This document shows positions 1 through 64,000 of a stretch of 64,000 nucleotides of DNA, one piece after another. The stretch is from positions 1,632,001 to 1,696,000 of the forward strand of contig OX638340.1 in the NCBI GenBank assembly GCA_951812955.1, in the 5' to 3' direction. The notes beneath the pieces are model-generated. The model saw only the letters and a list, made by a program, of their open reading frames with translations. It had not been told where the DNA came from and made no database searches. Both the position numbers and the translations under genes were made by a program. The stretch comes from an uncultured Gemmatimonadota bacterium. GTDB lineage: Bacteria; JAAXHH01. Position 1 is the first letter of the stretch. The number at the start of each line of letters is the position of its first letter.

Positions 1-680
1 CGGAGCCCCGGTACGATGTCATCGGACAATTCGACACCGCCGAACATGGCGCCGGTCGGTTCCAGGATGAGGCAGGCGACGTCGTTATCCCGCTTCAGGA
101 TGTCCGCCACGCGGTCCAGGTTTACCTCCGGCAGGCTGATGACGGTATCGAACACCTCCCGCAATACGCCGGGCATGGGCTTGTCGCGGCCCGGCCCCAC
201 GCCGTCCAGGACCTGGTCGTGCCAGCCGTGGTAATGCCCCCGGAACTTGATGACCTTGCGCCGGCCCGTGAACGTACGCGCCAGCCGGATGGCCATGAGC
301 GTGGCCTCGGTACCGGACGAAACGAAACGGACCGTCTCCGCGGAGGGCATCAGTTGTGTGATCATGTCCGCCCATTCGATCTCGAGTTCGTGGCAGGCGC
401 CGTAGTGAGTGCCCTTAGCCGCCTGCTCGGCGATCGCCTGAACGATCACGGGATGGCTGTGGCCCAGGATCAGGGATCCGTGCCCCATCCAGTAGTCAAT
501 GATCTCCCGGCCCTCTACCGACCACTTGCGCGATCCCTGCGCCCGGTCGATGTACACCGGGAAGGGGCGCATGAACCGTCCGTCGTGGGTCACCCCGTTG
601 GGGAATCGTTTGAGCGCACGCTCGTACAGCGTGGCCGATTGGTTAAAGGTCTGCCTGTAGGTTGATTCAAGCATCGTCAT
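1..680 (-). CDS. Class-III (PLP-dependent) aminotransferase, similar to glutamate-1-semialdehyde 2,1-aminomutase; partial, 3' end lies beyond the window start
   Basis: My minus-strand translation from ATG at 680 gives MTMLESTYRQTFNQSATLYERALKRFPNGVTHDGRFMRPFPVYIDRAQGSRKWSVEGREIIDYWMGHGSLILGHSHPV...ETVRFVSSGTEATLMAIRLAR, i.e. the VRFVxSGTEAxxxAIRLAR motif of HemL / class-III aminotransferases. The ORF runs off the 5' edge of the window and so is missing from the supplied ORF track. The listed ORFs at 16..234, 85..375 and 219..665 are other frames. Confidence 0.7.
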   Translation of the reverse strand, partial: MTMLESTYRQTFNQSATLYERALKRFPNGVTHDGRFMRPFPVYIDRAQGSRKWSVEGREIIDYWMGHGSLILGHSHPVIVQAIAEQAAKGTHYGACHELEIEWADMITQLMPSAETVRFVSSGTEATLMAIRLARTFTGRRKVIKFRGHYHGWHDQVLDGVGPGRDKPMPGVLREVFDTVISLPEVNLDRVADILKRDNDVACLILEPTGAMFGGVELSDDIVPGL

Positions 681-1017
681 GGATGACGCTCCGCATAACC
701 CGAATCGCGCCTGGAAATGCCGGATTCCAGAAGCGATGCCGTAGAGGTGGTATCGTTGTTGAATCCCTATAATACGGGGAGTATGGGGGGATGACAAGGC
801 CTATCTATTAGGTCCGAAGGAGGGGTTTCGGCTTGACATTCGGCCTGAAAATGGTAGGTTAATCCGAACAGCAAAGCAGCACGTTGTATCTACACGCGAT
901 CGAGCGGAACACACGGTCGAGCAAAGCGCGCGTTTGAGCAGAGCACACTGTCGAGCAGAATACGTAATCGGTTAAAGTGAGACCGATCAGCCGGCCAGTC
1001 CCCCGGGGATTCCGTTC

Positions 1018-1620
1018 ATGCCGTACATTGAAGCAAAATACAATGAATTCGTGGTTTCGAAACGCCCCACAGACCGACGACCGAGCGGCACGCTCAAGGT
1101 CTTCCTCGCGGCAGTCAGCTGCCTGGCGATCGCGGTCAGCGCGACGATTAGCGTTCCGAACGCCACTGCCGGGGATGGCAGCGAGAAAAGAGCGTCAGAA
1201 CCCGACTGGCAACGGCTCGATAAGGCCCTGACAATGGCCAAAGACTCCGGCAAGCTCATTATCGTCAACTTTTACACCGACTGGTGCCCTAATTGCAGAA
1301 GGATGAATGAGAAGACCTATCGTGACGATGGCGTCCTGAAGCAACTGAGCAAGTCCTTCATCCCGGTGAAGCTGAACGCGGAGTCCTCCCAAACGCTGAT
1401 TATTGAAGGCCAGGCCGTAACGGAATACCAGGTGGCCCTGGTTTTCCAGGTCAACAGCTATCCCACCACGTGGTTCCTGTCATCGGACGGCCGACCTCTC
1501 ATACCCGTCAGAGGTTACTACGGCCCCGATCTCTTCGCTCCCATGCTGCGTTTTGTCGAAGGCGGATGGTACGAGAAGATGGATTTCGACATGTACATGG
1601 AGCGGGAAAAGAAGAAATAA
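1018..1620 (+). CDS. Thioredoxin-fold protein (TlpA/DsbE-like thiol:disulfide oxidoreductase), probably secreted
   Basis: WCPNC redox motif. There is a hydrophobic signal-like segment (LKVFLAAVSCLAIAVSATISVPNATA) after a short N-terminal leader. Confidence 0.6.
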   Translation: MPYIEAKYNEFVVSKRPTDRRPSGTLKVFLAAVSCLAIAVSATISVPNATAGDGSEKRASEPDWQRLDKALTMAKDSGKLIIVNFYTDWCPNCRRMNEKTYRDDGVLKQLSKSFIPVKLNAESSQTLIIEGQAVTEYQVALVFQVNSYPTTWFLSSDGRPLIPVRGYYGPDLFAPMLRFVEGGWYEKMDFDMYMEREKKK

Positions 1621-1778
1621 AAAGACGGCGCCGGTAAACTCCCGCCGGGGCAATGGCAGACGGATTTGTTCAGTCCGTTCAAGAGTTCACGCGACGCCGC
1701 TTTTACTTGTCGTACGGCCGCTATGTCGCCGGCCGGTTTATCCCTCGCGGCCAGCCGATTTACACACCTCTCACTCCT

Positions 1779-2639
1779 TCAATCCGCGTAGGCGGCCAAG
1801 CGCCTGCCGTGGCGGGTGTGGCGCAGCTTGTTGATGGCCTTCTGCTTGATCTGGCGGATTCGTTCCCGCGTCAGGCCGAATCGAACCCCGATCTCTTCCA
1901 ACGTGTAGGACCGGTCCGAATTCAGGCCGAAGTAGAGATTCAACACTTCGCTCTCCCGATCGGTCAGGGTCGAAACCGCACGCCGGACCTCGCTCCGCAT
2001 GAGCTCTTCCTGCAATTCTTCGTCCGGCATCTTGCTGTCCTGATCCCGGAGCCGGTCCATCAGCGTGTAGGCATCCTGGTCGCCGATCGGCGCATCCAGG
2101 GATAGCGGCGTGCTCGCCCATTCCGGCAGGGCGGGATGCCGGCCCTTGCCGTAACTCCGCTCCGCGTCTAAACCGGCGCCGGAATCGTCTCCGGCCTGGG
2201 CGCTTTCAGCTTCCCGCTTCTTGATGGTGCGCTCGATCCGGCGCAGTTCCTCTATCTTGTTGACGGGCAATCGGATCAACCGGGCCTGTTCGGCCAGAGC
2301 ATGGAGAATAGCCTGCCGAATCCACCACACGGCGTAGGAGATAAACTTGAATCCCTTCGTCTCATCGAAACGGCGCGCGGCTTTCATCAGGCCGATATTC
2401 CCCTCGCTGATCAGATCGGAAAGGGAGAGACCCTGGTTCTGGTATTGCTTGGCGACCACAACGACGAATCGCAGGTTGGCGTGTACCATGGCCTCGAGGG
2501 CATTCTCGTCGCCATCACGGATTCGGCGGGCCAGTTCCTCCTCATCCGCTGGTGTCAGCAGTTCCGTATCGCCGATCTCTTTCAGGTATACGTCGAGCGA
2601 CTGGTCGTCTCTGATTTGGATCCTCGTGTTCAACTTCAT
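1779..2639 (-). CDS. rpoD: RNA polymerase sigma-70 family factor; compact ~286 aa primary sigma of the Bacteroidota type (SigA/RpoD-like)
   Basis: Regions 2, 3 and 4 are recognisable (LRFVVVVAKQYQNQGLSLSDLISEGNIGLMKAARRFDETKGFKFISYAVWWIRQAI ... TLEEIGVRFGLTRERIRQIKQKAINKL). It is very similar in length and sequence to Bacteroides SigA as I remember it. Confidence 0.6.
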   Translation of the reverse strand: MKLNTRIQIRDDQSLDVYLKEIGDTELLTPADEEELARRIRDGDENALEAMVHANLRFVVVVAKQYQNQGLSLSDLISEGNIGLMKAARRFDETKGFKFISYAVWWIRQAILHALAEQARLIRLPVNKIEELRRIERTIKKREAESAQAGDDSGAGLDAERSYGKGRHPALPEWASTPLSLDAPIGDQDAYTLMDRLRDQDSKMPDEELQEELMRSEVRRAVSTLTDRESEVLNLYFGLNSDRSYTLEEIGVRFGLTRERIRQIKQKAINKLRHTRHGRRLAAYAD

Positions 2640-2692
2640 TCCGAATCACCTCCCTGCCAGTACAGTTGCGTGTGTATTGTTGGCAGCCACAT

Positions 2693-2727
2693 TATGCCAA
2701 TTTGGCATAATGTGCCAATTTGGCATA
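2693..2727. promoter_or_regulatory. Two adjacent 8-1-8 inverted repeats (TATGCCAA-t-TTGGCATA, then TGTGCCAA-t-TTGGCATA); operator-like
   Basis: Read directly from the sequence. It lies in the divergent region between the sigma gene (minus, start 2639) and the hsp20 gene (plus, start 3011). Confidence 0.3.
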
Positions 2728-3010
2728 TCCTAAATGGTCTTACTAATGTAGTCGGATTATTCAATTTTTTCTCGAGTCTTTTCTAATAATCTAACCGTTT
2801 TGCAATCAATGACTTACACTTCTCGTTTAACATTCTTTCGGATGCACACACTCAAACTGGCACGGTCTTTGCAATTACTATGTTGCGGATACCGATTCTG
2901 CCGCTTCGTCCGCGATTCTTAACTAGTGTACGCCGGCGAAGGCCATTCGGTTCCGAAAGACGGCGAAGAGTTTTCGAAGTGTTGCAGTATACACCTAAAG
3001 GAGGAGCATC

Positions 3011-3433
3011 ATGAGAGCGACAACCATTTTCCCGCTGCCGAACCTGCATAGCCTGCAGACCGAATTGGACGGCATGTTCCGTCAATTCCCGTTCAGGTCC
3101 GATCTCTCGAACCGCCTGTCGCCTCGCGTGGACACCCATGAGACCGAGGACGCCTTCCTGGTCGCGGTGGACCTTCCGGGCGTGGCATCGGACGACGTGG
3201 CGATCAACCTCGACAAGGGTGTGCTGACCGTGAGCGGCGAGCGCAAGAGTCCGTTCGGTCTCAATGGCGACGCAGAGCGGCAATCAGACGGCAAGTTCGA
3301 GCACGCTTTTCCCGTGCCGGACTCGGTAGATACCGATTCGATCGACGCGACGTACAAGGACGGCGTCATGACGATCACGCTGCGGAAGTCGAAGTCATCG
3401 CAGCCCAGGCAGATTCCGATCACCGTCGCCTAG
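3011..3433 (+). CDS. Hsp20/alpha-crystallin family small heat-shock protein
   Basis: Alpha-crystallin domain pattern (DxxETEDAFLVAVDLPGV...GVLTVSGERK...AxYKDGVMTITLRK). Confidence 0.85.
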   Translation: MRATTIFPLPNLHSLQTELDGMFRQFPFRSDLSNRLSPRVDTHETEDAFLVAVDLPGVASDDVAINLDKGVLTVSGERKSPFGLNGDAERQSDGKFEHAFPVPDSVDTDSIDATYKDGVMTITLRKSKSSQPRQIPITVA

Positions 3434-3614
3434 TCTTTCGCTGAATCACGGGCGGGACGAACCCGCTCATCCAGGAATCGGACATGGCCCGCCTCTTTGC
3501 AGGGACGGGCGTGTCCGTTTTCCATGGGGCAAACCGGGTCTGGTCATTTTTGGGATCGGACAAGGCTCGCCTCATCATGTTTAAAGAGGTATAACCTTCT
3601 GGGAGCAACAACAC

Positions 3615-5597
<1,983 letters not shown>

Positions 5598-5609
5598 GGG
5601 GAGCAAAAG

Positions 5610-5647
5610 AAACGCGGGGCTCGATGTGAGTCCCGCGTTTTCTGTTT
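5610..5647. terminator. Rho-independent terminator hairpin (AAACGCGGG...CCCGCGTTT followed by TCTGTTT). It could serve convergent dnaK (plus) and the OMP gene (minus).
   Basis: A perfect 9-bp stem plus a T-run sits directly after the dnaK stop and after the convergent gene that ends at 5681. Confidence 0.6.
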
Positions 5648-5680
5648 GGTGGTCTATTTCTCAAGAATTCCAGCGGCCAA

Positions 5681-6229
5681 TCACCCTCCGAGACGAAACG
5701 AAACGCCCAGGTTCGCATACCTCCACAGATCGTTGCTCACGCCAAATGATGCGACAACGCCAAATCGATGCGTGACCCATATCCCACCCCCGATAGACCC
5801 AACAGGGTCAATAGCGGTTGTTTCGTCCTCTAAGTCGAAGACGTCGATATCTCCCCGCTTGATTTCCACACCGAGCAGCCCCTCGACATAGTACTTCCTG
5901 GACTCGCCATAATAAAAACGGACGCCTCCGGATATCGGGATGCCCTGATACGCCGAGTCAATAGGGATCAAATTACCGTCCACATCGAAGACATCTTCCA
6001 CTTTGGAGCCATAGTGATTGAATCCGGCTCTTGCAACCAGATCGAGAGATTCCAAGTTTTCGAGCGAATAGGTAACGGCCACGGAACCACCAAATCCCGT
6101 CCCGTCAGCTAAAATGTCCAATTCTTCCAGGGCGACTGATCTATGTCCTTCAATTTCCAGTGAAACCTGGGCGTGTGTCTTCCCGGCCATAATACAGGGA
6201 ATAAGTAGCAGGAAGAGTAATCGTCGCAT
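5681..6229 (-). CDS. Outer-membrane beta-barrel protein (OmpA-like/porin family), with signal peptide
   Basis: N-terminal signal MRRLLFLLLIPCIMAGKTHA. The body has an alternating hydrophobic beta-strand pattern rich in G/Y/F/N, and the protein ends FRLGG. Confidence 0.5.
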   Translation of the reverse strand: MRRLLFLLLIPCIMAGKTHAQVSLEIEGHRSVALEELDILADGTGFGGSVAVTYSLENLESLDLVARAGFNHYGSKVEDVFDVDGNLIPIDSAYQGIPISGGVRFYYGESRKYYVEGLLGVEIKRGDIDVFDLEDETTAIDPVGSIGGGIWVTHRFGVVASFGVSNDLWRYANLGVSFRLGG

Positions 6230-6274
6230 GGTTGATTCCTTTATTGGGTGTGCTTCACGTCAATCGGGACCATT

Positions 6275-6727
6275 TCACGCCCCTTCAAGCATCTCCAGGT
6301 CCGCCAGATCTCTCTGCCTGCCTGTCGCCCGTTTGTTCTTGATGAATTGATCGCGTCCGATGTAATGAACTTGGATATCCCCGTATGTACCGCGCACTCG
6401 CCCTTTGTTCGCTTCGCTCCACGAAACGCCCGTCAGTGAGTTTAAGATATCCAGTCGTACTGGAGGCACACCTAATTGTAGTACCGATTCGGCTGTTAAG
6501 AAATCTTCCGCGGTCAGCCCCAGATCACCAAACCCGAATTCATCAAGAACGATGGCCATGCGCTTGGCATTCACAGCGTCCGATTTGATATAGACATCAA
6601 GATCCCCTGTGTATCGAGGCGCCCCGTGAAAGGCCAGGGCATGTCCTCCGACGATCATGTACTCAACGTGATGAGCGTTTAATAACGCGAGCAACGCACT
6701 GAAGTCGGGGTCTGCCTTTATGTCCAT
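6275..6727 (-). CDS. Minimal nucleotidyltransferase (MNT)-fold protein
   Basis: hGG...x13...TGDLDVYI fits the MNT signature (GS-x9-13-DhDh). Confidence 0.5.
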   Translation of the reverse strand: MDIKADPDFSALLALLNAHHVEYMIVGGHALAFHGAPRYTGDLDVYIKSDAVNAKRMAIVLDEFGFGDLGLTAEDFLTAESVLQLGVPPVRLDILNSLTGVSWSEANKGRVRGTYGDIQVHYIGRDQFIKNKRATGRQRDLADLEMLEGA

Positions 6728-6872
6728 AGAGCTGGTTTCGGAGGTATTCGACCGCGGCGATCCGTTCTTCCGGCGTTTTGCTCAACCAGTAGGCAAGATC
6801 GTCCGTCGTGGCGGATTTATCGTCCAGGGGTCGTTTTCCTACTTTCTTCTCAATCATGAATCGACCTCCCAT
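6663..6872 (-). CDS. Small ORF (69 aa) immediately upstream of the MNT gene and overlapping it by ~65 nt; possible partner gene or a frameshifted N-terminal fragment
   Basis: ORF track only. The overlap geometry is seen in the sequence. Confidence 0.25.
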   Translation of the reverse strand: MGGRFMIEKKVGKRPLDDKSATTDDLAYWLSKTPEERIAAVEYLRNQLYGHKGRPRLQCVARVIKRSSR

Positions 6873-7039
6873 TACCGGTGGGTTTACTCAAATTAGCTCA
6901 TGAATCATGAAGTGTCAACCTGATAGAGCGTACGACCAGTGTAGGAGACTTTCGTTGACATGCTCAAGAATCCGATGTATTTTGATACCTATGCAATCAA
7001 TTGACATTAAACTACTTCTCTTGTAATCAAGGTGCTGCC

Positions 7040-7261
7040 ATGAGTCAAATCACAGCAAGGGTTCCGGACAGCCTCGTCGAAGCACTTGATGCGGCGGCGG
7101 CAGAACTGAAAAGAAGTCGTGCCGCGCTTGTACGTCAAGCGCTTGAGCGATATCTTGAGGACTACGACGACCTCAGCGTAGCAATCGAACGTCTACGCGA
7201 TCCTTCTGATCCCGTGCTCGACTGGGACAAGGTCAGGAATGAGTTACTCGATTCACATTAA
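7040..7261 (+). CDS. Type II antitoxin, RelB/DinJ/ParD-like ribbon-helix-helix
   Basis: MSQITARVPDSLVEALDAAAAELKRSRAALVRQALERYLED, plus the C-terminal DPSDPVLDWDKVRNEL tail typical of RelB-type antitoxins. I chose the start at the Met of MSQITARV; the ORF track begins at 7001. Confidence 0.7.
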   Translation: MSQITARVPDSLVEALDAAAAELKRSRAALVRQALERYLEDYDDLSVAIERLRDPSDPVLDWDKVRNELLDSH

Positions 7262-7499
7262 GAAAAGTGCGGCCAAAGAACTGGCGCGTATTGCTTCGAA
7301 CGACCGTGGCCGCGTCATTCGTGCGATCGATCAACTAAAAGACCACCCTTACTCAGGCAGTCCTTTGAAAGGTGAGTTACGCGGCATCCGGCGAATTCGA
7401 GTGGGCGATTACCGTGTGTTGTACGAAGTCGGTGTAGAAGAACTCACCATACTCATAGTACGGGTAGCCACTCGAGAGGAAGTACACCGTCGTGGATGA
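7239..7499 (+). CDS. Type II toxin, RelE/ParE family
   Basis: 86 aa, with a RelE-like core (RIRVGDYRVLYEV...LTILIVRVATREEV). It overlaps the antitoxin by 23 nt, which is typical of coupled toxin-antitoxin operons. Confidence 0.8.
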   Translation: MSYSIHIKKSAAKELARIASNDRGRVIRAIDQLKDHPYSGSPLKGELRGIRRIRVGDYRVLYEVGVEELTILIVRVATREEVHRRG

Positions 7500-7592
7500 T
7501 CTAACCAGTATCGGTTTAAGAGCCAAAAGATACGCGTTGATTCTGCCGTGGTGGCCATGTAAAATCTTCCTGAATCCAACCCGGGAGGCACC

Positions 7593-8762
7593 ATGGCAAT
7601 AGACAGCACCGCAGACCCTCTCGCAATTACCCTCGGCGTCGAGGAAGAATTCTTCCTCATCGATCCGGAAACGCGCGATCTGCTGCCGGATCCGGACCCG
7701 CATATATTCCAGGAATGTGAGAAGAACCGCGGGGACCACAAGGTCGTGGCCGAGTTCCTCCGCTCCCAGATCGAGACTACAACTCGGGTCTGCTCCTCCG
7801 TGACGGAAATCCATACTTCCCTGCTAGAGACCCGCCGCCTTGTCATCGCCGCGGCGGCAAAACATGGCGCCGCGGTACTGGCCGCTTCCACCCACCCCTT
7901 CGCGGCCTGGCACCAGCAGGTTCCAACGGCCGATCAGCGCTACGAACAGTTTGCCATGACTTACCAGCAGGCCGTAAGGGAACTGCTCGTGGGCGGCATG
8001 CACATCCACGCGGGTTTCGGCGACCCCGACAGCCGCGTGCGGGTCATGACGGCGATGCGTCGTTATATGCCGCTGCTCCACGCGTTATCCGCTTCCTCTC
8101 CCTTCAACAGCGGACGGGAGACCGGCTTCAAGTCGTATCGGCTGACCCTCTTCGGCAGCTTGCCGCGCACGGGTCTGCCGGGGCCGCTTCACTCCTGGGC
8201 GGAATTCGAGAAACTGGTCGAAGAATACCAAAGGTTGGAGTTCATCCAGGACAGCAGCGAGCTGTGGTGGGATATCCGTCCTTCCCGGGCCTTCCCTACC
8301 CTGGAACTGCGCATCTGCGACATCTGCCAGACCGTGGACGACGCCATGTGCGTCGTGGCGCTCTATGCGTGTCTCGTGCGATACCTGCTTCGGCTGGACA
8401 TGGAAGGGCGGCTTCCGACGGAACCGCCGACGGAACTGATCAAGGAAAACTGCTGGCTCGCCCAGCGTTACGGCGTGGTTGCTTTCCTGGGCGACACAGA
8501 GGGATCGGGCCGTCAGGATATCGATGAGTACGCCGAAGCCCTGGTCGAGAATCTGTCCGAAGACGCCAAGGCCCTCGGATGCGAAAACGAACTGCGCCAC
8601 ATTCTGGACCTCATCCGGTACGGCACTGGATCGGACCGGCAGATCGACCACTACAGACTTCGACGACTGGAAGGGGATTCGGAGGAGGAGGCCCTGCGGG
8701 CGGTCGTGGATCTCGTGGTCGCAGAGACCGGAAACGGCCTGGATGCGCCGGACGGGGCGTGA
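7593..8762 (+). CDS. Carboxylate-amine ligase, YbdK/GCS2 family (putative glutamate--cysteine ligase 2)
   Basis: LGVEEEFFLID N-terminal motif, the HIHxG segment, and 389 aa length match YbdK-type ligases. Confidence 0.85.
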   Translation: MAIDSTADPLAITLGVEEEFFLIDPETRDLLPDPDPHIFQECEKNRGDHKVVAEFLRSQIETTTRVCSSVTEIHTSLLETRRLVIAAAAKHGAAVLAASTHPFAAWHQQVPTADQRYEQFAMTYQQAVRELLVGGMHIHAGFGDPDSRVRVMTAMRRYMPLLHALSASSPFNSGRETGFKSYRLTLFGSLPRTGLPGPLHSWAEFEKLVEEYQRLEFIQDSSELWWDIRPSRAFPTLELRICDICQTVDDAMCVVALYACLVRYLLRLDMEGRLPTEPPTELIKENCWLAQRYGVVAFLGDTEGSGRQDIDEYAEALVENLSEDAKALGCENELRHILDLIRYGTGSDRQIDHYRLRRLEGDSEEEALRAVVDLVVAETGNGLDAPDGA

Positions 8763-8875
8763 CGATCAGCGTCGGCATGCCGCCTGCGGCGTGGTGTTGG
8801 CATCTTCCATTCTTAGTGACCGAACAGAAGAGCAACTCTTAAGAGCACCTTTTAAAACAGGGTGCCTCTGCCGAA

Positions 8876-9790
8876 TTGAAAGGAGACCAGCTCATGAAAC
8901 ATCGACCTGGGCTACTCATCCTGTGCCTGGCTATGATAACCATCCCTGGACTGGCAGCCGCCCAGGACGGCTGGTACCTGCGGTCCAACCTGGGCATCGC
9001 GGTGGCGCCGGGGTTAACCCTTGATGCCCGGGACAACGATTGGAGCACCCGATGCGATAAGCTCTCCAATCCGGGACTTGGCGAGACGAGTGCGGATGAA
9101 TGTGCGAGCGTTCCGCCGATCACGGGATGGACCCACGAAGTCGGCCGGGGCAGCGGGGTGCAGAGCGTACTTGCCCTGGGTTACGTATGGAACAATCTGC
9201 GGTTTGAGGGGGAGTATCTCTACCGAACCACGACCTACGAACCTGGAGAAGGTGAGTCACAGGTAATCGACGTGGTGACCCAGCAAAAACAACAGCAGGA
9301 ACTCGAGACCATCGACGGCGGGTTGGAAGACCTGCTATCGCACAGCATCTTCGCCAACGTGTACTACGAGTTTCAGACGAACTCGCGCTACACGCCCTAC
9401 TTCGGGATTGGCGTGGGGTTTTCCAGCACGTCGCTGGATTACTACGGCCGCTTCAAGCGAAATGACGATCCGGATGCGATCTCAACCTTCGAGGATCCGG
9501 TGAGGAAGGCGCGGCTCGCCGGCACCACGACGATCGGCAGGCACAAGCTCAATGATCTCCTGACCGCCTACCAGGCTGTCTTAGGTGTGGATTACGCGCT
9601 AAGCGACAAAGTGGGGATTGGGGCCAAGGTCCGGTGGGCCAAGTTCAGCGAATTCGACGACGGGGAACCGTGGACGCAGCTCCGCAGCCATGAATCTTCG
9701 GTCGGACGGGGATTCGATGTCATATACTACGTCTCGACGGACAAGCTCATGATGTTCGGGGCCAGTCTGAACATGATGTACAGTTTTTGA
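8876..9790 (+). CDS. Outer-membrane beta-barrel protein (porin-like), with signal peptide
   Basis: Signal LLILCLAMITIPGLAAAQDG, amphipathic beta-strand pattern, and an aromatic C-terminal residue (...MMYSF). Confidence 0.5.
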   Translation: MKGDQLMKHRPGLLILCLAMITIPGLAAAQDGWYLRSNLGIAVAPGLTLDARDNDWSTRCDKLSNPGLGETSADECASVPPITGWTHEVGRGSGVQSVLALGYVWNNLRFEGEYLYRTTTYEPGEGESQVIDVVTQQKQQQELETIDGGLEDLLSHSIFANVYYEFQTNSRYTPYFGIGVGFSSTSLDYYGRFKRNDDPDAISTFEDPVRKARLAGTTTIGRHKLNDLLTAYQAVLGVDYALSDKVGIGAKVRWAKFSEFDDGEPWTQLRSHESSVGRGFDVIYYVSTDKLMMFGASLNMMYSF

Positions 9791-9802
9791 TCCGGAATCT
9801 GC

Positions 9803-10699
9803 ATGGAAAACGGGTACTTCAAGGGTCATGGACTGGGCAACGAATACATCGTGCTGGACCCGGCGGAACTGACCTTCACGTTGACGCCCGGCCGCATCGC
9901 CAGGATATGTGATCGCAAAAAGGGCATCGGAAGCGACGGCGTCCTGACCCTCGAAGAATCCGGTTCGGCAGACTTCGGCGTGCGGATCTGGAATCCGGAC
10001 GGCAGTGAGGCGGAAACTTCAGGTAATGGCCTACGTATTTTCGCCTGCTACCTGCATGCCACTGGTCGGACGCGAAAGAAGTCGTTCACGGTGGAAACGC
10101 CTGGAGGTATCGTCCGCGTCGAGACGCAGCTTGATTCGGCCGGAGCGGTGTGTGCAGCGACTGTGCACATGGGCAGGGCGACCTTCAAGCCTGAAGCGCT
10201 GCCCTGCACACTCGAAGTCGACGAACTGATCGAGCAACCGATCAGTGTCGCCGGCGAAGCGCTGACTTTCACCGGGGTAAGCGTTGGTAATCCCCACTGC
10301 GTCGTGTTCCATTCCAGGGGCCAGCAGTGGAGCAGCGACGATTTACTGCGTCTGGGTCCCGTACTTGAAACCCACCAGATCTTCCCGCAAAGAACCAACG
10401 TCCAGTTGGCCGAACCCACTGGTCCCCACTCGATCCGCATCCTGATCTGGGAACGCGGCGCCGGCGAAACGCCTTCATCCGGATCATCGGCCTGCGCGGC
10501 CGCAAGTGCGGCGGTGCGTATGGGAATTGTTACCTCTCCGGTGACCGTCGAGTCAGCCGGCGGAACATTGCTTGTAGACATGGATGAGAAGTTCTATCTG
10601 AGACTGGCAGGACCTGTTGCGGAGATGGCTCGGAGAACGTTCAATAAGGCGATGCTACGCGCGATTCTGGACACGGATCATGAGCCACAAACAACTTGA
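9803..10699 (+). CDS. dapF: Diaminopimelate epimerase
   Basis: GNEYIVLD near the N-terminus, the ETSGNGLR segment, and the SVGNPHCVVF catalytic-Cys motif. Confidence 0.85.
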   Translation: MENGYFKGHGLGNEYIVLDPAELTFTLTPGRIARICDRKKGIGSDGVLTLEESGSADFGVRIWNPDGSEAETSGNGLRIFACYLHATGRTRKKSFTVETPGGIVRVETQLDSAGAVCAATVHMGRATFKPEALPCTLEVDELIEQPISVAGEALTFTGVSVGNPHCVVFHSRGQQWSSDDLLRLGPVLETHQIFPQRTNVQLAEPTGPHSIRILIWERGAGETPSSGSSACAAASAAVRMGIVTSPVTVESAGGTLLVDMDEKFYLRLAGPVAEMARRTFNKAMLRAILDTDHEPQTT

Positions 10700-10748
10700 C
10701 ACGTAGGCGTCTGCGCTCTATATTTTGTTGCTGTTGTAATCGCCATTT

Positions 10749-10820
10749 TCCTCGGTAGCTCAATGGCAGAGCGGGTGGCTGTTAACCACTAGGTTGTTGG
10801 TTCGAATCCAACCCGAGGAG
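10749..10820 (+). tRNA. tRNA-Asn (anticodon GTT)
   Basis: I folded it by hand. Acceptor stem TCCTCGG/CCGAGGA, D-arm GCTC-AATGGCA-GAGC, anticodon loop CTGTTAA, T-arm GTTGG-TTCGAATC-CAACC. CCA is not encoded. Confidence 0.85.
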
Positions 10821-10938
10821 TAAATCATTCTCCGCAAGTTGTAGAGTCTCAGACGATCAGGAAATACCCTGATCTTCTTACCAAGCCCCACTCACTCTAT
10901 AACTGTTCCCACGATGCTCGCCGCTTCTTAACGCGACC

Positions 10939-13725
10939 TCACTCCTTGTACTGATTCACCACAGGCACCACCGGCACGGTCCTCCTTGCCGCTACCCGCA
11001 CCAACGACGCCAGCCCCGTCGGAGCGTCTTCGCCGACGCTGAACTGATCGACGTCCTCATCTGCACTCCCCACCGGCGATGCAATCCCAGTCTCCGCGTT
11101 CAGTGTGTACAATTTAGCGGTCCATCCGCCGGTCATGTACAACACGCCTCTGTGTGAGGTCAGCCCGGTCGGCAGGTCTTCTCCGACACCGAAGTCAGTC
11201 ACGTCGCCAACGGGTGAGGCGGCTCCCGTGGCAGGATTCAATACGTATAGTCGGGCCGAGTTGTAACCGACCATGAACAGATCGCCCCCGTGGGACGCAA
11301 GACCGAAGGGATGGTTTTCGCCGGCCCCGAACTCCACGGCATTACCGACCGGGGCAGCTTTCCCTGTCACGGTATCCAGCGCGTAAAGTCTGGTATTCGT
11401 CCCGCCGGCCATGTACAGCGTTCCGTTGTGGGACGCCAGACCCATGGGCTGCGATTCGCCGACTCCGAATTCCACGGCGTCCCCGACCTGCGTGGCCACG
11501 CCCGTTTCCGGATCCAGCGTATACAGCGCCGCGTTCCATCCTCCCGTCATGTACAAAACGCCGTGATGCGCGGCCAGTCCGTACGGCTGGTACTCGTCGG
11601 CGTCGAATCGAACGGCCTCTCCCACAGGTTTGGCTTCCCCGGTATTCGGATTCAGTCTATACAACTGGTCGTTGCCTTCACCCACCATGAGTAGACCTTC
11701 GACGAAGCCGGCTTCGTCGCACCGCGATCCCATCCATTCATCCAGGCCATCGACCCAGGCTAGCAAAGCTGGGGTGCTCGGTAAGCACAGGCCGTCGTTC
11801 TCGTGAAAGAGAAAATCGGTGACATCGCTTAGACCCGAGAAAGTCTCGGGTACAGTACCTGTGAACTGATTGTCATGGAGATACATCACCTCCAGGTCGT
11901 CGAGTATTCCCAGTTCAGGTGGAACGGGACCGGATAATTCGTTATCGAAAAGGTACAGCGCTTCGAGATCCTGGAGCCGTCCGAATTCGGCAGGAATAGA
12001 CCCGGACAACTGGTTGTTATGGAGATAAAGAAACTCGAGATTGGCGAGTTGACTCAGTTCTACAGGTATCGGTCCTGTTAGCTGGTTTCCATAGAGACTC
12101 AGCAGGCGCAGCTTGGGTTGATCACCAAAGACTGCCGGGATCTCGCCAGAAAGATTGTTGGAGTTGAGGTACAGAATCTCGAGATTGTGGAACTGACCCA
12201 GTTCGGCAGGAATCGGTCCGGACAGCTGATTCTCATCAAGATCCATACGTTCCAGGTTTTCCAGTTGACCCAATTCAACCGGGATCCCTCCTGACAGTTG
12301 GTTCTGCCACAGGTTCAGAAATTCAAGGCTTTCCAGGTTACCCATCTCCGGCGGGATTGAACCGGTCAGCTTGTTCGTATACAGGTGCATTATTTCCAGA
12401 TTATACAACTGCCCCAGTTCGGCGGGTATCGATCCGGTAAGTTCGTTTCGTTGCAGGCTCATGAACTCGAGATTGGCGAGTTGACCCAGTTCCGGCGGGA
12501 TCGAACCGGTCAGATCATTGCCAGCCAGGTCCAGCCGCTTCAGGCTGGTCAATTGCCCAAGGTCTCCGGGGATCGATTCCGACAGGCTGTTGTTACCGAG
12601 ATTCAACACCTCCAGGTAGGCAAGCGAAGCGAGTTCATCTGGAACGGTTCCGGAGATTTCGTTGGCGCCAAGATCAATGATCCTGAGCTCGTCGAGCTGG
12701 GAAAGTGCGACTGGGATGGCGCCCGATACCTGGTTGTGCGCCAAATCCAGTTCCCTCAGCAGGGACAGATTGACGAGGTTTCCGGGCAACCCGCCCGACA
12801 GGTTGTTCGTCCGCAGTTCAAGCCGTATCACCCGTCCGTTGGCGTCGGTCGTCACGCCGTGCCATTCGGTCAGGGGTTCTTCACTCAGCCAGTTCTCGCT
12901 TTCATTCCAGTTCGAACCATCCAACGCATGGTAGAAATCGACCAGCGTGGTACGTTCGCTTTTATCGATGGCCACCGTTACGGGCACGGTGACCGAAACC
13001 TCGCCGGAGGAAACGGTAACGACCGCGGTACCGCTCCCCAGGGCCGTAATCGTGCCGTCGTTGCTCACGGTTGCCACCGACTCGTCGCTGATTACCCATT
13101 TCACCGCCGTGCCATCGATGACCTGGCCGTTTTCGTCGAGAACGGAGGCCTTAAGACTTACTGACTCGCCGGTCGCGGTCAGCGTTACCGACGGAGGTTC
13201 AACCAATATCGTCCGTGCCGACTGGGATACGGAAACCGTAGACTTTCCCTGTTTCTGTCCCACGGTAGCGGTAATATCAGCCGTACCGTTACTGAGCGCG
13301 GTGACGAGTCCTCCACTGGTCACGGATGCAACCGAAGGATTCCGGCTCGACCAGACTACCTCGTGTCCCGAAATCGTCGCGCCGGTCTCGTCCTGCACCT
13401 GTACGGCAAGTTGCAGGGACTGGCCGATCGCAGTCAGCGTAACCGTGTCAGGAGTCACGACAACGGCAGCCGGACCGGATGACCTGGTGGGACCGTCCTT
13501 GCCGCAGGAGGCCAGCGCAAACAGTGCGAGGAAGCAGAAGAGACGGATCCCATTCCTACGGGTGGAATTCCATCGACCGGTGTTCTTTTTGACCCGTAAC
13601 CTGCTGGCAGATGGAGATGACAGCGATTTGCGACCGCAATGACGGTGAAAATGCATATGAGAATACCTTTTAAAGTTTGGTCTATGATTGGCTGCGCGGG
13701 CGAATCGGGCGCTCGATGTGGACAC
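10939..13725 (-). CDS. Large lipoprotein/surface protein: bacterial Ig-like (Big_2-like) domains, then ~16 plant-type leucine-rich repeats, then 6 copies of a ~45-aa C-terminal repeat
   Basis: Lipobox-like LFALASCG. Ig-like segments (VTPDTVTLTAIGQSLQLAVQV...). A 24-aa LRR unit repeated (LxxLxxLxLxxNxLSGxIPxELGxLxNL). C-terminal repeats of the form YTLNxETGxAxPVGxAVEFGVGExxPxGLASHxGxLYMxGG. The true start is probably inside the listed ORF; there is no ATG immediately before the signal peptide. Confidence 0.7.
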   Translation of the reverse strand: MSTSSARFARAANHRPNFKRYSHMHFHRHCGRKSLSSPSASRLRVKKNTGRWNSTRRNGIRLFCFLALFALASCGKDGPTRSSGPAAVVVTPDTVTLTAIGQSLQLAVQVQDETGATISGHEVVWSSRNPSVASVTSGGLVTALSNGTADITATVGQKQGKSTVSVSQSARTILVEPPSVTLTATGESVSLKASVLDENGQVIDGTAVKWVISDESVATVSNDGTITALGSGTAVVTVSSGEVSVTVPVTVAIDKSERTTLVDFYHALDGSNWNESENWLSEEPLTEWHGVTTDANGRVIRLELRTNNLSGGLPGNLVNLSLLRELDLAHNQVSGAIPVALSQLDELRIIDLGANEISGTVPDELASLAYLEVLNLGNNSLSESIPGDLGQLTSLKRLDLAGNDLTGSIPPELGQLANLEFMSLQRNELTGSIPAELGQLYNLEIMHLYTNKLTGSIPPEMGNLESLEFLNLWQNQLSGGIPVELGQLENLERMDLDENQLSGPIPAELGQFHNLEILYLNSNNLSGEIPAVFGDQPKLRLLSLYGNQLTGPIPVELSQLANLEFLYLHNNQLSGSIPAEFGRLQDLEALYLFDNELSGPVPPELGILDDLEVMYLHDNQFTGTVPETFSGLSDVTDFLFHENDGLCLPSTPALLAWVDGLDEWMGSRCDEAGFVEGLLMVGEGNDQLYRLNPNTGEAKPVGEAVRFDADEYQPYGLAAHHGVLYMTGGWNAALYTLDPETGVATQVGDAVEFGVGESQPMGLASHNGTLYMAGGTNTRLYALDTVTGKAAPVGNAVEFGAGENHPFGLASHGGDLFMVGYNSARLYVLNPATGAASPVGDVTDFGVGEDLPTGLTSHRGVLYMTGGWTAKLYTLNAETGIASPVGSADEDVDQFSVGEDAPTGLASLVRVAARRTVPVVPVVNQYKE

Positions 13726-13894
13726 GATTCCGCCTTTAAATAGGCGGTGTGACCATCGCTAAGCCGACCTGACTAGAAAAAGCGATGCAGACCGTCAGAA
13801 TATAGCACGGATTGTTGTGATTTAAAACTGTTTTAAAATGATTTTTTTGTGACCTATGGCCGGATCCGGATCGCCATATGCCGCCTAAAGTCCA

Positions 13895-15505
13895 TTACGT
13901 GTCCGCGTTCGACGGCGACTGTGCCGCCACGTGCGCGGCAAACCCCGAGCCGGCCTCTGCGAACAGGTTGTACACGCTCGACGCGCCGGCCTTTTTGAGT
14001 ACCTCGATCTCATCGGGAAACCTTGCCGTGGCGGCGACCCGGCCGTAGAAGGAGGAAGCCTTGAGCTGGTCGAGGACGGCGAGGTTGGCGGCCAGACTGG
14101 GTAATGCCAGCATCACCAGTTCGAGGGTATGGGCGGCCTGAACGCGGTTCCAGAAGTCCGTGTCGGTGGGATCACCGAGCAGTACGTGGCGGTCCATCGA
14201 ATGCTGCCTCTCCACCCTTACCGGATCGATATCCACGCCGACGACGGTATCGCCGTACAATTGATGCATATTGTCGTATGCCGCGCTGCCCACGCGGCCC
14301 ATGCCTATGATGGCGATCGTCGCTCCACCTGTATCGAGAGGCTGGTCATCGGCAAGACGCTCTGCTTTCTGAAAACGGTCCCATACAGCCCGGTGTCGAG
14401 CGTAGATCCTGTGTGCGGCGACGTTGAGACCCGCCGAGATGACACAGGACAGCGCCAGGGCGATCGCGGTGACGATCAACCAGAGGCCGTCGATCCAGCC
14501 ATTGGCCACGCCGACGGTCGCGACGATGAGTCCGAATTCGCTGAAGTTGGTCAGGTTCAGCGTCGCGAGCAACGAGGTTCGGGCACGAAGCTTAAACGCT
14601 GCCAATAGTCCGAAGAACAACGCCGACTTCAGAAATACCAGCGGCGTGACTGCCGCGCCGATGAGTACGGCTTCCAGTGTCAGCGGGCCGGAGAGCCCGA
14701 TGGACAGAAAGAAGGCAAGCAGGAACAGGTCCTTGAACCCGAGCATGGTCTTTGCCATTTCGTTGGACTTTGCACTGTTGGCGATCAGTGCGCCCAGGGC
14801 GAGTGCGCCCAGGTCGCCCTTCAGTCCGACCAGCTCGAAGATTTCCGCGCCGCCCAGTGCGAAGAGCAGTCCGCAAAGCACCAGGAGCTCACCATGGCCG
14901 GCTTTCTGAAGAACAAAGAGCAGCAACGGCCGCGCAGGAATTAGGAGCAGGACCAGCAACGCCCATAGGGACGGCCACATGCCCCCCGAGATTGTAAGAA
15001 AAGCCACGGCGGCCAGGTCCTGCACGATGAGAATACCGACCGCGATACGGCCATGCAGCGAGGCGGTCTCCCCCTTGTCCTCCAGGACCTTCACGACGAA
15101 GACCGTACTCGAAAAACTGAGTGCAAAGGCGATCAGCAAAGACTGGTAGAGTCCATTGCCCGAAAAGGAAGGGGCGTTCAGGAGGGCGAGGATAACGAGG
15201 GCCGTGCCGAGGGCTAGCACGACAAGCGTCATGTGCAGGCCGGTGACGGCCCAGACCTGCGGCCGCGCGAAGGTCCTCAGATTGAGCTTGAGGCCGACGA
15301 TGAAAAGCAGCAGCGTGATCCCGAGGTCCGACAGCTTCTGGAGCATATCCCCGCTGGCGATGCCGATCAGGTTGAGCACGAAACCGGCGGCGAGGAATCC
15401 CACAAGGGGTGGCAACCCGGCGGACCTGGACAGCAGACCCAGCACGAACGCCACGGCAAGCCATGCGAGGTCACCCATCGCAATGACGATCCACCCGAAA
15501 TCCAT
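13895..15505 (-). CDS. Monovalent cation:proton antiporter-2 (CPA2) family, KefB/KefC-like K+ efflux protein with C-terminal RCK/TrkA-N domain
   Basis: About 12 TM segments, then a Rossmann motif (IAIIGMGRVGSAAYDNM). 536 aa. Confidence 0.8.
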   Translation of the reverse strand: MDFGWIVIAMGDLAWLAVAFVLGLLSRSAGLPPLVGFLAAGFVLNLIGIASGDMLQKLSDLGITLLLFIVGLKLNLRTFARPQVWAVTGLHMTLVVLALGTALVILALLNAPSFSGNGLYQSLLIAFALSFSSTVFVVKVLEDKGETASLHGRIAVGILIVQDLAAVAFLTISGGMWPSLWALLVLLLIPARPLLLFVLQKAGHGELLVLCGLLFALGGAEIFELVGLKGDLGALALGALIANSAKSNEMAKTMLGFKDLFLLAFFLSIGLSGPLTLEAVLIGAAVTPLVFLKSALFFGLLAAFKLRARTSLLATLNLTNFSEFGLIVATVGVANGWIDGLWLIVTAIALALSCVISAGLNVAAHRIYARHRAVWDRFQKAERLADDQPLDTGGATIAIIGMGRVGSAAYDNMHQLYGDTVVGVDIDPVRVERQHSMDRHVLLGDPTDTDFWNRVQAAHTLELVMLALPSLAANLAVLDQLKASSFYGRVAATARFPDEIEVLKKAGASSVYNLFAEAGSGFAAHVAAQSPSNADT

Positions 15506-15908
15506 TATGCCGCCTTTCCTGTCAATGGCCGTGTGTCTTTAGATATCATGTCGTCTTTTCATGTTAGCCTATGTCAGCCCATGTCAGCCCACGTCCGTTC
15601 AAGCTCGTCCACCGCGCCCACGCTTTTTCAAGCCAGTCTACGTTAGTCTCATGTTCGCCCATGCAATTTCCCACCCGTTACTTACGGTGTCAACGCAAAA
15701 CCACAGCCAGTCGGATTCCGACCTGTCACGCAGCCATGTCGGCGGCCGGGAAGTCCGCTTGACGCAGCTGATTTCTCTGGTTTCCTTGACGGAACTTGAT
15801 CCGCTGTCGACGCAAAAAAGATTGGAGCGGAAATGGGCGCAATGAAAAAGGCCGGCTCGAAACCGGTTCTGCTCTCAGGCGGAAACCCTCAGATCGCGTA
15901 CAGGAAAA

Positions 15909-16859
15909 GTGGATTTCATGACCAGATCCCAAGAGTTTAATTCCGCTACACAAGAGACCGTCCTCCTGACCGGAGCCACGGGATACATTGGGAGCCGGTT
16001 GCTTCGTCGCCTGGAACACGGGCCTCAAAAGGTTCGATGTCTCGTTCGGCGCCCCGAAGCGCTTTCATCCGTTGCCGCGCTGGAAACCGAGATCGTGGGT
16101 GTAGATCTCCTCCAGCCTGAAACGCTACCGTACGCCATGCGAGGGGTTTCGACGGCCTACTATCTGGTTCATTCGATGGCGTCTGGCGGCGACTTCGCCC
16201 TGGAAGATCGAAAGGCCGCAACGAACTTTGCGCAGGCCGCGTTAGAGGCCGGCGTGCAACGCATCGTCTACCTTGGCGGCCTGGGCGCCGGACGTTACCT
16301 TTCCGGCCACCTGGCAAGCAGGCGGGAAGTCGGGGAAATCCTTCGAAACTCCGGCGTGCCTACGATCGAATTCAGGGCGTCCATCATCATCGGTTCCGGT
16401 AGTCTATCGTTTGAAATGATCCGGTCCCTGGTCGAGAAACTGCCGGTCATGTTGACGCCGAAATGGGTACACACCAAGTGCCAGCCCATCGCCATCGATG
16501 ACGTACTCGACTACCTGGTCGCCGTTCTCGACGTTGCCCACACCGCCTCCAGCCGTAGCCAGGTATTCGAGATCGGTGGACCGGATCGGGCCTCCTACCG
16601 CGATCTCATGGCGGAATTCGCCCGGCAGCGCGGCTTGAAGCGCCTGCTGATCTCTGTGCCCGTCCTATCTCCACAATTGTCCAGCCTGTGGCTCGGACTG
16701 TTCACACCCGTCTATGCACGGATCGGCCGTAAGCTCGTCGAAAGCCTGCGGAACGAGACCGTTGTGGTCGACAAATCGGCTATGGAAGCATTTCCAATTC
16801 GGCCCAGGGGTATGGCCGATGCGGTACAGAGGGCGTTGGACAACGAGGATCGGGTGTAG
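15909..16859 (+). CDS. NAD(P)-binding atypical SDR / NmrA-like family oxidoreductase
   Basis: N-terminal LLTGATGYIGSRLLRRL Rossmann motif. Start may be at the internal Met of MTRSQEF. Confidence 0.7.
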   Translation: MDFMTRSQEFNSATQETVLLTGATGYIGSRLLRRLEHGPQKVRCLVRRPEALSSVAALETEIVGVDLLQPETLPYAMRGVSTAYYLVHSMASGGDFALEDRKAATNFAQAALEAGVQRIVYLGGLGAGRYLSGHLASRREVGEILRNSGVPTIEFRASIIIGSGSLSFEMIRSLVEKLPVMLTPKWVHTKCQPIAIDDVLDYLVAVLDVAHTASSRSQVFEIGGPDRASYRDLMAEFARQRGLKRLLISVPVLSPQLSSLWLGLFTPVYARIGRKLVESLRNETVVVDKSAMEAFPIRPRGMADAVQRALDNEDRV

Positions 16860-16953
16860 TCGGAGACACCCTCAAGTAGAGACGAGGAATCCGATCGAAG
16901 CGGGGAATGAGCGAGTTTCCGGAACGAGGCGGAGTTCAACCCGGAGTTCGATC

Positions 16954-17295
16954 CTAAGGCCAGGGGATCATCGGACACGGACAGGGCCTCTCAGTCAACA
17001 AGCTAAACTGCTCGTCCAGGCTGTCGATCAAGATATCCTGCTCCGTCAGACCATTGACAAGTGAATCATCCAGCGGTGAGTTGTGCCTGTATCCGCGCCG
17101 GTGCATTTCCGCGACCAGCGCTTCGTGTCGGTTGTACAACGCCGCGAGACGGCCGACCCATCGCTTCGTCTCCGGGTGCTCACGGTATCCGGACTTTCCC
17201 AGCGTCAGTACGTTCCATAGCCCGTGCAGCTCGCGATGTTCGCCCAGGAGGTGCTGGCGGCAGAGGACTTCAGGGGGAAGGTCCCAGATACGCAT
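16954..17295 (-). CDS. Pyrimidine-dimer DNA glycosylase / endonuclease V family (T4 DenV-like)
   Basis: MRIWDLPPEVLCRQHLLGEHRELHGLW aligns with the T4 endonuclease V N-terminus ([25 protein letters not shown]). 113 aa. Confidence 0.75.
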   Translation of the reverse strand: MRIWDLPPEVLCRQHLLGEHRELHGLWNVLTLGKSGYREHPETKRWVGRLAALYNRHEALVAEMHRRGYRHNSPLDDSLVNGLTEQDILIDSLDEQFSLLTERPCPCPMIPWP

Positions 17296-17420
17296 GGTTA
17301 TCTTTTAATATCGTGCGGCCAATGGGTTTATTCAGTTCTCGAATGGGTTCGACGAGCTTGTGCGCCTGTGATCATCTGGTCCTCAAATTTGTAAAAAAGA
17401 CGTCAGCGTCCGGGAAGAAA

Positions 17421-17645
17421 TTAGCGCTCATTCATTTCGCTCCGGGTAAACTTACGACCGCCAGTGGTTATACTGCCTTGTAACTCCCGAATGTCACGCA
17501 TGGCTTCTGCGGTCCGTTGTTCGCGACGAACGTAGTTCTCCAACCATAGTCGGAATTGTTGGTTCAATGTCGTATGTTCCGAATCAGCTTGCCGACGCGC
17601 GGCTTCAATCAGGTTCTCGTCCGCACTGAACGTGATATTTTCCAT
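17421..17645 (-). CDS. Small hypothetical protein (74 aa), possibly a ribbon-helix-helix DNA-binding protein
   Basis: ORF track only. The N-terminal segment ITFSADENLIEAARRQA looks like an RHH beta-strand/helix. Weak. Confidence 0.3.
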   Translation of the reverse strand: MENITFSADENLIEAARRQADSEHTTLNQQFRLWLENYVRREQRTAEAMRDIRELQGSITTGGRKFTRSEMNER

Positions 17646-17816
17646 GTCGACCTCCTACCAATCTAAAACACGATAAAACTGTATACTATTTACGTGTCAA
17701 AGTCCAAAAAGTTGCTGGATCACCTCGAAGCAACATTCACCGTCACCAACACCGTCAAGGTTTTGGCTACGGGAGACCCAGTACAGGACGCTCAGCCCAC
17801 TCACCATTACCATCGC

Positions 17817-19466
17817 CTACCGACAAAAGCAGGAGGTTTCAATGGGGATGTCGGCGCGGGCCTTCGCGAACTCAAGCCTCTGTCGCACCAAGCGAAGCTC
17901 GTTGGCCTCTCCGGCGTGTTCGACGCATTCGACCAACCCCTGGAGCGCCCACACGTTGTCGGGATGCTGGCAGCAGCGCGGCAGGCTTCCGTCGTAGCCG
18001 AGGTCAGAGCGGAACACGGCTTCGGCCTCTTCGAACATGCCCTGCTCGGCGAGGAGGGCGCCCAGGGCGTGGCGGGGGGGATGCATCCAGGCCCAGGGCT
18101 CGGTGTAGTTTAGCGCGTCGTCACGCGAAACGGCAAGGCGCAGGCTGGCGAATGCGCGATCATAGTTCCCTTTTCGGTATTCGAGCTCGCCGTCGAGCAT
18201 GGCCGCGCCGATTCGGAGCATGTCGCGCACCGTGTTGCTGAGGAAGATCGCGTCCTCGGGAATGGCGGCCGCGGCTTTGTCGAACACGTCGCGTGCGGCT
18301 TCCGCCTCTTCGATATGGCCAAGGGCCGCGTGCGCCACACCCTGTCCGTAAGCATGCATGGCGGTTTCGATCGGACGAAGAGATGACTCGCGCGGCCTGG
18401 GCGATGCGATCAGATCATGCCAGCGGCCGAAGCGAACCAGGACGTGTGTGCTCATGGCGCTGTAGCCGTCGAGGATGGAGGCCATGAAAGGCGCGCTCCT
18501 GGCGATCAACTCGGGCGTAGCCATCGCGCGGATCCGGTCGGCGGCATGGGTGGCCTTGCCGAGTTGACCGAGAAACATGGCCGTGTACATATAGAGATGG
18601 AGATCATGACACCGCATAGTGGTGTAGAAGTTCTGGTCTCCGGCATAGGCGAGGTACCTGTCGTCGGCGTAGATCGCCCGTTCGCTCTGAACCACCGATT
18701 GCGCCCAGTCGCCGCAGAGCACGTATATGTGCGCCGACATGTGTTCCAGGTGGCCGGCGTCGGGCAGTAGGCCGCGCAACAGGTCGGCCGCTTTGAGCCC
18801 GCGTTCCGGCATAGGCGACATTTCCAGCATATGGATGTACAGGTGGCAGATGCCCGGATGGATCGGGCCGTTTCGCTCGATCCGCTCCATCCAGGCGTCC
18901 ATCACCGGCAACACCTCGCTCGTGTGGCCGCGCGGGTTGGGCTGTCCGGTCTGCAGGTTCCAAAGCTGGCGCGGCGTGCAGTTCATCGCCGCATCGAAAT
19001 AGAGAGCGACGATATCTGCGTCATCCTCAAACGCCTGGGACGTGTCGCGCATCGCATCTGCATAGTCCCAGTGCCAGGTGTCCAGCACTTCCGTGTCGCG
19101 CTCATCGCCATTCCGGTACCGCGTCGCCAGCGCTTGGATGAGGGCCTGCTCGGCCAGCGTCCCATCGCTGGCCAGCGACATCGCTTTCGTCACCGCTTCA
19201 TGGCAAACCGGCAGGGTCTGGGCGATTTCGGCTTCGGTGTACCTGATCCAAGCGCGGTTGTAGTGGGGTCCGTTCGCATAGGCGATCCCCCACCAGGCCA
19301 TGGCGCAGGAGGGGTCCGCGTCCGTCGCGCATCGGAAGCAGGAAACGGCTTCTTCGTGATTGAAGCCGTAGGTCCAGTTCAGGCCGCGATCGAACCAAAG
19401 CTGAGCGGCGTCCGACTCCGTCGAGATTCTGCGGGACCAGCTTCCGAGATCGAAATCATAGCTCAT
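17817..19466 (-). CDS. TPR-like repeat protein (TTC38-like family), function unknown
   Basis: 549 aa, helical repeat composition. Resemblance to the TTC38 family is from memory only. Confidence 0.5.
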   Translation of the reverse strand: MSYDFDLGSWSRRISTESDAAQLWFDRGLNWTYGFNHEEAVSCFRCATDADPSCAMAWWGIAYANGPHYNRAWIRYTEAEIAQTLPVCHEAVTKAMSLASDGTLAEQALIQALATRYRNGDERDTEVLDTWHWDYADAMRDTSQAFEDDADIVALYFDAAMNCTPRQLWNLQTGQPNPRGHTSEVLPVMDAWMERIERNGPIHPGICHLYIHMLEMSPMPERGLKAADLLRGLLPDAGHLEHMSAHIYVLCGDWAQSVVQSERAIYADDRYLAYAGDQNFYTTMRCHDLHLYMYTAMFLGQLGKATHAADRIRAMATPELIARSAPFMASILDGYSAMSTHVLVRFGRWHDLIASPRPRESSLRPIETAMHAYGQGVAHAALGHIEEAEAARDVFDKAAAAIPEDAIFLSNTVRDMLRIGAAMLDGELEYRKGNYDRAFASLRLAVSRDDALNYTEPWAWMHPPRHALGALLAEQGMFEEAEAVFRSDLGYDGSLPRCCQHPDNVWALQGLVECVEHAGEANELRLVRQRLEFAKARADIPIETSCFCR

Positions 19467-19577
19467 GGTGGGACGCTCGTGGTTGATCGGCGGCTAGGCT
19501 CAACAAGTTGATCGGTGGCCGGGATCGGAAAGTAGGTAGATCATCCACCGTACATGGGCGGCCTTCGGTCGGTGGCT

Positions 19578-20390
19578 TCACGCAGGCTCAAGGTAACCCA
19601 CCGCCTCGGCGGCCTGCGCCCATTCCAAAGTACGATGAAACGTCTCGCGCGTCACCTTCTCAAATCCCTCGATCAGGAGCGACATCCTGAATGGGGAGAA
19701 CCAGGGCCGCGTGTGGGCTACCGCGAAGGCTTCGCGCAGACGATCGACTGTGTGCCGGGGCACCGCGGGCGCCGCGACGAATGCCGGCATCGGCACGGTC
19801 CCGGTTGATTCAAGCACGCGGACTCTCTCCGTCAGTCGTGGCATGTACTTCCTGACAAGCATGTGCCAGTAGGCGTCCAACGGCCCGACGTCGATGCTTC
19901 CGTCCACCACGCTATCGAGAACGCGCCTCGCGGTGACGAGATTGCCCACGGAACGGCCGTAGAGATGCGGACGGTCCTCGCTGCGGTAGGCCAGAAGATG
20001 ATGGCGCAATGCATTGAAGCCCGACTGCGAGTGGGCGACAGTCCAGCCCACGGTACCCCCAAAGGTGTCGGATAGGCTGCGATAAGGCGCGTCGTCGCGC
20101 ACGATCAGGTCGGTTCGGGAACGAGCCTCGCCTCCTGCCCAGGACGCGGCCGGGATCGGCGATGCCAGCGGCACGACGTCGGCAAGGTTGAGTGCGATCG
20201 GGTATCCGCACATTTGCACGCAACCGAGGTCGCTGCGGCGCCAGAGGTCCTCAAGCGGCTGCGGGGCCGGATACGTGACGTAGTCGAACGACGTCCCGGC
20301 GTCCTCCGCGACATGGGCTATGAGTTCTTTCCATGATGCCTCGGCTTCGGGGCTCACGGCGTACATCCGGGCGTTGGAAACGTATGGCAT
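19578..20390 (-). CDS. PhnD/SsuA/transferrin-family substrate-binding-fold protein, without signal peptide
   Basis: 270 aa with periplasmic-binding-protein type II fold character. No N-terminal signal sequence is visible. Low certainty. Confidence 0.4.
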   Translation of the reverse strand: MPYVSNARMYAVSPEAEASWKELIAHVAEDAGTSFDYVTYPAPQPLEDLWRRSDLGCVQMCGYPIALNLADVVPLASPIPAASWAGGEARSRTDLIVRDDAPYRSLSDTFGGTVGWTVAHSQSGFNALRHHLLAYRSEDRPHLYGRSVGNLVTARRVLDSVVDGSIDVGPLDAYWHMLVRKYMPRLTERVRVLESTGTVPMPAFVAAPAVPRHTVDRLREAFAVAHTRPWFSPFRMSLLIEGFEKVTRETFHRTLEWAQAAEAVGYLEPA

Positions 20391-20752
20391 CGGGGGAAGG
20401 CCTTTAGGATATCAGACTGACCGCGGTACGCACCGCTCTACCTCGATCAGGTCGGGACGAATGAGGATGGGGTCGTCACGCTCGTAGTAACGCTTTTAAC
20501 CACGATGTCGGAAGTTCCGTATCATACTGAATGTAAAGTGTCTATTGCCACATGTCGAGACCGTATCGGCTGCCCCGAATTCTCTCTTAATGGTCTCCGG
20601 TAATCGTTCAAGAACGCAGCGACAACGGTTTCGCTGAGTAACTCAATGACCGTTCCTATCTTCCCTTATGCAGAGAAAGGAAGCAACGGTCATCAATCTT
20701 CGACCCTGGTGCTTCAGCGAGCGAATCAAAACGCTTGATGTTGTGATGAGTA

Positions 20753-20762
20753 TGATATATCA
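20753..20762. promoter_or_regulatory. Perfect palindrome TGATATATCA immediately upstream of the mazE-like RBS (AGGAGGG); candidate autoregulatory operator
   Basis: Seen in the sequence. Antitoxin/toxin complexes commonly bind palindromes in their own promoters. Confidence 0.35.
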
Positions 20763-20782
20763 TCATACCCAGGAGGGTCGAT

Positions 20783-21022
20783 ATGAAATCCAAGATTGCT
20801 ATTACACTAGACGAGGAATTTGTCAAGCAACTCGACTATTTGGTTATGCAACATTCTTACAAGAACAGAAGCCAGGTCATTGAGGAAGCAGTTGAGGAAA
20901 AGCTGGATCGACTCAAGCGGGGACGACTGGCACGAGAGTGTACGAAACTGGATCCTGTCATGGAAAAGGAGTTGGCCGAAGAAGGACTCGTGGAGGATGT
21001 GGATAATTGGCCCGAATACTAA
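20783..21022 (+). CDS. Type II antitoxin, CopG/RHH (MazE-like)
   Basis: 79 aa. N-terminal KIAITLDEEFVKQLDYLV is an RHH beta-strand/helix. It is immediately upstream of, and overlapping, a PemK/MazF-like gene. Confidence 0.65.
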   Translation: MKSKIAITLDEEFVKQLDYLVMQHSYKNRSQVIEEAVEEKLDRLKRGRLARECTKLDPVMEKELAEEGLVEDVDNWPEY

Positions 21023-21345
21023 GGGGTGATATTCGCTGGGCCGACCTGGGGCCCACTCGCGGCCAGGAACAGGCGGGGCGGCGTCCCATGCTCATATTGA
21101 GTCATGAGGTCTTTAATCATCGATCCGGTACGGTGATTGCCATGGCGATAACGAGTCAGCCGCAAAGAGCGGGTTTCCCTCTGACACTTTCTCTGAGTTC
21201 GAAAGATCTACCGAAGCAATCGTGGGTCAAAATCGGCCAGGTCCGAACTCTTTCAGCGGACAGGATTGGCCGTAGGCTGGGCCTTGCGGCCCCGGAGGAA
21301 CTGGATCGGATCGTAGAAGGACTCTGTGAGATTATTGGTCCTTGA
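21007..21345 (+). CDS. Type II toxin, PemK/MazF family endoribonuclease
   Basis: GDIxWADLGPTRGxEQxGRRPxLILS N-terminal motif typical of MazF/PemK. 112 aa. 16-nt overlap with the antitoxin gene. Confidence 0.8.
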   Translation: MARILRGDIRWADLGPTRGQEQAGRRPMLILSHEVFNHRSGTVIAMAITSQPQRAGFPLTLSLSSKDLPKQSWVKIGQVRTLSADRIGRRLGLAAPEELDRIVEGLCEIIGP

Positions 21346-21818
21346 CAGCCAAAACGCACGCAGGTCAGACCGTAAGCCTAAGTCCGCATTTACGGCATTG
21401 AGCAAAATTGGTCAATAACGTAATTACCGTTATGCTCGAAGTGGTTACGAAATCCGCCCGATGACCAGAATCGGAAATTGATTGGCCTGTTGGCGGAATG
21501 AGTCATCCCTGACGCAATTTTACTTTACTATTAGACATCGAGTAAAGCAATCGCTATAGTACCATAATCAGCAGGCAAAGCGCATTGGGGTCGATGACGC
21601 CCAAAATCAGCGCTTAGCACCAACGCGCGATTCCAGTCAATCAGTGCCACAATCGCGATGCTCAATCGCGATCCTCACGGCCATCGTGATCGGGTCTCTG
21701 GCCTGGGCGACGATCTGGACGGCCTCCTTCCGGCGATCACTCCGAGTAGGAAACACCTTCCATCCGCCGCCGGTCGGTCCCCAATCATGAACTTACCCCA
21801 ACGGGAGACCGTATACTG

Positions 21819-23168
21819 ATGACTGCCAACAATAAAAAGAAAACGGTCAACCGCCGGAACTTTCTCGTGCGAGGTGTCGGCGCCCTGGTCGCTCTAATCC
21901 TGGGCACCGGCTGCTCGGACAAAGGCACGGGTCCGGTCGACCCTGTCCCTCCCGAGCCGACGCCGCCCGAGCCGACGCCGCCCGAGCCGACGCCACCTGA
22001 AGATCCGGTCGACGTGATCGTGGTGGGCGCAGGTCTGTCCGGGCTGGTCGCCGCATACGAGTTGGTCCGGGCGGGGCACGATGTCCGGGTTGTGGAAGCA
22101 AGTAACAAAATCGGGGGCCGGGCACAAACGCTGCGCGAGCCCTTCGACGACGGGCTCATCGCCGAAGCCGGTCCGGCACGTATCCCGCCCGACCACGATC
22201 TAACGCTTGGCTACATCGACCACTTCGGCATCGAGACTTCTCCCTTCTATACGCAGGAGGGTGAGTACCTCATCGTCTCCGATCAGGAAAACCGCCGCCG
22301 GGAGACGCCGGAGAGTTTCCTCCGTGGGGGCCGGGACGCGTGGCTCAAGATTCCGGTTGGAACCGATGCCTTGCCTATAGCCTTCGCCGATGCGCTCGGA
22401 GACCGTGTGCGGACCGGCTCGCCGGTGTCAAGGGTGGTCCGGGATGAGACCGGCGTGGTGGCCACCTACGGAATCGGCGACGCGCAGAAACTGAGGGGCA
22501 AACACCTCATCTGCACGGTTCCCCTTCCCGTCATCGACAAGATCGTGTTCGACCCCGTCCTCTCTGAAGCGAAACGAGCGGCCTTCGAAGCCACCTCCTA
22601 CGTGGATGTCACTCGGGTTTATGTCCAGTATGCGCAACGAAGCTGGGAGAGCGGCGGCTTGAACGGATGGGGAGTGGTATTTGAGGAGGGGTACGAGTTC
22701 TGGCATCCCACCTGGAACCAGGGGGGACCTCGGGGTATTCTGATGTCCTACTTGTTCGGAGGCCTGGCGAACGCGGTCGCGGCGATGGATCCCGGCGCCA
22801 TCGTGTCCGACTTCATCAATCGCTTTGATGGCCTGTTCCCCGGCTCGCGCGAGGTTGCGGAACACGGAACCCACTTCGCATGGGAGCACCAGCCCTGGAT
22901 CGGGTCGGCCTTCGCAAGTGGCCGTCCCCTGTTCTCGGAGCACCCTGAATTGGCATCACCCGAGGGGCCCATTCATTTCGCTGGCGAGCACGCATCGGAT
23001 TATCGGGGGTGGATGCAGGGAGCCTTCCAGTCGGGCCTGCGGGCTGCCAAGGAGATCGATGCGACTGTAACAGAGGAGCGCCGCGCAGCCGTGGCAATGT
23101 CGCGGCGGCAGATGGTGCGCCGTATTGCGGGCATCCCGGATGTGCCGGAATGGTTGTTGTTGCCCTGA
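21819..23168 (+). CDS. FAD-dependent flavin amine oxidase family protein, Tat-secreted
   Basis: Twin-arginine signal ([23 protein letters not shown]), PEPTPP x3 linker, and the dinucleotide-binding motif [17 protein letters not shown]. Confidence 0.8.
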
Positions 23169-23416
23169 TCGTCAAAGGGTGAGTGCGAGCCGGCCCACGC
23201 CCGAAGCGCTGGCGCCAGGAAGCGTGGTGGTATGGACATTGATCAGGCGCCGCTATCGCGCAAGGACCCCTTTCTGGGACGTTCAGCCCCGGAATATTGG
23301 TACGGCGATCGAGGGACTGAACGTGATTATTGGGCCTTGACGCACCGTACCTGTCCGCCTACTTTCCTCACTATAACTGACCAGTCAGGACACTTCGAAA
23401 CGCCCCGGAGACCCCT

Positions 23417-24268
23417 ATGTTCACCCCGGAACAAATCGATCATTACAACCGCGAAGGATACGTCGTCTACCCCGATTTCATTTCCGGGGATGACCTGTCC
23501 AGGCTGCAGGCGGAAATAGATCGGGTATCGAAAGGAAACACGAAGGCAAGCCACGACGCCTCGCGCATGGAAATGGAGCCGAATCAGTCACCGGACGGCT
23601 CGCTTGTGCGCCGCATCTACGAACCGTGTACTTTCTATCAACCCTACAGGGACTTCTCCGAGTCTACTGCGTTGCTGGACTGCGTCGAACAGCTTTTTGG
23701 ACCGAACCTGCTCTTCCACTACAGCAAGATCAACATGAAGCCGCAGAACATCGGGTCCGTCGTGGAGTGGCACCAGGACCTGTCCTACTACCCGCTGACC
23801 AACCGCGATTCGGTGTCCATTCTATTCTACCTCGACGACACGAACGAGGAAAACGGCTGCCTGAAGGTCATTCCTCGGCGCCACACCGCTCCCCTGATGA
23901 GCCACAGTACGGAGGGGTTCTTTCGGGGCAAGGTCACGGAGGAAGTGGACGATGCCGATGCCGATGCCGTGCTGCTGGAGGGCTCCGGGGGCACGGCGAT
24001 TTTCATGAGCGCCATGACGCCTCACGCGTCGGCCATCAACTCGTCGGACCGGCCGCGTAAGACGCTCATCCTCAGCTATCGCGCGGCCGACGCCTTCCCC
24101 ATCCACTGCGGGGTCATGTCGGACAAGGTCGAAGCGCACAGCCGGCTGGTCCGCGGCGAACGGGCGTCACAGGCCCGTTTTACCATGACCGATTTCCCCA
24201 TACCGCGTTATGAAGACGAGGTCGCGTCGCTGTACGATTTGCAGGAGCGGTCGCGGAAGTCGGCGTAG
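23417..24268 (+). CDS. Phytanoyl-CoA dioxygenase (PhyH) family Fe(II)/2-oxoglutarate oxygenase
   Basis: WHQDxxY and HxD-type motifs in the arrangement typical of PhyH. 283 aa. Confidence 0.75.
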   Translation: MFTPEQIDHYNREGYVVYPDFISGDDLSRLQAEIDRVSKGNTKASHDASRMEMEPNQSPDGSLVRRIYEPCTFYQPYRDFSESTALLDCVEQLFGPNLLFHYSKINMKPQNIGSVVEWHQDLSYYPLTNRDSVSILFYLDDTNEENGCLKVIPRRHTAPLMSHSTEGFFRGKVTEEVDDADADAVLLEGSGGTAIFMSAMTPHASAINSSDRPRKTLILSYRAADAFPIHCGVMSDKVEAHSRLVRGERASQARFTMTDFPIPRYEDEVASLYDLQERSRKSA

Positions 24269-24346
24269 AGGTGGAGGCGGCGCAGCATAACAACAAACTC
24301 GCAGTTATTACCCTCGCAGATCATACCCAGCGTATTTAGCCCAGCC

Positions 24347-24390
24347 AGAAAATGAAAACGCCTCGGAGACTTTCGTAGTCACCGGGGCGT
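24347..24390 (-). terminator. Rho-independent terminator downstream of the repeat-protein gene (hairpin ACGCCTCGG/CCGGGGCGT, then TTTTCATTTTC on the minus strand)
   Basis: Seen in the sequence. The stem has one mismatch. It may also terminate the convergent PhyH-family gene. Confidence 0.5.
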
Positions 24391-24418
24391 CTTTCATATT
24401 CGGATTTTCAGTACTGAT

Positions 24419-24787
24419 TTACTGCTTCATGCCAGACGGTGAACTATCTTCCGTTTTTACATCGGATTCGTACTTAAAATATCCACTTATCACATCAATC
24501 TTAGTCTCTAACCTATCCATCTTCGTCTCTACCCGGTCAATCTTGTCTTCCAACTTAGTCTCTACCCGGTCAATTTTAGTCTCTACCCGGGCGATCTTGT
24601 CTACCAACTTCGTCTCTACCCGGTCAATCTTGTCTTCCAACTTAATCTCTACCCGGTCAATCTTGTCTTCCAATCTCGACAGTTGATCCCGTGTGCCGGA
24701 CTCTACGAATACATACACAGCAACACAGCCCGTTATCACGGCGGCTTTCATGACTACGTTCATCCAGGATTTCCTGGCCAATTTCAA
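24419..24787 (-). CDS. Small membrane-anchored coiled-coil protein built from 11-aa/7-aa tandem repeats (LEDKIDRVETK)
   Basis: N-terminal TM helix (VVMKAAVITGCVAVYVFV), then about six repeats encoded by 33- and 21-bp tandem DNA repeats at ~24496..24685. Confidence 0.5.
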   Translation of the reverse strand: MKLARKSWMNVVMKAAVITGCVAVYVFVESGTRDQLSRLEDKIDRVEIKLEDKIDRVETKLVDKIARVETKIDRVETKLEDKIDRVETKMDRLETKIDVISGYFKYESDVKTEDSSPSGMKQ

Positions 24788-24891
24788 CCTCCCTCGAAAT
24801 CAACCTGTGGTGGATGTCATCAGTACCTGTAGTCATTAGTCAACGTTAGTCTACAAATATCGTATTTAACTTTGATTATTCGCCCGCAGTC

Positions 24892-26388
24892 TCAGGGCAA
24901 ATCCGTGCTCCCCATGAGGTAGCGGTCCACCTCACGGGCGGCGCCCCGGCCTTCGTAGATGGCCCAGACCACCAGGCTCTGACCGCGACGGGCGTCGCCG
25001 GCCGCGAAAACGTTCTCGACGTCGGTGGCATACTTCCCAAACTCGGCCTGGGCGTTTGACCGGCCGTCCCGCGCTACTTCGAGCTGCTCGATCACCGTAT
25101 CCTCGGGACCCGAGAATCCCATAGCCAGCAGAACCAGGTCGGCGGGCCATTCCTGCTCCGTGCCCTTCTTGGGGCTGAAGGGCGCCCCGTTGCTGGGTGC
25201 CGACCAGTCCAGATCGATGGTGCGCAGGGCCTTGATTTTGCCATGCCCGTCGTCGATGAATTCAACGGTGCTGGTGTCGTAACGCCGCGGGTCGTCGCCG
25301 AAGAGGACCTTGCCTTCTTCCTGGCCGTAGTCGAGCTTGTAGACTACCGGCCACTCGGGCCAGGGGTTGCCCGGTGCGCGCTCGGGTGGCGGTTTAGGGA
25401 TGACGTCGAACTGGCTGATCGTCTTGCATCCGTGGCGGATGGCCGTGCCCACGCAGTCGGTCCCCGTATCGCCGCCGCCGAGGACGATCGTGTGCTTGTC
25501 CTTCGCCGAGATGTAATTGCCGTCCGCATGTCCGGAATCCAGCAGGCTTTTCGTGTTGGCGTGGAGGAACTCCATGGCGAAATGGACGCCGTCCAGTCCG
25601 CGTCCCGGCGCGTTCCGCACGAAATCGTTGGGCTTGGTGGCCCCGGTGCAGATGACCACCGCGTCATTTTCGTTCTTCAGGTCTTCGGCGGGGATGTCCT
25701 TGCCGATCTCCACGCCCGTTACGAACTCGACGCCCTCGGCCGTCATCTGGTCGAGGCGGCGCTGGACGACCTTCTCCTTATCGAGTTTCATGTTCGGGAT
25801 GCCATACATCAGCAGGCCGCCGGGCCGGTCGGACCGTTCGTAGACTTTCACGCTGTGTCCAGCGCGGTTGAGCTGTGCGGCACAGGCCAGGCCCGATGGA
25901 CCTGAACCTATGACGGCGACCTTCCTGCCGGTCCGTTCCGGGGGCGGCTCTGGCTGGATCCAGCCTTCTTCGAAACCCCGGTCCACGATGGCGCACTCGA
26001 TGGTCTTGATGGTCACCGGGTCGGCGTTGATACCCAGGACGCAGGATCCCTCGCAGGGCGCGGGGCAGACGCGTCCGGTGAACTCGGGGAAATTGTTGGT
26101 CTTGTGGAGCTGCTGGAGGGCTTCTTTCCAGTGGTTCCGGTATACCAGGTCGTTCCAGTCGGGGATGAGGTTGTGCAGAGGGCAGCCCGATGCGCCAGGG
26201 CCCTTGCCCATAGGCGCCCCGGTGTGGCAGAAGGGGATGCCGCAATCCATGCAGCGCGCGCCCTGCTCCCGCAGCGAATCATCCGCCATGGGCAGGACGA
26301 ATTCTTCCCAGTCTCCTACGCGTTCTACGGGGTCCCTGTAACCTGCCGTACCCCGTGCAAACTCCATGAAACCTGTGGTTTTACCCAT
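24892..26388 (-). CDS. gltD: Glutamate synthase (NADPH) small subunit
   Basis: N-terminal Fe-S cysteine clusters (CMDCGIPFC, CPxxCEGSC), the VAVIGSGPSGLACAAQL dinucleotide motif, and the C-terminal FAD/NADPH domain. 498 aa. Confidence 0.9.
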   Translation of the reverse strand: MGKTTGFMEFARGTAGYRDPVERVGDWEEFVLPMADDSLREQGARCMDCGIPFCHTGAPMGKGPGASGCPLHNLIPDWNDLVYRNHWKEALQQLHKTNNFPEFTGRVCPAPCEGSCVLGINADPVTIKTIECAIVDRGFEEGWIQPEPPPERTGRKVAVIGSGPSGLACAAQLNRAGHSVKVYERSDRPGGLLMYGIPNMKLDKEKVVQRRLDQMTAEGVEFVTGVEIGKDIPAEDLKNENDAVVICTGATKPNDFVRNAPGRGLDGVHFAMEFLHANTKSLLDSGHADGNYISAKDKHTIVLGGGDTGTDCVGTAIRHGCKTISQFDVIPKPPPERAPGNPWPEWPVVYKLDYGQEEGKVLFGDDPRRYDTSTVEFIDDGHGKIKALRTIDLDWSAPSNGAPFSPKKGTEQEWPADLVLLAMGFSGPEDTVIEQLEVARDGRSNAQAEFGKYATDVENVFAAGDARRGQSLVVWAIYEGRGAAREVDRYLMGSTDLP

Positions 26389-26453
26389 AACTATCTTAGC
26401 TACTCTCTGATTCGCGATCGAGTTCCTGCGAGAATCCGTTTACGCTTCGCGCG

Positions 26454-29400
26454 CTATCCCTTGCCGCCATTCACGCCCACGGGAACCGCATCGCGTGCGG
26501 CTTCCACGGGATGGCCATTGGTCTTCGCTTCTTCCTTCGCCCTGGTGGCCATCTCCTCCAGTGCGCGGCGATAGTCGACAGGCATGACCTTGACGAAAGC
26601 ACCCTGGAGTTCGGACCAGCGGGCCAGCACGTCCTCGCCGCGGTCGCTTCCGGTATGCCGAACATGGGTTTCGATCAACCCGCGTACCTCGGCGATGTCC
26701 TCGCCATCCACGAGGGGTTCGAGGTCCACCATCTCATGGTTGCACAGTCCGGGGAAGACGCCCTTCTCGTCGAGTACGTAGGCGACGCCGCCGCTCATGC
26801 CCGCGGCGAAGTTGCGCCCCACCGGTCCGATGACGACCACGCGTCCGCCGGTCATGTACTCGCAACCGTGGTCGCCGATGCCTTCTACAACGGTCTCGGC
26901 GCCGCTGTTCCGCACGGCGAAGCGCTCGCCGGCGCGTCCGCGGAAAAAAGCCTGGCCGCCGGTGGCGCCGTAGAGGGCCACATTTCCGATTATCACGTTC
27001 TCGGTGGGCACGAACCCCGCGTTCTCCGGGGGGAAGATCGCCAGGAGTCCGCCGGACAGTCCCTTGCCCGTGTAGTCGTTCGATTCGCCTTCCAGCAGGA
27101 AGGAGATGCCGGGGGCCAGGAAGGCGCCGAAACTCTGTCCTGCCGATCCGTGCAGTCTGACGCGTATCGTATTCTCCGGCAGGCCCTCTTCGCCGTGCCG
27201 GCGCGACACTTCGGCGCTGAGCATGGCGCCCGTAGTACGGTCGATGTTGTTGATCGCGTGCCGCAGCACCACGCGCTGGCGGTCCTCGAGGGCTTCCGTC
27301 GACAATTCGATGAGCCGCTGATCGAGCTTCTTTTCCAGGCCGTGGTCCTGACTTTCACAGCAGTAGCGCGCGACGCGGTCCGGGGCGTCGACGGGTTCGA
27401 GCATCCGGGTGAAATCCAGTCCTTTCGCCTTCCAGTGGTCGATGGCTATGCGTGTATCAAGACAGTCGGTGCGCCCCACCATCTCGTTCACCGTCCGGAA
27501 ACCCAGCTGGGCCATCTGCTCCCGCATCTGCTCGGCGATGAACATCATGAAGTTGATGACATGCTCCGGCTGGCCCGTGAAGCGCTTGCGCAGCTCCTCG
27601 TCCTGCGTGGCCACGCCGACTGAGCAGGTGTTCAGATGGCACTTGCGAAGCATGATGCATCCGCTGACCACCAGGGCGGCCGTGGCGAAACCGAACTCCT
27701 CGGCGCCCAGCATGCAGGCGATGATCACGTCGCGGCCCGTCTTCAACTGGCCGTCGGTCTGCACCACGATGCGGCCCCGCAGGTCGTTCTGGACCAGCAC
27801 CTGCTGCGTCTCGGCCACGCCCAGTTCCCAGGGCACGCCCGCGTGCTTCATGGACGATTCGGGCGAGGCGCCCGTGCCGCCGTCATACCCGCTGATGAGG
27901 ACCACGTCGGCCTTGCCCTTGGATACGCCGGCCGCGACCGTGCCCACGCCCACTTCGGCTACGAGCTTGACATGGATGCGGGCCCGGTCGTTGGCGCTCT
28001 TCAGGTCGTGGATCAGCTGCGCCAGGTCCTCGATGGAATAGATGTCGTGATGGGGCGGCGGCGAGATGAGGCCCACGCCCGGGGTCGACTTGCGCACGCG
28101 CGCGATCTCTTCGAAGACCTTGTGGCCCGGCAGCTGTCCGCCTTCGCCGGGCTTGGCGCCCTGGGCCATCTTGATTTGAAGGTCCGTTGCGTTGACCAGG
28201 TAGTTGCTCGTCACGCCGAACCGGCCCGAGGCCACCTGCTTGATGGCGCTGTTCCGCCAGTCGCCGTTCTCGTCCGGGTAATAACGGTCCGGGTCCTCGC
28301 CCCCCTCGCCCGAGTTGCTTCGTCCGCCGATGCGGTTCATGGCAATGGCCAGGGTCTCGTGGGCTTCCTTGCTGATGGAGCCGTAGGACATGGCCCCGGT
28401 GGAGAACCGCTTGACGATCTCCGAGGCCGGTTCCACCTCTTCGATCGGCACCGGGGGTTGGACCTGTTTGTACTCGAAAAGGCCCCTTAACGTGCCCAGC
28501 AGCTTCGTTTGCTCGTCGATCTGGTCCGTGTACTGCCGGAAGAGTTCGTAATCGCCCGTGCGCGTCGAAGACTGCAGCAGCGCGATGGTATGGGGGTTGA
28601 AGAGGTGGTGCTCGCCGTCGCTTCGCCACTGGTAGTAGCCGCCCACGTCGAGTGTCTGACTGTCCGCCACCGGGCGGTCCGGATATCCGTAATGATGGTG
28701 TTCCCGGTACTCCGCTTCGATTTCCGGCAGGCCGATGCCTTCGATGCGGGACGCGGTCCAGGTGAAGTACTTGTCGATCACCGACTGCTTCAGGCCGATG
28801 GCCTCGAATATCTGCGCGCCGTGATAGGACTTGATCGTCGAAATGCCCATCTTGGACATGGTCTTCAACACGCCCTTGCAAAGGGCCTTGAGCAGGTTCT
28901 CCTGCGCCTCTTTGCCGTCGATCGGCGCGTCGATCAGGCCGTCGATGTTCATCCACTCCACCGTTTCGAGGGTCAGGTAGGGGTTGATCGCGTTGGCCCC
29001 GTAGCCAATGAGCAGGCAGAAGTGCATGACCTCCCGCGGTTCGCCCGATTCCACGACGATGGCCGCGCTGGTCCGCAGTCCTTCGCGGATGAGGTAGTGG
29101 TGGACGGCTGCAGTGGCCATAAGACTCGGTATCTGGACCTGGTCCGGACCCACGCCCCGATCCGAGAGGATGAGCAGGGTCGCGCCCCGGTCCCGGATGG
29201 CCCGGCCCGCCTCGCGGCATAACTCGTCTACGGCCGTTTCCAGGGCGCCGGGCGCGTCGGACCGCTTGAACAGGGCCGGCAGGATCTCTGTTTTCAGGCC
29301 GGGTCTGTCAAGACCGCGTATGCGCGCGAGTTCGCCGTTGGACAACACCGGCCGCGCGATGCGTAGCTGGCGGCAGTGTTCGGGCGTTTCGGCAAAAAGG

Positions 29401-31091
29401 TCCTGTTCCGGACCGATGGATGTATCCACGGACGTGACCAGTTCCTCACGGATGGCGTCCAAGGGCGGGTTGGTCACCTGGGCGAAAAGCTGCTTGAAAT
29501 AGTGGAAGAGCAGTTGCGGCTTGTTGGACAGGACGGCCAGTGGAGCATCGTTGCCCATGGATCCGATCGGCTCCGCGCCCGTGGCGGCCATGGGGCCGAT
29601 GAGGATCTTCAGTTCCTCGCTGGTGTAACCAAAGGCGCGCTGCTGTTCCTCCAGCGTTGCCAGGTTCAACTGCGGCACGTCATCGGGTTCCGGCAAGTCG
29701 TCCAGATTCTCCATGTGCTCCGACAGCCATGCGCCGTAGGGCCTGTGCGTACTGATCTCGTGCTTGATTTCCTCGTCGGTGATGATGCGTCCACGGATCG
29801 TGTCGATCAGGAACAGGCGTCCGGGCTGCAGCCGGCCGCGGGTAAGGATGCGTTCAGGCGGGATCTCCAGCACACCGGCTTCCGAGGCACCCACGACGAA
29901 ACCATCCTTCGTCACCACGTACCGGAAAGGCCGCAGTCCGTTGCGGTCGAGCGTGGTGCAGATCCGGTCGCCGTCGCACGCCGCGATCAGCGCCGGACCG
30001 TCCCACGGTTCCATGAGGCAGGCGTGGTAGGCATAGAAAGCCTTCTTCTCCTCCGACATGGACTCGTGGTTCTCCCAGGCCTCGGGAATCATCATCATCA
30101 ATGCGTGGGGCAGAGACCGACCCGTGGCGACCAGCAGTTCCGCCGCGTTGTCGAACCCGGCCGTGTCGCTGGCGCCTTCCCGGATAATCGGGCTCAGCTT
30201 TTTCATGTCGTCGCCGAACAGCGGGGACGCAAAGAGCGCTTCCCGTGCGCGCATCCAGTTCTGATTGCCGCGGATCGTGTTGATCTCGCCGTTGTGGCAT
30301 AACAGACGGTAGGGATGGGCCAGCCGCCAGGAGCCCAGTGTATTCGTGCTGTACCTGGAATGAACCAGCGCCAGGGAGGTAACGATCGATTCGTCGGAGA
30401 GGTCGCGGTAGAAAGAATCCAGTTGGTCCGCCCGCAACAGGCCCTTGTAGACGATGGTCTTGCTCGACAGGCTGGCGATGTAGAAGTCGTCGCGGTTGTC
30501 CTCGGGGAGCTTCGCGTCCACGGCGTTTTCGATGACTTTCCGGACCACGTAGAGCTTGCGCTCGAACTGGTCCTGGTCCGCCGCCAGGTCGCCCCGGCCG
30601 ATGAAGAACTGCCGGATAAGCGGCGATACCTGCGTGGCCAGTTCACCGGCCTGAGTGAAATCCACCGGCACGTCGCGCCAGCCCAGGAAAACCTGATCTT
30701 CCTCCCAGACCGTCTTTTCGATCGCCCGCTCGCACCAGCGACGGTGCTCGGCTTTACGCGGAAGGAAAACCATGCCGACGGCATAGTCGCCTGCATCGGG
30801 AAGGGACATGCCGCCCAGCCTGCACTGCCTTTTGAAAAAGGTGTGGGGAAGCTGGAACAACAGGCCCGCGCCGTCACCCGTATGGGGATCGCATCCGCAG
30901 GCCCCGCGATGCTCTAAATTGACCAGGACCCGGATGGCGTTGCGAATGATGGCGTAGGACTTCTCGCCGTTCAGATTCGCGACGATACCCACGCCGCACG
31001 CATCGTGCTCGTAGGCCGGATCGTACAACCCCTGGGGCTTTTTCATATAAAAATGGCCCTTGAATCGCACCCTTTCGGTTGCGAAAATCAA
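26454..31091 (-). CDS. gltB: Glutamate synthase large subunit
   Basis: 1545 aa. N-terminal amidotransferase [11 protein letters not shown], a central FMN domain, and a C-terminal GXGXG domain. Confidence 0.95.
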
Positions 31092-31535
31092 ATACGGGAA
31101 CGCGATTTCCAGTTTCTCAATTCAAACCGGAGTACTGGAATAACGTTGATTCGCAATAACAGACACGGTTACTTGAAGGAGGAAAAGAGAGGAAGTCCGT
31201 TATCCGTACTTGCACCAAAATTCCGGTTGAAACCCTGTATATAACCCGTGCGATCAAGTAAGTAAAGTAGAAAATCGACCACTTGGCCTCATTTGAGCCT
31301 TCAGACGACCCGTTAAGACTTTCATGCGATTCAGAATAGCTATAAACGCAACCCGGGTTCATGTTTGCGTTCAATTTCTGGATTGGAACGGTTGTTTTCG
31401 TAGTTTTTGCGCGAAGGATGCAACAAAAACCAGGCACATTCACGGCACGTTTGCTGGACAGAAGTTTCTGGAATGAATCCGCTAATAAAAAATGCCCGGG
31501 AAAAAGAAACGCTTGAACGGTAACTAATCCAAGCC

Positions 31536-32723
31536 ATGAGCATCCTCTCCCTTAGCGACCTTGAACTGCGCGGCCGGCGCGTCCTCGTCCGGGTGGACTT
31601 CAACGTGCCACTCGATGAAGACGGTGAAATCACCGACGACACGCGCATCCGTGCGTCGCTGCCCACGCTGCAGCACATCCTGGACAACGGCGGCAGGGCT
31701 GTCCTGATGACCCATCTCGGCCGGCCAAAGGGAGTCACAGAGAACCTGCGGTTGGGGTCTGTGGCAGAAAGGCTATCCAGACACCTGGGACGCCCAGTCG
31801 GCTACGTGGGGGAGACGGTCGGGCCAGCGGCCGGGAATGCGTCGGAAGCGCTTAAGGACGGAGAATGTCTACTACTGGAGAATGTCCGGTTTAACGACGG
31901 GGAGACCCGGAACGATCCGGATTTTGCGCGAGAACTGGCTGCCCTGGGCGACGTCTATGTCAATGACGCCTTCGGCACGGCCCACCGCGCCCACGCGTCC
32001 ACCGAAGGGGTAGCGCGCATCCTACCCGTACGCGCGGCCGGATTTCTCATGCAAAAGGAACTGGAATATCTCGCGGGTGCGATTGAATATCCCAAGGGGA
32101 AACTGGTCGTCGTGCTTGGCGGCGCCAAGGTTTCGGACAAGATCCGGGCAACGCGCCGGTTCATCGAAATCGCCGACGCGCTGATCATCGGCGGCGGTAT
32201 GGCCTATACCTTTCTCGCGAGCCGGGGCGAGGCGATTGGAAACAGCCTCGTGGAGAAAGGTCATCTGGACTTCGCTGGTGAGATCCTGGACAGGGCCGCC
32301 GGACTGAGAACGCCGATCCTGCTGCCCGTGGATCATGTCGTCGCGGAAACGCTTGATCCGAACGGGGAAGCGAGGCGGGTCGGACAGATTCCGGACGGCT
32401 TGATGGGGCTTGATATCGGTCCGAAGACACGTCGCCTGTTCGTTGAGATGATTGGCGAAGCAGGGACCATCCTCTGGAACGGCCCCATGGGTGTCTTCGA
32501 AATCGCGGATTTTTCGGAAGGGACTGCGGCGGTCGCCCAAGCCATCTCGGACGCCACCGGCCGAGGCGCCGTGTCCACAATCGGAGGCGGGGATACGGCG
32601 GCGGCTGTGAACACCCTCCGTCTCGCTGACCGGGTGAGCCACGTCTCTACGGGGGGCGGTGCATCGCTCGAGTTACTGGAAGGCAAAACGCTGCCGGGCG
32701 TGCGCGCACTGGAACAAAGTTGA
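31536..32723 (+). CDS. pgk: Phosphoglycerate kinase
   Basis: RVDFNVPL N-terminal motif and the GGGASLELLEGK C-terminal motif. 395 aa. Confidence 0.95.
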   Translation: MSILSLSDLELRGRRVLVRVDFNVPLDEDGEITDDTRIRASLPTLQHILDNGGRAVLMTHLGRPKGVTENLRLGSVAERLSRHLGRPVGYVGETVGPAAGNASEALKDGECLLLENVRFNDGETRNDPDFARELAALGDVYVNDAFGTAHRAHASTEGVARILPVRAAGFLMQKELEYLAGAIEYPKGKLVVVLGGAKVSDKIRATRRFIEIADALIIGGGMAYTFLASRGEAIGNSLVEKGHLDFAGEILDRAAGLRTPILLPVDHVVAETLDPNGEARRVGQIPDGLMGLDIGPKTRRLFVEMIGEAGTILWNGPMGVFEIADFSEGTAAVAQAISDATGRGAVSTIGGGDTAAAVNTLRLADRVSHVSTGGGASLELLEGKTLPGVRALEQS

Positions 32724-32774
32724 ATCGGTCAAGTAGGTTTGGAAACGACCCAGGCCCGGCATCGACCGCGAACA

Positions 32775-33353
32775 TCAATTCCCTATAAAGCTGAAGCGCA
32801 CCAGGTTGTCGGGGAATCGACCGAAATGCTGGGGTATTATCTCGTAAGAGCGCCAGGCGCGTTGCCAGGCGTATCGGGGCGTGCCTATCCTCCTGGCAAC
32901 CGGACCGGCTATGGGCTCAATCAGGGTCTTGTTTCCGCGGAAGTCGGTGACGCGGACTTTGATCTTCCCGGTTTCCATGGGCATGTCGCTGGCCAGCACC
33001 AATCTGATACTCCTGAACTGGTCATAGCGGCCGCCATAGATCGTCCCAACCAGGGAAACCCGTATACCCTCCAGCGTCTTATCGTGGGCGATCTCGACTT
33101 CCTCGGGCAGGGCCAGCACCTTGCAGCCTTCGAGGTCAGGTGATATGAACTCCACGCTCGTCAGGTTCTCCGCTCGTCTGGTCTGAATCGTGTACAACCA
33201 GTTGTCTGGTCCGGCCGGCAGGACGGTCACGTTCACAAGGTCCTTTGATTCTGCGAGCGTGGGCCGGTGCGTAGCGCAGCCGACGGCCGATATCACGACG
33301 AAGGACAGTGTGACGGCGACAACGGCGATTCGTTGGATGCTGAGGAGAGTCAT
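32775..33353 (-). CDS. Hypothetical lipoprotein
   Basis: Signal plus lipobox (VVISAVGCA). I recognise no family. Confidence 0.4.
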   Translation of the reverse strand: MTLLSIQRIAVVAVTLSFVVISAVGCATHRPTLAESKDLVNVTVLPAGPDNWLYTIQTRRAENLTSVEFISPDLEGCKVLALPEEVEIAHDKTLEGIRVSLVGTIYGGRYDQFRSIRLVLASDMPMETGKIKVRVTDFRGNKTLIEPIAGPVARRIGTPRYAWQRAWRSYEIIPQHFGRFPDNLVRFSFIGN

Positions 33354-33587
33354 GTTTCACCTCCGGGCGTGTATTTAACTCCATTACGCAGCAGAATCCT
33401 CAAGGCAAACTTTATGCTTGTATGCAGTCATTATGGTTAGACGCGCGATTGCCTGGACAGTTCCCCCTTACAAGCCTGACCGGACTGCGTAGTTGGACGG
33501 GCCACCAAGGCTGACCAGGCCGCGGAATCGACCCGTCTTCCGGTGCCCGAAAACGACGCCGGCCGGACCACGGCCTCCAGAACCAAA

Positions 33588-34526
33588 TCAAGCCGCCGGC
33601 TTGCCCCGTTCCGCCGTGATCTTCCTCCCCGGCCTGAAGTACGTCTGCAGGACTTCCAGGAAACTCCGGGCCGCTCGTGACAGGTACCGCCCTTTTAGGT
33701 AGATCGCGCCCATCTTCTGCCGCGGACGGTTTCGAAAGTCGCTGATGGACACCTGCGCGAGCGTGCCGTTTTCCAGCTCTTCCTGGATGGCGACGGAGGG
33801 AACGATGGACAGGCCCGCCTCGATGCGCACGAAGTGCTTGATTACTTCGATCGAACTCAGTTCCATCGCCACGTCGAGCCGCACCCTGGATTGCTCGCAC
33901 AAATCGTCGATCAGCTTCCGGGAGGCGCAGTGCTGGTCGAGCAGGATCAGCGGATATTGCTCCATATCCTTGAGATGCACGGTCCGCCGGTCCGCCAGCG
34001 GATGACCTGGCGGCGTGATCAGCACGTCATGGCGGGAGAACAGCGGGATCGCCTCGATCTCCCGGGGCAGATAGGCCAGCGTGACCACGCCGAGGTCCAC
34101 CTCGCCGTCGACCACTGTCTGGATGGTCCGCAATGACGTGGCATTCTTTACGACGATGTCGATTCCGGGATAGCGGTCCTGGAAGGACTTGAGTATGGCC
34201 GGCAGGCGGTAGCATCCGGTGGTGTCCGACGTGCAGAGCACGAGACGGCCGGCCTCGAGGCGATCCAGGTCTTCCAGTTCCTGAACGGCCTCTTTCATCA
34301 GTCCTTCCATCTCACTCATGTATTTAAGCAGTACCTTCCCTGCCTCGGTGAGCGCGAGATGGCGGGTCGTCCGATGGAACAGTGGCTGGCCGATTTCGCC
34401 TTCGAGCTTGGCCACCTGGATGCTCACGGCCGACTGGGACCGGAAGAGGGCTTTTGCCGCCAGGGAAAAACTGCCGTGACGGGCTACGGCATGAAATGCG
34501 ACGGCTTGATCGTAGGACAGGTTCAT
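33588..34526 (-). CDS. LysR-family transcriptional regulator
   Basis: N-terminal HTH (SFSLAAKALFRSQSAVSIQVAKLE) and a C-terminal LysR substrate-binding domain. Divergent from the downstream IMPDH-family gene. Confidence 0.9.
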   Translation of the reverse strand: MNLSYDQAVAFHAVARHGSFSLAAKALFRSQSAVSIQVAKLEGEIGQPLFHRTTRHLALTEAGKVLLKYMSEMEGLMKEAVQELEDLDRLEAGRLVLCTSDTTGCYRLPAILKSFQDRYPGIDIVVKNATSLRTIQTVVDGEVDLGVVTLAYLPREIEAIPLFSRHDVLITPPGHPLADRRTVHLKDMEQYPLILLDQHCASRKLIDDLCEQSRVRLDVAMELSSIEVIKHFVRIEAGLSIVPSVAIQEELENGTLAQVSISDFRNRPRQKMGAIYLKGRYLSRAARSFLEVLQTYFRPGRKITAERGKPAA

Positions 34527-34637
34527 TTATATATTATCTCAATAATGCATATTGATTTTATTAATTTGACTAATATATAAATCTGCATATTATGTCAAGA
34601 CGAAATCGGCGGAACGATGTATATTGACTGACTCGAT

Positions 34638-34697
34638 TGGTTGACTCGAAAGTTGACTCGAAAGTGGACTCGAAAGTGGACTCGAAGAAGGACCCGT
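34638..34697. repeat. 12-bp tandem direct repeat, 5 copies (T[TG]GACTCGAAAG), in the LysR / IMPDH-family divergent intergenic region
   Basis: Seen directly: TGACTCGATTGG TTGACTCGAAAG TTGACTCGAAAG TGGACTCGAAAG TGGACTCGAAGA. An AT-rich tract lies just upstream (34540..34610). Confidence 0.6.
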
Positions 34698-34784
34698 AAT
34701 CCGGATCAGCACAACCCTGGATAACCGTACCGGGAATCCAATAGGGGTAATGGAACCTCAAACGGTTTCCCACGGAGGACATAC

Positions 34785-36272
34785 ATGGCGCACATAGCCT
34801 CTACCGTTTCTCACAGTCTTAAGGAATACCGCCTTTTGCCGCGCCTTACTCAGGCCGATGCAAATGCCCAGCTCGTGTCGCTGGAGACGCGCCTTTGCCG
34901 GCACGGAGACGGCTACGTCACGCTGCGCACACCCTTTCTCAGCGCGGCCATGCAGGCGGTTACCAGCGTGGAACTGGCCATCGCAATGGCCCAGTTGGGT
35001 GGCATGGGCGTGTTCGCCGTGAGCCAGACTGTTGAAGAGCAGTGCACCAGGATCGACGCGGTGAAACGGTTCAAGGCCGGGTTCCAGACGGATATCGTGA
35101 CGCTGTCGCCGCAGCAGTCCATTGGTGAGGTGATCGGGATCATGAACGATACCGGTTATCACACCTTCCCCGTGACGGATACCGGCGTATTCCACGGCAA
35201 GCTGGTCGGCGTGATCACGGACAAGGACTTCGACGAACGGTACGACCAGGACATGCGCGTGGGCGACCGCATGAAGACGGACGTGCAGACCGGTGCCGCG
35301 GAAGACGACCTGAAGACCGCCAACACGCGAATGATCGAATACGGCCGCGGGTTCCTGCCCATGGTTTCCTCCGAAGGGACGCTGGTATCGGTCGTGTTCA
35401 AGCGGGACCTCGACAAGCACATCCGCCATCCCCACTCCACGGAAGACGCGCAAAAGCGCCTAGTGGTCGGCGCCGCCGTATCGACCCATCCGGAGGACCG
35501 CGAACGGGTGGAGGCGCTGATCGAACACCAGGCAGACGTGATCGTCATCGACGCCTCCGACGGCCACACGGAATACCAGGGCGAGACGCTGAAATGGATC
35601 AAGTCCCATTATGACATCCCCGTAATCGCGGGGAACGTGGTGACGCGGGACGGCTTCGACTACCTGGCCGGCAGCGGGGCGGACGCCGTGAAGATCGGCA
35701 TGGGCATCGCGTCCGGCTGCACGACGCAGATGGTGAAGGCCACCGGTCGCGGACAGGCTACCGCCATCCAGGAAGTCGCCGCGGCCCGGGACGAATGGGC
35801 GCGGACCACGGGCGACTACCTTCCACTCGTGGGCGATGGGAGCATACAGGGACCGGCGGATATGCTCATCGCCCTGTCCCTGGGCGCCGACACACTCATG
35901 ATGGGCAACCTCCTGGCGCGGTTTACCGAGAGCCATGGCGAACTCGTCCGAAACGCAGCCGGGGACCTGGTCAAGGAATACTGGATGGAGGGCAGCCGGA
36001 AGGCCTTCAACAACCGGCGCTACGCCCAGCTCGCAAGTACCTTCTTCGAGGAAGGCATAGTCGGCCAGGTGCCCCACTCGGGGTCGGTCTACGACAAGCT
36101 GCCCATCGTCGTCCAGATGCTTAAATCCGGCATGGCCTCGGCGGGCTGTGCCGACATTGAGGCACTGCACCGGGACGCCATCCTGGAACTGCAGTCCAAC
36201 GTGTCCCTTGAAGACAGCGGCGTGCACGACATGTCCGCCGTCCAGTCCATCCAGGAATTCGGGATTACCTAG
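34785..36272 (+). CDS. IMP dehydrogenase/GMP reductase family protein with CBS pair
   Basis: TIM-barrel IMPDH pattern with inserted CBS domains. The catalytic-loop Cys is retained (GIASGCTTQ) and the C-terminal GSxxD region is present. 495 aa. It may not be the housekeeping guaB. Confidence 0.7.
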   Translation: MAHIASTVSHSLKEYRLLPRLTQADANAQLVSLETRLCRHGDGYVTLRTPFLSAAMQAVTSVELAIAMAQLGGMGVFAVSQTVEEQCTRIDAVKRFKAGFQTDIVTLSPQQSIGEVIGIMNDTGYHTFPVTDTGVFHGKLVGVITDKDFDERYDQDMRVGDRMKTDVQTGAAEDDLKTANTRMIEYGRGFLPMVSSEGTLVSVVFKRDLDKHIRHPHSTEDAQKRLVVGAAVSTHPEDRERVEALIEHQADVIVIDASDGHTEYQGETLKWIKSHYDIPVIAGNVVTRDGFDYLAGSGADAVKIGMGIASGCTTQMVKATGRGQATAIQEVAAARDEWARTTGDYLPLVGDGSIQGPADMLIALSLGADTLMMGNLLARFTESHGELVRNAAGDLVKEYWMEGSRKAFNNRRYAQLASTFFEEGIVGQVPHSGSVYDKLPIVVQMLKSGMASAGCADIEALHRDAILELQSNVSLEDSGVHDMSAVQSIQEFGIT

Positions 36273-36283
36273 TTCGGGGGGAC

Positions 36284-36955
36284 ATGAAGACTGTCTTTTT
36301 CGATCTGTTCGAAACCCTGATTACCGAAAAAACAAGAAGCGCATACCGGACAAGAACCCCGATATACGTGAAACTGCGAACCACGCAGGATCGGCTTTCA
36401 AGGTATTGGGTGGACTTCGGTGATCGCGTTATGACCGGCGGGTTTCCGGATTTCACCGCCATGTTCTCACACATCCGGGAAGAAGTCGGATCACCGGTGA
36501 CTGACCGGGAAATTTCCGAGTTGGCTCAGGATTACGAGCGCAGGAAACAAATCGTATTGTCTACGGTTGATCCCCAGGTCTTCGAGATGTTGAACGAGGT
36601 AAGGACCCTGGGACTAAGCATCGGTGTCATCAGCAACGCCATGCCGGAGGAAGCGCTGGCGTGGAAATCCTGTCCGCTACAGGATCACGTGGACGACGTG
36701 GTATTCTCCTGCAAAGTCGGGTTGATGAAACCGGACAGCAAGATCTATGAGTTCGCCTGTACACGTATGGATATACGGCCGTCCGATGCGTACTTTGTCG
36801 GAGATGGCGGCTTTGACGAACTGCGCGGGGCGGCCTCTGTCGGCATGAAGGCTATACAGGCGGCCTGGTACCTGCAGCAGGAAGTGGCATGGCCCTGGGA
36901 CCATCCCCTGCCCCAGGCGGAATCGATGGAAGACCTGCCGGCCATGTTGAGATAG
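36284..36955 (+). CDS. HAD-superfamily hydrolase
   Basis: Motif I FFDLFETL (DxF/DxT type) at the N-terminus and GDGxxD near the C-terminus. Confidence 0.7.
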   Translation: MKTVFFDLFETLITEKTRSAYRTRTPIYVKLRTTQDRLSRYWVDFGDRVMTGGFPDFTAMFSHIREEVGSPVTDREISELAQDYERRKQIVLSTVDPQVFEMLNEVRTLGLSIGVISNAMPEEALAWKSCPLQDHVDDVVFSCKVGLMKPDSKIYEFACTRMDIRPSDAYFVGDGGFDELRGAASVGMKAIQAAWYLQQEVAWPWDHPLPQAESMEDLPAMLR

Positions 36956-36981
36956 CGCCTGTTGAATTAGCGGACCGCGCC

Positions 36982-37428
36982 ATGAATATCCCCCAACTGA
37001 AGCGCAAACTGCGCCAACTCAAGCAGACCGAGTGTCGCATCCGGTTCAGGGCCCGTCCTCGTGAAGACCACCAGTCGCTGGTATGGGACGCCTTCTTCTC
37101 CACGCGGACCGCGAACGACACCCGGGTCGCTTATCCGCTGAATCGGCTGGTGAAAATGGATCAAGACGAGATCAAGACGGTTTACGAGGCCTTCTTCTAC
37201 CGGGTGTATTTCCAGTACTTCAAGGAGCATGGCCTTTCTATGGCCGATGCGTACGACCCCGGTCTGCTTTCTCTCCTGGGCCTGCAACCTTACGCGACGC
37301 TCCAGGACATCAAAAAGCGGTATCGCGAACTGGCCCAGGTCCACCACCCGGATCACGGCGGCGATCACGACGCCTTCATCGAGGTCGTGAACGCCTATGA
37401 ACGGTTGACGGACAATGGCCATCCTTGA
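36982..37428 (+). CDS. J-domain (DnaJ-like) protein, orphan
   Basis: C-terminal J domain with HPD motif (LQPYATLQDIKKRYRELAQVHHPDHGGDHDAFIEVVNAYERL). I chose the start at MNIPQ; the ORF track begins at 36889, overlapping the HAD gene. Confidence 0.6.
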   Translation: MNIPQLKRKLRQLKQTECRIRFRARPREDHQSLVWDAFFSTRTANDTRVAYPLNRLVKMDQDEIKTVYEAFFYRVYFQYFKEHGLSMADAYDPGLLSLLGLQPYATLQDIKKRYRELAQVHHPDHGGDHDAFIEVVNAYERLTDNGHP

Positions 37429-37641
37429 TCTTCCCGCGGAATCCATCCATATTCCTGGTATCCGGTTCGAACCGCAAGCGCGGTCTTACGTCAAGATCGC
37501 ATCCGCGGTGTCACGATCTCATACGCGTTCGCGGCTCTGAGATCAGACCCGGCTAGTAAGTTCAAGCCGAATTCGCAGTTCCATTCGAACACCGCACAAC
37601 CCTTTCTGAAAACCGTTGCATTATTCCGCAGGAGTTTTTCA

Positions 37642-39525
37642 ATGAAACCCATGGCATGCCCCGTCTTCTTCGTAGGCCTGCTGGTCCTCTTCCTTCTCCC
37701 CGGTGTAGTCTCCGGCCAAACCAACGCCGACGCGCGGTACATAGTAGAGAACTATGAGAAGCTGGAGCGCTATGTCCCCATGCGCGACGGTACCAGACTG
37801 TTCACCTCCATCTACGTGCCGAAGGACGATTCGCGGACCTATCCCATCCTGCTGCAACGCACGCCTTACAGCGTGGCGCCCTACGGAGCGGCGTACAAAT
37901 CACGGATCGGTCCGTCCATGCTGTTCGCCCGGGAAGGGTACATCATCGCATACCAGGACGTGCGCGGCCGTATGATGTCGGAAGGCGAATTCGAAGCGGT
38001 GCGACCCCATGACCCTGACAAGGCATCGGACGCCGACATCGACGAAAGCACCGATACCCATGATACGGTGTCCTGGCTGCTGGGAAACGTGCCGGGCCAC
38101 AACGGCCGCGTGGGCGTATGGGGCATATCGGCACCGGGTTTCTACGCCACCCACGCCCTGATCGGCGCCCATCCCGCCGTGAAGATCGTATCGCCCCAGG
38201 CGCCCGTTACCGACTGGTGGATCGGCGACGACCGCCATCACAACGGCGCCTTCCAGCTGCAGGCCACCTTCAGTTTCCTGTCCTTCTACGGCGCCCCGCG
38301 CCCTGAGCCGACGACCCAGCGGGCATCGGGCTTTCGGGACTACGGCACGCCGGACGGCTACCAATGGTACCTCGATCTCGGGCCCCTGTCGAACATCAAC
38401 GAGAAATACCTCCACGGGAAAAACAAGATCTGGAACGACATGATGGAGCATCCCGATTACGACGAATTCTGGCAGGCCCGCACGCCGTTGCCCCACCTTA
38501 GAGACGTCAGGCCGGCTGTGCTCGTGGTCGGCGGTTTCTTCGACGCCCAGGACTTGTACGGTCCGCTGAAAACCTATGCAGCCGTGGAGGACAACAATCC
38601 CGGATCCGTAAATCACCTCGTCATGGGGCCGTGGTGGCACGGCGGGTGGGCGCGGGGAGACGGCCTGCGGTACCAGGACATCTATTTCGACCAGCCCACG
38701 GCGGCGCATTACCGGGAAACCATCGAACTGCCCTTCTTCAATCACTACCTCAAAGACGGTCCCGATCCGGAGCTGCCTGAGGCCAGCATCTTCGTCACGG
38801 GTTCGAACCGGTGGCACGCCTTCGACCACTGGCCGCCCAGGGAGGCGCGCGACGCGTACCTCTACCTTGCACCCGGCGGCGGACTGTCCTTCGACCGGCC
38901 GGCGGGTGTGGACGACTTCGCCGAATACGTCAGCGATCCAGCGAAACCCGTGCCCCACACGTCCCAGATCGTCATCAACCGGGACGACCGCTACCTCATC
39001 CAGGACCAGCGGTTCGCTTCAACCCGTTCGGACGTGCTCGTTTTCGAGTCGGATGTGCTGCAGGAGGACATAACCGTGACGGGAGATCTGTTCGCCAACC
39101 TGTACGTGACCACGACAGGCGAGGACGCGGATTTCATCGTAAAGCTGATCGACGTGTACCCCGATACGGCGAGCTACGTGGGAGAAAACCCCATGAACGT
39201 GAAGATGGGCGGATTCCAGCTCATGGTGCGGGGCGAGGTCATGCGGGCGCGGTACCGGAACAGTTTCACCTACCCAGAGCCCATGAGGCCGGGGGAAGTC
39301 ACGAATATCGAATTCGACATGCAGGACGTGGCCCACACATTCAAGGCGGGACACCGCATGATGGTCCAGGTCCAGAGCACGTGGTTCCCCATGGTGGACC
39401 GCAATCCCCAGACCTGGGTGCAAAGTATCTACGAGGCGAAGGAAGAGGACTACCAGGCGGCTACGCACCGGATCTACTTCTCACGGAACGCGCCTTCCCA
39501 CCTCAGGATGAAGCTGCTGGAATGA
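37642..39525 (+). CDS. CocE/NonD-family hydrolase (S15 X-Pro dipeptidyl-peptidase-like), secreted
   Basis: Signal peptide. N-terminal alpha/beta-hydrolase segment resembling CocE/NonD (LQRTPYSVAPYG...GISAPGFYATHA contains the GxSxxG nucleophile elbow). 627 aa. Confidence 0.75.
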   Translation: MKPMACPVFFVGLLVLFLLPGVVSGQTNADARYIVENYEKLERYVPMRDGTRLFTSIYVPKDDSRTYPILLQRTPYSVAPYGAAYKSRIGPSMLFAREGYIIAYQDVRGRMMSEGEFEAVRPHDPDKASDADIDESTDTHDTVSWLLGNVPGHNGRVGVWGISAPGFYATHALIGAHPAVKIVSPQAPVTDWWIGDDRHHNGAFQLQATFSFLSFYGAPRPEPTTQRASGFRDYGTPDGYQWYLDLGPLSNINEKYLHGKNKIWNDMMEHPDYDEFWQARTPLPHLRDVRPAVLVVGGFFDAQDLYGPLKTYAAVEDNNPGSVNHLVMGPWWHGGWARGDGLRYQDIYFDQPTAAHYRETIELPFFNHYLKDGPDPELPEASIFVTGSNRWHAFDHWPPREARDAYLYLAPGGGLSFDRPAGVDDFAEYVSDPAKPVPHTSQIVINRDDRYLIQDQRFASTRSDVLVFESDVLQEDITVTGDLFANLYVTTTGEDADFIVKLIDVYPDTASYVGENPMNVKMGGFQLMVRGEVMRARYRNSFTYPEPMRPGEVTNIEFDMQDVAHTFKAGHRMMVQVQSTWFPMVDRNPQTWVQSIYEAKEEDYQAATHRIYFSRNAPSHLRMKLLE

Positions 39526-39614
39526 CGCCGGTGAAGACCGGACGAAGCCGTCTGGCGGGTAGGGAGACACAGTGGTTTGGGCTGGTCGATCGGCGCGATT
39601 GAATGCCGGGACCG

Positions 39615-40748
39615 TCAGACGAAATTAAATCCGTACCAGGGCAGTTGGAGGGGAAAGACGCTTTCCAGCGCGGTCCGAAGCGGTCCGGATGCAATCGCCT
39701 TGATCGGATCCTCATCGGGCGGCATCACGCCGAAGACCAGCGTGCCCAGATCGCCCGATGCGATCGTATGTTCCTGGCCACCACATCGAAGAACCACCGA
39801 TCCTTCCGTAACATCCCAGGCCAACGCGCCCGGTCCCAGTACATCGCCGATGTATTCCGCGAACAAGGTCAGCAGCCGCTCAGGCTGCAGGACGAGGACG
39901 GTACCCGTGAATCCCTGGGGTGACGGGGTAATACCACGGGATCGAAGGAGGGAAGCCAGTTCGAGGTCGGCGCCCGTCGTCACGATTTCGAGGGAACCCG
40001 CGCCGTATAGATCGAGGAGGGCAGGAAGCGCGCGGACGAGGGCGGCCCTGGAACCCGCGATCTCCACGATTCTTGCGCGTCCGGCTTCTTCTTCTTCACG
40101 GCCGGCCCTGGGTTTCTGGATGCCGGCATAGGCAACCGCGCGCCCATCCTGGCGGATCACCAAGGTTTCCCCGTCCCGGTCACAGATCCACGCCGCTTCC
40201 ACCACCTTCTTCAGATCGGCAGTAGACCGGACGTACCGGCTGGATTCCTTCGCGTATAGCCGCGTCATGGCGGTCAGATCCGACGGCTTCGCCGGCCTGA
40301 TGTCCGTCCGTGCCGAGGACAGAACGCCCCGTCGTACGGCATACGCGGCATACTGGCCGATCCGCTTCGCACCGAGGCGGGTGTACAGCCCTCGTCCTCC
40401 CGAAATCGGCATGAGCACTGCGTCCTGATCTTTGGCCTTCCGGATCGCCGCCGCCATCAACCGCGTCGCCAGGCCCTGGCCCCGGTGGGACTCGTAGGTC
40501 GCCACCGCGCCGATGCTCATGACGGTCATCCGGCTACCCATCACCGAGATGTCCCGCGTCAACGCGCCCACGTGGGAGACCACCCTGCCTTCGTCGACCA
40601 TGACAAGGAGGTGGTCGAAGTTCTCCGGCGCGAACAGGAGGGGATACTGTTCCTCCATCCGGCCAGCGCCGTCGCCGCGGAAAATGGTGTTGACCAGTTT
40701 GCACAGCGACTCGTACTCGGGCGCTTTCAGCCCACGTGGACCTTCCAT
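39615..40748 (-). CDS. GNAT-family N-acetyltransferase with Eis-like architecture (GNAT plus C-terminal SCP2-like region)
   Basis: 377 aa. Acetyl-CoA binding motif RGQGLATRLMAAAI. Confidence 0.6.
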   Translation of the reverse strand: MEGPRGLKAPEYESLCKLVNTIFRGDGAGRMEEQYPLLFAPENFDHLLVMVDEGRVVSHVGALTRDISVMGSRMTVMSIGAVATYESHRGQGLATRLMAAAIRKAKDQDAVLMPISGGRGLYTRLGAKRIGQYAAYAVRRGVLSSARTDIRPAKPSDLTAMTRLYAKESSRYVRSTADLKKVVEAAWICDRDGETLVIRQDGRAVAYAGIQKPRAGREEEEAGRARIVEIAGSRAALVRALPALLDLYGAGSLEIVTTGADLELASLLRSRGITPSPQGFTGTVLVLQPERLLTLFAEYIGDVLGPGALAWDVTEGSVVLRCGGQEHTIASGDLGTLVFGVMPPDEDPIKAIASGPLRTALESVFPLQLPWYGFNFV

Positions 40749-41028
40749 ATAGCCGACTCCTCCAATTTACTTCCGACCTGCGACCCGGGGCGAGTCCCGG
40801 CCCAGCCGCGTCAAGACACACCTCAAAGCAGGACCCTGTCCCTCCGGGTTCTTTGACAAACAGTCCACGCTCTATATATTCCCGTTTGTCAGGGGTGTCA
40901 AGAACGGCGGCGTGTCGCCTTCTCGCGACCGTATGGACCGGTGGCAACCACCTGTCGGCAACCTGTAAAATCCGTGCGCATGTCCATCCAACCGCATCCT
41001 CGCCCAAACCGTGTACAATTCAAGCCCA

Positions 41029-41714
41029 TGTTCATCTCCGAGATCTTCCATTCCATACAGGGCGAGGGCCTGCTGACCGGCGTTCCGTCCGTTTTCATCC
41101 GCACCTCCGGATGCAACCTGCGCTGCCGCTGGTGCGATACACCCTACACCTCCTGGTCGCCCGAAGGAAAGGAGCGGTCCGTGGATGAGATCATGGCGGC
41201 AATCGGTGACTTTCCGTCTCGTCACGCCGTGATCACCGGGGGCGAGCCGCTGCTCATGAAGGACCTGCCTGAACTTACGAAAAGACTCGGCGACGGAGGA
41301 TACCACGTCACCATCGAAACCGCGGGTACCGTGTTTGGCGACCTGCGCTGTGACCTGGCCTCCATCAGTCCCAAGCTGTCCAATTCCACGCCGTGGGCCG
41401 AGGAGGACGGTAAGTTCGCCCGGAGTCACGAACGGCTCAGAATCAACCTCCCCGTCCTGGGCAGGTTCATGGCGGCCTATCCCTACCAGTTGAAATTCGT
41501 GGTCGACCACCAGGACGACCTGGACGAAGTCGAATCGCTGATTTTGGAGCTGGAAGGGGTCGACCGAACCCGGGTGCTGCTCATGCCCCAGGGGCGGACC
41601 GCCGGGGAGTTGAGCAGCAGGGGCGCCTGGGTTGCCGAGGCCTGCAAGTCGCGCGGCTTCCGGTACTGCCCCCGGGTGCACATCGATCTCTACGGGGACA
41701 CCCGCGGGACTTGA
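41029..41714 (+). CDS. queE: 7-carboxy-7-deazaguanine synthase (radical SAM)
   Basis: MFISEIFHSIQGEGLLTGVPSVFIRTSGCNLRCRWCDTPY matches the QueE N-terminus and CxxxCxxC cluster. I chose the start at 41029; the ORF track extends to 40941. Confidence 0.85.
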
Positions 41715-41955
41715 CTTCTTGCCAATTCTTGCTTGTCTGACGGCCCTTTCCGGCATATCTTGTGCGGTTGCGGGGAAACCGGCCGGATTGGCCGGATCGG
41801 CATGTTGACCAGGCCTGAACATCGACGTGCGGGAGCCCGCTGAATAACTCGCGGCCCGGAGGCTGCCGGGGCCTGGAGGCTGCCGGGGCGAGACGGGCCG
41901 CATCGAGACGGAACGGGCATCATCGGATCAAGACGCGCCTCATCAGGGAGCAGAT

Positions 41956-42924
41956 ATGGACGACCATGGCAGGGACTGGGACCGGGGACTCGTTAGCTAT
42001 CCGGATCCGAACGTCGAGATCATCGACGACCGGTTCAAACCCTACGTGATTCACACGGCGGGGATCGAGCGGCTGTTCACCGGTACTCGGTGGTCGGAAG
42101 GACCCGTGTGGATCGGCGACGCCCGGTGCCTGGTGTGGAGCGACATCCCGAACAACCGGATGCTCCGCTGGGACGAAGAGACGAGCGACGTCAGCGTCTT
42201 CCGGCTGCCGTCCAACAACACGAACGGCAATACGCGCGACCGTCAGGGCCGGCTGGTCTCCTGCGAACATGATTCCCGCCGGGTGACCCGCACCGAACAC
42301 GACGGGACGATTACCGTGCTGATCGATCGGTTCGACGGCAAGCGGCTCAACGCGCCGAACGACGTGGTGGTGCGTTCCGATGGTTCGATATGGTTCACCG
42401 ACCCGGGGTACGGCATCCTGATGAATTACGAAGGACACAAGGCCGAATTCGAACAGCCCACCCGCGTGTATCGCCTGGACCCGGTCACGGGCGATGCGAC
42501 GGTCATCGCGGATGACTTCCTGAGACCCAACGGCATTTGCTTCTCCCCCGACGAATCACGTCTATACGTTGTAGATACAGGCGCCTCCCACGATCCAGAC
42601 GGCCCCGCCCACATCCGGGTGCTGGATATCGATGGCGACCGGGTTACGAATTCGCGGGTGTTCGCCGACATGAAACCGGCCTCGTCCGACGGCGTTCGGA
42701 CGGACGTGGACGGCAACCTCTGGGCCGCTTCGGGTTGGGGCGGACCCGAAACGAACGGCGTGATCTGTTTTTCGCCGGAAGGCGACAGGCTCGGCATGAT
42801 CCACCTTCCCGAACCCTGCGCGAACCTTTGCTTCGGCGGCGTGAAGAAGAACCGCCTGTTCATGACCGCCAGCCAGTCCCTGTACGCCCTTTACTTAGAA
42901 ACCCAGGGAGCGCAACGGCCGTGA
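41956..42924 (+). CDS. SMP-30/gluconolactonase/LRE-family protein
   Basis: Six-bladed propeller signature segments (EGPVWxxxxxxLxWSDI ... NGICFSPDESRLYVVDT). Confidence 0.8.
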   Translation: MDDHGRDWDRGLVSYPDPNVEIIDDRFKPYVIHTAGIERLFTGTRWSEGPVWIGDARCLVWSDIPNNRMLRWDEETSDVSVFRLPSNNTNGNTRDRQGRLVSCEHDSRRVTRTEHDGTITVLIDRFDGKRLNAPNDVVVRSDGSIWFTDPGYGILMNYEGHKAEFEQPTRVYRLDPVTGDATVIADDFLRPNGICFSPDESRLYVVDTGASHDPDGPAHIRVLDIDGDRVTNSRVFADMKPASSDGVRTDVDGNLWAASGWGGPETNGVICFSPEGDRLGMIHLPEPCANLCFGGVKKNRLFMTASQSLYALYLETQGAQRP

Positions 42925-43730
42925 GCGATCTTCATGCATCCGATACCGGATCCATGCTCTTATTCGATTTCGACGGGGTACTGCTGAACTCCGTCGTAGA
43001 GATGTCTATTACGGCTTACAACACGGTCACCGGCGGTCTCGCTACTTCTCCAGACGACCTGCCCGGCAACGCGGCGGAGCTGTTTGTGACCAACCGGTAC
43101 CACGTCCAACCGGCCGGTGACGCGATCAACCTGATGACCTGGTGTATAGACAATGCCGGCCTGCCCGGCGACCACCGGCTGGAACCGGAGGAATACCTGG
43201 CGATCCGCGAGGCGTCGGACGTCCCCCTGAAGGAACGTACGGGCAGTTTCTTCGCAGGCCGAAAGCGGTTAGTCACTCAAGATCCGGTCCAGTGGGCGTC
43301 GCTCAACACGGTGTACCAGCCGGTCTGGGATGTATTGAAAGGACAGGGCGCCGAAGGGATCGTGATCCTTACCAACAAAAACCGGGAAGCCACCGTGACC
43401 CTGTGTCACCACTTCGGCCTTGCCGTCCGGGACGGAAACGTGTACTCGGGCGATCACGGAACGACCAAGATCGAGAATCTGCTCGCGATCCGGGCGCGTT
43501 TCGAACGGGAACGCTACGGATTCATCGACGACTCCATCGGCAACCTGGAGGAGCTCGATGCCCATTTCAACAGGGATGAACCCCTTCTCGAACTGATGCT
43601 GGCTTCCTGGGGTTACATAGGACCGGACGACCACGCGGCGGCCCGCCGCGCCGGTTATGCCATCTACGAACAGGCCGACCTCATCGCGCGAGTCACCTCG
43701 ATGAAGGGCGTCGAACTGGGCAGCTCATAA
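42921..43730 (+). CDS. HAD-like hydrolase
   Basis: MLLFDFDGVLLNS motif I. Start uncertain: GTG at 42921 overlaps the upstream stop, or ATG near 42950. The listed ORF at 42537 is an out-of-context extension. Confidence 0.55.
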   Translation: MSDLHASDTGSMLLFDFDGVLLNSVVEMSITAYNTVTGGLATSPDDLPGNAAELFVTNRYHVQPAGDAINLMTWCIDNAGLPGDHRLEPEEYLAIREASDVPLKERTGSFFAGRKRLVTQDPVQWASLNTVYQPVWDVLKGQGAEGIVILTNKNREATVTLCHHFGLAVRDGNVYSGDHGTTKIENLLAIRARFERERYGFIDDSIGNLEELDAHFNRDEPLLELMLASWGYIGPDDHAAARRAGYAIYEQADLIARVTSMKGVELGSS

Positions 43731-43789
43731 ATCGGAAACCAGGCAGCTCATGAATCGGAAACCAGGCAGCTCATGAATCGGAAACCAGA
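43721..43789. repeat. 23-bp tandem direct repeat x3 (CAGCTCAT[AG]AATCGGAAACCAG[GA]) spanning the upstream stop codon and the start codon of the downstream kinase gene
   Basis: Copies at 43721-43743, 43744-43766 and 43767-43789. Copy 1 contains the HAD-gene stop (TAA). Copy 3 contains the ATG of the next gene. Copy 2 contains an out-of-frame ATG. Confidence 0.7.
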
Positions 43790-44831
43790 CAGCCACTCCG
43801 GCAGCGAGCTTGAGGTCATCGAACGTTTCCCGGAACTGCGCGCCCTCGTCGTCGGGGACATCATGCTCGACGTTTACGAGTTCTGCCGAACCGGGGACAG
43901 CAAGCCCATCGATTCGGAGAAGGCGGGAAAGCGGGCCTACAAGGCGCAGGAAACGATCAAGGTGCTCGGCGGCGCGGGCAACGTGGCGGCCAACCTGGCT
44001 TCCCTGGACGTGCAGACCACCCTCGTGGGCGTGACGGGCAACGACGAACATTACTTTAAGATCCGCGATCTCGCGGACGATCTGGAAATACGCCACGGCC
44101 TGATCCGGGACGAGCGCCGCCCCACCACGATCAAGGCCCGCCTGTACCTGGACGACGACTACCTGCTGCGGCGCGATACCGAGTGCGCCGACCGGATCGA
44201 CGGCGGCACCTCGGCCGCGCTGGCGAAGGAAGTCCTTCGCGCACTGCCGGAGACCGACGTCGTGATCCTCAGCGATTATGACAAAGGGGTCTTTACCGCG
44301 GCGAACACCGGTCAGATCATCCGCGAATGCCGCCTCAATGAAATCCCCGTCGTGGTTGATTTCAAGCCGGGCAACCGGGCGTTCTTCGCCGGCGCGGACA
44401 TCATCGCCCCGAACGCCGCCGAGGCCGCCGAGCTTATCGGCGGGTTTTCCATGGACCGGCTGGGTTCCGACTGCCGGCGGCTGCATGCTTCGCTGGGTTG
44501 CCGGAACACAGTCGTCACGCTGGGAGAGCAGGGACTCTGCGGCGTGGGGCCGGACGGCTTCTTCCATGTACGGGGCCATCGCGTCAAACCCGTGGACAAG
44601 GTCGGTTGCGGCGACACCGTGCGGGCGGGGCTGGCCATCGGCGCGGCGCTGGGGCTTCCCCTCGAGGAGTCGGGGGAACTCGCAAACGACGCGGCGACGG
44701 TCATCGTGCAGAAACCGGCTACCTCGGTCCTTTCCCGGGGAGAACTCAGGAATTTCGTATCGGGAAAACAAGAAGTCAGTCCACCACCCGCGGCGGCGCT
44801 GGTCGGACGCGGGGGAGCGTCCGACGGGTAA
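43773..44831 (+). CDS. PfkB-family sugar kinase, RfaE/HldE domain-I-like (heptose-7-phosphate kinase-like)
   Basis: LVVGDIMLDVY N-terminal motif, GGAGNVAANLASL, and the C-terminal GDT motif (VGCGDTVRAGLA). Confidence 0.65.
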   Translation: MNRKPDSHSGSELEVIERFPELRALVVGDIMLDVYEFCRTGDSKPIDSEKAGKRAYKAQETIKVLGGAGNVAANLASLDVQTTLVGVTGNDEHYFKIRDLADDLEIRHGLIRDERRPTTIKARLYLDDDYLLRRDTECADRIDGGTSAALAKEVLRALPETDVVILSDYDKGVFTAANTGQIIRECRLNEIPVVVDFKPGNRAFFAGADIIAPNAAEAAELIGGFSMDRLGSDCRRLHASLGCRNTVVTLGEQGLCGVGPDGFFHVRGHRVKPVDKVGCGDTVRAGLAIGAALGLPLEESGELANDAATVIVQKPATSVLSRGELRNFVSGKQEVSPPPAAALVGRGGASDG

Positions 44832-44914
44832 GGACGGACGGCCTGGCTCGGGAACTACCCGCAGCCTGGGACGTAAAATCGTGTACATTCACCGCAAAAC
44901 GAGTTAGTATCGAC

Positions 44915-45802
44915 ATGAAAGTCAAAGCATACGAGAGGATATCCGGCAGGGGAGGGGTTGTGGTCCGTCTCATATTGTTTTTTGCAAGCTTCGCACTGGT
45001 ATCGACGGCCTGCGAATCCGGTCCCACCGTGGACGGGACGGACGCCGAAACCTTCGACGCATCCATCGCCGCGATCAAGGCGGCGCTTCCCGAGGAAGAC
45101 CAGGAGAAAATCGACGAAGTGATAGAGGCGTTCGAGTACCTCTATAGCGACAACGTGATCAGTTCGCTGAACGCTTCCGAGGCCATCCGGAACCGGATTC
45201 AGAGCCGTCTGGACGGCATGGACGTGGGGGAAATCTTCGCGGAGTGGACCGACCGGGTGGACAAGGCGATCGAATCCCTCGAGGCGAAGAAGCAAAATAC
45301 GGACTCCGCCATGGAGAACCTGAAGGACGTACGGGTCAGAGGACCCGAATACTACGTGCAGCGCGGGCAGTCCGTCGTGAAAATCAACATCCACAACCGG
45401 ACGGATCACACCATCTCCAGGGTGTATTTCCGCGGCACCCTATGGCAACAGCAGCCGAGAAAGTGGCTTCTTGAGGACGATTTCAACTACAATATCCGGC
45501 GTACGGAGGGCAAGAACCTGGGACCTGGCGATCGGGCCGAATGGAACTTCGCCCTGCTTTCACCCGTCTGGAAGCGAGCCCCGGAGGACGTGGACAACCT
45601 CTCCCTGAGCGTGATCGTGACACGGATCGACGGGGGGCAGGAACAACCCATCTTTGACGCGTTTACGGACCGTTTCACGACCAAGGACTCGCGCAGGCTC
45701 AGGAGGCTGGTCTCTCTCAAGGAATCTATCGGGACGCTTGAGCCGGAACCCGATCCCGAGGAGACATCCCAATCGCTCGGCTGGACCTCCAACATGAATT
45801 GA
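44915..45802 (+). CDS. Hypothetical lipoprotein
   Basis: Signal plus lipobox (LVSTACES). No recognised family. The listed ORF at 44498 is an N-terminal over-extension. Confidence 0.4.
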   Translation: MKVKAYERISGRGGVVVRLILFFASFALVSTACESGPTVDGTDAETFDASIAAIKAALPEEDQEKIDEVIEAFEYLYSDNVISSLNASEAIRNRIQSRLDGMDVGEIFAEWTDRVDKAIESLEAKKQNTDSAMENLKDVRVRGPEYYVQRGQSVVKINIHNRTDHTISRVYFRGTLWQQQPRKWLLEDDFNYNIRRTEGKNLGPGDRAEWNFALLSPVWKRAPEDVDNLSLSVIVTRIDGGQEQPIFDAFTDRFTTKDSRRLRRLVSLKESIGTLEPEPDPEETSQSLGWTSNMN

Positions 45803-45878
45803 CAAGGGCAAGCCAGGCCGGTCCGTCCGTCACCGACGCGCTCCGCTGATATCTGTCTCCTTCGTCCGCTTTCCCCTG

Positions 45879-46871
45879 TTATCCCCTGTCGTCACCTTCC
45901 CTGGCTGATACAATATACCTGTCCACCGTATCGGCGAAGATCAGGAACTGCGGGTTGTTTCGGTGGGTTGCCCTCAGGGCCAGTACCGTAACGCCTTCCG
46001 ATCCCTCTGTATGTACGCCCCGGCAGTACGCCTCCATTAACGCGGGTTCAAGTGGTTCTCTCGAGTCGTGGAAGCTATCCGCGAAAAAGCCGAAAATCAT
46101 GCCCACGATACCGATGCCCACCATCATCATCAACACGCTGGCCCCCTGTCCCAGGGGGGTGACCGGGTACTTGTCGCCGTATCCCACGGTCGTGGAGGTC
46201 ACCACGGCCCACCAGATGCTGTCGCCGTATACACTGAAGACCTCAGGCTGGGCGCGGCGTTCCACCTCGTAGATCACGGTCGAGCTGATCATCAGGTACA
46301 TGATGGTGATAAGGAAAATCGGTATGATCCGTATCCGACTGTGGTACATGGACCGGGCGAACTCCGCCAGTTTTGGGCTGTATCGGAACATCTTGAGCAG
46401 CCGTAGTGTCCGGGCGCCCCGGACCAGTCCAAGCTGCTCCTGGGTCAGACCGGGGTAGAATCCGATCCAGAAGGGCAGGATGCTGATCAGGTCGATCACC
46501 CCCAGAGAACTGACCAGGTACCTGCCCTTGCGCGGCGACAGCCTGATGCGCAGCAGATATTCCAGGGTGAAGAACCCCGCGATGACCCGCTCGATCCAGA
46601 TAAACCCCGCCCAGGCGCCGGCGTCCAGACTGCTGCGCGTCTGGGTGTACTGGAGCTCGATGAAGTAGAGTATCATGTTGACGGCCAGTACGTAGGGTCC
46701 GAAACGGTGTACGGCCGCAAGCACGGAGGACAGGAATCCCGGCATGGCGTGCCTCCTTGGCGAATGTGATGGGCTTATTCCAATAGGTTTGTTTTTGATG
46801 CTACAAATACTGAGATGGTTTGGCCAATTTAGCGTAAGTGTCTCAAATAACAAAGGCCCACCGTCCGCCAA
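45879..46871 (-). CDS. Voltage-gated-type potassium channel (ion-transport family)
   Basis: K+ selectivity filter TTVGYGD, an S4-like segment with spaced Arg residues (LVRGARTLRLLKMFR), and 6 TM segments. Confidence 0.75.
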   Translation of the reverse strand: MADGGPLLFETLTLNWPNHLSICSIKNKPIGISPSHSPRRHAMPGFLSSVLAAVHRFGPYVLAVNMILYFIELQYTQTRSSLDAGAWAGFIWIERVIAGFFTLEYLLRIRLSPRKGRYLVSSLGVIDLISILPFWIGFYPGLTQEQLGLVRGARTLRLLKMFRYSPKLAEFARSMYHSRIRIIPIFLITIMYLMISSTVIYEVERRAQPEVFSVYGDSIWWAVVTSTTVGYGDKYPVTPLGQGASVLMMMVGIGIVGMIFGFFADSFHDSREPLEPALMEAYCRGVHTEGSEGVTVLALRATHRNNPQFLIFADTVDRYIVSAREGDDRG

Positions 46872-46912
46872 CGCTTCGGGTGAGCCTTATAGGTGTGGGA
46901 CCGTCGAGTGAT

Positions 46913-47683
46913 TCAGGACTTTTTCGATCGAAGGGCCGCCAGCCGGTCCCGCGTCGAGGAATCGGCCAGCGCGGGTTTCTCGGCCGCTTCTAGGGCCGCG
47001 GCAATGTTGGGATCGTCGGAGATCTCGGTCTTGCCGAAAGCGCCGATTTTGAGTTCCGCCGCACGGGACGTCGTTTCAGCCTTCTCCGTCTCCTTGTCCA
47101 TGGCGTTCAGGGCCGTGTCCAGTCCGCCCAGGGAGCTGCTCAGCCCCGCGGCCTGCCGCACGCCTTCGGCGCGTTCGACGGCCCGCTCCTTCTTCATCCT
47201 TGCCTGCTCCATGCGCCGCTGGGCCTGCTTGAGTTGGGTCTGCGCCTGCTTCAGTTTTTCCGCGGCCACGTCGTAAGCCTGGCGAAGCTCCGTCGCGAAA
47301 GCCTCCGCTTCCTGGTCCTCCTGGCGCTCCCGTTCGATCTCCGGGTTCAGACGCTCCAGTTCAGAGACCAGCTTGTCCAGGCTCTCCTCCAGCTTGGCGC
47401 GCTGCCCCTCTTCCGCCCCTTCGAGCTGGCCTTCGAGCCGTTCGGCAGCGGCCAGGTACCTGTCGTACTGCGTCAACAGCGCCTGCGTCTCTTCGTGGTC
47501 CTTCTTCACGTCCATCTCGGCCTTGCCGACCCGTTTCCCGAGCTTGTCGAGTTCCTCTTCCATGAGAGAAATCTGTGCCTCGGACGCGGTTTCCGGATCG
47601 AAGGCCACCACTGCCTGGGTAAAAGACTCCAGGGCGTTGCCGGCCTGTTTCTTGCCGACGCGGGAAAGAAATTTCCAGATCAT
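46913..47683 (-). CDS. PspA/IM30-family protein (phage-shock protein A-like coiled coil)
   Basis: 256 aa, entirely coiled-coil with heptad character, and N-terminal MIWKFLSRVGKKQAGNALE. Assigned by overall resemblance only. Confidence 0.55.
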   Translation of the reverse strand: MIWKFLSRVGKKQAGNALESFTQAVVAFDPETASEAQISLMEEELDKLGKRVGKAEMDVKKDHEETQALLTQYDRYLAAAERLEGQLEGAEEGQRAKLEESLDKLVSELERLNPEIERERQEDQEAEAFATELRQAYDVAAEKLKQAQTQLKQAQRRMEQARMKKERAVERAEGVRQAAGLSSSLGGLDTALNAMDKETEKAETTSRAAELKIGAFGKTEISDDPNIAAALEAAEKPALADSSTRDRLAALRSKKS

Positions 47684-47699
47684 GTCCTATCCTTTCTCT

Positions 47700-48401
47700 T
47701 TAAATAACCTTTACTTCCTCAAGCATCAGTTCCACGCCCAGGTACAGTTCTATAACTCCGTCGCCCGCGCTGATCAACAGGAATTCGTCCACGCGCTCGG
47801 GATCCTCCGGGTTGTAGGGGTCCCCACTCGCCACGCGGAAATAGGACATGGCCTGCTGGGTTTCCTCGTAGACCTGCTCTCCGTACGAATCCCGGATGAT
47901 CCGCTCGCTGACCTGCACCGGCACGGTCTGCCCGTCGCCATCCATCCATTCGCGGAGGTAGGACTGCTCCTCGCCGTCGCCATGGAGTACTTCCGGAGAT
48001 CCAATGATACCATCCTCATCGTTCAACCAGGTTGCCCAGATCTCCTCCGAATGGGGATACAGGTCCCGATCGAGCACGTACAGGCGGCATTCCACGGGTT
48101 CCCCGTGCTCCGCGACCACCTGGAGGAAGGCCGAGGTGCCCTGAAGGTAGCAGCGATAGGCCATGGCGCCTTCGCCCAGGTCGATCTTGCCGATGGCTTC
48201 GACGGCCAGGGGGAAGGATGGGAAGTTGAACTGGACGAGGCCGATGAAGGTGGACAGTCCGGCGCCGTCGATGTCGACCAACCGGTCGATGGCGACACCG
48301 AGGGGAAGATCCTGGTCAACCCGTGTGGGTTTCTTCCGAAAAAAACCAGCCGCCTCTTTCGCCTGTTTCTTCGCTACGGAACGAATAATGTGGAAGCTCA
48401 T
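47700..48401 (-). CDS. Hypothetical protein, second gene of the PspA-like operon (possibly DUF2491/YjfK-like)
   Basis: I chose the start at ATG 48401 (MSFHIIRSVAKK), which avoids overlap with the upstream gene ending at 48413. The family guess rests only on E. coli yjfJ-yjfK synteny recalled from memory. Confidence 0.35.
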   Translation of the reverse strand: MSFHIIRSVAKKQAKEAAGFFRKKPTRVDQDLPLGVAIDRLVDIDGAGLSTFIGLVQFNFPSFPLAVEAIGKIDLGEGAMAYRCYLQGTSAFLQVVAEHGEPVECRLYVLDRDLYPHSEEIWATWLNDEDGIIGSPEVLHGDGEEQSYLREWMDGDGQTVPVQVSERIIRDSYGEQVYEETQQAMSYFRVASGDPYNPEDPERVDEFLLISAGDGVIELYLGVELMLEEVKVI

Positions 48402-48412
48402 CGGGTCCTGCG

Positions 48413-50233
48413 CTACTCCTCGCCCACGATGGGCTTGATGTCGTCGATGGACCGCCAGAGGGCGTCTTCGAAGAGCGTCATGGGCTTGCTGCCATAGGTA
48501 TCCACCCATTGCTTCGACAGGATCAGGATGGCGTCCACCGTCAACGTCTCCACGCTGCTGTCGAGATAGCCGAAGAGCCAGCCCTCCTGAAGTTCCGGGT
48601 AGGTCTCGTGGGGGATCGACGCCACCTCGTAGATCGTGTTGCCGAACTGATCCACGGCCGTGCTGAAATAGTGCTCGTCCACGGCGACCATGCTCAGCTG
48701 TCCACCGTATTGCCGGTCCGCATCCTTCAGCAGTTCGGAGTTTAACCCGGCGACGAACAACATGACCGAGTTGGGATCCCCGGCCACCTGGCTCAGGGCC
48801 TCATCGTAGCTGGCGAACCGCGTGTTGAACTCCCCGTACCTGGGATCCTGGAGGACGAATCCTTCCCAGGCCCTGTGGGTACCAGAACCGCGGGGACCGA
48901 CGTACACGATATGGGTGTTCGGCTGGAGGTCCGAGACGCTTGCGATGCCCCCGCCCTCATTGACGATCAACTGCACGTACTCGGTGTACAGGGTGGACTG
49001 CAGCCCGACCAGTTGTTCCGCCGAAGCCGGGTTCTTCCTCAGGTAGGAGTTCAGAATGTCGCTTTGCACGAGCACCGCGTCGGCCTGGTTCTGGACCAGG
49101 TTGTTCAGGTTTTCTTCCGAACCGGCCGTCGTCTGGAGCATCACGTCGAAATCAGGCAGGTGAGACTGCAGGATCTGGCCGAATCGATGGTAGTTGCCGT
49201 TCTCCACCCCGGTGTTCACCGTGATGCGCGGCTGGTTCGGATCGGCGGTGGCCACGACTTCGGCGGCCAGGGCGATCGCCGGGGTCACCCCTGGCGGCAG
49301 GTATTCGGGATCTCTGGGCGTGCCTTCCAGCGTGGCGACCTGCTTGTCCAGTTCATCCAGCTTCGCGCGCAGTTCCGCGTTGTCCTCGGCCAGGCGTTCG
49401 GCCTCGCCGCGCCACTCCTTGTAACCCGGATCATTGGCGTGATGGTGGGCCATGGCGTAGTGACGGCGGCTGCTCATCATGTCCAGCATAGACCACATGA
49501 ACAGGGCGTCCCACATCCCAAAGCTGGGATAGGACATGAAGGCGTATCCCGGCGTGCGCCAGCCCATGCCCCCGTAGTAGCTGTCCCGGCCGGCATAGTA
49601 ATTGTCGTAGGAGGTGCGGTTCTGCGAGCCCCGTTGGTATATCCCGTTGTCCCGGTACGTGCTCGTGTTTGCGGCCGAGTTGGACGACCGGGCGAATCCG
49701 GACTGTCGCGACTGGTGGGTGTTCAGCGACCTGCGGGCCGTCTCGCTCTGTACCCGCCTGCCCATGACCGATGACCGGGCCGTGGCCCGTCCGGTCGAAG
49801 CGCCCGAGACCGCACCGCCGGCCCGGGTGGACCTGGCCGCGGTGGCCGTGGACCGCTGGGCGGACGTGCTTCGTGCCGGCGTGGCGGACTGGCCCGTTGT
49901 GCGGGCGGGTGTCTGCCGCGTGGCGGTGGTTGTACTTTTCCGTGAGAAAATGCTGCGGCGGCCGAATGAACTGCGGCGGTTCCAAAGCGACCGCGAACTG
50001 CGGAATCCACCGAAACCGCGGCGTGCGTAGGCTTCTTCAGGGCTGAACAGTCCGGTGATCTGCCGTATCGTTCGGTCCGCGTTATCCGCGCTTTCCACGG
50101 GTGGCACGGCATCGTCGATCGACCGCACACGGTCCGTCAATCCGGGACTGTTGCCACCCGGACTGATCTGCAGAAACCCGCCTGTCAGCACGAGCAAGCC
50201 GGCAATCATAAGCAGTTTTAATTTTCGAGACAT
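48413..50233 (-). CDS. Secreted/membrane-anchored protein: signal, ~150-aa Ser/Thr/Arg-rich low-complexity region, coiled coil, and a C-terminal TAXI-like (TRAP-associated) periplasmic-binding-fold domain
   Basis: N-terminal LKLLMIAGLLVLTGG. The low-complexity region reads RQTPARTTGQSATPARSTSAQRST... The C-terminal ~300 aa resemble TAXI-family solute receptors (GVENGNYHRFGQIL...). That assignment is from memory and weak. Confidence 0.4.
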   Translation of the reverse strand: MSRKLKLLMIAGLLVLTGGFLQISPGGNSPGLTDRVRSIDDAVPPVESADNADRTIRQITGLFSPEEAYARRGFGGFRSSRSLWNRRSSFGRRSIFSRKSTTTATRQTPARTTGQSATPARSTSAQRSTATAARSTRAGGAVSGASTGRATARSSVMGRRVQSETARRSLNTHQSRQSGFARSSNSAANTSTYRDNGIYQRGSQNRTSYDNYYAGRDSYYGGMGWRTPGYAFMSYPSFGMWDALFMWSMLDMMSSRRHYAMAHHHANDPGYKEWRGEAERLAEDNAELRAKLDELDKQVATLEGTPRDPEYLPPGVTPAIALAAEVVATADPNQPRITVNTGVENGNYHRFGQILQSHLPDFDVMLQTTAGSEENLNNLVQNQADAVLVQSDILNSYLRKNPASAEQLVGLQSTLYTEYVQLIVNEGGGIASVSDLQPNTHIVYVGPRGSGTHRAWEGFVLQDPRYGEFNTRFASYDEALSQVAGDPNSVMLFVAGLNSELLKDADRQYGGQLSMVAVDEHYFSTAVDQFGNTIYEVASIPHETYPELQEGWLFGYLDSSVETLTVDAILILSKQWVDTYGSKPMTLFEDALWRSIDDIKPIVGEE

Positions 50234-50544
50234 GAGGTACTTCCCCTTTGTAGTCGATAGGATGGTTCGGATTCTGGCTTCCTAAAGATAAGGACTTCGC
50301 ATCCTGCAGGCAAGTTGCAAACCTTTATGGAACCGGTGATCCGGTCGAATGTGTAGCCGTTTTGCCAGTCTGCGGTCCGCCGCGTACGATTTTCGGCGTG
50401 GCTCGGGCATGAAGATACCGAAGATACCATTGACCGGGTAGTCCGCCGGCCATACCATATCGGATCGCGTTTCAGACCAAGGCTAAATACCAAAGACGCC
50501 ACATAGCAGACCGGTTCACCGATCCTGTAAAGGAAAGAACACGC

Positions 50545-51747
50545 ATGCCCATCACGGAGGTCCGCGTTCGGCAGGTTGCCGTCCCGAGGATCTATGACAC
50601 TTATTGCGCGGACCCCAAGCACTTGAAGGCTACCATCGACCACGGCCGGTCTACCTACCAGATCATCGAACTGAAGACCCATGATGGCCTGACCGGAATC
50701 GGCGAGGTCTCCGATATCGCGCCGCGGATGGACGCGCCTTCACCCGGATCATTGCAGGACATAGTGTCCAGCGTGCTGGAAGGCGGTGACCCTGCCGCGT
50801 GGCGCAACCTGCATGACCGGGCCGGGGAAGCGCTTCCCGGAGACCTGTACCCGGAACTCAGGCAGTTGATTCTCTTCGGTTTGGAAAGTTCATTGCTCGA
50901 CCTGGTCGGCAAGGCGTACGGCATTCCTCTTTACGAGCTCCTGGGCGGACGATGCCGGCACGCCGCCGCTGTCTCGTGGGTAGCCTACCTGCGCGGCGAC
51001 GCCGCCCTCGAAGATGAGCTGCAGGCGCTCGAGCTGGAGATGGCAGACCAGGTGGGATCGGGCATGAAGGCCTTCAAGCTCAAGGTGGGCGAGGACCACG
51101 AACGCGACCTGGAGAGGGTCCGGCTGGCACGGAGGATCGCGGGAGCCGGAGCGTACATCAAGGTGGATGCCAGCGGTTTCTGGGAAGAAGACGAGGCCCT
51201 GTCCAGGCTGCACGACATGGCGGAGGCCGGCGCCGACGCGTGCGAGACGCCGATTCGCGCGCTCTCGAGACCCATGTCGCGGGAGGATCCCGCCCGAATC
51301 GAATCAGAAGCGGACGGGATTGCCGAAGCGCTGGCAGGTGTCCGCGGCAGTTCCCCCATACCGATCATCGAGCATGTCGCCGATCTCGGAGATGTATTCC
51401 TGACGGCCCTGATCCGGCGTCGCGCCGTGGACATCGTCAACGTCGTTCCCTGCCAGGCCGGCGGGCTGCGCCGCGCCAAGCGACTGCTCCACGCCGCAGA
51501 GACCGCGGGCATGCCCGCATTGCTGGGCAGCACGATCGAATTGGGACCCGGAACGGCGGCGGCGGTACATCTCGCCGTTTCGTCGGCAAGCGTCAACGTG
51601 CCCTCGGACCTGGTGGGTCCCGGACTGCTCCAGGACGACGTGTGCACCACCCCATTCACCCTCGAAGGAGGTGAGCTTTCGCCTTTCAAGGGGCCGGGAC
51701 TCGGCATCGAGCTGGATGAAGAGAAACTGGCGCGGTGGACGGGTTAA
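50545..51747 (+). CDS. Enolase-superfamily protein (mandelate racemase/muconate-lactonizing enzyme family)
   Basis: Capping domain plus a TIM barrel with KxK (FKLKVG) and metal-binding Asp/Glu at the expected spacing. 400 aa. Confidence 0.75.
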   Translation: MPITEVRVRQVAVPRIYDTYCADPKHLKATIDHGRSTYQIIELKTHDGLTGIGEVSDIAPRMDAPSPGSLQDIVSSVLEGGDPAAWRNLHDRAGEALPGDLYPELRQLILFGLESSLLDLVGKAYGIPLYELLGGRCRHAAAVSWVAYLRGDAALEDELQALELEMADQVGSGMKAFKLKVGEDHERDLERVRLARRIAGAGAYIKVDASGFWEEDEALSRLHDMAEAGADACETPIRALSRPMSREDPARIESEADGIAEALAGVRGSSPIPIIEHVADLGDVFLTALIRRRAVDIVNVVPCQAGGLRRAKRLLHAAETAGMPALLGSTIELGPGTAAAVHLAVSSASVNVPSDLVGPGLLQDDVCTTPFTLEGGELSPFKGPGLGIELDEEKLARWTG

Positions 51748-51829
51748 GATAATCCGGTGGGATTCACCAGGAACGTAGGCATCCTGCCACGTCCCGAAGA
51801 ACGCTTAATGTCACCGGAAGTCCAAAGCC

Positions 51830-52276
51830 TCACCGCCTGAATCTGCCAGAACCGCCTCGCCCCATTTGCGATGCTTCCTCCACCAGTTTATCGAACGTCT
51901 TCATCGCGTCCGGCGAAAGCACACCCTTCAGGTTCGTCTTGAACTGCTTTTCGTTTTCCTCCAGTTGTTCACGCAGCCATTTCCAGTCTTCGGTCTTCCT
52001 GGCCTGTTCCAGCAGCGCGTCCTTCTGCGTTGATGCTTCCTTGACCATGGCGCGCAGTTGCAGCACCTGATCGTCGGTCGTATCCATGCGTATACTAAGC
52101 ACGTGCCAGATCTGATCGACACGGAAGGTGTTCATCGCTTGCATTTGTTCCAACATGGCACTGTTCTGTCCCCGGCCGCCCATTCGGCCGAATCCGCCTC
52201 GCTGCGCGGCCGCGTCGTTGGCGATATAGGCAATCATCATCAGGCCGATTACGGCAAGGTGAAGACGGTATTTCAT
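51830..52276 (-). CDS. Periplasmic LTXXQ-motif protein (Spy/CpxP-family-like), copy 3
   Basis: Signal peptide from MKYRLHLAVIGLMMIAYIANDAAAQ. Helical, with a TTDDQVLQL motif. The listed ORF begins at 52366. Confidence 0.5.
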   Translation of the reverse strand: MKYRLHLAVIGLMMIAYIANDAAAQRGGFGRMGGRGQNSAMLEQMQAMNTFRVDQIWHVLSIRMDTTDDQVLQLRAMVKEASTQKDALLEQARKTEDWKWLREQLEENEKQFKTNLKGVLSPDAMKTFDKLVEEASQMGRGGSGRFRR

Positions 52277-52369
52277 GCTATGACTCCCTTCAATTAGATG
52301 CCGCGGTCGGACTGGGGATCCTTCCGCGGCGGGTTCTCGCTCCAATAACCAGCGGTCAGCTAACAATTG

Positions 52370-52424
52370 AACGGTGAACTTTCATTCTAACGGTGGACTT
52401 TCATTCTAACGGTGGACTTCACTT
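52370..52424. repeat. 19-bp tandem direct repeat (AACGGTG[AG]ACTTTCATTCT) x2.8 between LTXXQ genes 2 and 3
   Basis: Seen directly at 52370-52388, 52389-52407 and 52408-52424 (degenerate). Confidence 0.55.
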
Positions 52425-53088
52425 AACGCCGGTCGCGGAATGATTCACGGCCTCCCCGGCGTCCGCGCATCCCGGAATCCCGGCGTCCGTCGCGCCGGTC
52501 GCGGAATGATTCGCGCAGCTCTTCCTGCTGTTCCGGTGTCAGCACGTTCTTGACCTCGGCGCGGAAGACGGCGCCTCGCTCGAACACGCTGCCCTGCGCC
52601 CTGGACACGGCCGCGGCCAGCTCTTTCACTTTTTCCAGGTCCGGGCTGGTCTCGCCCATCAACTCGTTCAGATCAATCCGTGCGAGCCTCGAATCGGCGC
52701 GAAGCTGGACCATGTCCCGTGCATACGCTGAACGCAGCGTGCTGATCTGTTCCTGTTGCTCGTCTGTGAGTTCGATATTGTTCAATGCCCTGCGGGACAG
52801 GTCGTTCCCGCGCGACCGGTCGTTCCCGCGGGACCTGCCGGTACGTGCTGCGTCGTTATCGGCAAGATTGTGGTCCAGGGCGTCGGCGAACTCTCCCGCT
52901 GATCCTGATTCCGCGAACTCGGCAATTAGCTCGAATTCGGATTCTGCCTCGTGCTCCGCGCCCGCCGTGGCGGCTTCGTGATGGCCGCCGCCCTCATTAT
53001 GACTGATCTTTCCCGCAGCATCGAAAGCCCAGGCCAGAACGGCCACGGACAGCGTGCCTGCGAAGATTCCTGTAATCATCTTTTTCAT
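52423..53088 (-). CDS. Periplasmic LTXXQ-motif protein (Spy/CpxP-family-like), copy 2
   Basis: Signal MKKMITGIFAGTLSVAVLAWA. Two LTxEQ motifs (LTDEQQEQI, LTPEQQEEL). His/Glu-rich N-terminal region. Confidence 0.55.
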   Translation of the reverse strand: MKKMITGIFAGTLSVAVLAWAFDAAGKISHNEGGGHHEAATAGAEHEAESEFELIAEFAESGSAGEFADALDHNLADNDAARTGRSRGNDRSRGNDLSRRALNNIELTDEQQEQISTLRSAYARDMVQLRADSRLARIDLNELMGETSPDLEKVKELAAAVSRAQGSVFERGAVFRAEVKNVLTPEQQEELRESFRDRRDGRRDSGMRGRRGGRESFRDRR

Positions 53089-53166
53089 GCTGTAGCTCCT
53101 TTCGAAATACACCCTGACTGAAATGGTCGCGATCTCCGGAGACCGTTTTCGTGCTTCTCTACATGA

Positions 53167-53196
53167 TTAGACTGGAATCGACGGAGTTTTATTCCC
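53167..53196 (-). promoter_or_regulatory. ECF-type promoter candidate upstream of LTXXQ gene 2: GGGAATAAAA-N14-GTCTAATC on the minus strand
   Basis: It resembles the RpoE-type -35 GGAAC / -10 GTCTAA consensus. The same motif with identical spacing recurs upstream of the ECF sigma gene. Confidence 0.45.
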
Positions 53197-53286
53197 TTTT
53201 TCTTTCGATTGCCTTTTCTTCTCATCTCCTATACCGGGCCCGGCATCCACAGCCGATCCCCAAGCCCGTTCCGGCGGCTCGAAGTT

Positions 53287-53766
53287 TTAATCGCCGTTGT
53301 TTCTCCGGTGCTCATCCGTCCGATCGTTCTCGTGGCTGCCGGATCCGTTACGTCCACCCGGCCTGTTGCGCTCCCGGCGCAAGTCGGGACCACCTTCCCG
53401 GCGGAACTCACGGGCGCGTTCGCGGCGCTGGCGGATACTCTTTATCCGCTCCAGCTGCCTTTCGGTGAGGATGGGTTCCAGGTCCCGATGCAACGAATCG
53501 ACCAGGGTCTGCATCTCGCGCCGGTGACGCATGTAATTCTCCCGGAATCCCGGTTCGTGTTCACCCACCACTTCCCTGATCCTTCGTATCTGCTCCTGGT
53601 CCGGACGCACCATTCTGACCCAGCGATCCACGAAGCGTTCCCGGGTCATCTGGGGCGGCGGCTGCAGGCGGTCCCGGGCGAAGGCGCCCAGGATCAACGC
53701 ACCGCATACCATGCCGATGATCAGCGTGGCCAGCAGAATGGCCGCGGTCTTCAAGTGGATGTTCAT
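53287..53766 (-). CDS. Membrane-anchored LTXXQ-motif protein, copy 1, translationally coupled to the anti-sigma gene
   Basis: N-terminal TM helix (AAILLATLIIGMVCGALILGAFA), an LTERQLERI motif, and an Arg/Glu-rich helical tail. Its start ATGA overlaps the upstream stop. Confidence 0.5.
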   Translation of the reverse strand: MNIHLKTAAILLATLIIGMVCGALILGAFARDRLQPPPQMTRERFVDRWVRMVRPDQEQIRRIREVVGEHEPGFRENYMRHRREMQTLVDSLHRDLEPILTERQLERIKSIRQRRERAREFRREGGPDLRRERNRPGGRNGSGSHENDRTDEHRRNNGD

Positions 53767-54227
53767 AATGCGCCCTCCGTTTCCAGTGCGATCCGCGCGT
53801 CATAGAGGTCTTCAGGGTACAGTTCCTCGGTCAGGCCGAAGGAAGCCGTGAAGGAGACGTTTCCGGTCGTGGCCAGGTTGTAGGTCAACAGCAGCATAGC
53901 GGCGATGGACGCGGCCACCGCCATTCTACGGAACATGAGGGACAACGCAGTCTGGAAATCATGCGTTGCTTCGGCGGTGGAATTCGACACCGGACCGGCC
54001 GCGGACTCCGTCGCCAGACGCTCCATGACCCGGTCGGTGAAGCCCGCCTGGAACGCCGGCGACTCCTGGCCTTCGACGAGACCGCGCAGGTGCATCAATC
54101 GTTCGTATTCTTCCCGAAGGCCCTGGTCGCGCAGGAGCGCCGCGTCCAGGCGGCTTCGTTCACCGGGCGTCAGGGACGTATCGAGCGACCGGTACAGCAG
54201 GTCCAGCTCAGACCGTTTCATGGACAA
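53763..54227 (-). CDS. Putative anti-sigma factor (single TM)
   Basis: 154 aa. It overlaps the 3' end of the ECF sigma gene. It has an N-terminal cytoplasmic helical region and a TM segment (MAVAASIAAMLLLTYNLATTG). Assigned by position and architecture. Confidence 0.5.
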   Translation of the reverse strand: MSMKRSELDLLYRSLDTSLTPGERSRLDAALLRDQGLREEYERLMHLRGLVEGQESPAFQAGFTDRVMERLATESAAGPVSNSTAEATHDFQTALSLMFRRMAVAASIAAMLLLTYNLATTGNVSFTASFGLTEELYPEDLYDARIALETEGAL

Positions 54228-54831
54228 GCTCCCTGTTGGAGTACAGAAGTAATCGTTTCAGCTTCTCCTGGGACCGCCTCAGACGGGAAAGGACCGTCCC
54301 GACGGGAATCCCCAGGATCTCGGCGGTTTCTTTCGTGGAATAGCCTTCCATCAGCCGGAGTACGATAACGGAACGGAATTCCGGTTTCAGTTCCTGCAGC
54401 GCCTGTTGAATCCGGTCGGCCGTGTCGTCGTATTCGGCGCTGGCCCGGGGGTCCGCATAATCCGCCTCCGGTTCGTTGCGGTCCCTGCCTGGCACGGCGA
54501 GGGGTACAATGATCGATCGGCGGCGACGTTTTCTGAGTTCGGAAATCGCCAGGTTGACGGCGATGCGAGTCAGGTAGGTGCCGACCGACGCCTGACCGCG
54601 GAACCCCCGGAGGCCGCGGTAAAAACGGATGAAGGTCTCCTGCCCCACGTCCTCCGCATCGGCGGTGTTCCCGAGCATGCGGATGACGACGGACGCCACG
54701 CGGTCCTTGTGACGTTCCACCAGTTCCCGGAAGGCATCTTCGCTTCCGTCGCGGGCGGCGTCGACCAATGCGGCGTCTTTCAAGGCGTCTTCCCTCATCC
54801 CGTCTCCCTCGAATAACCGTTTTCCGGTCAA
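54208..54831 (-). CDS. ECF-subfamily RNA polymerase sigma-70 factor (RpoE-like)
   Basis: Region 2 (FRELVERHKDRVASVVIRMLGNTADAEDVGQETFIRFYRGL) and region 4 (LKPEFRSVIVLRLMEGYSTKETAEILGIPVGTVLSRLRRS). Start may be the internal Met at 54798. Confidence 0.85.
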   Translation of the reverse strand: MTGKRLFEGDGMREDALKDAALVDAARDGSEDAFRELVERHKDRVASVVIRMLGNTADAEDVGQETFIRFYRGLRGFRGQASVGTYLTRIAVNLAISELRKRRRRSIIVPLAVPGRDRNEPEADYADPRASAEYDDTADRIQQALQELKPEFRSVIVLRLMEGYSTKETAEILGIPVGTVLSRLRRSQEKLKRLLLYSNRELVHETV

Positions 54832-54853
54832 GTCCGATTCCGCTGCCTACTGA

Positions 54854-54883
54854 TTAGACCCCGCCGGCGCCGATTTTATTCCC
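54854..54883 (-). promoter_or_regulatory. ECF-type promoter candidate upstream of the ECF sigma gene (autoregulatory): GGGAATAAAA-N14-GTCTAATC on the minus strand
   Basis: Plus-strand TGATTAGAC-N14-TTTTATTCCC at 54851..54883, identical in both elements and spacing to the copy at 53164..53196. Confidence 0.45.
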
Positions 54884-54974
54884 ACAAAATCGAGAACCCA
54901 TGTTATTTCTATTGCAAAGAACCTGGCCGTACTTACCGGTATGTTCATAGTCGCGTTGTGAAAGGAGGCTTCTG

Positions 54975-55550
54975 GTGCGGGGCGTATGTCTAGCAATCGC
55001 GTGGCTGTTCTCGCCGCTGTTGGCCGAAGGTCAGGCAAATGCCCGGTTAGGCGGTGGACCCGGCATGCCTGTCGGCGACCTGTCGGACGGTACAGAAGCT
55101 GCAGGCTCTTCATTTCTGGTCGGCGTGGCTATTCCTGTCGACGTTGGTTACTTCCTGCTGCTTGAGGGTCATCACAGTCGTTTCGGAATTAACGAGGAGG
55201 AGCTTCCAGATACGAATGAGCGGGTGAATCCAGATGCCGACATAAAGCTGACGGGCGGCAACGTGGGACTGCTGATTCAGGGCGTGGCGGATCCCGTGGG
55301 ATTCTATGGCCACGGGGGCGTGGGATGGGCCAGAGGTACGGGTAATGGCGAACGCTCTAACGAGGGTGAAGACGCGCGCTTTAATTCGGGCGATAACTCG
55401 TTCATGTTTGTATTTGGTCTCGGGGTCAACTTGACGGTCAGCGACCACGTGAGGCTGTCACTGGAGGCCAGGTACAACCATGCGTTCGATGTGTTCGATG
55501 AAAGTGCCCGGTGGATACCCGTTACCGCCTCCGTGGTGATTCAACTGTAG
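54975..55550 (+). CDS. Outer-membrane beta-barrel protein (OmpW/OmpA-like small barrel)
   Basis: Signal peptide, an amphipathic strand pattern, and an aromatic-rich C-terminus ending VVIQL. Confidence 0.45.
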   Translation: MRGVCLAIAWLFSPLLAEGQANARLGGGPGMPVGDLSDGTEAAGSSFLVGVAIPVDVGYFLLLEGHHSRFGINEEELPDTNERVNPDADIKLTGGNVGLLIQGVADPVGFYGHGGVGWARGTGNGERSNEGEDARFNSGDNSFMFVFGLGVNLTVSDHVRLSLEARYNHAFDVFDESARWIPVTASVVIQL

Positions 55551-55675
55551 CCCTGGGATGTCAAAGATAATGAAACACAGGAGCCATCTTTAAATATATT
55601 GACTTTGAATGGACGAATCATCACAGTTGGAGACAGTTTCCCGTTCGCGGAATACACCCTGACAAGCGTGGTATA

Positions 55676-56149
55676 ATGGCTTTCGATCACATGGATCAAC
55701 GGCGGATCATGGGGCATTTCGCGACCGGCGTGACCGTCGTAACCACCTGGCATGAAAATAAACCCCAGGGCATGACCGCAAACGCGGTGGCTTCGCTTTC
55801 TCTTGACCCTCCACTCGTCCTCGTATCGGTGGACGTCAAGGCCCAGATGAACGGCTGTCTCAAGGAAAGCAACTGCTTCGCCGTCAACATACTGACAGAG
55901 GCACAGGAAGCATGGTCCGTACGATTCGCTAAACACGGTCCGAAGGATTTCTCAGACATCGATTACCGTACCGAAACCACAGGCTCCCCCGTTCTCGAGC
56001 AGGCACTGGCCTATGTCGACTGCAGGGTCAAGGATATACTGCCGGGGGGGGACCACGACATCTTCATCGGCGAGATTGTAGCGGGAGGCGCCCGGGAAGG
56101 GCGCCCGCTGGTCTTCTACGGCGGTCAGTACGGCAGTCTTTCCGGCTGA
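55676..56149 (+). CDS. Flavin reductase-like (FMN-binding split-barrel) family protein
   Basis: HFATGVTVVTT...GMTANAVASLSLDPPLVLVSV pattern typical of the flavin reductase domain. 157 aa. Confidence 0.8.
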   Translation: MAFDHMDQRRIMGHFATGVTVVTTWHENKPQGMTANAVASLSLDPPLVLVSVDVKAQMNGCLKESNCFAVNILTEAQEAWSVRFAKHGPKDFSDIDYRTETTGSPVLEQALAYVDCRVKDILPGGDHDIFIGEIVAGGAREGRPLVFYGGQYGSLSG

Positions 56150-56195
56150 AACGCAACTGCTACTGTTCCGCCGACCCGTTTAATCCGGAGCGTTC

Positions 56196-57839
56196 ATGCA
56201 ATACGGTTTCATCATCGACAACAGGAAATGTATCGGGTGCCACGCCTGCACCGTCGCGTGCAAGGCCGAGCACGAGGTGCCCCTCGGCGTCAACCGGACC
56301 TGGGTGAAATACATCGAGAAGGGGACCTATCCGAACACGACCAGGCATTTCTCGGTCATGCGGTGCAATCACTGCGAGGACGCCCCCTGCGTGGAGATCT
56401 GCCCGGTGACGGCGCTGTATACGCGGAAAGACGGCATCGTGGATTTCGATCCACGCAGATGCATCGGATGCAAGGGCTGCATGCAGGCCTGCCCGTACGA
56501 CGCGCTCTACATCGACCCGGACACCCATACGGCGGCAAAGTGCAACTACTGCGCCCATCGGGTGGATATCGGCCTCGAACCCGCCTGCGTGAACGTCTGC
56601 CCTGAACACGCCATCATATCCGGCGACATGGACGATGATTCCACGGAGATCGCCCAGTTGCTCGCGAAGGAACAGGTGACGGTCCGCAAGGTGGAAAAGG
56701 ACACGAAACCCCGCCTGTACTATATCGACGGCGACGAAGCCTCGTTGACGCCCGGGGAAACCGCGACGTCCGACAATTACATGTGGAGCTCACAATCGGA
56801 CGGCGTGGGCCACTTCGCAAGATACATCGAGGAAAGGACCGCCCGCGCGAATCCGGAGGACATGGTCAGACAGCTTGGTGGGGAGAACCAGGGCGGACAG
56901 GTTGGCGGCGGGCAAGATGGCGCCGGCGTACGCGGCGAACAAGATAGCGACAAAGATGAGAGATCCGGCAAAGGCGCCGCGGCGCGCAGGGTCTACGACG
57001 CGCCGGACAAGGGCGTGCTGTGGGGAAACGACGTAGCCGCATACGTTTGGACCAAGGCCATCTCGGCGGGTGCTTTCCTCCTTCCCTTCGCGGCCTCGGT
57101 CCTGGGCATGACGATAGATCCTTTTCTTTCCTGGTTCGGAAGTACCATCGCCCTGACCTTTCTCCTGGCCACGACGATCCTCCTGGTGAGCGATCTGACC
57201 CAGCCCAGACGATTTCTCTATGTACTGCTCCGTCCTCAGTGGAAATCCTGGCTCGTGCTCGGAGGCTACGCGTTGACCCTCTACGGGCTGGCGCTCACGC
57301 TGTGGGCCGTGGCAATGTGGACCGGCCGAACCGGGGCTGCCGAAATCATCGGCTGGATCGCGGCCGTACTGGCGGTCCTTACGGCTGTATATACGGCCTT
57401 TCTATTCGCCCAGGCCAAAGGACGGGATTTCTGGCAAAGCCCCACGCTCGTCCTGCACATGCTGCTCCACGCGGTGCTCGCCGGCGCGGGGGTTTTCGCT
57501 ATCGCGCTTCTGTTCAGTGCGTCGGGCGAAGCGTGGACCGCCTTCGTCCGGAATACGCTGATCGTCGCCATCATCCTGAACCTGCTCGTAATCGCATCTG
57601 AAATGCTGACCCCCCATCCGACCGCCGACGCGCGGAAAGCCGTGCAGGCCATCGTCCGCGGCCGGTACCGGGGGTATTTCTGGATCCTGGGCATCGCCCT
57701 GGGCAACATAGCGCCCGTCGTACTGGCCTGGGCCGGTGGCGAAACGATGCTCGCCGCGGCCGGCGTGGGCGTGCTGATCGGCCTGTACGCGACCGAGTAC
57801 GTCTGGGTCAGGGCGCCGCAGGACATACCGCTGAGTTGA
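56196..57839 (+). CDS. Fusion of a four-cluster [4Fe-4S] ferredoxin subunit (PsrB/DmsB/SoeB-like) with an NrfD/PsrC-like integral-membrane quinone-interacting subunit; no signal peptide
   Basis: Four Cys clusters (CIGCHACTVAC, CNHCEDAPCVEICP, CIGCKGCMQACP, CNYCAH...CVNVCP), then ~8 hydrophobic TM helices in the C-terminal ~280 aa. The protein starts directly with the Fe-S domain (MQYGFIIDNRKCIGC). Confidence 0.8.
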   Translation: MQYGFIIDNRKCIGCHACTVACKAEHEVPLGVNRTWVKYIEKGTYPNTTRHFSVMRCNHCEDAPCVEICPVTALYTRKDGIVDFDPRRCIGCKGCMQACPYDALYIDPDTHTAAKCNYCAHRVDIGLEPACVNVCPEHAIISGDMDDDSTEIAQLLAKEQVTVRKVEKDTKPRLYYIDGDEASLTPGETATSDNYMWSSQSDGVGHFARYIEERTARANPEDMVRQLGGENQGGQVGGGQDGAGVRGEQDSDKDERSGKGAAARRVYDAPDKGVLWGNDVAAYVWTKAISAGAFLLPFAASVLGMTIDPFLSWFGSTIALTFLLATTILLVSDLTQPRRFLYVLLRPQWKSWLVLGGYALTLYGLALTLWAVAMWTGRTGAAEIIGWIAAVLAVLTAVYTAFLFAQAKGRDFWQSPTLVLHMLLHAVLAGAGVFAIALLFSASGEAWTAFVRNTLIVAIILNLLVIASEMLTPHPTADARKAVQAIVRGRYRGYFWILGIALGNIAPVVLAWAGGETMLAAAGVGVLIGLYATEYVWVRAPQDIPLS

Positions 57840-58009
57840 GTAGGACTTACCGCTGAGTTAAGAAGGACATAGCACCGAGCTGACATAAACGCTGCCTGGC
57901 CCGTTCCGGGAATCGGCACGGCCGGAAACTGCCCCGGGTTCGACGACATTCCACTGCCGCGGGCTCGACGACACAATGAAGGAAGACACAGCAGACAGGA
58001 ATCACCAAC

Positions 58010-60871
58010 ATGTCCATACGCCATAAACCGGGACTGATCGAATCGCTGGCCGAGAAAGTCGGCCTGATTCCCAACCTGCACGAAGAGGACGGACCGGATC
58101 TGCCCAGTCTCACCGAAGGCGGCGCGCTCACGGACTATCCGCCCCCTGACCAGTGGGACGACTGGGTGGAGTACGAGGCGCAGGACTGGCCGAAACAACA
58201 GGCCAAACACTACATGGTGGTGCCGACGGCCTGCTTCAACTGCGAGGCCGGGTGCGGACTCCTCAGCTACGTCGACAAGGAGACGATGGAAGTCCGCAAG
58301 TTCGAGGGGAACCCCTACCATCCCGCCAGCCGGGGACGCAATTGCGCCAAGGGTCCAGCGACCATAAACCAGATCCGTGACACGGACCGCATACTATACC
58401 CCATGCGCCGGTCCGGCGCCCGGGGAAGCGGGGAGTGGGAGCAGGTGTCCTGGGATACGGTGCTGGACGACATCGCGGCCCGGATACGGGAGCGGCTGCA
58501 ACAGGGCGCGAACAACGAAATCGCCTATCACGTGGGCCGGCCCGGGGCCGAAGGCTACATCGACCGCGTGCTCAAGGCCTGGGGCGTCGACGGGCACAAC
58601 AGCCACACCAACATCTGCTCGTCGGGCGCCCGCTTCGGCTACGCCCTATGGCATTTCTTCGACCGGCCGTCGCCCGACCACGCCAATGCGCGGTTTATCC
58701 TGCTGATCAGCGCTCACCTGGAATCGGGGCACTACTTCAATCCCCACGCACAGCGGATCATCGAGGGCATGATGAACGGCGCGAAGCTTGCCGTCATGGA
58801 CCCGAGACTGTCCAATACGGCCAGCATGGCCGACCACTGGTTGCCCACCTATCCCGGCAGCGAGGCCGCGGTATTGCTGGCCATGGCCAACGTCATCCTG
58901 CAGGACGGCCTTTACGATGCGGAGTTCATGAAGACGTGGGTGAACTGGCAGACCTACCTGGAGAAGGAACACCCGGAAGCACCGCGCACCTTCGATCGGT
59001 TCATCGAAGCGCTCAAGTCGGTCTACAGCGAGTACACGCCCGAGTTCGCCGAACAGGAGAGCGGCGTGCCGGCTGCCCAGATTGCCGAGATCGGCCGCGA
59101 GATCGGCCGGGCGGGATCGCGGTTCGCCACCCACAACTGGCGCAGCGCGGGTAGCGGAAACGCCGGCGGCTGGGCCGTGGCCCGCTGCCTCCACTTCCTG
59201 AACGTACTCACCGGCAGCGTGGGCACGGAGGGTGGGACCTCGCCGAGCGGGTGGAACAAGTTCAAACCCAACGTATTCGACCATCCCCCGGATCAGAAGT
59301 TTTGGAACGAACTGCATTTCCCGAAGGAATACCCCCTCTCCCACTACGAGATGAGTTTTCTCCTCCCCCATTTCCTGAAAGAAGGACGGGGGAAGCTGGC
59401 TGTCTACTTCACCCGGGTGTTCAATCCCGTGTGGACGTACCCGGACGGGTTTACCTGGGTCGAAGCGCTCCGCGATGAGGAGAAGGTCGGGCTGCACGCG
59501 GCCCTGACGCCTACGTGGAACGAGACCGCCTTTTTCGCCGACTACGTACTGCCCATGGGCCACGCCAGCGAACGCCACGACATTATCAGCTACGAGACCC
59601 ACTCGGGCACCTGGATCGGTTTCCGCCAGCCCGTCCTGCGCGAGGCCCGGCGTCGCATGGGCGACCCGGTGGATTTCACCTACGAGGCGAACCCCGGCGA
59701 GGTATGGGAAGAGGACGAGTTCTGGATCGAGCTGTCCTGGCGCATCGATCCCGACGGCAGCCTGGGGATCAGGGACCACTTCATCTCGCCGTACAGGCCG
59801 GGTGAGAAAATCACCATCGACGAATACTACCGGTACATCTTCGACAACGTGGACGGACTGCCCGAGGCCGCCGCGAAAGAGGATCTTTCAACTCTGGATT
59901 ACATGCGAAAGTACGGCGCCTTCGAGGTGGAGAAGACGGCCTACGCGAAACATCTCAAGACACTGGACGACGAGGCCGTCGCGGGCGCTAAGGTCGATCC
60001 GGAGACCAATGCCCTGGTCGCAGGCGGCAAGACCGTGGGCGTGATGGTGGACGGCGCGCCGCGGGCGGGCTTCCCCACGCCGTCTCTGAAGCAGGAGTTC
60101 TATTCCCAGACCATGGTGGACTGGGGCTGGCCGGAGTACGCCATACCCACCTACATCAAGAGCCACGTGCATCCCGACGAACTCGACCGTGAGAACGGCG
60201 AGTACCCGCTGGTGCCCACCTTCAGGCTGCCCACACTGATCCACTCGCGGTCCGGCAACGCCAAGTGGCTCAACGAGATCTCCAACCGCAATCCCGTGTG
60301 GATGCACCGGCGGGACGCCGAAAAGATGGGCATTGGCACGGACGACCTGGTCCGGGTGACCACCGAAATCGGCCATTTCGTCGACCGCGTCTGGGTCACC
60401 GAGTCCATGAAACCCGGAGTCGTCGCCTGCTCCCACCATCTCGGGCGCTGGCGGCGCAAACAGGACGCGGACGGAAACCGCTGGTCGGTGAACCTGGTGG
60501 ATATCCAGGAAGAGGACGGCGGGAAGTGGCGCATGCGTGTGATGGACGGAATCAGACCCTATGAAAGCGCAGACCGCGACTCCTCGCGCATCTTCTGGCG
60601 GGACGGCGGCGTGCACCAGAACATCACCTTCCCCGTGCACCCAGATCCCGTGAGCGGCATGCACTGCTGGCACCAGAAGGTCAAAGTGGAAAAGGCCCGC
60701 GAAGAGGACGCCTACGGGGACGTGATGGTGGATACGGAGAAGTCCTTCGAAGTCTACCGCGCATGGCTGGACCAGACCCGGCCCGCGCCAGGTCCGGGCG
60801 GCCTGCGCCGTCCCCTCTGGTTCAACCGACCCCTGCGTCCGGCCGAAGAGACCTTCTACCTGCCTGAATAG
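58010..60871 (+). CDS. Molybdopterin (bis-MGD) oxidoreductase catalytic subunit, DMSO-reductase superfamily; no Tat signal; SoeA-like candidate
   Basis: 953 aa. N-terminal Fe-S cluster motif CFNCEAGCGL...C. Size and domain order are those of MopB/Molybdopterin/Molydop_binding proteins. The N-terminus (MSIRHKPGLIESLAEKVG...) has no RR motif or hydrophobic h-region. Confidence 0.8.
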   Translation: MSIRHKPGLIESLAEKVGLIPNLHEEDGPDLPSLTEGGALTDYPPPDQWDDWVEYEAQDWPKQQAKHYMVVPTACFNCEAGCGLLSYVDKETMEVRKFEGNPYHPASRGRNCAKGPATINQIRDTDRILYPMRRSGARGSGEWEQVSWDTVLDDIAARIRERLQQGANNEIAYHVGRPGAEGYIDRVLKAWGVDGHNSHTNICSSGARFGYALWHFFDRPSPDHANARFILLISAHLESGHYFNPHAQRIIEGMMNGAKLAVMDPRLSNTASMADHWLPTYPGSEAAVLLAMANVILQDGLYDAEFMKTWVNWQTYLEKEHPEAPRTFDRFIEALKSVYSEYTPEFAEQESGVPAAQIAEIGREIGRAGSRFATHNWRSAGSGNAGGWAVARCLHFLNVLTGSVGTEGGTSPSGWNKFKPNVFDHPPDQKFWNELHFPKEYPLSHYEMSFLLPHFLKEGRGKLAVYFTRVFNPVWTYPDGFTWVEALRDEEKVGLHAALTPTWNETAFFADYVLPMGHASERHDIISYETHSGTWIGFRQPVLREARRRMGDPVDFTYEANPGEVWEEDEFWIELSWRIDPDGSLGIRDHFISPYRPGEKITIDEYYRYIFDNVDGLPEAAAKEDLSTLDYMRKYGAFEVEKTAYAKHLKTLDDEAVAGAKVDPETNALVAGGKTVGVMVDGAPRAGFPTPSLKQEFYSQTMVDWGWPEYAIPTYIKSHVHPDELDRENGEYPLVPTFRLPTLIHSRSGNAKWLNEISNRNPVWMHRRDAEKMGIGTDDLVRVTTEIGHFVDRVWVTESMKPGVVACSHHLGRWRRKQDADGNRWSVNLVDIQEEDGGKWRMRVMDGIRPYESADRDSSRIFWRDGGVHQNITFPVHPDPVSGMHCWHQKVKVEKAREEDAYGDVMVDTEKSFEVYRAWLDQTRPAPGPGGLRRPLWFNRPLRPAEETFYLPE

Positions 60872-60872
60872 T

Positions 60873-61742
60873 TCAGACCGTATCTCCCCGCAGGATGTCC
60901 CGGACGGCGGAGCACACCGCCTCGTCGGCATCCGGCATGGCACCGGTGCGCGACGCCACCCAGGCGCCGAGCCGGTTGGCGGCTTCGCTGACGCGTGCAA
61001 GCGGCACGCCACGCAGGAGGCCAGTTGCCAAAACCGCGGTGAAGGCGTCTCCGGCTCCGATGGTATCGACTACGTCCGCCGGGACACCCGGGTGGCCCAC
61101 GGTCTCAGACGAGGTAACCAGCAGGCTGCCTTCGGAGCCACGGGTGACGCAGACCAGATCCAGTTCGTAGGCCTTCAGCAACCGCCGGGCCATGGACTCG
61201 AGACCGGCATCCCCGAGGTCCAGCAGGGGACAGACGGTGCGCAGTTCTTCGTCGTTCAGCTTGACTGCGTGAGCACGCTGGAAAGAATCGTGCAGCAGGG
61301 CCGGAGAGTAACGGTCCTGCCTGAGGTTCACGTCGAAGAGCCGCAGGGCGGAGGGCCGCAGGGCGTCGAGAAACGCCGTGACGGCGGCGGTCGATTCCGC
61401 TTCATGCCGGGACACCGTCCCGAAGCATACGGCGTCCGAACGCGCGGCCAGCGCGGACCATTCGGGCGTCCACGCCATGTGCTCCCAGGCGACGACGCCG
61501 TTGATCGTGAAATCCGGCTGTCCGTCCGCCCCAATAGTTACGCCGACCGTCCCGGTGGGATGGGCGTCGTCCCGCTGAATCGCTGCGGTGGACAGCCCCT
61601 TGCCGGTAATGCGGTTCACGGCTTCGTTGCCGAGGTCATCCTGTCCGACCCGGCTCGCGACGATCCCCTCTTCGCCCAGGAGTGACGCGAAATAGGCGAA
61701 GTTCGCCGGGGCGCCGCCGAGTTGGGAACCCGACGGCAGCAA
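60873..61742 (-). CDS. PfkB-family sugar kinase (fructokinase-like). The listed TTG start truncates the conserved N-terminus, and the frame stays open upstream to an ATA codon at 61790.
   Basis: GGAPANFA motif (compare fructokinase GGAPANVA) and the C-terminal GAGDAF motif. My translation of the same frame upstream gives (I)KDRYVIVGLGELLWDLLP. Confidence 0.75.
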   Translation of the reverse strand: MLPSGSQLGGAPANFAYFASLLGEEGIVASRVGQDDLGNEAVNRITGKGLSTAAIQRDDAHPTGTVGVTIGADGQPDFTINGVVAWEHMAWTPEWSALAARSDAVCFGTVSRHEAESTAAVTAFLDALRPSALRLFDVNLRQDRYSPALLHDSFQRAHAVKLNDEELRTVCPLLDLGDAGLESMARRLLKAYELDLVCVTRGSEGSLLVTSSETVGHPGVPADVVDTIGAGDAFTAVLATGLLRGVPLARVSEAANRLGAWVASRTGAMPDADEAVCSAVRDILRGDTV

Positions 61743-61786
61743 GTCCCACAGCAGTTCGCCCAGGCCGACGATAACGTAGCGGTCTT

Positions 61787-62752
61787 TTATTTTAGTTCCA
61801 CCTCGATCGTGCCCAGCGTCGTGTAGCTCATCACGGACTTGCTGCCGGCGCCCGCGCGGGGCGGCGGGAAGACCGTGCCGGTGATTACCACGTCTCCTGC
61901 CCGGAGATATTCGTCGCTGTAGGTAGTCAACTCGTTGGCCAGCCAGGTCAGCGCTTCGAGGGGGTCGACGCCCATATTCATGGTGGCCAGCGCAGAGGCC
62001 CTTTCCTCGCCGTCGATCTCTACGGTCGCGGTTTCCTTCGTGAAATCCATCTCGGCGAGGGGCACGCGCGTCTCGCCCAGGATGATGCCTACGTGAAAGA
62101 CATTGCCTGTGACATCATGGTCACGTGTGGACGGGTTTTCCTCGGAGCCACTGGTCCAGGAGGAAAGCAGCTCGATCACGCCACCGACCGCAGAGACCGC
62201 ACTGCCGACCTGCTCCCGGGTAAGATCGGGACCGGGCAGGTCCTCGCCGATCCAGAAGGCGAATTCGCCTTCCACGACCGCCGAGTCCGCTACGAAGGAC
62301 GCCGCTTCCACGGGCGTTCCGGGCTCAAACACGTTAGACGCCATGATATGGCCGTATATGGGGTCCAGCGTGGCCGGGTCCTCGGGCATGCGTGAAAAGC
62401 CGATCTTCCAGCCGACCCGTTCTTCGGTCTTGAGCTTCTCGGCCAGGATGTCCGCCTGGATGTCGTAGGCGGTCTGGCGGTCCAGATCGGGGAAATTTAC
62501 CGCCATGGCCTCGGTATTGATCTTCTTCCCTTCGGCCTCCAACAGGTGAGCTACGATGGCGGCCCGGTCGGAGTCTGGCGAGAGGGTGGTGGTGAGGGAC
62601 TCGGAGGCGGGTGCGGTTTCAGCGTCGGCCGCGGATTCGGACTCGGCTGGAGGCGCTGCCGTTTCCTCTTCTGTAGTCGCACACGCCATGCAGACCGACA
62701 ACATGGTCACCAACGCGCCACCCGCGAGTATTGCCGACAGATTCCGGTACAT
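61787..62752 (-). CDS. Fumarylacetoacetate-hydrolase-fold hydratase family protein (2-keto-4-pentenoate hydratase MhpD-like), predicted lipoprotein
   Basis: RVGWKIGFS motif region. The N-terminal lipoprotein signal MYRNLSAILAGGALVTMLSVCMACA sets the start at 62752, which also removes overlap with the upstream gene. The family assignment is tentative. Confidence 0.45.
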   Translation of the reverse strand: MYRNLSAILAGGALVTMLSVCMACATTEEETAAPPAESESAADAETAPASESLTTTLSPDSDRAAIVAHLLEAEGKKINTEAMAVNFPDLDRQTAYDIQADILAEKLKTEERVGWKIGFSRMPEDPATLDPIYGHIMASNVFEPGTPVEAASFVADSAVVEGEFAFWIGEDLPGPDLTREQVGSAVSAVGGVIELLSSWTSGSEENPSTRDHDVTGNVFHVGIILGETRVPLAEMDFTKETATVEIDGEERASALATMNMGVDPLEALTWLANELTTYSDEYLRAGDVVITGTVFPPPRAGAGSKSVMSYTTLGTIEVELK

Positions 62753-62787
62753 AATGACTCCTGTGAAAGTGTGTATATCCGTCAGTG

Positions 62788-63351
62788 TTACTGAAAAAGT
62801 CCCATGATTGAAAATACCAGGACGAGGAGGAATGCAGCCGTCAACACCCAGGTCAACCACCTTTTACCGGGTTGACGAACCCAGTAGAATACGAGCACGG
62901 ACAGGGTCAGCGCCTGGGCGAATGTCTCGATACTGCCGCCACCGAACTGAGCGCTTAACGGGATCGTTGTATAGATCAGACCTTCTATGGAACCCGGTGA
63001 CGGACCAAAGGTACTCAACATGCCGATCACCACCAAAACCACCCACATGGTCAGCCAGCCGTATTCCCGACCGAAATACTCAAGGCGCAACAGGTAGAAT
63101 ACGACACCGAACAATACCCCACGTACGGGCTGAAAAAGTGGTCCGGCCAGTAACAAAGGATCGTCCATACGCCGCATGTAGACGTTGAAGACCGGTTCGT
63201 CCCAGAGCGCCCTGTAGTCGAAAAACGCAAATGCCAGCGCACCCGCGGCAAAGTACGTCACGGTGTGAACTACAGTGGTTTTCGTGACGATACCCGCCAG
63301 AGTCAGATGAGAGGCATGAACCATTTTCGCTCCTGAAGCACCTACGGACAC
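62788..63351 (-). CDS. Hypothetical integral membrane protein
   Basis: Four to five hydrophobic helices. No recognised family. Confidence 0.4.
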   Translation of the reverse strand: MSVGASGAKMVHASHLTLAGIVTKTTVVHTVTYFAAGALAFAFFDYRALWDEPVFNVYMRRMDDPLLLAGPLFQPVRGVLFGVVFYLLRLEYFGREYGWLTMWVVLVVIGMLSTFGPSPGSIEGLIYTTIPLSAQFGGGSIETFAQALTLSVLVFYWVRQPGKRWLTWVLTAAFLLVLVFSIMGLFQ

Positions 63352-63528
63352 GATGACGGCGGTACTTGCGGGTACTATGGCGACAATATCTGGAGTTTAA
63401 CCATAACATACCGGCTGTCAAGTCTTTACCCTTGATTCACCGCGGTCCTGAAGGTACTATTTCACCCATAGAATCCCTATTGCCACGACGCGGCACGGAA
63501 CAGCCGCATGCCACCCAAGGGAGCGATC

Positions 63529-64000
63529 CATGACCACTGACGACCGCCTCGTATCTCTGCTCCAGGAACTCGTGTACGCCCGGGGACCTTCAGGCCAGGA
63601 GGACGAGGTCCGGACGGTCTGTGAACGGGAACTGCAAACTCTTTGCGACGAGACCCGGGTCGACGCCGCCGGCAACGTCATCGGCCTGATGAAGGGTCTA
63701 AAGGCGGACGCCCCGGTAATCCGTGTGATGGCGCACCTGGACGAACTGGCCCTGGTCGTCAAGCGCGTCAACGAGGACGGAACCCTCCGGGTCAATCCAC
63801 TCGGAGGCATCTACCCGGCGAACTACGGGCAGGGACCTGTCGAGATCCTGGCGGACAGCGGCATCCTTCCCGGCGTGCTCTCTGTCGGACCGCAGCATAC
63901 AACGGCCGATTCCGCCCGGATCTGGGAGACCAAGATCAAGGGCGGCAACGTGGCCATGGATTGGAATCACGTGTACGTGTTCACGCGCATGACGCCGGCG
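63529..64000 (+). CDS. M42-family metallopeptidase (glutamyl aminopeptidase/FrvX-like); partial, continues beyond the window
   Basis: N-terminal LLQELVYARGPSGQEDEVR...AHLDELALVV pattern characteristic of M42 peptidases. Confidence 0.7.

Follow-up and report, generated by a model that had tools for sequence, protein, structure and literature searches.

A predicted lipoprotein joining Ig-like domains, plant-type leucine-rich repeats and a modelled five-bladed propeller, conserved in a putatively sponge-associated Latescibacterota lineage

The gene and its locus

The window, i.e., the whole stretch of 64,000 nucleotides that was analysed, contains a tRNA-Asn gene and, convergent with it, a protein-coding gene whose features are presented in Table 1. 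The original prediction placed the gene next to this tRNA, and the 3' end of the latter indeed lies 117 bp from the stop codon. The 928-aa open reading frame of that prediction also exists; however, an M(H/Q/L)F/C..H motif opens all orthologues at the position equivalent to a conserved ATG at codon 24, which makes this ATG the most likely start and the protein 905 aa long. The assembly index contains no entry for the exact 928-aa product, probably since another start was chosen in gene calling or since the genome is not in the index. The gene's neighbours in the window, a Na+/H+ exchanger and dapF, give no hint of its function. The sole report of TRF is an unrelated 9-bp repeat at 10957-10977.

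The orthologue scan of genomes, made with a single-protein query, returned 24 loci. Twenty related genomes at the species level (L002-L021, with L021 ending inside the propeller) carry the complete three-part gene, and the numbers of LRRs and blades are the same in all of them, i.e., the architecture is fixed.

Table 1. Features of the gene and of the adjoining tRNA locus.
Feature	Coordinates	Strand	Evidence
Maximal ORF, 928 aa	10939-13725	-	ORF listing
Likeliest CDS (905 aa), from the conserved ATG at codon 24 of the maximal ORF to the stop	10939-13656	-	ORF listing, start-codon scan, orthologue starts
Signal region, residues 24-74	13504-13656	-	Read from sequence
Big_2 Ig-like domain 1, residues 88-164	13234-13464	-	Best Pfam Big_2 stretch; AlphaFold beta-sandwich, pLDDT about 90
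Big_2/Big_1-like Ig domain 2, residues about 172-262	12940-13212	-	Second Big_2 stretch; AlphaFold
LRR N-terminal cap, residues 263-301	12823-12939	-	AlphaFold helix 182-194 and cap strand, pLDDT >90
14 LRRs in register, 24 residues each, residues 302-637	11815-12822	-	Register table; Pfam; PDB matches; AlphaFold pLDDT 96-99
Truncated 15th LRR and C-cap/linker, residues 638-677, FLFHENDGLCLPSTPALLAWVDGLDEWMGSRCDEAGFVEG	11695-11814	-	Orthologue conservation; helix at residues 16-29 of the C-terminal model
Predicted five-bladed beta-propeller, residues 678-907, five ~46-aa repeats	11005-11694	-	Dedicated C-terminal model
Conserved C-terminal tail, residues 908-928, VRVAARRTVPVVPVVNQYKE	10942-11004	-	Orthologue alignment
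Spacer between tRNA-Asn and stop codon, without cargo in the window	10822-10938	.	117 bp; sequence, locus comparison
tRNA-Asn(GTT), neighbour, outside the gene	10748-10821	+	ARAGORN

Signal region and Ig-like domains

The signal region consists of a long, basic, His/Ser-rich N-region, a hydrophobic h-region (LFCFLALFALAS) and a lipobox L-A-S-C. By motif inspection, RRNGIR precedes LFCFLALFALAS, which leads to C, so that a positive n-region, an h-region and a lipobox of the form [LVI][ASTVI][GAS]C are all present; the n-region, of ~37 aa, is unusually long for a lipoprotein signal. Cys74 and the lipobox are kept in 21/21 orthologues and paralogues, and the mature protein, of 855 aa, would begin with a lipidated Cys74, in line at the motif level with the lipoprotein first proposed. 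A Tat signal was considered given the twin-arginine (RRN) before the h-region in most orthologues, and was rejected because several orthologues lack RRN. In the wider Big_2-LRR paralogue family, an alignment of 23 sequences gives CGxxP as the N-terminal consensus.

Pfam Big_2 (PF02368), whose cutoff is 22.8 bits, scores 70.7 bits in two stretches, which places the protein in this family, and Big_1 matches residues 187-264. AlphaFold predicts two beta-sandwiches (both with pLDDT about 90), the second formed by strands 99-178 of the mature chain. Two to three Big_2-like domains had been expected: the Big_2 assignment stands, but the model contains two such domains and not three.

Leucine-rich repeats

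The LRR segment opens with a cap in which the helix ERTTLVDFYHAL is followed by NW..W.GV and the first strand, an order shared with the paralogue consensus DRxxLxxxYxAxxGxxWxxxxNWLxxxPLxxWxGV. In this cap LRRNT_2 has no match even at E<=10, LRR_10 has only a weak one, and residues 255-301 contain no cysteine, so that the cysteine pair of plant caps is absent. The 14 units that follow have the consensus LxLxxNxLSGxIPxELGQLxxLEx, whose Asn6, Gly10 and Pro13 are nearly invariant over units and orthologues. Pfam assigns LRR_1 (E 2.4e-45) and LRR_8 (E 2.4e-33), and the strands of the AlphaFold model recur every 24 residues. About 16 repeats had been counted at first; the regular 24-residue spacing is confirmed, but there are 14 full units, which together with a truncated capping unit make 15 beta-strands. 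The linker behind them contains Cys647 and Cys669, both kept in 21/21, which presumably form a disulfide; this segment is 73-93% identical among orthologues and has the lowest dN/dS of all parts (0.11). The concave face of repeats 7-14 is rich in aromatics (Y/W/F/H).

The first 40 PDB sequence matches, headed by GSO1 (1.7e-151) and ending with PSKR1, all belong to plant LRR-RKs or RLPs, and Leptospira proteins come next, with LIC11098 as the first non-plant match. Register, consensus and best PDB matches, all of the latter being plant LRR ectodomains, thus agree with the plant-type repeat of the original prediction. Judged by unit length, consensus and PDB relatives, the repeats belong to the plant-specific (PS) class, although with no LRRNT_2-type cap. 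With plant LRR-RK/RLP ectodomains (GSO1, RGFR, FLS2, PEPR1 and BRI1, at E 1e-151 to 1e-76) the protein shares the 24-residue unit LxxLxLxxNxLSGxIPxxLGxL and the layout of cap helix, solenoid and cysteine-containing C-cap. In contrast to these receptors, it has no transmembrane helix, kinase or island domain, it carries a predicted N-terminal lipid anchor instead, and its LRRs are fused to Ig domains and a putative propeller.

The LRR type is also shared with XopAC, XopAE and XopL of Xanthomonas and with LIC LRR proteins of Leptospira. NCBIfam yields partial matches to XopAC, LIC_11051 and XopAE (112, 104 and 102 bits, respectively), which cover the LRR segment only and lie far below the family cutoffs of 450-1000 bits. 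Unlike the Xop effectors, the protein has no type III effector domain (Fic, E3 ligase) and is predicted to be exported as a lipoprotein.

C-terminal propeller and tail

The propeller fold was taken from a dedicated C-terminal AlphaFold model, and the Ig and LRR folds from the full-length model, where the propeller has a pLDDT of 30-50 and the C-terminal homologues are misaligned in the mixed MSA. Six C-terminal repeats of ~45 aa, possibly a propeller, had been described. The repeat is real, has ~46 aa, and reads LYxLxPxTGxAxPVGxAVxFGxGExxPxGLASHxGxLYMxGG; yet there are five LYxL(N/D)xxTG repeats, equal to five blades, the first of which is closed by the C-terminal strand, and the structure prediction returns the suggested propeller in a five-bladed form. 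In the model the ring closure is Velcro-style, the C-terminal strand PTGLAS pairing with the N-terminal strands LLMVG, QLYRL and AKP. The blades are mutually 50-59% identical, and their conserved Glu/Pro loop motif could be purely structural. In the DNA of the gene TRF finds no trace of these repeats, which are therefore old and do not stem from recent duplication. The tail, modelled as disordered (pLDDT <50), carries the motif V(S/A)(A/P)RRxVPVV..(I/F)KE in nearly all orthologues.

As for known propeller families, NHL and YVTN, the two named beforehand as candidates, have no Pfam match in the protein at E<=1, and Kelch_6 reaches a summed 29.2 bits with no stretch passing alone. With no passing repeat matches, and five blades against the 6-7 expected, the propeller falls outside NHL, YVTN and Kelch. 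DUF4394 (PF14339), which like DUF6923 is an uncharacterised propeller repeat, scores 31.0 bits over the whole protein (cutoff 29.6); no single stretch passes, however, and the blade motif fits only profile positions about 36-67 of ~230, i.e., one blade's worth, so that the propeller is not assigned to it at the domain level. Among relatives of the C-terminal domain, scores run from 46 to 85 bits against DUF4394 and from 29 to 54 bits against DUF6923. Above domain thresholds, the repeats of the window protein have no counterpart among the named, characterised propeller families.

A PDB sequence search with the propeller gives nothing below E 0.003, the best hit being a remote profile match to an NHL propeller. 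Foldseek against PDB and viral structures finds only generic six-bladed or Kelch-like propellers (TM about 0.5), which offer no functional lead, and PHROGs contain no informative match for this domain. According to the model, the five-bladed fold is common to the protein and to bacterial and plant glutaminyl cyclases (3nok, 3mbr). Nevertheless, the domain is only 11-19% identical to glutaminyl cyclases and NHL/YWTD propellers, differs from the six-bladed NHL/YWTD type in blade number, and differs from the cyclases in its high internal symmetry.

The repeat had also been thought a possible new family. In the sense of a rare one this does not hold, since a propeller-family profile search finds 5,745 cluster representatives. 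Blade number is very variable among them, with up to 16 propeller stretches in giant proteins, and relatives include collagen-fused and phage-like members (P0006, with a phage Ig-domain PHROG, and P0013, which matches phrog_22523).

Selection

Every domain is under purifying selection, with dN/dS values of 0.11-0.26 per domain, and conservation is highest in the propeller and linker (73-93% identity). At the x positions of the LRRs, dN/dS is 0.32 on the concave face and 0.55 on the convex one, i.e., solvent-exposed concave-face residues are more constrained than other exposed LRR residues. Diversifying selection of the kind seen in plant R proteins was considered for the concave face and rejected given this value of 0.32, below that of the other exposed positions.

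Host association and distribution

Orthologues are carried by SB0665_bin_8 and IRC1_bin_16 (both from Ircinia ramosa) and by APA_bin_41 (host Aplysina aerophoba), three documented sponge MAGs classed as Latescibacterota (PMC8163846 supplement), which form one tight clade. From relatives that are 75-93% identical, we infer that the window comes from a sponge-associated Latescibacterota. Sponge symbionts are enriched in LRRs and further eukaryote-like repeats, and Latescibacterota rank among those with the most (PMC8163846; PMC12993501). The protein belongs to the LRR class of these sponge-symbiont ELPs/ELRs: it has the eukaryote-type repeat, it occurs in a sponge-associated lineage reported to be rich in such proteins, and it is part of a large paralogous Big_2 and LRR set. 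Published studies give the number of domains in each genome, and their experiments concern ankyrin proteins only; ankyrin-type eukaryote-like proteins altered amoebal phagocytosis, as relayed in PMC11706023 (citing Nguyen et al. 2014). We found no description in the literature of the window's lipoprotein, its fixed locus or its C-terminal propeller, and no mention there of DUF4394 or DUF6923.

Plant-type LRRs had been called uncommon in bacteria; on the contrary, more than 5,569 bacterial proteins match at E<=1e-30, although the list of candidates was limited to 8,000. Most of the best 120 relatives listed carry Big_2 and LRR domains, and the few with a named source among those listed are Gemmatimonadota and Chloroflexota MAGs. 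These more than 5,500 relatives, mostly Big_2-LRR proteins, with a lipoprotein-type CGxxP N-terminus in the 23 aligned, suggest a standard surface-protein chassis. Only the fusion of LRRs to the propeller looks specific to the clade, whereas the joining of Big_2 to LRR is abundant in such bacteria.

Putative function

The explanation we prefer, and hold to be moderately probable, is a lipid-anchored extracytoplasmic binding protein of the eukaryote-like repeat class, used by a sponge-associated Latescibacterota lineage in attachment to, or recognition by, the sponge. Binding of host material is the most likely use of the gene product. Sec export and lipidation would leave the protein tethered to what is probably the outer membrane, with surface exposure as a guess, and the two Ig domains would act as a stalk. 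The aromatic-rich concave face of LRRs 7-14 may bind a putative conserved protein or peptide ligand, and the near-symmetrical propeller could offer its five FGxGExxP loops as a second, multivalent surface, possibly for glycan or matrix. Jointly, these surfaces might let the symbiont attach to sponge cells or extracellular matrix, or be recognised by them, and so help it to persist. Few sponge MAGs encode secretion systems for eukaryote-like repeat proteins (PMC8163846), a scarcity that fits the lipoprotein route, though it is no proof of host contact.

The gene adds a new variant to the already known eukaryote-like repeat proteins of sponge symbionts. Although these symbionts are full of such proteins, an export route, a ligand or a conserved orthologue has been assigned to hardly any of them. 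The gene is a test case in this respect, being single-copy, syntenic, under purifying selection and from a defined, putatively sponge-associated Latescibacterota lineage. Its plausible lipoprotein export addresses the published puzzle of such genomes without classical secretion systems, and its two separable putative binding modules could be used to seek sponge ligands. It also brings to notice a sizeable uncharacterised family of propeller repeats, and overturns nothing known. A bolder proposal is that the C-terminal module represents a large unnamed family of near-symmetrical five-bladed propellers acting as multivalent lectin-like or host-matrix binders, joined here to plant-type LRRs as a two-headed adhesin essential for sponge life; this we regard as doubtful.

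It is unlikely that the protein instead faces the periplasm, where it would sense or sequester a bacterial or environmental ligand (a peptide signal, a cell-wall fragment or a phage component) with no host contact. Plant LRR-RK ectodomains with the plant-type 24-residue repeat bind peptides, and the resemblance of the repeats to them, the constrained concave face, which suggests one conserved ligand, and the several propeller relatives in phage-like proteins (P0006, P0013) are all consistent with such a sensor. However, there is no transducer domain in the protein and no signalling or transport gene adjoining it, a Big_2 stalk with an LRR chassis is typical of surface adhesins, and the family is expanded in host-associated MAGs.

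An enzymatic propeller, of the glutaminyl-cyclase or another five-bladed hydrolase or lyase type, with LRRs and Ig domains targeting the substrate, is very improbable. Although the family member P0003 scores 26.9 bits on Glu_cyclase_2 (PF05096; cutoff 22.3), the window protein itself has no match to this profile and merely 18% identity to cyclases, which leaves it outside the family by sequence, and the PDB search described above leads to an NHL propeller. Moreover, five blades of such mutual identity with a common loop motif are what one usually sees in binding modules, in contrast to an enzyme with one asymmetric active site, and the very variable blade number in the family, with up to 16 occurrences in giant proteins, likewise speaks against an enzyme.

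Conservation of the locus

The flanks of the window gene, i.e., the Na+/H+ exchanger and/or tRNA-Asn/DapF, are kept in 17 of the 20 loci, and tRNA-Asn lies downstream of the gene in 11 related loci (L001, L002, L004-L006, L009-L011, L016-L018). The slot between gene and tRNA-Asn varies from 0.09 to 6.4 kb in relatives, its cargo including an AAA/DUF4143 ATPase with a 1,400-aa ORF, a UvrD-like helicase and an ADH, while the gene itself is invariant. Its codon-usage distance is ordinary (z +0.45), and its GC3 (z -1.9) is the same as that of the neighbouring dapF. As first noted, there is no integrase among the gene's neighbours in the window; a second copy of the tRNA 3' end is absent from the window as well.

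The original prediction had taken the gene for DNA acquired at a tRNA, and had proposed a check of composition and synteny in which ordinary composition and conserved synteny would speak against this. Both were found, and the features of tRNA-linked genomic islands (an integrase, a tRNA 3' end copied as a direct repeat, occurrence in only some of the relatives and atypical composition) are lacking. Recent insertion of a eukaryote-derived LRR gene 3' of tRNA-Asn as a genomic islet is thus extremely unlikely: its adjacency to the tRNA, a somewhat low GC and GC3 (z about -1.9), the variable cargo of the slot and the reported lateral transfer of eukaryote-like repeat genes among sponge symbionts (PMC8163846) are outweighed by the complete gene in 20 related genomes, the shared flanks, the single tRNA 3' end with no integrase, a codon usage and GC3 in keeping with the surroundings, and purifying selection throughout the gene. 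On these comparative grounds it is a conserved core gene of the putatively sponge-associated Latescibacterota lineage and was not recently acquired. Any transfer would predate the radiation of the clade, given the presence in 20 relatives, the synteny, the ordinary codon usage and the purifying selection.

The metagenome contig L001 has the same synteny, with the gene in tandem duplicate. Pseudogenisation of its two fragmented copies was considered and rejected, since assembly indels are likelier: dapF is split too on the same 8x contig.

Gene product and domain architecture

The ORF listing and the tRNA search confirmed that a 928-codon ORF adjoins tRNA-Asn(GTT), the only tRNA in the window, as originally predicted. 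The two genes are convergent, with 117 bp between the ORF stop and the tRNA 3' end. Only GTG (codon 1) and ATG (codon 24) are available as start codons ahead of the hydrophobic segment. Since every related gene starts with M-(H/Q/L)-(F/C)..H where codon 24 would lie, sequence comparison indicates a likely product of 905 aa; residue numbers here follow the 928-aa ORF. The export signal runs from a basic n-region through LFCFLALFALAS to the lipobox Cys74, which is kept in 21/21 related sequences. The stretch before the h-region (~37 aa) is unusually long, basic and rich in His, Ser and Pro; its presence is conserved and its sequence variable (18-74% identity among orthologues), and in locus L005 repeats of a motif ATRN..P.QK lengthen it. 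A twin-arginine (RRN) directly precedes the h-region in most orthologues, not all.

Pfam matched Big_2 over two stretches (70.7 bits) and the models LRR_1 (2.4e-45) and LRR_8 (2.4e-33). In the AlphaFold model of the mature protein (pLDDT 90-99), the LRR strands number 15, are evenly spaced and stand behind a cap helix and two beta-sandwiches of Ig-like fold; where two to three Ig domains had been proposed, two were modelled and no third. The LRRs do form a regular 24-residue array, in one unbroken register (residues 302-637, consensus LxLxxNxLSGxIPxELGQLxxLEx, mean pairwise identity 44%), yet the count is 14 full units and a truncated fifteenth directly after them (FLFHENDGLC...) rather than about 16. 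The label "plant-type" is correct, as the PDB entries that this region matches best in sequence all come from ectodomains of plant LRR receptors (GSO1, E = 1.7e-151; RGFR, 6.8e-150; FLS2, 5e-131; then PEPR1, MIK2, HAESA, ERL1 and BRI1); Leptospira LIC11098 ranks behind about 40 plant entries. In layout the N-terminal cap ERTTLVDFYHALDGSNWNESENWLSEEPLTEWHGV is like that of plants, but it is without cysteines, and the Pfam search found no LRRNT_2 match to it. The linker NDGLCLPSTPALLAWVDGLDEWMGSRCDEAGF, nearly invariant among orthologues, holds Cys647 and Cys669, each conserved in 21/21, and would form a disulfide-stabilised C-cap.

Median dN/dS was obtained by part for 21 sequences (20 from L002-L020, plus the window): 0.26 for the Ig domains, 0.16 for the N-cap, 0.26 for the LRRs, 0.11 for the linker and 0.18 for the propeller. 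Conservation is highest in the propeller and linker. Concave-face x positions of the LRR (2, 4, 5 and 24 of the unit), which include many Tyr, Trp, Phe and His in repeats 7-14, have a median of 0.32, against 0.55 at the other exposed x positions (7, 11, 14, 18 and 20). This argues for a conserved ligand rather than an arms race.

The C-terminal propeller and its relatives

The motif LYxL(N/D)xxTG recurs at residues 688, 734, 780, 826 and 872; the predicted C-terminal repeat is real, in five copies instead of six, and its first four 46-residue units are mutually 50-59% identical. The suggestion of a propeller is borne out by the AlphaFold model of residues 646-928 alone (pLDDT 87, pTM 0.84), in which twenty strands form a ring of five four-stranded blades, with Velcro closure by pairing of the last strand PTGLAS with the N-terminal LLMVG / QLYRL / AKP. 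After this strand comes a conserved tail, V(S/A)(A/P)RRxVPVV..(I/F)KE, modelled as disordered, which might direct sorting or mediate an interaction.

Summed Pfam scores on the gene product are marginal for DUF4394 (31.0 bits, cutoff 29.6) and Kelch_6 (29.2 bits, cutoff 25.3), and no single stretch passes alone for either. The Foldseek matches, at TM ~0.5, are to propellers of the YWTD, NHL and designed "Pizza" kinds, and the family profile found nothing better in the PDB than the NHL propeller of SOQ1 (E = 0.003).

A word-indexed search with the C-terminal domain alone returned 29 proteins, and an exhaustive profile search 5,745 cluster representatives at E<=1e-3 (1,218 at E<=1e-10, 388 at E<=1e-30). 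Among these relatives are giant proteins of 2,000-7,842 aa (P0150-P0192), in which as many as 16 propeller stretches lie apart from one another, and P0182, where the propeller repeat is joined to collagen triple-helix repeats. Others, P0217 for example, are small, secreted and carry five repeats. Like the gene product, they match DUF4394 and DUF6923 partially, and our literature search found no paper on either. Given these thousands of representatives and the lack of any paper, the proposed "new repeat family" is uncharacterised but not rare. Among 174 family members retrieved, LRRs and propeller occur together only in P0005, an orthologue fragment. Three separate loci of one Nitrospirales MAG (OZ243124.1; L022-L024) carry near-identical long propeller-repeat arrays at ~45-52% identity, resembling P0002 and P0003 (~10 blades, signal peptide absent); the arrays look like a repeated element or multi-copy gene.

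The full-length query matched more than 5,569 proteins at E<=1e-30, a lower bound. Most of the best 120 matches listed have Big_2 alongside LRR domains, and none of these 120 covers the propeller (query coverage <=68%). The few with a named source are MAGs of Gemmatimonadota (including Ca. Palauibacter) and Chloroflexota. Since 23 of the matched proteins, when aligned, show CGxxP at the N-terminus together with several Ig domains and the LRR cap seen here, the gene product is, as judged from this alignment, one member of a large surface-lipoprotein chassis, set apart by its C-terminal propeller. Xanthomonas XopAC/XopAE/XopL and Leptospira proteins share the LRR type, but the NCBIfam matches are partial and far below cutoffs.

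Orthologues, synteny and the tRNA-Asn slot

A genome scan taking one genome per species returned 24 loci, of which 20 (L002-L021) encode the same three-part protein, with propeller identity of 77-93%; NCBI labels them "Candidatus Latescibacterota", "Gemmatimonadetes" or plain "bacterium". The window's flanking genes accompany the gene in 17 of the 20. A Na+/H+ exchanger (73-92% aa identity to the window's among syntenic loci) lies upstream in 16 of the 17 (L002-L006, L008-L011, L014-L016, L018, L020, L021); the L017 contig begins inside the gene. Downstream, tRNA-Asn is present in ten loci (L002, L004-L006, L009-L011, L016-L018), with DapF beyond it in eight, and an outer-membrane beta-barrel and a carboxylate-amine ligase follow in loci reaching that far. 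L012 and L013 have only the TPR gene in common with the window, in inverted orientation, and L007 is too short to judge. L019 is a dispersed second copy, 58-76% identical across the three domains (tblastn), in a genome that also has the syntenic L018. L008, L010 and metagenome contig L001 carry the gene in tandem, and neither the length of the LRR block (390 residues) nor the number of blades (five) differs between complete copies. Both copies on L001 (ENA ERZ25069412, 8x coverage) are broken into several ORFs; since this contig has dapF in two pieces as well (189 + 105 aa), indels introduced by assembly seem more likely than pseudogenes.

The spacer between gene and tRNA-Asn varies from 90 bp (L009) to 6.4 kb (L005). 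The window's slot is empty, unlike the occupied slots of relatives, whose cargo may be defence-related. The position beside a tRNA had been taken as a sign of acquired DNA; against this stand the 17 loci keeping the flanks, and neither an integrase among the gene's neighbours, which are ordinary chromosomal genes (e.g., dnaK, dapF, gltBD), nor a second copy of the tRNA 3' end in the window was found. Composition likewise does not mark the gene as foreign: its GC is 0.573 and its GC3 0.656 (each z -1.9 against 32 other window genes), dapF beside it matches that GC3 (0.659), and the gene's distance in synonymous codons is z +0.45. By the measure the original prediction itself proposed, ordinary composition with conserved synteny, the gene is core to its clade and not acquired. 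Transfer into the clade's ancestor is possible.

Locations of the gene, its neighbours and related features
Feature	Location	Strand	Remarks
Lipoprotein ORF	window 10939-13725	-	928 codons
Stretch before h-region	window 13507-13656		residues 24-73
C-terminal tail	window 10942-11004		residues 908-928
tRNA-Asn(GTT)	window 10748-10821	+	
Slot	window 10822-10938		empty
Sigma-70-like promoter	window 10696-10724	+	near-consensus TTGACA-17-TATATT, 11/12 positions; directly upstream of tRNA-Asn, overlaps dapF end
TPR_2-match protein	window 17817-19466	-	549 aa
Slot cargo	L005:10760-17130		AAA_14/DUF4143 ATPase; 1,400-aa ORF, no Pfam match
Slot cargo	L006:10760-15840		UvrD-like helicase with Top1 zinc ribbon; zinc-type alcohol dehydrogenase (ADH)
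Slot cargo	L001:11110-13845		ADH; HTH_3 protein
Tandem duplicate	L008:8090-13470		
Tandem duplicate	L010:8039-13467		
Tandem duplicate	L001:5716-11083		
Dispersed copy	L019:7979-10753		genome CBDBLQ010000002

Carriers and proposed role

Three of the orthologue-bearing MAGs have a recorded sponge host: Ircinia ramosa for SB0665_bin_8 (VXTP; L020) and IRC1_bin_16 (L017), and Aplysina aerophoba for APA_bin_41 (L021) (PMC8163846 supplement). All three are Latescibacterota by GTDB and form one tight clade with RHO and COS bins (PMC8163846), prefixes that suggest Rhopaloeides odorabile and Coscinoderma matthewsi. Sponge MAGs are reported to be enriched in proteins with LRR, ankyrin, TPR and HEAT repeats; in Latescibacterota the proportion of every such type is high, and classical secretion systems occur in few of these genomes (PMC8163846). 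Sponge Latescibacterota MAGs have LRR and NHL repeats (PMC12993501). Experimental support for evading phagocytosis is known for ankyrin-type proteins only (PMC11706023).

Given the established architecture, lipobox, invariant cysteine pair, and clade-wide conservation and constraint, we lean towards reading the product as a surface-tethered lipoprotein that attaches to, or is recognised by, sponge cells or matrix. It would be exported by Sec, lipidated at Cys74 and tethered to the membrane, probably with display on the outer surface. The Ig domains would serve as a stalk, the concave side of the LRRs may bind a protein or peptide, and the five-fold propeller loop motif FGxGExxP is a candidate second, multivalent site. 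A periplasmic ligand-binding lipoprotein unconnected with the host is unlikely. A targeted enzyme with a glutaminyl-cyclase fold is quite improbable, and a recent island gene, for all its place at a tRNA, is hardly credible next to the conserved flanks.

Eukaryote-like LRR proteins of sponge symbionts are already known as a class, as are plant-type LRRs in bacteria (Xanthomonas, Leptospira) and the Big_2-LRR chassis. What is new is the fusion of this LRR chassis to a five-bladed propeller from a large, uncharacterised repeat family, and the recognition that orthologues of the gene are fixed, syntenic and under constraint in a lineage specific to sponges.

Upstream of the gene, the TPR_2-match protein scores 27.0 bits, equal to the Pfam cut-off, with no stretch passing alone. 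It is present in 18 of the 20 related loci, at 85-92% identity, and may add a further type of eukaryote-like repeat to this neighbourhood.

Follow-up and report, generated by a model that had tools for sequence, protein, structure and literature searches.

A variable 23-nt tandem repeat with a probable origin in a duplicated stop/start junction between a HAD-like hydrolase gene and a PfkB-family kinase gene

The junction between a HAD-like hydrolase gene and a downstream sugar kinase gene in the window (the whole 64 kb stretch of DNA that was analysed) carries three tandem copies of a 23-nt unit, the last of which contains the start codon of the kinase. Because 23 is not a multiple of 3, the first-pass annotation of this DNA had proposed that gain or loss of a copy would change the frame relationship between the upstream stop and the downstream start, making the array a possible switch or else a recent local duplication. 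Which of these it is, and what additional copies of a stop/start junction do to the two genes that share it, is the question raised by the locus.

The triplication itself is real. Direct inspection places three head-to-tail 23-nt copies at 43720-43788, and Tandem Repeats Finder reports an array at 43719-43793 with a period of 23, 3.3 copies, 96% matches, no indels and a score of 136, within the unit length of about 10-100 nt expected of a variable-number tandem repeat (VNTR). When the window was searched for the unit with <=3 mismatches, 3 sites were returned, all of them in the array, as compared to 0.00 expected from 100 shuffles; repeat finding recovers a 34-nt family, D1, with copies at 43714, 43737 and 43760. 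The features of the locus, all on the forward strand with the exception of a rejected reading frame mentioned below, are:

41956..42924, + strand: SGL protein gene, SMP-30/gluconolactonase/LRE-like, 322 aa; PF08450 E=2.4e-53
42921..43730, + strand: HAD-like hydrolase gene, 269 aa from GTG 42921; stop codon TAA 43728-43730 in repeat copy 1
43714..43724, + strand: left flank, AACTGGGCAGC, an imperfect direct repeat of AACCAG[G/A]CAGC
43720..43742, + strand: repeat copy 1, GCAGCTCATAAATCGGAAACCAG (alternatively framed 43721-43743, CAGCTCATAAATCGGAAACCAGG); holds the HAD stop TAA
43743..43765, + strand: repeat copy 2, GCAGCTCATGAATCGGAAACCAG (alternatively framed 43744-43766, CAGCTCATGAATCGGAAACCAGG); holds the mini-ORF ATG 43750
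43766..43788, + strand: repeat copy 3, GCAGCTCATGAATCGGAAACCAG (alternatively framed 43767-43789, CAGCTCATGAATCGGAAACCAGA); holds the kinase ATG 43773
43789..43793, + strand: partial fourth copy, ACAGC (CAGC in the alternative framing), with microhomology to the unit start GCAGC
43750..43776, + strand: mini-ORF, MNRKPGSS and stop codon TGA, 8 codons, beginning 19 nt past the HAD stop
43773..44831, + strand: PfkB-family sugar kinase gene, 352 aa; PF00294 E=1.2e-29, 104 bits against a cutoff of 25.8

The array is embedded in a cluster of co-oriented genes that opens with the SGL gene, which has an SD-like GGGAG upstream, and the order SGL, HAD-like, kinase is also found in relatives. The GTG start of the HAD-like gene at 42921 overlaps the SGL stop codon as GTGA; an alternative start at ATG 42954 would give a protein of 258 aa, and in relatives a 269-aa gene is called at this position. 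Its match to PF00702 is weak, at 22.6 bits and a cutoff of 26.4. The kinase gene is well supported, and a 387-aa ORF on the minus strand (43725..44888) was rejected as a shadow ORF antisense to it. A homologue search with the kinase found 984 proteins. Cluster member P0131, encoded on a 3.81 Mb contig, is identical to the window kinase. The N-terminus MNRKP(D) is conserved among homologues, in agreement with the earlier assignment of the ATG in copy 3, at 43773, as the true start of the 352-aa protein. The name heptose-kinase-like given to it earlier is fair, not proven: membership in the PfkB family holds, while the best curated model, TIGR02198 (rfaE_dom_I, heptose-7-phosphate kinase), scores 221 bits, below its cutoff of 345. 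Upstream of the kinase ATG the only SD element is an AGG at -9..-7, in a genome that uses SD sequences, and so weak an element is consistent with a dependence of kinase translation on coupling to the preceding reading frame.

From 5' to 3', the junction in the window consists of the HAD TAA, 19 nt, the mini-ORF MNRKPGSS, an ATGA, and the kinase. Both non-terminal copies are as the first-pass annotation had described them. Copy 1 holds the HAD stop codon and has ATA in place of ATG, so that no mini-ORF can start there, and copy 2 has an out-of-frame ATG from which an 8-codon peptide would be read, ending at TGA 43774-43776. That TGA overlaps the kinase ATG at 43773 as ATGA, with a spacing of -4 nt; thus the NTGA overlap of the window (43773-43776) joins the mini-ORF to the kinase, and the HAD-like and kinase genes are themselves +42 nt apart.

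The origin of this arrangement is suggested by relatives in which the junction is simple. Ten related species (L005-L014, 63-85% kinase identity) have one copy each, and in all of them a long open HAD frame lies upstream and its TGA overlaps the kinase ATG as ATGA (-4 nt), an overlap also present in the single-copy allele L084. One copy with ATGA in ten related species identifies this as the ancestral state. In single-copy relatives, moreover, the 3' end of the native HAD gene and the 5' end of the kinase gene align with the repeat unit base for base, which bears out the other half of the earlier proposal, that the initiation region has been locally duplicated. The array is probably a VNTR born from a duplicated, translationally coupled gene junction and reshaped by subsequent gains, losses, and homogenisation. 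Slippage between short direct repeats, AACTGGGCAGC and AACCAGACAGC, 23 nt apart, most likely produced the original duplication. A sequence of the form AACCAG[G/A]CAGC both ends and follows each unit, 23 nt downstream of AACTGGGCAGC in the left flank, and the flanking direct repeat behind the slippage proposal matches at 8/11 nt. Beginning with a single copy in which the HAD-like TGA and the kinase ATG overlapped as ATGA, slipped-strand mispairing or unequal exchange between AACTGGGCAGC and AACCAGACAGC would have duplicated a junction segment that runs from the third-last HAD codon through the ATGA to the fifth kinase codon; later gains, losses, and homogenisation yielded the alleles with 1, 2, 3 (the window), and 4 copies.

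Copy number does differ among related strains, as the first-pass annotation had asked to be checked. Alleles that come from a range of samples and assemblies in Logan, ENA, and NCBI have one copy (L084), two copies (L085, L086, L087, L088, L001, L003, L004, L083, L002), three copies (the window, L089, L090), or four copies (L091, L092, L093) at the orthologous junction, the behaviour that defines a VNTR. One of these loci, L083, was the single addition from a metagenome scan with a degenerate unit pattern, and its two-copy array is that of L004. Loci of the window's clade are 93-97% identical to the window in local DNA alignments of 2-7 kb. In a neighbour-joining tree of the kinase gene, built on this one 960-nt gene and ignoring recombination, the repeat-bearing clade is monophyletic, and copy number differs even between sequences that are 98.3-98.4% identical, with n=3 in the window, n=2 in L085 and L086, and n=1 in L084. 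Copy number has changed in at least five lineages. Certain bases are lineage-specific and common to the copies of one genome (AATCGG in the window, AACCGG in L001 and L004, AACCAG in L002), and this within-genome sharing indicates ongoing gain, loss, or conversion. The single-copy allele L084 has a G where the ancestral tail has an A, matching the internal junction CCAG|GCAGC, and its sequence would match what the collapse of a multi-copy array leaves behind. The same position in the window, 43789, is an A that encodes Asp6 of the kinase; a G there gives Gly6 in L084, L087, and L089/L090, and this D6G difference, confined to some alleles, is the only coding change observed across array lengths.

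Since tandem repeats can in principle be mis-assembled, it might be supposed that the window array is an assembly or sequencing artefact and that the true genome has fewer copies. The whole array, at 69 nt, is shorter than one short read, and arrays of 2, 3, and 4 copies occupy the same site in independent assemblies of different samples made with different assemblers. Two assemblies (L089, L090) share the same 3-copy array and two others (L092, L093) the same 4-copy array, and the ATA-bearing copy 1 of the window recurs unchanged as the first of the two copies in L085 and L086. The occurrence of 1-4 copies in independent assemblies thus argues for a real VNTR, and an artefact, which the earlier annotation had named as a way in which its proposal could fail, is exceedingly improbable.

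Whether the array could act as a switch depends on what happens to the two reading frames as copies are added. In every allele with n=1-4 the HAD-like ORF terminates within the first copy or immediately ahead of it, and the last copy supplies the kinase start, so that both proteins are intact at each copy number; 352-aa kinases of full length and HAD proteins of 258-269 aa are called at n=1, 2, 3, and 4. What changes with n is the spacing from HAD stop to kinase start, which is -4, +19, +42, and +65 nt for n=1-4. Each non-terminal copy that retains its ATG, in all arrays, contains an 8-codon ORF whose stop codon lies at +1 of the next ATG. This closed 8-codon ORF follows from a unit length of 23, that is, 24-1 or 3k-1, and a period of 3k-1 therefore renders added copies frame-neutral. 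A frame-shift or phase-variation switch, by which the gain or loss of 23 nt would turn the kinase or the HAD gene on or off, accords with a period that is not a multiple of 3, with variable copy number, and with the change of relative ORF frame with n. However, the repeat interrupts neither ORF, the HAD stop being in or before copy 1 and the kinase being read from the last ATG, and both ORFs are full-length at all four copy numbers. Nor does any promoter-like element span the array; the possibility that the repeat creates a promoter was discarded, as no sigma-70-like site is found in 41700-46000. Repeat number therefore shifts neither an ORF frame nor, among the elements detected, a promoter spacing; the switch-like consequence earlier drawn from the period does not hold, and a switch is very unlikely. 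The array is a tandem repeat of variable length and of an ordinary kind; it has a translational twist but is no frame-shift switch.

That twist concerns how ribosomes would pass from the hydrolase gene to the kinase gene. The commonest architecture for coupling is an NTGA overlap at -4 nt, and coupling peaks at spacings of -4..+3 nt and is down 3-10 fold at about +40 nt; a scanning ribosome initiates at whichever start is nearest, and short ORFs can bring ribosomes to a downstream gene (PMC12548453). In the window, ribosomes leaving the HAD TAA at 43728-43730 would meet ATG 43750, 19 nt on, as the nearest start, translate MNRKPGSS, stop at TGA 43774-43776, and could then re-initiate at the overlapping kinase ATG 43773. 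By this route a spacer and a relay of one step would take the place of a direct -4 coupling. Translation of the window kinase is probably reduced somewhat relative to the one-copy state, with neither protein turned off, and a modest effect of the array on translational coupling is possible. No other regulatory feature was apparent at the junction: an Rfam search gave no match at E <= 1, the fold of the junction RNA is no more stable than that of shuffles (z = +1.44), and no inverted repeat occurs within the array. Around the kinase ATG, bases are predicted to be unpaired with a probability of 0.46-0.61 across n=1-4, with no clear trend, and start accessibility that is predicted to change so little with n provides no structural reason for an effect on expression. 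A complete relay is not required, because several arrays no longer have ATG in their first copy: the codon is ATA in the window, L085, and L086, GTA in L089 and L090, AAG in L002, and GTG in L087.

A more ambitious interpretation is that the array is an adaptive translational rheostat, its copy number selected to set the ratio of kinase to HAD-hydrolase expression, each copy adding a termination-reinitiation step or 23 nt of spacer and thereby lowering kinase translation heritably and reversibly. Repeated copy-number change among very close relatives, homogenised arrays, the want of a strong SD at the kinase in an SD-using genome, and the known variation of coupling efficiency with spacing (PMC12548453) are all compatible with such selection. 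So too is the retention of ATGA, which is kept in all six middle copies, and in all copies of the diverged 4-copy arrays (L091 and L092/L093), despite 1-5 other substitutions per copy. The retention is, however, not significant: with about 15 substitutions, none of them in 4/23 positions, P is about 0.06, a hand estimate made before correction for shared ancestry. At least three lineages have lost the ATG of the first copy, and of the differences between first and last copies 5/17 disrupt the ATG as against 2.2 expected, a suggestive excess in small hand counts that are phylogenetically non-independent. Predicted start-site accessibility is about equal for all n, and an array of 1-4 copies of a 23-nt unit implies slippage far rarer than at classical contingency loci. 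On this evidence a selected rheostat is unlikely. The still fuller, joint claim, that the array is a selected, heritable coupling relay whose n=1-4 alleles form a stepwise reversible dial of the kinase : hydrolase ratio, that the 3k-1 period lets a duplicated NTGA junction spread as a chain of 8-codon ORFs, and that the array is an in-situ-born, non-mobile counterpart of MIRUs, must be regarded as doubtful. The polymorphism is most likely neutral or nearly neutral, and tolerated because the 3k-1 period preserves the logic of the junction.

By analogy, the closest counterpart of the array is the mycobacterial MIRU-VNTR. MIRU units are roughly 46-101 bp and occur in mycobacteria, whereas the present unit is 23 nt and the related records are labelled as Gemmatimonadetes or Candidatus Latescibacterota MAGs. 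In both systems, tandem units lie between co-oriented genes, as in the intercistronic MIRUs of senX3-regX3 (Supply et al. 1997, as described in PMC12548453, PMC4473831), and copy number varies among strains. Both lack dyad symmetry, the array having no inverted repeat and a fold z of +1.44. In both, according to the definition of the MIRU small ORF taken from PMC4473831 and PMC12548453, the unit ORFs are oriented like the flanking genes, and their ends overlap the neighbouring stop and start codons at -4 nt, so that coupling can be passed along. The two differ in origin: MIRUs are dispersed over many loci and are considered mobile, whereas the array unit is locally derived, being composed of the end of the native HAD gene and the beginning of the kinase gene, and occurs solely at the junction in the 64 kb window and in 93 loci.

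Because start codons are where MIRUs insert, and the ORFs within them are coupled at a -4 spacing (PMC12548453; PMC4473831), and because GGA is present in every unit, the array could alternatively have arisen as an inserted mobile MIRU-like element, or could represent repeated binding sites for a regulatory protein, such as GGA motifs bound by a protein of the CsrA type, in place of an in-situ duplication. Insertion is difficult to reconcile with the base-for-base homology of the unit to the native junction of single-copy relatives. With <=3 mismatches allowed, the 64 kb window contains no further occurrence of the unit, and in 93 loci exact matches to its degenerate 17-nt core, CATGAAYCRGAAAYCAG, are confined to the junction; as to a regulator, the GGA motifs are presented by no hairpin. 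These explanations have next to no probability, and duplication of the native junction is preferred.

Three further systems share some features of the array. Ordinary NTGA (-4 nt) pairs resemble the ancestral junction, L084, and the ATGA of mini-ORF and kinase in the window; they differ in that the window genes lie 42 nt apart, with the gap partly bridged by an 8-codon ORF, and in that the first ATGA of the window has decayed to ATAA. Like contingency loci, the array is probably altered in copy number by slippage at or near the 5' end of a gene. Contingency loci, however, have long tracts of 1-7-nt units, through which a reading frame is shifted or a promoter spacer altered, whereas the array consists of 1-4 copies of a 23-nt unit, disrupts no ORF, and has no detected promoter. 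Synthetic bicistronic designs couple the gene to be expressed to a short leader ORF (PMC12548453), but these are engineered and have a strong SD of their own, whereas the leader ORFs of the array are natural by-products of duplication, have a weak AGG, and vary in number. A literature search for an explicit precedent, in which a stop/start overlap had been duplicated in tandem, brought up mostly papers on mitogenomes.

The locus illustrates that an overlapping stop/start junction can be duplicated without harm to either gene, and that a unit length of 3k-1 automatically makes extra copies into short closed ORFs that recreate the ATGA overlap. If copy number does not tune expression, the array is merely a tolerated VNTR and an ordinary finding; if it does, the array would be a non-mobile analogue of MIRU-VNTR outside mycobacteria. 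The array can serve as a strain marker for this uncultured lineage, and its natural allelic series, with n=1-4 and with or without the first ATG in a near-identical background, offers ready material on which to test models of ribosome scanning and termination-reinitiation.

The tandem array at the boundary between the HAD-like hydrolase gene and the 352-aa PfkB kinase gene is real. It is a tandem duplication, variable in copy number, of an NTGA-coupled gene junction. Read directly, positions 43721-43789 match the description in the first-pass annotation exactly, with three 23-nt copies and a partial fourth copy, CAGC, directly after the third:

Within 43721-43789, repeat copy 1: CAGCTCATAAATCGGAAACCAGG
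Within 43721-43789, repeat copy 2: CAGCTCATGAATCGGAAACCAGG
Within 43721-43789, repeat copy 3: CAGCTCATGAATCGGAAACCAGA

Tandem Repeats Finder places the array at 43719-43793 (period 23, 3.3 copies, 96% matches, 0 indels), with a score of 136 that is the third highest of 45 rows in the window and the top score outside the 24494-24673 array. With up to 3 mismatches allowed, the unit is found at 3 sites in 64 kb, all within the array, where shuffles give an expectation of 0. The reading frames originally assigned also hold: the HAD-like frame is closed by the TAA at 43728-43730 in copy 1, the copy 2 ATG (43750) opens a short ORF, MNRKPGSS, closed by the TGA at 43774-43776, and the copy 3 ATG (43773) starts the 352-aa protein. 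The first ATGA of the window is now ATAA, giving the order HAD TAA, 19 nt, mini-ORF, ATGA and kinase.

The ancestral state of the junction is apparent from relatives. A protein search recovered close kinase homologues in uncultured bacteria, and a scan of species-representative genomes recovered loci labelled Gemmatimonadetes or Candidatus Latescibacterota MAGs. In the outgroup loci (L005-L014, 63-85% kinase identity) the unit is present once in 10 of 10, the HAD TGA overlapping the kinase ATG as ATGA downstream of a long open HAD frame. A -4 overlap is the commonest layout among translationally coupled genes (PMC12548453). Thus, the 23-nt unit is the native junction itself, comprising the final HAD codons (..GSS), ATGA and the opening five codons of the kinase (MNRKP). 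An imperfect direct repeat brackets it, with AACTGGGCAGC before the unit and AACCAGACAGC at and after its end; the two match at 8 of 11 bases and lie 23 nt apart. These short flanking repeats probably gave rise to the first duplication, through slipped-strand mispairing or unequal exchange, and later copy-number steps would have proceeded through the 23-nt homology.

Comparison of the window with 15 further loci of its clade, from independent assemblies and with arrays read in register, revealed alleles of one to four copies.

Number of 23-nt copies (n) at the junction in the repeat-bearing clade
n = 1: L084
n = 2: L085, L086, L087, L088, L001, L003, L004, L083
n = 2, first copy decayed and HAD stop shifted 15 nt upstream: L002
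n = 3: window, L089, L090
n = 4: L091, L092, L093

Identity to the window over 2-7 kb is 93-97% in this clade. Different alleles occur in close relatives: kinase genes are 98.3-98.4% identical among the window (n = 3), L085/L086 (n = 2) and L084 (n = 1), and L091 (n = 4) shares 97% identity with L001 and L003 (n = 2). In a neighbour-joining tree of the kinase gene, a single-gene tree that ignores recombination, the repeat-bearing loci form one monophyletic group, and at least five lineages must have undergone a change in copy number. Earlier suggestions of a recent local duplication and of strand slippage are supported, and the check proposed with them, a comparison of copy number across related strains, is positive. 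An assembly error could in principle yield such a repeat, but is very unlikely here, because identical three-copy arrays (L089, L090) and identical four-copy arrays (L092, L093) each recur in two separate assemblies and the full array is shorter than one sequencing read.

The copies also record their own turnover. Lineage-specific bases are common to the copies within a genome (AATCGG throughout the window array, AACCGG in L001/L004, AACCAG in the two copies of L002), a pattern read as concerted evolution, which recurrent gain, loss or conversion of copies would produce. Window copy 1, the ATA variant, is also the first copy of the two-copy L085/L086 alleles; thus the window differs from them by one added internal unit. 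A distinctive third copy (..GGATATCAG) is common to L091 and L092, indicating that part of the four-copy array is old. The single copy of L084 carries G in place of the ancestral-tail A (GAC, Asp, in outgroups), giving kinase Gly6; this G fits an internal junction, CCAG|GCAGC, and L084 matches the remnant that would be expected if a multi-copy array collapsed by exchange within the CAGC microhomology. Kinase residue 6 (43788-43790; L084, L087, L089/L090) is set by the base after the last unit, A giving Asp and G giving Gly, and the G form resembles a scar left by recombination, putatively during array contraction or conversion.

Because the period is not a multiple of 3, the array had been proposed to act as a switch. 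This idea is unsupported, as the period disrupts nothing: at every observed n the HAD stop lies in the first copy (in L002, just before it), the last ATG serves as the kinase start, and both proteins are intact. At no n is an ORF or promoter interrupted, so the array lacks the hallmark by which a phase-variable contingency locus is defined. With 23 + 1 a multiple of 3, the kinase frame of one copy leads into the HAD frame of the next; hence a non-terminal copy with its ATG retained always forms an 8-codon ORF whose TGA overlaps the next ATG. L091 and L092/L093 accordingly read as a chain of HAD, three mini-ORFs and kinase, every join being ATGA. Of the possible period classes, 3k-1 is precisely the one that leaves added copies neutral in frame; it can be reasoned that a 3k period would lengthen the kinase N-terminus, and that a 3k+1 period would run an out-of-frame ORF into the kinase gene.

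At n = 3 the HAD gene and the kinase ATG share a frame (43773 - 43728 = 45). Over 43728-43775 the TAA and 14 sense codons are the sole separation between them, so that loss of that stop would fuse both proteins; among the 120 best-scoring homologues listed, none exceeds 394 aa.

Translational coupling is optimal at -4 to +3 nt and drops 3-10 fold by about +40 nt, scanning terminated ribosomes use the nearest start, and ribosomes can reach a downstream gene via short ORFs (PMC12548453). Extra copies would convert direct coupling into a spacer plus relay, and are likely to lower kinase translation modestly without switching it. The kinase start is predicted to be about equally accessible in the RNA at n = 1-4 (0.46-0.61). 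ATGA is kept in 6 of 6 middle copies and in all copies of the diverged four-copy arrays, and at least three or four lineages have a changed ATG in the first copy (ATA, GTA, AAG, GTG); because these counts are small and non-independent, no claim is made for purifying selection on the relay or for selection against the first-copy ATG. Adaptive tuning of kinase translation by copy number is possible but improbable; the array is most probably a tolerated, nearly neutral VNTR.

The kinase belongs to the PfkB family (PF00294, E = 1.2e-29) and its nearest model is RfaE domain I, with a score (221 bits) below the 345-bit cutoff; the earlier label "heptose-kinase-like" therefore stands as resemblance, not assignment. 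The upstream protein bears a weak resemblance to the HAD family (PF00702, 22.6 bits, below the 26.4 cutoff). Its gene most likely starts at GTG 42921, overlapping the TGA of the preceding SMP-30/gluconolactonase-like (SGL-like) gene as GTGA (42921-42924); thus all three genes of the cluster are, or ancestrally were, joined by -4 overlaps. Relatives keep this three-gene order, followed by a DUF6694-like protein. Shine-Dalgarno sequences are in use in the genome, AGGAG/GGAGG preceding many ORFs and GGGAG the first gene of the cluster; the kinase has AGG alone, at -9 to -7. At the junction, no promoter-like site, Rfam match or dyad symmetry was found, and the RNA fold is not unusually stable. A second length-variable spot in the family follows the conserved DYDKGVF motif, where five relatives' kinases (P0010, P0013, P0015, P0018, P0025) carry a 20-42-residue Gly/Thr/Ser-rich low-complexity insertion, e.g. 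STGSGGTGHIGTGITGTGNTDTG.

Other tandem repeats in the window are as follows:

52370-52419 (minus-strand context 52366-52425): second intercistronic repeat, 19-nt unit AACGGTGGACTTTCATTCT, 2.6 copies, 96% matches
57820-57871: 22-nt unit, 2.4 copies, 86% matches, including the stop codon of ORF 56196..57839
24494-24673: top-scoring array, periods 21/33/54, score up to 181
15560-15595, minus strand: 10-nt unit GGGCTGACAT, 3.6 copies
34643-34686: 12-nt unit GACTCGAAAGTG, 3.7 copies, 96% matches

The 52370-52419 repeat sits exactly between co-oriented minus-strand ORFs 52423..53112 and 51830..52366; minus-strand GTG/ATG starts and TAG stops in its units create short ORFs directly after the upstream TAA, and it may be another duplicated gene junction. 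The 57820-57871 copies (..CCGCTGAGTTGAGT / ..CCGCTGAGTTAAGA) look like a duplicated gene end, ahead of ORF 58010..60871. The 24494-24673 array sits within a small minus-strand ORF (24419..24787, 122 aa), its 33-nt period corresponding to an 11-residue protein repeat. Minus-strand ORF 13895..15505 has its ATG at 15505, and the 15560-15595 repeat lies ~55-90 nt upstream of that codon, in a 5' leader or promoter region. The 34643-34686 repeat is flanked by the candidate starts of two divergent ORFs, at 34526 (-) and 34785 (+).

The closest analogue of the junction array is the mycobacterial MIRU-VNTR, whereby intercistronic tandem units lacking dyad symmetry carry small ORFs that are co-oriented with the flanking genes and whose ends overlap neighbouring ORFs at -4 nt (PMC4473831; PMC12548453). 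The array works like a MIRU-VNTR yet is not a member, having a 23-nt unit born in situ from the junction, absent elsewhere in the sequence examined, in a non-mycobacterial host. It also resembles synthetic bicistronic leader designs, and is chiefly of value as a natural allelic series in which to study translational coupling.

Follow-up and report, generated by a model that had tools for sequence, protein, structure and literature searches.

A TAXI-DUF2491-PspA-like operon in an uncultured Gemmatimonadota bacterium that looks like a variant of phage-shock-type membrane protection systems

Operon layout and flanking signals

In the window, by which we mean the whole stretch of 64,000 nucleotides analysed here, three open reading frames (g1, g2 and g3) are tightly packed on the minus strand (Table 1). 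Based on the ORF list and the sequence, g1 and g2 are separated by 11 nt and g2 and g3 by 16 nt. The first-pass annotation was thus right to propose a compact three-gene operon, and its gap range of 12-16 nt holds at the upper end, whereas the lower value is corrected to 11 nt. The start codon of g1 is an ATG preceded by AAAGGGGAAG, and AGAGAAAGGATAGGAC lies upstream of the g3 start. The length of g2 is counted from the ATG picked in that annotation; the mechanical ORF opens farther upstream and overlaps the end of g1.

Table 1. Positions of the operon genes, g1 regions and neighbouring elements in the window
Feature	Position	Strand	Description
g1	48413..50233	-	606-aa exported multidomain protein: signal peptide/anchor, basic low-complexity linker, conserved module, TAXI domain
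g1 residues 1-23	50165..50233	-	MSRKLK and hydrophobic stretch; Sec signal peptide or signal anchor
g1 linker, residues 28-204	49622..50152	-	Ser/Arg/Ala/Thr-rich, low-complexity
g1 module, residues 205-315	49289..49621	-	conserved; without Pfam family
g1 residues 330-606	48416..49246	-	TAXI-type solute-binding domain with conserved ligand pocket
g2	47700..48401	-	233-aa DUF2491/YjfK-family protein
g3	46913..47683	-	256-aa PspA-like helical-hairpin protein
Conserved upstream element	50281..50323	-	GGTTTGCAACTTGCC at 50323->50309 and GTCCTTATCTTTAGG at 50295->50281
Terminator-like hairpin	46844..46888	-	10-bp GC-rich stem 46888->46853, then UUUGUUAUUUG
Channel gene	45879..46745	-	6TM Ion_trans potassium-channel type, downstream of g3; about 288 aa from ATG at 46745

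When the 330 nt 5' of g1 were aligned across 11 related MAG loci, good conservation was confined to the ribosome-binding site and the two blocks of the upstream element, 48-90 nt 5' of the g1 start. Judged from this alignment, the element is probably the operon promoter. No sigma-70 site turned up on the minus strand in a consensus scan. The GG-N10-GC spacing of the conserved GGTTTGCAACTTGC motif is compatible with sigma-54, but it has a poor -24 box, and an activator gene that would go with such a reading was not seen. At the other end of the operon, the terminator-like hairpin begins 25 nt past the g3 stop. Its folding energy was no better than that of shuffled sequences (z = -0.54, RNA fold), which makes it weak evidence for a terminator, and a pattern scan did not include it among its calls. 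The channel gene beyond it matches Pfam Ion_trans with 101 bits and Ion_trans_2 with 55 bits; it follows g3 in 27 of 27 related Latescibacterota/Gemmatimonadota-type loci and is absent from other lineages.

The exported lead protein

The signal or transmembrane segment, Ser/Thr/Arg-rich region, coiled coil and TAXI-like C-terminal domain that had been described for g1 are all borne out. The hydrophobic segment covers residues 5-23 and reaches a Kyte-Doolittle peak of 1.7-2.0 in all close orthologues; its equivalent in other lineages resembles a classical signal peptide (e.g. ...AATPVWQAA and ...FVSVANVAA). The linker consists of 17% Ser, 16% Arg, 12% Ala and 12% Thr, with a net charge of +20. 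In every lineage the module stands behind a linker that is rich in S/G/R(K)/P and has a net charge from +4 to +25. Over 440 aa, g1 is 39% identical to its Desulfomonilaceae orthologue. A relationship of g1 to YjfM/DUF1190 was considered and rejected, as comparison with E. coli YjfM gave a low-complexity resemblance only and no Pfam match.

The module carries the motifs G-W..PG, FGxWDaxFxW in a hydrophobic helix (residues 238-253), nHxxDPGYxxWR (261-275) and PRDPxYLPP (306-314), with the coiled coil at about 275-303. Pfam searches of the module returned nothing beyond coiled-coil noise, and a database search with the module alone (g1 residues 205-330) matched a single protein, P0121. The distribution of the module was taken from loci anchored on g3 instead; it is present in 70 proteins of the related loci. 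The g1 module is 44% identical over 117 aa to a Pararoseomonas protein of 552 aa.

The C-terminal domain scores 41.5 bits with Pfam NMT1_3 (PF16868; cut-off 27). A profile of 21 homologues matched the solved TAXI structures 1US4 (E 7e-18) and 8S4J (E 7e-11) over their full length, and 8U79, 4DDD and 9IBO within the same range of E values, mostly full length. In VcGluP the ligand is contacted by Y45, S75, Q93, E125 and G156 (PMC11574862), which align with Y348, S372, Q390, E418 and G451 of g1. Y348, Q390, E418 and the G449-S450-G451 loop are invariant in the 21 homologues, and position 372 is Ser in 17 of the 21 and Ala in the others. By this alignment, the residues with which glutamate-binding TAXI proteins grasp the alpha-amino-acid moiety are retained in the g1 pocket. 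g1 is thus alike to TtGluBP (1US4/1US5) and VcGluP in its full-length homology and its Y, S, Q, E and GSG positions. In contrast with both, its TAXI domain stands behind a signal/anchor, a basic disordered linker of ~180 aa and a coiled-coil module, it scores below the NCBI subfamily cut-off of TIGR02122 (64.6 vs 84.35 bits), and it is genetically coupled to a DUF2491 and a PspA-like protein instead of a permease. No TRAP membrane gene adjoining g1 was seen in the window, and none of DctQ/DctM type was called within +/-8 kb in loci L002-L004 or +/-7 kb in L007.

The DUF2491 protein and the PspA question

The suggestion that g2 is YjfK/DUF2491-like is confirmed by a match of residues 24-191 to DUF2491 (PF10679; 60.3 bits, cut-off 25) and by an end-to-end BLASTP alignment with E. 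coli YjfK (residues 18-233 vs 2-218, E 6e-7). g2 has no signal peptide and begins with an amphipathic N-terminal peptide; it is presumably cytoplasmic. The DUF2491 profile had no match among PDB sequences, and the single-sequence AF2 model of g2 reached a pLDDT of 32.

For g3, the first-pass annotation had proposed a PspA/IM30-like coiled-coil protein. The AF2 model is all-helical with a long hairpin (pLDDT 73 overall and about 90 over the hairpin). The predicted helices at 3-27, 35-87, 92-179, 187-215, 225-233 and 244-253 describe an N-terminal amphipathic helix, a DP motif, the hairpin 35-87/92-179 and three shorter C-terminal helices, in the helix order of PspA (amphipathic N-terminal helix, alpha1/alpha2-3 hairpin, alpha4 and alpha5). 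The hydrophobic moment of residues 2-19 is 0.47, as compared with 0.42 in E. coli PspA, and the MGxF..FL..G.K-type N-terminal peptide with the DP motif resembles PspA, Vipp1 and YjfJ. When the model was searched against the PDB with Foldseek, ranks 1-11 were all Vipp1 over the full length.

The sequence profiles gave a different picture. PspA_IM30 (PF04012) did not match g3 at E<=1, TIGR02977 (cut-off 243 bits) gave a score of 9.5 bits, and a small PspA HMM failed to find g3. Formally, then, the condition under which the first-pass annotation would give up its reading of the third gene, a profile search that does not place it in the PspA/IM30 family, applies. PF04012 was outside the 25 Pfam families most matched by 129 members of the g3 family, and none of these 25 was significant; the 129-member profile reached Vipp1 in the PDB only at E 0.3-9. 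In hhalign, the g3 family scored 33.3 (P 3e-4) with an 8-sequence template of PspA/Vipp1/YjfJ, as compared with 13.7 when the template was reversed and no more than 18 for column shuffles. With a broader, 28-sequence template, the matched orientation scored 24-27 and the reversed controls 31-33, so the early result was downgraded. The alignment is reproducible over about 35-55 N-terminal columns only (alpha-0, DP and the start of alpha-1). Since PspA_IM30 failed and the profile-profile scores do not exceed reversed-sequence controls, membership of g3 in the PspA family is unproven. What stands of the proposal is the architecture, the Foldseek ranking, the N-terminal motif and the gene context, on which calling g3 PspA-like is plausible but not demonstrated.

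A metagenome scan yielded 80 PspA loci at 46-100% identity. Two other searches were poor sources of PspA diversity: among the matches listed, a search with E. coli YjfJ gave near-identical enterobacterial sequences only, and a PspA tblastn against plasmids gave almost only Klebsiella-type copies of 93% identity. The g3 family itself comprises 677 clusters without a Pfam domain, and its proteins are widely mislabelled as 'chromosome segregation ATPase'.

Gene order, the alphaproteobacterial fusion and possible function

About 45 independent loci show the order g1-g2-g3 with intergenic gaps of about 10-20 nt; they belong to Latescibacterota/Gemmatimonadota-labelled MAGs, Desulfomonilaceae and Verrucomicrobiota. 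This recurrence across at least three phylum-level groups places the arrangement far beyond chance, and the neighbourhood comparison upholds the operon conservation on which the earlier proposal depended. We refer to loci with three separate genes, the window included, as type A and to an alphaproteobacterial fusion version as type B. In type B, the g1 module is followed in one protein by a strong TM helix, an Arg cluster and a DUF2491 domain, which matches g2 at E 4e-13 and PF10679 at E 1e-14 to 1e-19; a DUF350 (YjfL-like) gene and the g3 homologue come next. Through this fusion, the exported module is linked to DUF2491. A TM helix with RR(R) follows the module in the type B loci and in P0121, g1 of Verrucomicrobiota has a C-terminal TM behind its TAXI domain, and the N-termini resemble signal peptides; from these we infer that the module and the TAXI domain are periplasmic. 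The g3 homologue occupies the PspA slot beside DUF2491 (type A) or DUF2491 and DUF350 (type B) in about 70 of 87 loci, and no canonical PspA was found near the g3-homologue loci. E. coli YjfI, YjfM and YjfC, used as queries in local searches over the ORFs of loci L002-L087, gave no match.

Canonical pairings of this protein class are PspA with PspBC and LiaH with LiaI, beside Vipp1/IM30. Unlike these, the present operon shows no PspB, PspC, PspF, LiaI or LiaF homologue, its g3 lacks detectable profile similarity to PF04012, and its candidate sensor is a periplasmic solute-binding domain. Closer likenesses exist to the YjfJ branch of PspA, whose documented partners include DUF2491, DUF350 and a K+ channel (PMC11237479; also the E. 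coli yjfIJKLMC annotation). In that survey's third group, a dyad of CesT/Tir (YjfI, DUF2170) and PspA occurs with ATP-grasp (YjfC), DUF350 (YjfL), DUF1190 (YjfM), DUF2491 (YjfK) and often a K+ channel (PMC11237479). As there, the DUF2491 protein adjoins a helical PspA-type protein of ~230-260 aa, the two cytoplasmic proteins come with an exported one of low complexity, and g2 and g3 share a similar amphipathic start, as YjfJ and YjfK do; DUF350 is shared in the alphaproteobacterial version only and the K+ channel in the window's clade. The differences are the absence of the YjfI chaperone, the ATP-grasp/polyamine gene and DUF1190, a PspA slot held by a family unmatched by PF04012, an exported partner made of an undescribed module and a TAXI domain, and a different order, with the exported protein first and the PspA-like protein last. 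TAXI proteins are not in the partner list of the survey (PMC11237479), and no paper linking them with PspA was found in the literature searched, so the impression that such a lead gene is an unfamiliar partner was well founded. The operon looks like an undescribed variant of phage-shock-type membrane protection systems.

In all domains of life, membranes are protected and remodelled by proteins of the PspA/Vipp1/ESCRT-III type. To our knowledge, their activation is understood in few model systems only, and we know of no signal or mechanism for the YjfJ-YjfK branch, which is kept even in E. coli. Then, what could the operon do? On balance we lean towards a conserved envelope module that is kin to the YjfJ-YjfK operons of the PspA family and is equipped with a so far undescribed periplasmic sensing protein. 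g1 would be exported and would expose its basic disordered linker, a membrane-proximal module (hydrophobic helix and coiled coil) and the TAXI domain, while g2 and g3 would remain cytoplasmic, held at the membrane's inner face by their similar amphipathic N-terminal peptides. The state of the periplasm may be sensed by whether the TAXI domain has a ligand bound and/or, via the module, by a perturbation of the outer leaflet, and may be relayed from g1 to DUF2491, which would govern membrane recruitment or polymerisation of g3; g3 in turn would stabilise or remodel the membrane. Gene order, domain identities, conservation, the fusion and the pocket residues are the computed part of this reading, whereas topology, the interactions among g1, g2 and g3, the ligand class and the membrane-protective output are what we infer. 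Several observations count against the envelope-module reading: nothing covalent joins periplasmic g1 to cytoplasmic g2 and g3 in type A loci, the window included, which leaves the relay without an explanation; g3 fails PF04012 and TIGR02977, and its family profile reaches Vipp1 only weakly; a periplasmic linker as basic as that of g1 is unusual; and the YjfI, DUF1190 and ATP-grasp genes of described YjfJ operons are missing.

A bolder version, possible yet doubtful, is a trans-envelope Psp-like class in which the TAXI domain, with an amino acid or related carboxylate as its probable ligand, and the module signal via DUF2491 to a PspA/ESCRT-III-like polymer that has diverged strongly. What gates the remodelling or repair of the membrane would then be a particular extracytoplasmic ligand and not membrane damage in general, and DUF2491/YjfK would gain its first defined role, as a sensor-polymer coupler. 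Three handles are at hand, namely a solute-binding domain with a screenable ligand, a natural fusion that marks which parts talk across the membrane, and a compact PspA-like family (677 sequence clusters) missed by current HMM libraries. If the coupling is real, the operon would be a variant of the phage-shock response that is gated by a ligand, and DUF2491 would be assigned a role.

Could g3 instead be an unrelated coiled-coil scaffold or adaptor, docking for instance DUF2491 or the channel, in an operon with a function other than membrane repair, such as ion or osmotic homeostasis together with the K+ channel or the Mrp antiporter that some Alphaproteobacteria have? Every HMM test of g3 against PspA was negative, the channel follows g3 in the window's clade, and an Mrp antiporter operon lies behind g3 in 3 of 12 loci without partner genes. 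We nevertheless consider this rather unlikely: all 11 top Foldseek matches in the PDB are to Vipp1 and span the full length, the predicted helix pattern and length agree with PspA, the N-terminal peptide and DP motif are of PspA type, and the position of g3 relative to DUF2491 and DUF350 is that of YjfJ.

Less probable still is that g1 is a membrane-tethered binding protein for a TRAP-TAXI or other transporter encoded elsewhere, with g2 and g3 as functionally uncoupled neighbours. Its TAXI fold is bona fide and full length with an intact amino-acid-type pocket, and TAXI proteins with non-canonical membrane partners are being described (PMC12344293). Such uncoupling is at odds with the order and spacing kept in about 45 loci, with the lack of TRAP membrane components called around L002-L004 and L007, and with the fusion of the non-TAXI module to DUF2491, which argues for a functional tie between g1 and g2. 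That the cluster belongs to a mobile or anti-phage defence system is very improbable. Coiled-coil proteins and membrane effectors are frequent in such systems, and g3 gave weak PADLOC matches to DruC, JetC and LmuB (E 2e-4 to 1e-2); these are coiled-coil noise on SMC-like arms, however, and g1, g2 and the channel gave none. No integrase or tRNA junction was noted in the flanks, the GC content is unremarkable, and the flanking housekeeping and envelope genes are syntenic across relatives.

Layout of the operon and its surroundings

Three ORFs lie on the minus strand across 46913-50233. They encode a predicted exported TAXI protein (g1), a DUF2491/YjfK protein (g2) and a helical-hairpin protein (g3), with intergenic gaps of 11 nt between g1 and g2 and 16 nt between g2 and g3. 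The ORF layout and the gaps confirm the three-gene operon seen in the first-pass annotation. Both g1 and g3 have a purine-rich ribosome-binding site in front of them. Besides the ribosome-binding site, two blocks are the sole conserved intergenic parts 5' of g1 among 11 related loci, which fits g1 as the first gene of the unit. GGTTTGCAACTTGCC has a GG-N10-GC spacing like that of sigma-54 promoters, but its -24 box is poor; this block and the downstream GTCyTATCTTTA block may just as well form a -35/-10 pair. The hairpin between g3 and the potassium channel gene is a weak candidate terminator, because its folding energy was not better than that of shuffled sequence. An envelope-stress-type cluster (51830-54831, minus strand) lies just upstream on the same strand. 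This cluster also adjoins the operon in the close relatives L002-L004.

Features of the operon and its flanks (positions within the window)
Feature	Position	Strand	Remarks
Conserved upstream block 1, GGTTTGCAACTTGCC	50323->50309	-	11 related loci
Conserved upstream block 2, GTCCTTATCTTTAGG	50295->50281	-	11 related loci
g1	50233->48413	-	606 aa; ORF list, sequence
g2	48401->47700	-	233 aa, counted from the ATG past the g1 stop; ORF list, sequence
g3	47683->46913	-	256 aa; ORF list, sequence
Hairpin, 10-bp GC-rich stem, then U-rich tract	46888->46844	-	begins 25 nt past the g3 stop
6TM Ion_trans potassium-channel-type gene	45879-46745	-	downstream of g3; Pfam
MR_MLE enolase-superfamily gene	50545-51747	divergent	separates the operon from the envelope-stress-type cluster
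Small exported-looking protein	51830-52366	-	
LTXXQ/Metal_resist (CpxP/Spy-like) periplasmic protein	52423-53112	-	
Small ORF	53287-53766	-	no Pfam match
Small ORF	53763-54227	-	no Pfam match; may be an anti-sigma factor
ECF sigma factor	54208-54831	-	envelope-stress-type cluster

The TAXI protein, its module and the DUF2491 partner

g1 matched the Pfam TAXI family NMT1_3 at 41.5 bits (cut-off 27) and TIGR02122 at 64.6 bits, the latter under the model cut-off of 84.35. A profile of the C-terminal domain (residues about 330-606) built from 21 homologues aligned with 1US4/1US5, TAXI proteins of known structure (E 7e-18, positions 7-282 against 6-283), and also matched the TAXI structures 8U79, 4DDD, 8S4J and 9IBO. 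In VcGluP, L-glutamate is reported to be held by Y45, S75, Q93, E125 and G156 (PMC11574862). The equivalent positions in the alignment are Y348, S372, Q390, E418 and G451 of g1. Four of the five are invariant in the 21 homologues, and S372 is Ser in 17 and Ala in the rest. The alignment thus points to an intact pocket of amino-acid/carboxylate type.

Ahead of the TAXI domain, g1 has a hydrophobic stretch at its N-terminus (residues 5-23) and then some 180 residues of linker, composed of 17% S, 16% R, 12% A and 12% T and carrying a net charge of +20. The linker is S/G/R(K)/P-rich in every lineage, carrying net charges of +4 to +25; such a net-positive charge is unusual for an exported segment. 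The linker is followed by a module of about 110 conserved residues (205-315), in which the alignment revealed a hydrophobic helix FGMWDALFMWSMLDMM, an HHxNDPGYxEWR motif, a coiled coil and PRDPEYLPP. A Pfam search found no family covering it. The metagenomic protein P0121 (211 aa) consists of a stand-alone module followed by a TM helix and RRR, with neither TAXI nor DUF2491, which shows that the module also occurs on its own.

The second gene product, g2, matched DUF2491 at 60.3 bits (cut-off 25) and has no signal peptide. Its alignment with E. coli YjfK spans both proteins from end to end (E 6e-7).

Gene arrangements and predicted topology

A genome-collection scan anchored on g3 yielded 80 loci, and the parts were then mapped onto all ORFs with local profiles. 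Three arrangements were found. In type A (about 45 loci), a gene for signal, linker, module and TAXI domain is followed by DUF2491 and then g3. It occurs in the clade of the window, made up of MAGs labelled Latescibacterota, Gemmatimonadota or 'bacterium' (best match 99% identical), in Desulfomonilaceae and related Desulfobacterota, and in Verrucomicrobiota/Akkermansiaceae. A voltage-gated-type 6TM K+ channel gene always follows g3 in the clade of the window and in no other lineage. In type B (about 25 loci in Acetobacteraceae, Rhodospirillales and other Alphaproteobacteria), signal, linker, module, a TM helix and DUF2491 form one protein, followed by a YjfL-like DUF350 gene and g3. Through this fusion of module and DUF2491, the portion of g1 outside the TAXI domain is functionally tied to DUF2491. 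Craurococcus roseus, Paeniroseomonas aquatica, Lacibacterium aquatile and Pararoseomonas sp. are carriers of type B that can be cultivated. In type C (12 loci), g3 stands without these partners nearby.

Two tandem g3 homologues (5382-6173 and 6995-7786) follow the TAXI and DUF2491 genes in a Desulfomonilales locus (L053). In three of the 12 loci without a DUF2491/module partner (L006, L033 and L036), the g3 homologue is immediately 5' of an Mrp-type Na+/H+ antiporter operon, with a DUF465 gene in between in L006. The Pararoseomonas locus L005 carries, at 10835-13476 (minus strand), a separate 334-aa TAXI (NMT1_3) gene, with a 540-aa protein lacking Pfam matches in front of it. This TAXI gene is 3 kb from the type B operon on the opposite strand, and its product shares 25% identity with the g1 TAXI domain.

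In type B proteins the module leads into a strong hydrophobic helix, an Arg cluster (e.g. ...WRRR or ...YKRIGRR) and DUF2491, which by the positive-inside rule would place the module outside and DUF2491 inside. Separately encoded DUF2491 proteins lack an export signal. The N-terminal segment resembles a cleavable signal peptide in many lineages, and verrucomicrobial g1 has an additional C-terminal TM helix past the TAXI domain. Together with the TM helix of type B and the similar one in P0121, these features suggest that g1 has its linker, module and TAXI domain in the periplasm, near the membrane.

Only the parts list, its conservation, the fusion and the conservation of the pocket are established computationally; for the topology, interactions and output of the operon we infer the following. 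The exported, membrane-proximal g1 would sense a periplasmic ligand via its TAXI domain, and its hydrophobic helix and coiled coil would perhaps sense the state of the membrane. DUF2491 would receive the signal at the inner face, directly through the TM helix in type B, and would govern how the PspA-like g3 is recruited to the membrane or assembled there.

Relationship of g3 to PspA and the YjfJ-type systems

An AF2 model of g3 (pLDDT 73 overall, about 90 across the hairpin) starts with an N-terminal helix that is broken off at an almost invariant Asp-Pro; a long hairpin (35-87 and 92-179) comes next, and then three shorter helices. The layout in this model is that of PspA/Vipp1, at about equal length. 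In a Foldseek search of the PDB, Vipp1 entries filled ranks 1-11, each aligned over the full length (E 4e-3 to 0.1). Many family members begin with MGGIFGFL... or MGLLSFF..., comparable to MGIFSRF of PspA and MGLFDRL of Vipp1, and the C-terminal DRLAALK motif resembles ...LAALK of Vipp1 and one actinobacterial PspA and ...LAQLK of E. coli PspA. The position of g3 relative to DUF2491 and DUF350 is that of yjfJ.

Profile tests conflict with this evidence from structure, motifs and context. g3 had no match to PF04012 or TIGR02977 and belonged to no Pfam or NCBIfam family, its sole matches being coiled-coil noise (SMC, Rad50); PF04012 was outside the 25 most-matched Pfam families of 129 g3 relatives. 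The family is compact: an HMM run exhaustively through 1.84 billion representatives gave 677 clusters at E<=1e-3. Its profile reached Vipp1 in the PDB at E 0.3-9 only, yet with the DP motif in register. With hhalign, the score of 33.3 that the family reached against a small PspA template looked significant (reversed template 13.7, shuffles <=18), whereas against a broader profile drawn from 80 PspA loci in metagenomes the matched orientation scored 24-27 and the reversed controls 31-33. Because of this conflict, homology to PspA is plausible and somewhat favored but short of shown, and functional analogy is likelier than homology. The earlier interpretation, a PspA/IM30-like operon with a TAXI-like secreted partner, largely holds, except that profile methods do not establish the 'PspA/IM30' label of g3.

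Three other explanations were considered. One takes g3 as a non-PspA coiled-coil scaffold in ion homeostasis. Another takes g1 as a tethered binding protein for transport whose neighbors are unrelated to it, and has to be set against the tie between module and DUF2491 seen in the fusion. The third, a role of the operon in defence, found no support. The operon is best filed as a variant of the PspA systems of YjfJ/YjfK type, carrying a partner new to their descriptions. It offers ways to test a branch of the phage-shock world that is widespread but uncharacterised.

Public labels for the g3 family (P0009, P0021, P0038 and others) read 'chromosome segregation ATPase' or 'SbcCD ATPase subunit'. 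They stem from the coiled-coil noise, namely resemblance to the arms of SMC/Rad50, whose NCBIfam matches (E 1e-5 to 1e-7) fall far short of the cut-offs, and are almost certainly erroneous.

The E. coli yjfIJKLMC operon encodes YjfI (DUF2170), YjfJ (PspA family), YjfK (DUF2491), YjfL (DUF350), YjfM (DUF1190) and YjfC. According to a survey of PSP systems, the YjfJ group has a CesT/Tir-PspA dyad at its core, accompanied by an ATP-grasp ligase, a K+ channel, DUF350, a DUF1190 lipoprotein and DUF2491 (PMC11237479). What these operons and that of the window have in common is DUF2491, a PspA-like slot and an exported partner of low complexity; the K+ channel is shared by the clade of the window only and DUF350 by type B only. 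In contrast, the window operon lacks YjfI, DUF1190 and the ATP-grasp gene and has the TAXI domain and the new module in addition. TAXI is absent from the survey (PMC11237479), and a full-text literature search turned up no paper that links PspA and TAXI proteins. Similar amphipathic peptides start g2 and g3 (e.g. MSFHIIRSVAKKQA and MIWKFLSRVGKKQA), as is likewise the case for the E. coli YjfK/YjfJ pair, and in type A such a peptide may substitute for the TM tether of DUF2491 in type B.

Follow-up and report, generated by a model that had tools for sequence, protein, structure and literature searches.

Gene order and coordinates at the locus

Five genes, all on the minus strand, lie in the order ECF sigma factor, anti-sigma candidate, L1, L2, and L3 within the window (the whole 64-kb stretch of DNA analyzed here), and their open reading frames are where an earlier sequence-only reading had put them. 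The genes and associated elements are as follows:

54208 to 54798, minus strand: ECF (group 4) sigma gene, ATG start, 196 aa
53763 to 54221, minus strand: anti-sigma candidate gene, 152 aa, predicted single-pass
53287 to 53766, minus strand: L1 gene, 159 aa, predicted N-terminal membrane anchor and helical domain
52423 to 53088, minus strand: L2 gene, 221 aa, predicted secreted, LTXXQ/Metal_resist (Spy/CpxP/ZraP-like)
51830 to 52276, minus strand: L3 gene, 148 aa, predicted secreted and all-helical, Gly/Arg-rich ends
54851 to 54883, minus strand: promoter candidate P1, ahead of the sigma gene, exact motif match
53164 to 53196, minus strand: promoter candidate P2, ahead of L2, exact motif match
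52300 to 52330, minus strand: conserved stem-loop between L2 and L3

With its ATG start, the sigma factor (196 aa) has the same length as its database orthologues; an alternative TTG opening of this frame lies at 54831. The final 14 nt of the sigma gene also belong to the anti-sigma gene, and the L1 ATG shares bases with the anti-sigma TGA, forming an ATGA overlap. The five-gene order was preserved in every genome of the same uncultured lineage (21/21; sigma identity of 76 to 97%). In a wider set of related loci, 58 of 79 had a homologue of L1 directly after the anti-sigma gene. By sequence comparison, then, the sigma/anti-sigma/L1 core is widespread, and the L2-L3 unit with its own predicted promoter is a lineage-specific addition to it. 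Gene order, overlaps between genes, and the pair of conserved promoter-like sites are all established.

A repeated element upstream of the sigma gene and L2

The pattern GGGAATAAAA-N14-GTCTAATCA had been reported as a duplicated element at identical spacing upstream of the sigma gene and of L2, and both sites proved exact: they were the only 2 matches in 64 kb [54851-54883(-) and 53164-53196(-)], with a chance expectation of none. Allowing up to 2 mismatches gave no further site in the 64 kb, and none of 100 dinucleotide-preserving shuffles contained a match. A position weight matrix made from the orthologous sites assigned this pair scores of 35.5 and 33.3 bits and detected no other site of at least 10 bits on either strand of the window. 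With 1 mismatch allowed, the shorter core GGAAT-N18-GTCTAA was found 2 times (0.49 expected; at least 2 in 8/100 shuffles) and, taken alone, is not beyond chance; what makes the motif significant is its full set of 19 specified bases together with their conservation.

P1 consists of a −35 box (GGGAATAAAA), a variable 14-nt spacer, and a −10 box (GTCTAATCA). It preceded the sigma gene in 21/21 same-lineage loci, with 1.3 to 2.0 bits per position in the boxes and 0.1 to 0.7 bits in the spacer. P2 likewise preceded L2 in 21/21 loci, with GTCCAA as the −10 box in three of them; its spacers were unrelated to those of P1 and varied between genomes. Conserved −35 and −10 boxes around diverged spacers in all 21 loci constitute a two-box promoter signature. 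A scan of ∼220 kb of same-lineage loci for the exact pattern returned no match beyond the P1 and P2 sites. Transcription from P1 would start ∼7 nt downstream of the motif, giving a leader of ∼50 nt; the leader from P2 would be ∼70 nt.

The motif was also found outside the lineage. In a set of distant loci from Bacteroidota, Gemmatimonadota, Latescibacterota, Rhodothermales, and KSB1, GGAAT[GAC]AA-N∼16-GTC[TCA]AAT preceded the sigma gene by no more than 260 nt in 46 of 56 cases (>99th percentile of control regions), and three distant loci (L066, L036, and L031) carried a second motif ahead of genes for LTXXQ-type proteins. Of 120 metagenomic matches, taken arbitrarily, to GGAATAAA-N15-GTCTAATC, 22 had a same-strand ECF sigma gene 46 to 232 nt downstream. 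The boxes here agree with published ECF promoter motifs, in which a −35 box of GGAATAAA was already predicted for ECF26/ECF207 and a −10 box of GTCTAA for ECF111/ECF281. The proposal that the repeated element is a sigma-dependent promoter thus fits its pattern in same-lineage, distant, and metagenomic loci. It is highly improbable that the element is instead an operator for another regulator or the leftover of a local duplication. Bases shared past the −10 box, TAGGCAGC and TAGAGCAGC, could be read as part of a longer binding site; however, two conserved boxes set a fixed distance apart around a freely varying spacer, the linkage to ECF sigma genes in distant and metagenomic loci, and the agreement with published motifs all argue for a promoter. 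In addition, P1 and P2 have unrelated flanks, so the pair is not a recent duplication.

Sigma factor, anti-sigma candidate, and LTXXQ-related proteins

The first gene encodes an ECF sigma factor, as had been claimed, with matches to Pfam Sigma70_r2 (E = 5e-20), Sigma70_r4_2 (6e-14), and Sigma70_ECF (7e-7) and to TIGR02937 (112 bits; cutoff, 42.9). No NCBIfam equivalog model attained its cutoff, including that for RpoE (109.5 bits; cutoff, 236). The nearest solved structures were SigW, Mycobacterium tuberculosis SigE, and Escherichia coli RpoE (E = 1e-27 to 1e-21); it resembles RpoE (E = 2e-21 to 1or7), and its predicted promoter is of the GGAAC...GTCTAA type, as for E. coli sigma-E.

Transmembrane and signal segments of the other four proteins were assigned with hydropathy as the sole check, placing hydrophobic segments at residues 100 to 118 of the anti-sigma candidate, 8 to 26 of L1, 4 to 22 of L2, and 5 to 23 of L3. 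For the second gene, the proposed single-pass anti-sigma topology is plausible given its one hydrophobic helix, but its match to the NCBIfam "antisigma" model (NF052375; E = 1.8e-7) fell short of the cutoff. In contrast to E. coli RseA, it had no match to Pfam RseA_N (E = 0.13), and a sequence search against solved structures gave none. Identity is established for the sigma factor and L2, whereas the anti-sigma call, under every curated threshold, combines a below-cutoff match with topology and position and is best read as a plausible candidate. The putative cytoplasmic domain (∼95 aa) lacks cysteines and is followed by the transmembrane helix at 100 to 118 and a periplasmic tail of ∼34 aa. 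Since an alignment of 36 homologues shows that this tail, although short, keeps a motif across phyla, it is more readily seen as a docking peptide than as a sensor domain.

The sequence-only reading had counted three LTXXQ genes. In HMM searches this held for L2, but L1 and L3 had no Pfam LTXXQ or Metal_resist match. L2 exceeded both Pfam thresholds (Metal_resist, E = 2.2e-10, 41.2 bits, cutoff 29.2; LTXXQ, E = 6.2e-7, 30.5 bits, cutoff 24.3), marking it by sequence as a true LTXXQ/Metal_resist protein. It also matched the NCBIfam models for Spy (1.8e-8), the CpxP family (4.4e-6), and ZraP (7e-3), all short of equivalog cutoffs, and its family profile matched the solved structures 5ihf, CpxP, and Spy weakly. 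Its N-terminal region includes a His- and acid-rich stretch, HNEGGGHHEAATAGAEHEAESE, and its tail is Arg rich.

L1 has PDQEQ and LTERQ motifs in its helical domain and an Arg/Gly-rich tail. The protein itself had no Pfam match; its family consensus scored below gathering thresholds for Metal_resist (3.5e-5) and LTXXQ (2.4e-3), and its family profile aligned with that of L2 across both motifs (95.8%; E = 8e-9). The topology of L1 is predicted from homology and hydropathy; the charges flanking the anchor are ambiguous, and the C terminus is very Arg rich. A fold search with its AlphaFold model (pLDDT 62) gave no informative match. L3 belonged to no Pfam family. Its first motif is TTDDQ and its second is degenerate (LSPDA instead of LTXXQ); only 56 close homologues were found, none of them annotated, and a search of 1.84 billion representatives yielded 118 relatives. 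In profile-profile comparison, the lineage-only L3 alignment did not match L2 (5%), and a wider L3 family profile matched the L1 family (95.8% over 65 columns) and L2 (95.1% over 29 columns). Within that wider family, 5/60 members matched Metal_resist and 3/60 matched LTXXQ. L1 and L3 are remote relatives, detected by profile-profile comparison only. The L3 AlphaFold model (pLDDT 70) had CnrX, STV (5io8), and NccX as its best fold matches, all weak (E = 0.6 to 3.5).

L3 lacks its own promoter motif. The stem-loop ahead of L3 (GCCGCGG...CCGCGGC plus an inner helix) was present in 22/22 sequences and occurred once in the window, 12 nt upstream of GGGAGTCATAGC, which holds the L3 ribosome-binding site and reaches the ATG. 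Pairing was kept in 91% of cells across 17 distinct sequences, compared to 30 to 57% when the partner columns were slid, with few compensatory changes, and a T-rich tract lies downstream in several orthologues. In several genomes the hairpin and the ribosome-binding-site stretch are only 11 to 13 nt apart, too close for L3 to have a promoter in between. L2 is probably made in greater amounts than L3 because of the stem-loop.

A putative envelope-stress module and its relatives

We favor, with reasonable confidence, the reading that the cluster is an autoregulated ECF sigma signaling module with two sigma-dependent promoters that responds to envelope stress, possibly metal stress. At rest, the sigma factor would be bound by the membrane anti-sigma, and the ATGA overlap would keep L1 synthesis in step with it. 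Anchored in the inner membrane with a Spy/CnrX-like helical domain in the periplasm, L1 may bind the short conserved anti-sigma tail and set the stability or conformation of the anti-sigma, by analogy with CnrX acting on CnrY and CpxP on CpxA. Envelope damage (misfolded periplasmic proteins, possibly metal ions) would draw off or alter L1, leading to inactivation of the anti-sigma and release of the sigma factor. Free sigma would then act at P1 (sigma, anti-sigma, and L1), giving positive feedback and a later reset, and at P2 (L2, with L3 reached by read-through of the stem-loop), supplying soluble periplasmic Spy/ZraP-like chaperones. In this scheme, the anti-sigma would have L1 as its periplasmic partner, in the manner of CnrX or CpxP, and the Spy-like effectors L2 and L3 would be made on induction.

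Regulated proteolysis governs most one-helix ECF anti-sigma factors (RseA and RsiW). A plain sigma-E/sigma-W-type pathway would follow this usual route, with the anti-sigma as sole sensor, and L1, L2, and L3, which fall in one remote superfamily that has the chaperone Spy among its studied members, as non-signaling output chaperones. L1 may be just a tethered chaperone without a regulatory role. Such a pathway nevertheless seems somewhat unlikely: constant need would be the sole reason for L1 to sit in the sigma operon, yet in 58/79 loci from several phyla L1 lies immediately 3′ of the anti-sigma gene, the codons of the two frequently overlapping, and the soluble paralogues are not retained in this fashion. 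Moreover, the anti-sigma has only the short conserved tail and no periplasmic domain, and the relatives CpxP and CnrX are known signaling partners (CnrX, PMC6851896).

In CnrYXH of Cupriavidus metallidurans, the anti-sigma tail is docked in a dimer of a membrane-anchored sensor, and there are two sigma-dependent promoters (PMC6851896). In both systems, a small anti-sigma with one helix and a short periplasmic tail restrains an ECF sigma factor (predicted here; PMC6851896), the third component is a periplasmic helical protein of the Metal_resist/LTXXQ kind with a membrane anchor, and two promoters divide regulators from effectors (with putative sigma dependence here). They differ in gene order (sigma, anti-sigma, sensor here; cnrY-cnrX-cnrH there), in the length of the anti-sigma cytoplasmic domain (∼95 aa versus 45 aa, class II), and in their effectors, which are periplasmic helical proteins here and an efflux pump in CnrYXH. 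CnrX gave no match in sequence searches and was seen only as the weak fold match to L3.

We consider it unlikely that the cluster is itself a metal-responsive, CnrYXH-like system in which metal binding to a periplasmic sensor, L1, frees the sigma factor and L2 is an induced ZraP-like metal chaperone or buffer. L2 and the L1 consensus both have Metal_resist as their top Pfam family, which the published ECF classification lists as "heavy-metal resistance" protein, and published ECF groups of like gene context have been suggested to be metal responsive; CnrX and NccX are among the weak top fold matches of L3, and in one locus (L072) a TolC-like outer-membrane protein lies behind the second promoter. 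The His-rich stretch of L2 has grown into GH-rich repeats in some orthologues but is absent from others (L015-L017). Similarly, within the lineage L1 has invariant His70 and His81 and a nearly invariant His93, but the wider L1 family, in which M1, G18, G22, L100, and Q104 are invariant and L24, P55, and Q59 nearly so, conserves no His or Met throughout. In contrast to CnrX, it has no conserved His/Glu/Met ligand set, and a CnrX-type set is therefore not a feature of the family. Neither promoter in this lineage has metal efflux genes behind it, and the differences from CnrYXH in gene order and anti-sigma class also count against a metal switch.

Envelope stress induces the LTXXQ proteins CpxP and Spy, the former of which exerts feedback on its own sensor. 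L2 matches the NCBIfam models for both below their cutoffs; however, the E. coli LTXXQ proteins are controlled by two-component systems (Cpx and Bae) rather than an ECF sigma factor, and genes for RseB and RseC are absent here, in contrast to the E. coli sigma-E/RseA/RseB system.

The layout had been called unusual in the sequence-only reading, a view we do not share, since the core recurs in related loci and a neighborhood with an anti-sigma at +1 followed by an LTXXQ or heavy-metal-resistance protein at +2 has already been published for groups ECF111, ECF03s10, ECF281, and ECF290; envelope-stress or metal-stress roles were proposed for them, and the ECF111/ECF281 anti-sigma has one helix (Casas-Pastor et al. 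2021). Compared by published descriptions, the cluster resembles all four groups in its order of sigma, anti-sigma (+1), LTXXQ/PF13801 protein (+2) and in the predicted autoregulation from its promoter; the −10 box GTCTAA(A) is common to it, ECF111, and ECF281. A peptide search of the ECF classification supplement gave no match. The −35 box here, GGAATAAA, is like that of ECF26/ECF207 rather than TTGAACCT (ECF111), TTAAACC (ECF03), or GGAACTT (ECF281), and the anti-sigma has no zinc finger, unlike that of ECF281. The phyla also differ (Latescibacterota, Gemmatimonadota, Bacteroidota, Rhodothermales, and KSB1 here; others given for ECF111), and the +2 protein here is mostly below Pfam detection, in contrast to the four groups. 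In an uncultured host lineage with no earlier study of the system, the cluster is real and is probably a fairly ordinary envelope-stress switch.

Gene order and the two motif copies

The five genes of the ECF module lie head to tail, all on the minus strand of the window. L1 is the membrane-anchored protein encoded after the anti-sigma candidate, L2 and L3 are secreted, and P1 and P2 denote the two copies of the promoter motif. Genes and both copies are present as the sequence-only reading had described them, and its account of the layout was accurate.

54851 to 54883, coding (minus) strand: P1, motif copy upstream of the sigma factor gene
54208 to 54798, minus strand: sigma factor gene; read from its ATG the product has 196 aa, as do nearly all database orthologues
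53763 to 54221, minus strand: anti-sigma candidate gene, 152 aa; its start overlaps the sigma gene end by 14 nt
53287 to 53766, minus strand: L1 gene; its ATG and the TGA stop before it overlap in ATGA
53164 to 53196, coding (minus) strand: P2, motif copy upstream of the L2 gene
52423 to 53088, minus strand: L2 gene, after a 198-nt gap from L1
51830 to 52276, minus strand: L3 gene, after a 146-nt gap from L2

With the sigma protein as query, one genome per species was searched, yielding 79 related loci. The five-gene order was intact in all 21 loci of the same lineage (76 to 97% identity; uncultured genomes labeled Gemmatimonadetes or Latescibacterota), and a core of sigma factor, anti-sigma candidate, and L1 was kept across phyla in 58 of the 79. 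The three paralogues together with the second promoter are a lineage-specific expansion.

Within the window, GGGAATAAAA-N14-GTCTAATCA had exactly two matches, P1 and P2. No third match appeared in the window even at two mismatches, and 100 shuffles gave none. The five-base and six-base cores alone carried no significance; that of the motif therefore comes from the full 19 bases and from conservation. Both places retained the motif in 21 of 21 same-lineage loci, with GTCCAA at the second site in three of them. Each position in the core of the GGAATAAA and GTCTAATC boxes carried 1.3 to 2.0 bits of information, compared to 0.1 to 0.7 bits in the spacer, and the P1 and P2 spacers were unrelated to each other and varied among genomes. 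Judged by this alignment, conserved boxes around a free spacer are what a two-box promoter should show, and a duplicated segment should not. P1 and P2 scored 33 to 35 bits, compared to less than 10 bits for the rest of the window.

Beyond the lineage, GGAAT[GAC]AA-N~16-GTC[TCA]AAT occurred within the 260 nt that precede the sigma gene in 46 of the 56 distant loci with enough upstream sequence (most at 44 to 53% identity; Bacteroidota, Gemmatimonadota, Latescibacterota, Rhodothermales, and KSB1), beyond the 99th percentile of control regions. An independent metagenome scan with GGAATAAA-N15-GTCTAATC returned mostly low-GC chance matches among the matches listed; nevertheless, 22 of the 120 listed had an ECF sigma gene that starts 46 to 232 nt downstream on the same strand, which shows, at the level of sequence, that the motif is linked to ECF sigma genes in metagenomes. 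Among these listed matches, the only same-lineage sites were two P1 sites (metagenome loci L138 and L199), with no further regulon members. Sequence comparison thus gives good support to the prediction of autoregulation and of a second promoter that depends on the sigma factor. At this level, the earlier proposal that the duplicated element is an autoregulatory promoter agreed with close and distant loci alike (21 of 21 and 46 of 56 upstream of sigma, respectively).

Several further features of the motif were observed. ECF sigma genes only 31 to 38% identical to this one were also preceded by GGAATAAA-N15-GTCTAATC (metagenome loci L092, L101, L119, L144, L161, L192, and L198), so the promoter type is common to more than one ECF group; cross-talk between groups inside one genome is conceivable. 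In some distant relatives the sigma-upstream motif was tandemly doubled, ~100 to 110 nt apart (positions 4870 and 4973 in L036, 4831 and 4941 in L048, and 2100 and 2210 in L056), and the two L036 sites, 29 nt each, were identical, spacer included. Past the −10 boxes, additional bases were conserved across the lineage on the minus strand (GTAGGCAGCGG after P1, window 54838 to 54850; TGTAGAGCAGCACGAAG after P2, window 53146 to 53163). The bases shared after both boxes matched no Rfam family and could be a start-site region or a common leader element.

The sigma factor, its anti-sigma candidate, and the L1, L2, and L3 families

The first gene had been read as an ECF (group 4) sigma factor, and every general model agreed (Pfam Sigma70_r2, 71.4 bits, and r4_2, 52 bits, both above gathering scores; Sigma70_ECF, 29.7 bits, gathering score 21.1; TIGR02937, 112 bits, cut-off 42.9). 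At 196 aa the protein is too short to include regions 1.1 or 3. It reached no equivalog cut-off among the NCBIfam models, and its closest solved relatives were SigW, Mycobacterium tuberculosis SigE, and Escherichia coli RpoE. The second gene is a reasonable anti-sigma candidate on its sequence features: it has a single hydrophobic helix (residues 100 to 118, by hydropathy), no cysteines, and, in place of a periplasmic domain, only a tail of ~34 aa, which bears a motif whose conservation extends from this lineage as far as Bacteroidota. It matched the NCBIfam "antisigma" model (E = 1.8 × 10−7; 31 bits, below the cut-off of 100), reached no curated threshold, and had no match among solved structures by sequence search. 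An RpoE/RseA/RseB (ECF02) system was ruled out on three counts: the sigma factor scored only 109.5 bits against the equivalog TIGR02939 (cut-off 236), the anti-sigma candidate scored 13.3 bits against RseA_N (cut-off 24), and the anti-sigma gene is followed by L1 to L3 where RseB/RseC would be expected in the operon.

The sequence-only reading had assigned all three downstream genes to the LTXXQ family, a claim that stood directly for L2; L1 and L3 failed the HMM search, and their kinship, now remote, was restored by profile comparison. L2 exceeded the gathering scores of both Pfam Metal_resist (PF13801; 41.2 bits, gathering score 29.2) and LTXXQ (PF07813; 30.5 bits, gathering score 24.3). It carries the motifs LTDEQ and LTPEQ and an N-terminal hydrophobic segment ending in AWA, and we assign it by homology to the LTXXQ/Metal_resist superfamily (CpxP, Spy, ZraP, and CnrX). 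The L1 protein itself matched neither Pfam family, as did all but 1 of the 24 members of its family, and the family consensus fell just under both gathering scores (Metal_resist, 24.4 bits; LTXXQ, 19 bits). However, a profile of these 24 homologues, drawn from 58 related loci, aligned with the L2 family (hhalign; 95.8%, E = 8 × 10−9) with both motifs covered. By profile, then, L1 is a remote homologue of the superfamily and not a Pfam member. Apolipoprotein A-I matches of the L1 family among solved structures were rejected as compositional, and the L1 AlphaFold model (pLDDT 62) gave no usable fold matches.

For L3, neither the protein nor its consensus matched Pfam LTXXQ or Metal_resist. Its 56 close homologues are all unannotated, and the lineage-only profile did not match L2 (5%). 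An exhaustive profile search added 118 more distant relatives with the consensus motifs D-x-Q-L and L-T-x-x-Q; the profile of this wider family aligned with the L1 family (95.8% over 65 columns) and with L2 (95.1% over 29 columns), and 5 and 3 of 60 relatives matched Metal_resist and LTXXQ, respectively. The second motif in L3 itself reads LSPDA. These comparisons point to L3 as a remote relative in the same superfamily as L2, its second motif apparently decayed. The L3 structure model was all-helical, and its top fold-search matches were CnrX, the Salmonella STV protein, and NccX, none at E < 0.5 and thus not significant; as model-based evidence of kinship to these proteins they are weak. A sequence search of solved structures gave no match to L3.

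All three proteins also share Arg/Gly-rich, probably disordered ends, for which the LTXXQ fold offers no explanation (L1 residues 120 to 159; L2 192 to 221, for example, RDRRDGRRDSGMRGRRGGRESFRDRR; L3 26 to 36 and 139 to 148). Inside L2, an 18-bp tandem repeat (window 52792 to 52835; 2.4 copies) encodes a repeated SRGNDR/SRGNDL peptide in the linker that joins the LTXXQ domain to the His-rich region; among orthologues this linker differs greatly in length.

The L2-L3 stem-loop and the flanking genes

A motif copy of its own for L3 was rejected, none reaching at least 10 bits. Between L2 and L3, a stem-loop (window 52300 to 52330) was conserved in 22 of 22 sequences. Pairing was 91% in 17 distinct sequences, compared to 30 to 57% with the partner columns slid; most pairs were invariant, so covariation is limited. 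In several genomes only 11 to 13 nt separate the stem-loop from the L3 ribosome-binding-site stretch and a T-rich tract follows the stem-loop; unlike in several relatives, the tract in the window is T-poor. Given the lack of an L3 motif and the proximity of the stem-loop to the ribosome-binding site, L3 transcription would start at P2 and pass through the stem-loop, and the stem-loop probably attenuates or stabilizes the transcript so that L2 exceeds L3. There was no clear terminator after L1, and P1 transcripts may therefore also run into L2. Scans of the locus found no sigma-70 promoter, terminator-like sites no commoner than in shuffles, a single sub-threshold chance match in Rfam, and nothing meaningful among PADLOC defence models. 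The hairpin was also considered as a repeated extragenic element and rejected, being unique in the window.

A tandem repeat with a 19-bp unit (window 52370 to 52419; 2.6 copies, 96% match), which reads AGAATGAAAGTCCACCGTT in the coding direction, lies directly past the L2 stop codon. The closest relatives (loci L001 and L002) have two diverged copies and those further out one or none, suggesting that a copy was gained in the window. Upstream, a divergent outer-membrane beta-barrel gene (window 54975 to 55550, plus strand; Pfam OMP_b-brl, 32 bits, above cut-off) lies 143 nt from the sigma gene and 91 nt from P1. Of the 21 same-lineage loci, 9 gave a match over its full length and 4 others a partial one; of the two closest relatives, L001 lacks the gene and L002 retains it. 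The gene may be functionally tied to an envelope-stress sigma factor. Downstream, the window and most relatives have an intact convergent gene of the enolase superfamily (window 50545 to 51747, plus strand; MR_MLE domains). The two closest genomes gave only fragmentary matches (L001, 8059 to 8482; L002, 8092 to 8635), suggesting decay or an assembly problem.

A candidate three-part sensor

The sequence-only reading had called three such paralogues under an ECF sigma factor an unusual layout. This was not borne out: comparable +2 contexts already appear in published ECF groups. In the group descriptions available from the ECF re-classification supplement (Casas-Pastor et al. 2021), ECF111 has a one-helix anti-sigma factor at +1, followed at +2 by a protein of the LTXXQ or heavy-metal-resistance kind, and its predicted promoter is TTGAACCT-Xn-GTCTAAA; the +2 position is occupied by an LTXXQ protein in ECF03s10 and by a heavy-metal-resistance protein in ECF281 and ECF290. 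By likeness of description, the locus belongs to a recognized context type. In the same descriptions, the −10 box GTCTAA is as predicted for ECF111 and ECF281; in contrast, the −35 box GGAATAAA differs from both and is as predicted for ECF26 and ECF207. Conserved peptides of the sigma family were absent from the sequences listed in the supplementary table of that classification.

The conserved tail motif of the anti-sigma candidate, the constant placement of L1 right behind its gene, and the overlapping codons of the two suggest a role for L1 as a partner of the candidate rather than as a mere output. We favor a three-part sensor of sigma factor, anti-sigma factor, and L1, for which CnrYXH is the documented parallel: there the anti-sigma CnrY is gripped at its C-terminal tail by the membrane-anchored sensor CnrX, and two promoters are under CnrH (PMC6851896). 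CnrYXH itself was ruled out by gene order, anti-sigma class, and ligand residues. Its order is cnrY-cnrX-cnrH and its class II anti-sigma factor has a cytoplasmic domain of ~45 aa (PMC6851896), whereas the locus runs sigma, anti-sigma, L1 and its anti-sigma candidate has ~95 cytoplasmic residues; the CnrX ligand set (His42, His46, Glu63, His119, and Met123) has no counterpart among the invariant columns of the L1 family alignment (24 sequences), which contains no invariant His, Glu, or Met column.

In the proposed mechanism, release of the sensor by misfolded protein or metal would switch on P1 as feedback and P2 for production of soluble Spy/ZraP-like helpers. Metal is possibly the signal, given the Metal_resist affinity, the His-rich N terminus of L2, and two L1 histidines, His70 and His81, that are invariant in the lineage at positions without alignment to CnrX. 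However, the wider L1 family has no conserved ligand set, the His-rich region of L2 is missing in some orthologues, and neither promoter controls efflux genes in this lineage. Among 36 distant loci, 6 had a second motif right after L1; its targets were LTXXQ-type or L3-type proteins in three cases and a secreted repeat protein, an EF-hand protein, and a TolC-like protein in the others.

The module is uncharacterized yet of a recognized type, and its set of three paralogues and the second predicted promoter are specific to the lineage. For lineages without genetics, known from metagenome-assembled genomes labeled Latescibacterota or Gemmatimonadetes (several presumably from sponge metagenomes, going by bin names), the locus provides a minimal ECF regulon and a clean sequence-derived promoter model, GGAATRAA-N16-GTCYAAT. 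The model is usable for regulon mapping in complete genomes of the lineage, and together with the orthogonal sigma/anti-sigma pair it is amenable to direct testing in E. coli. That a tethered LTXXQ-like protein is so strictly linked to the anti-sigma factor in several phyla suggests a sensor of three parts, one that gene-context surveys have seen but that is not known to have been dissected; otherwise the system fits known envelope-stress logic and overturns nothing. More tentatively, and in our view somewhat improbably, the trio may represent a widespread unstudied ECF family of the Fibrobacteres-Chlorobi-Bacteroidetes group and its neighbors, in which a membrane-tethered Spy/CpxP-like protein would be an obligatory third part of the signaling system and would dock the short, conserved periplasmic tail of the anti-sigma factor. 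If so, envelope stress would be sensed by pulling a chaperone off its partner, the logic of Cpx, natively tied to a two-component system and here wired to an ECF sigma factor, and the two soluble paralogues, sigma-induced in this lineage, could tune the response by competing for the same clients.
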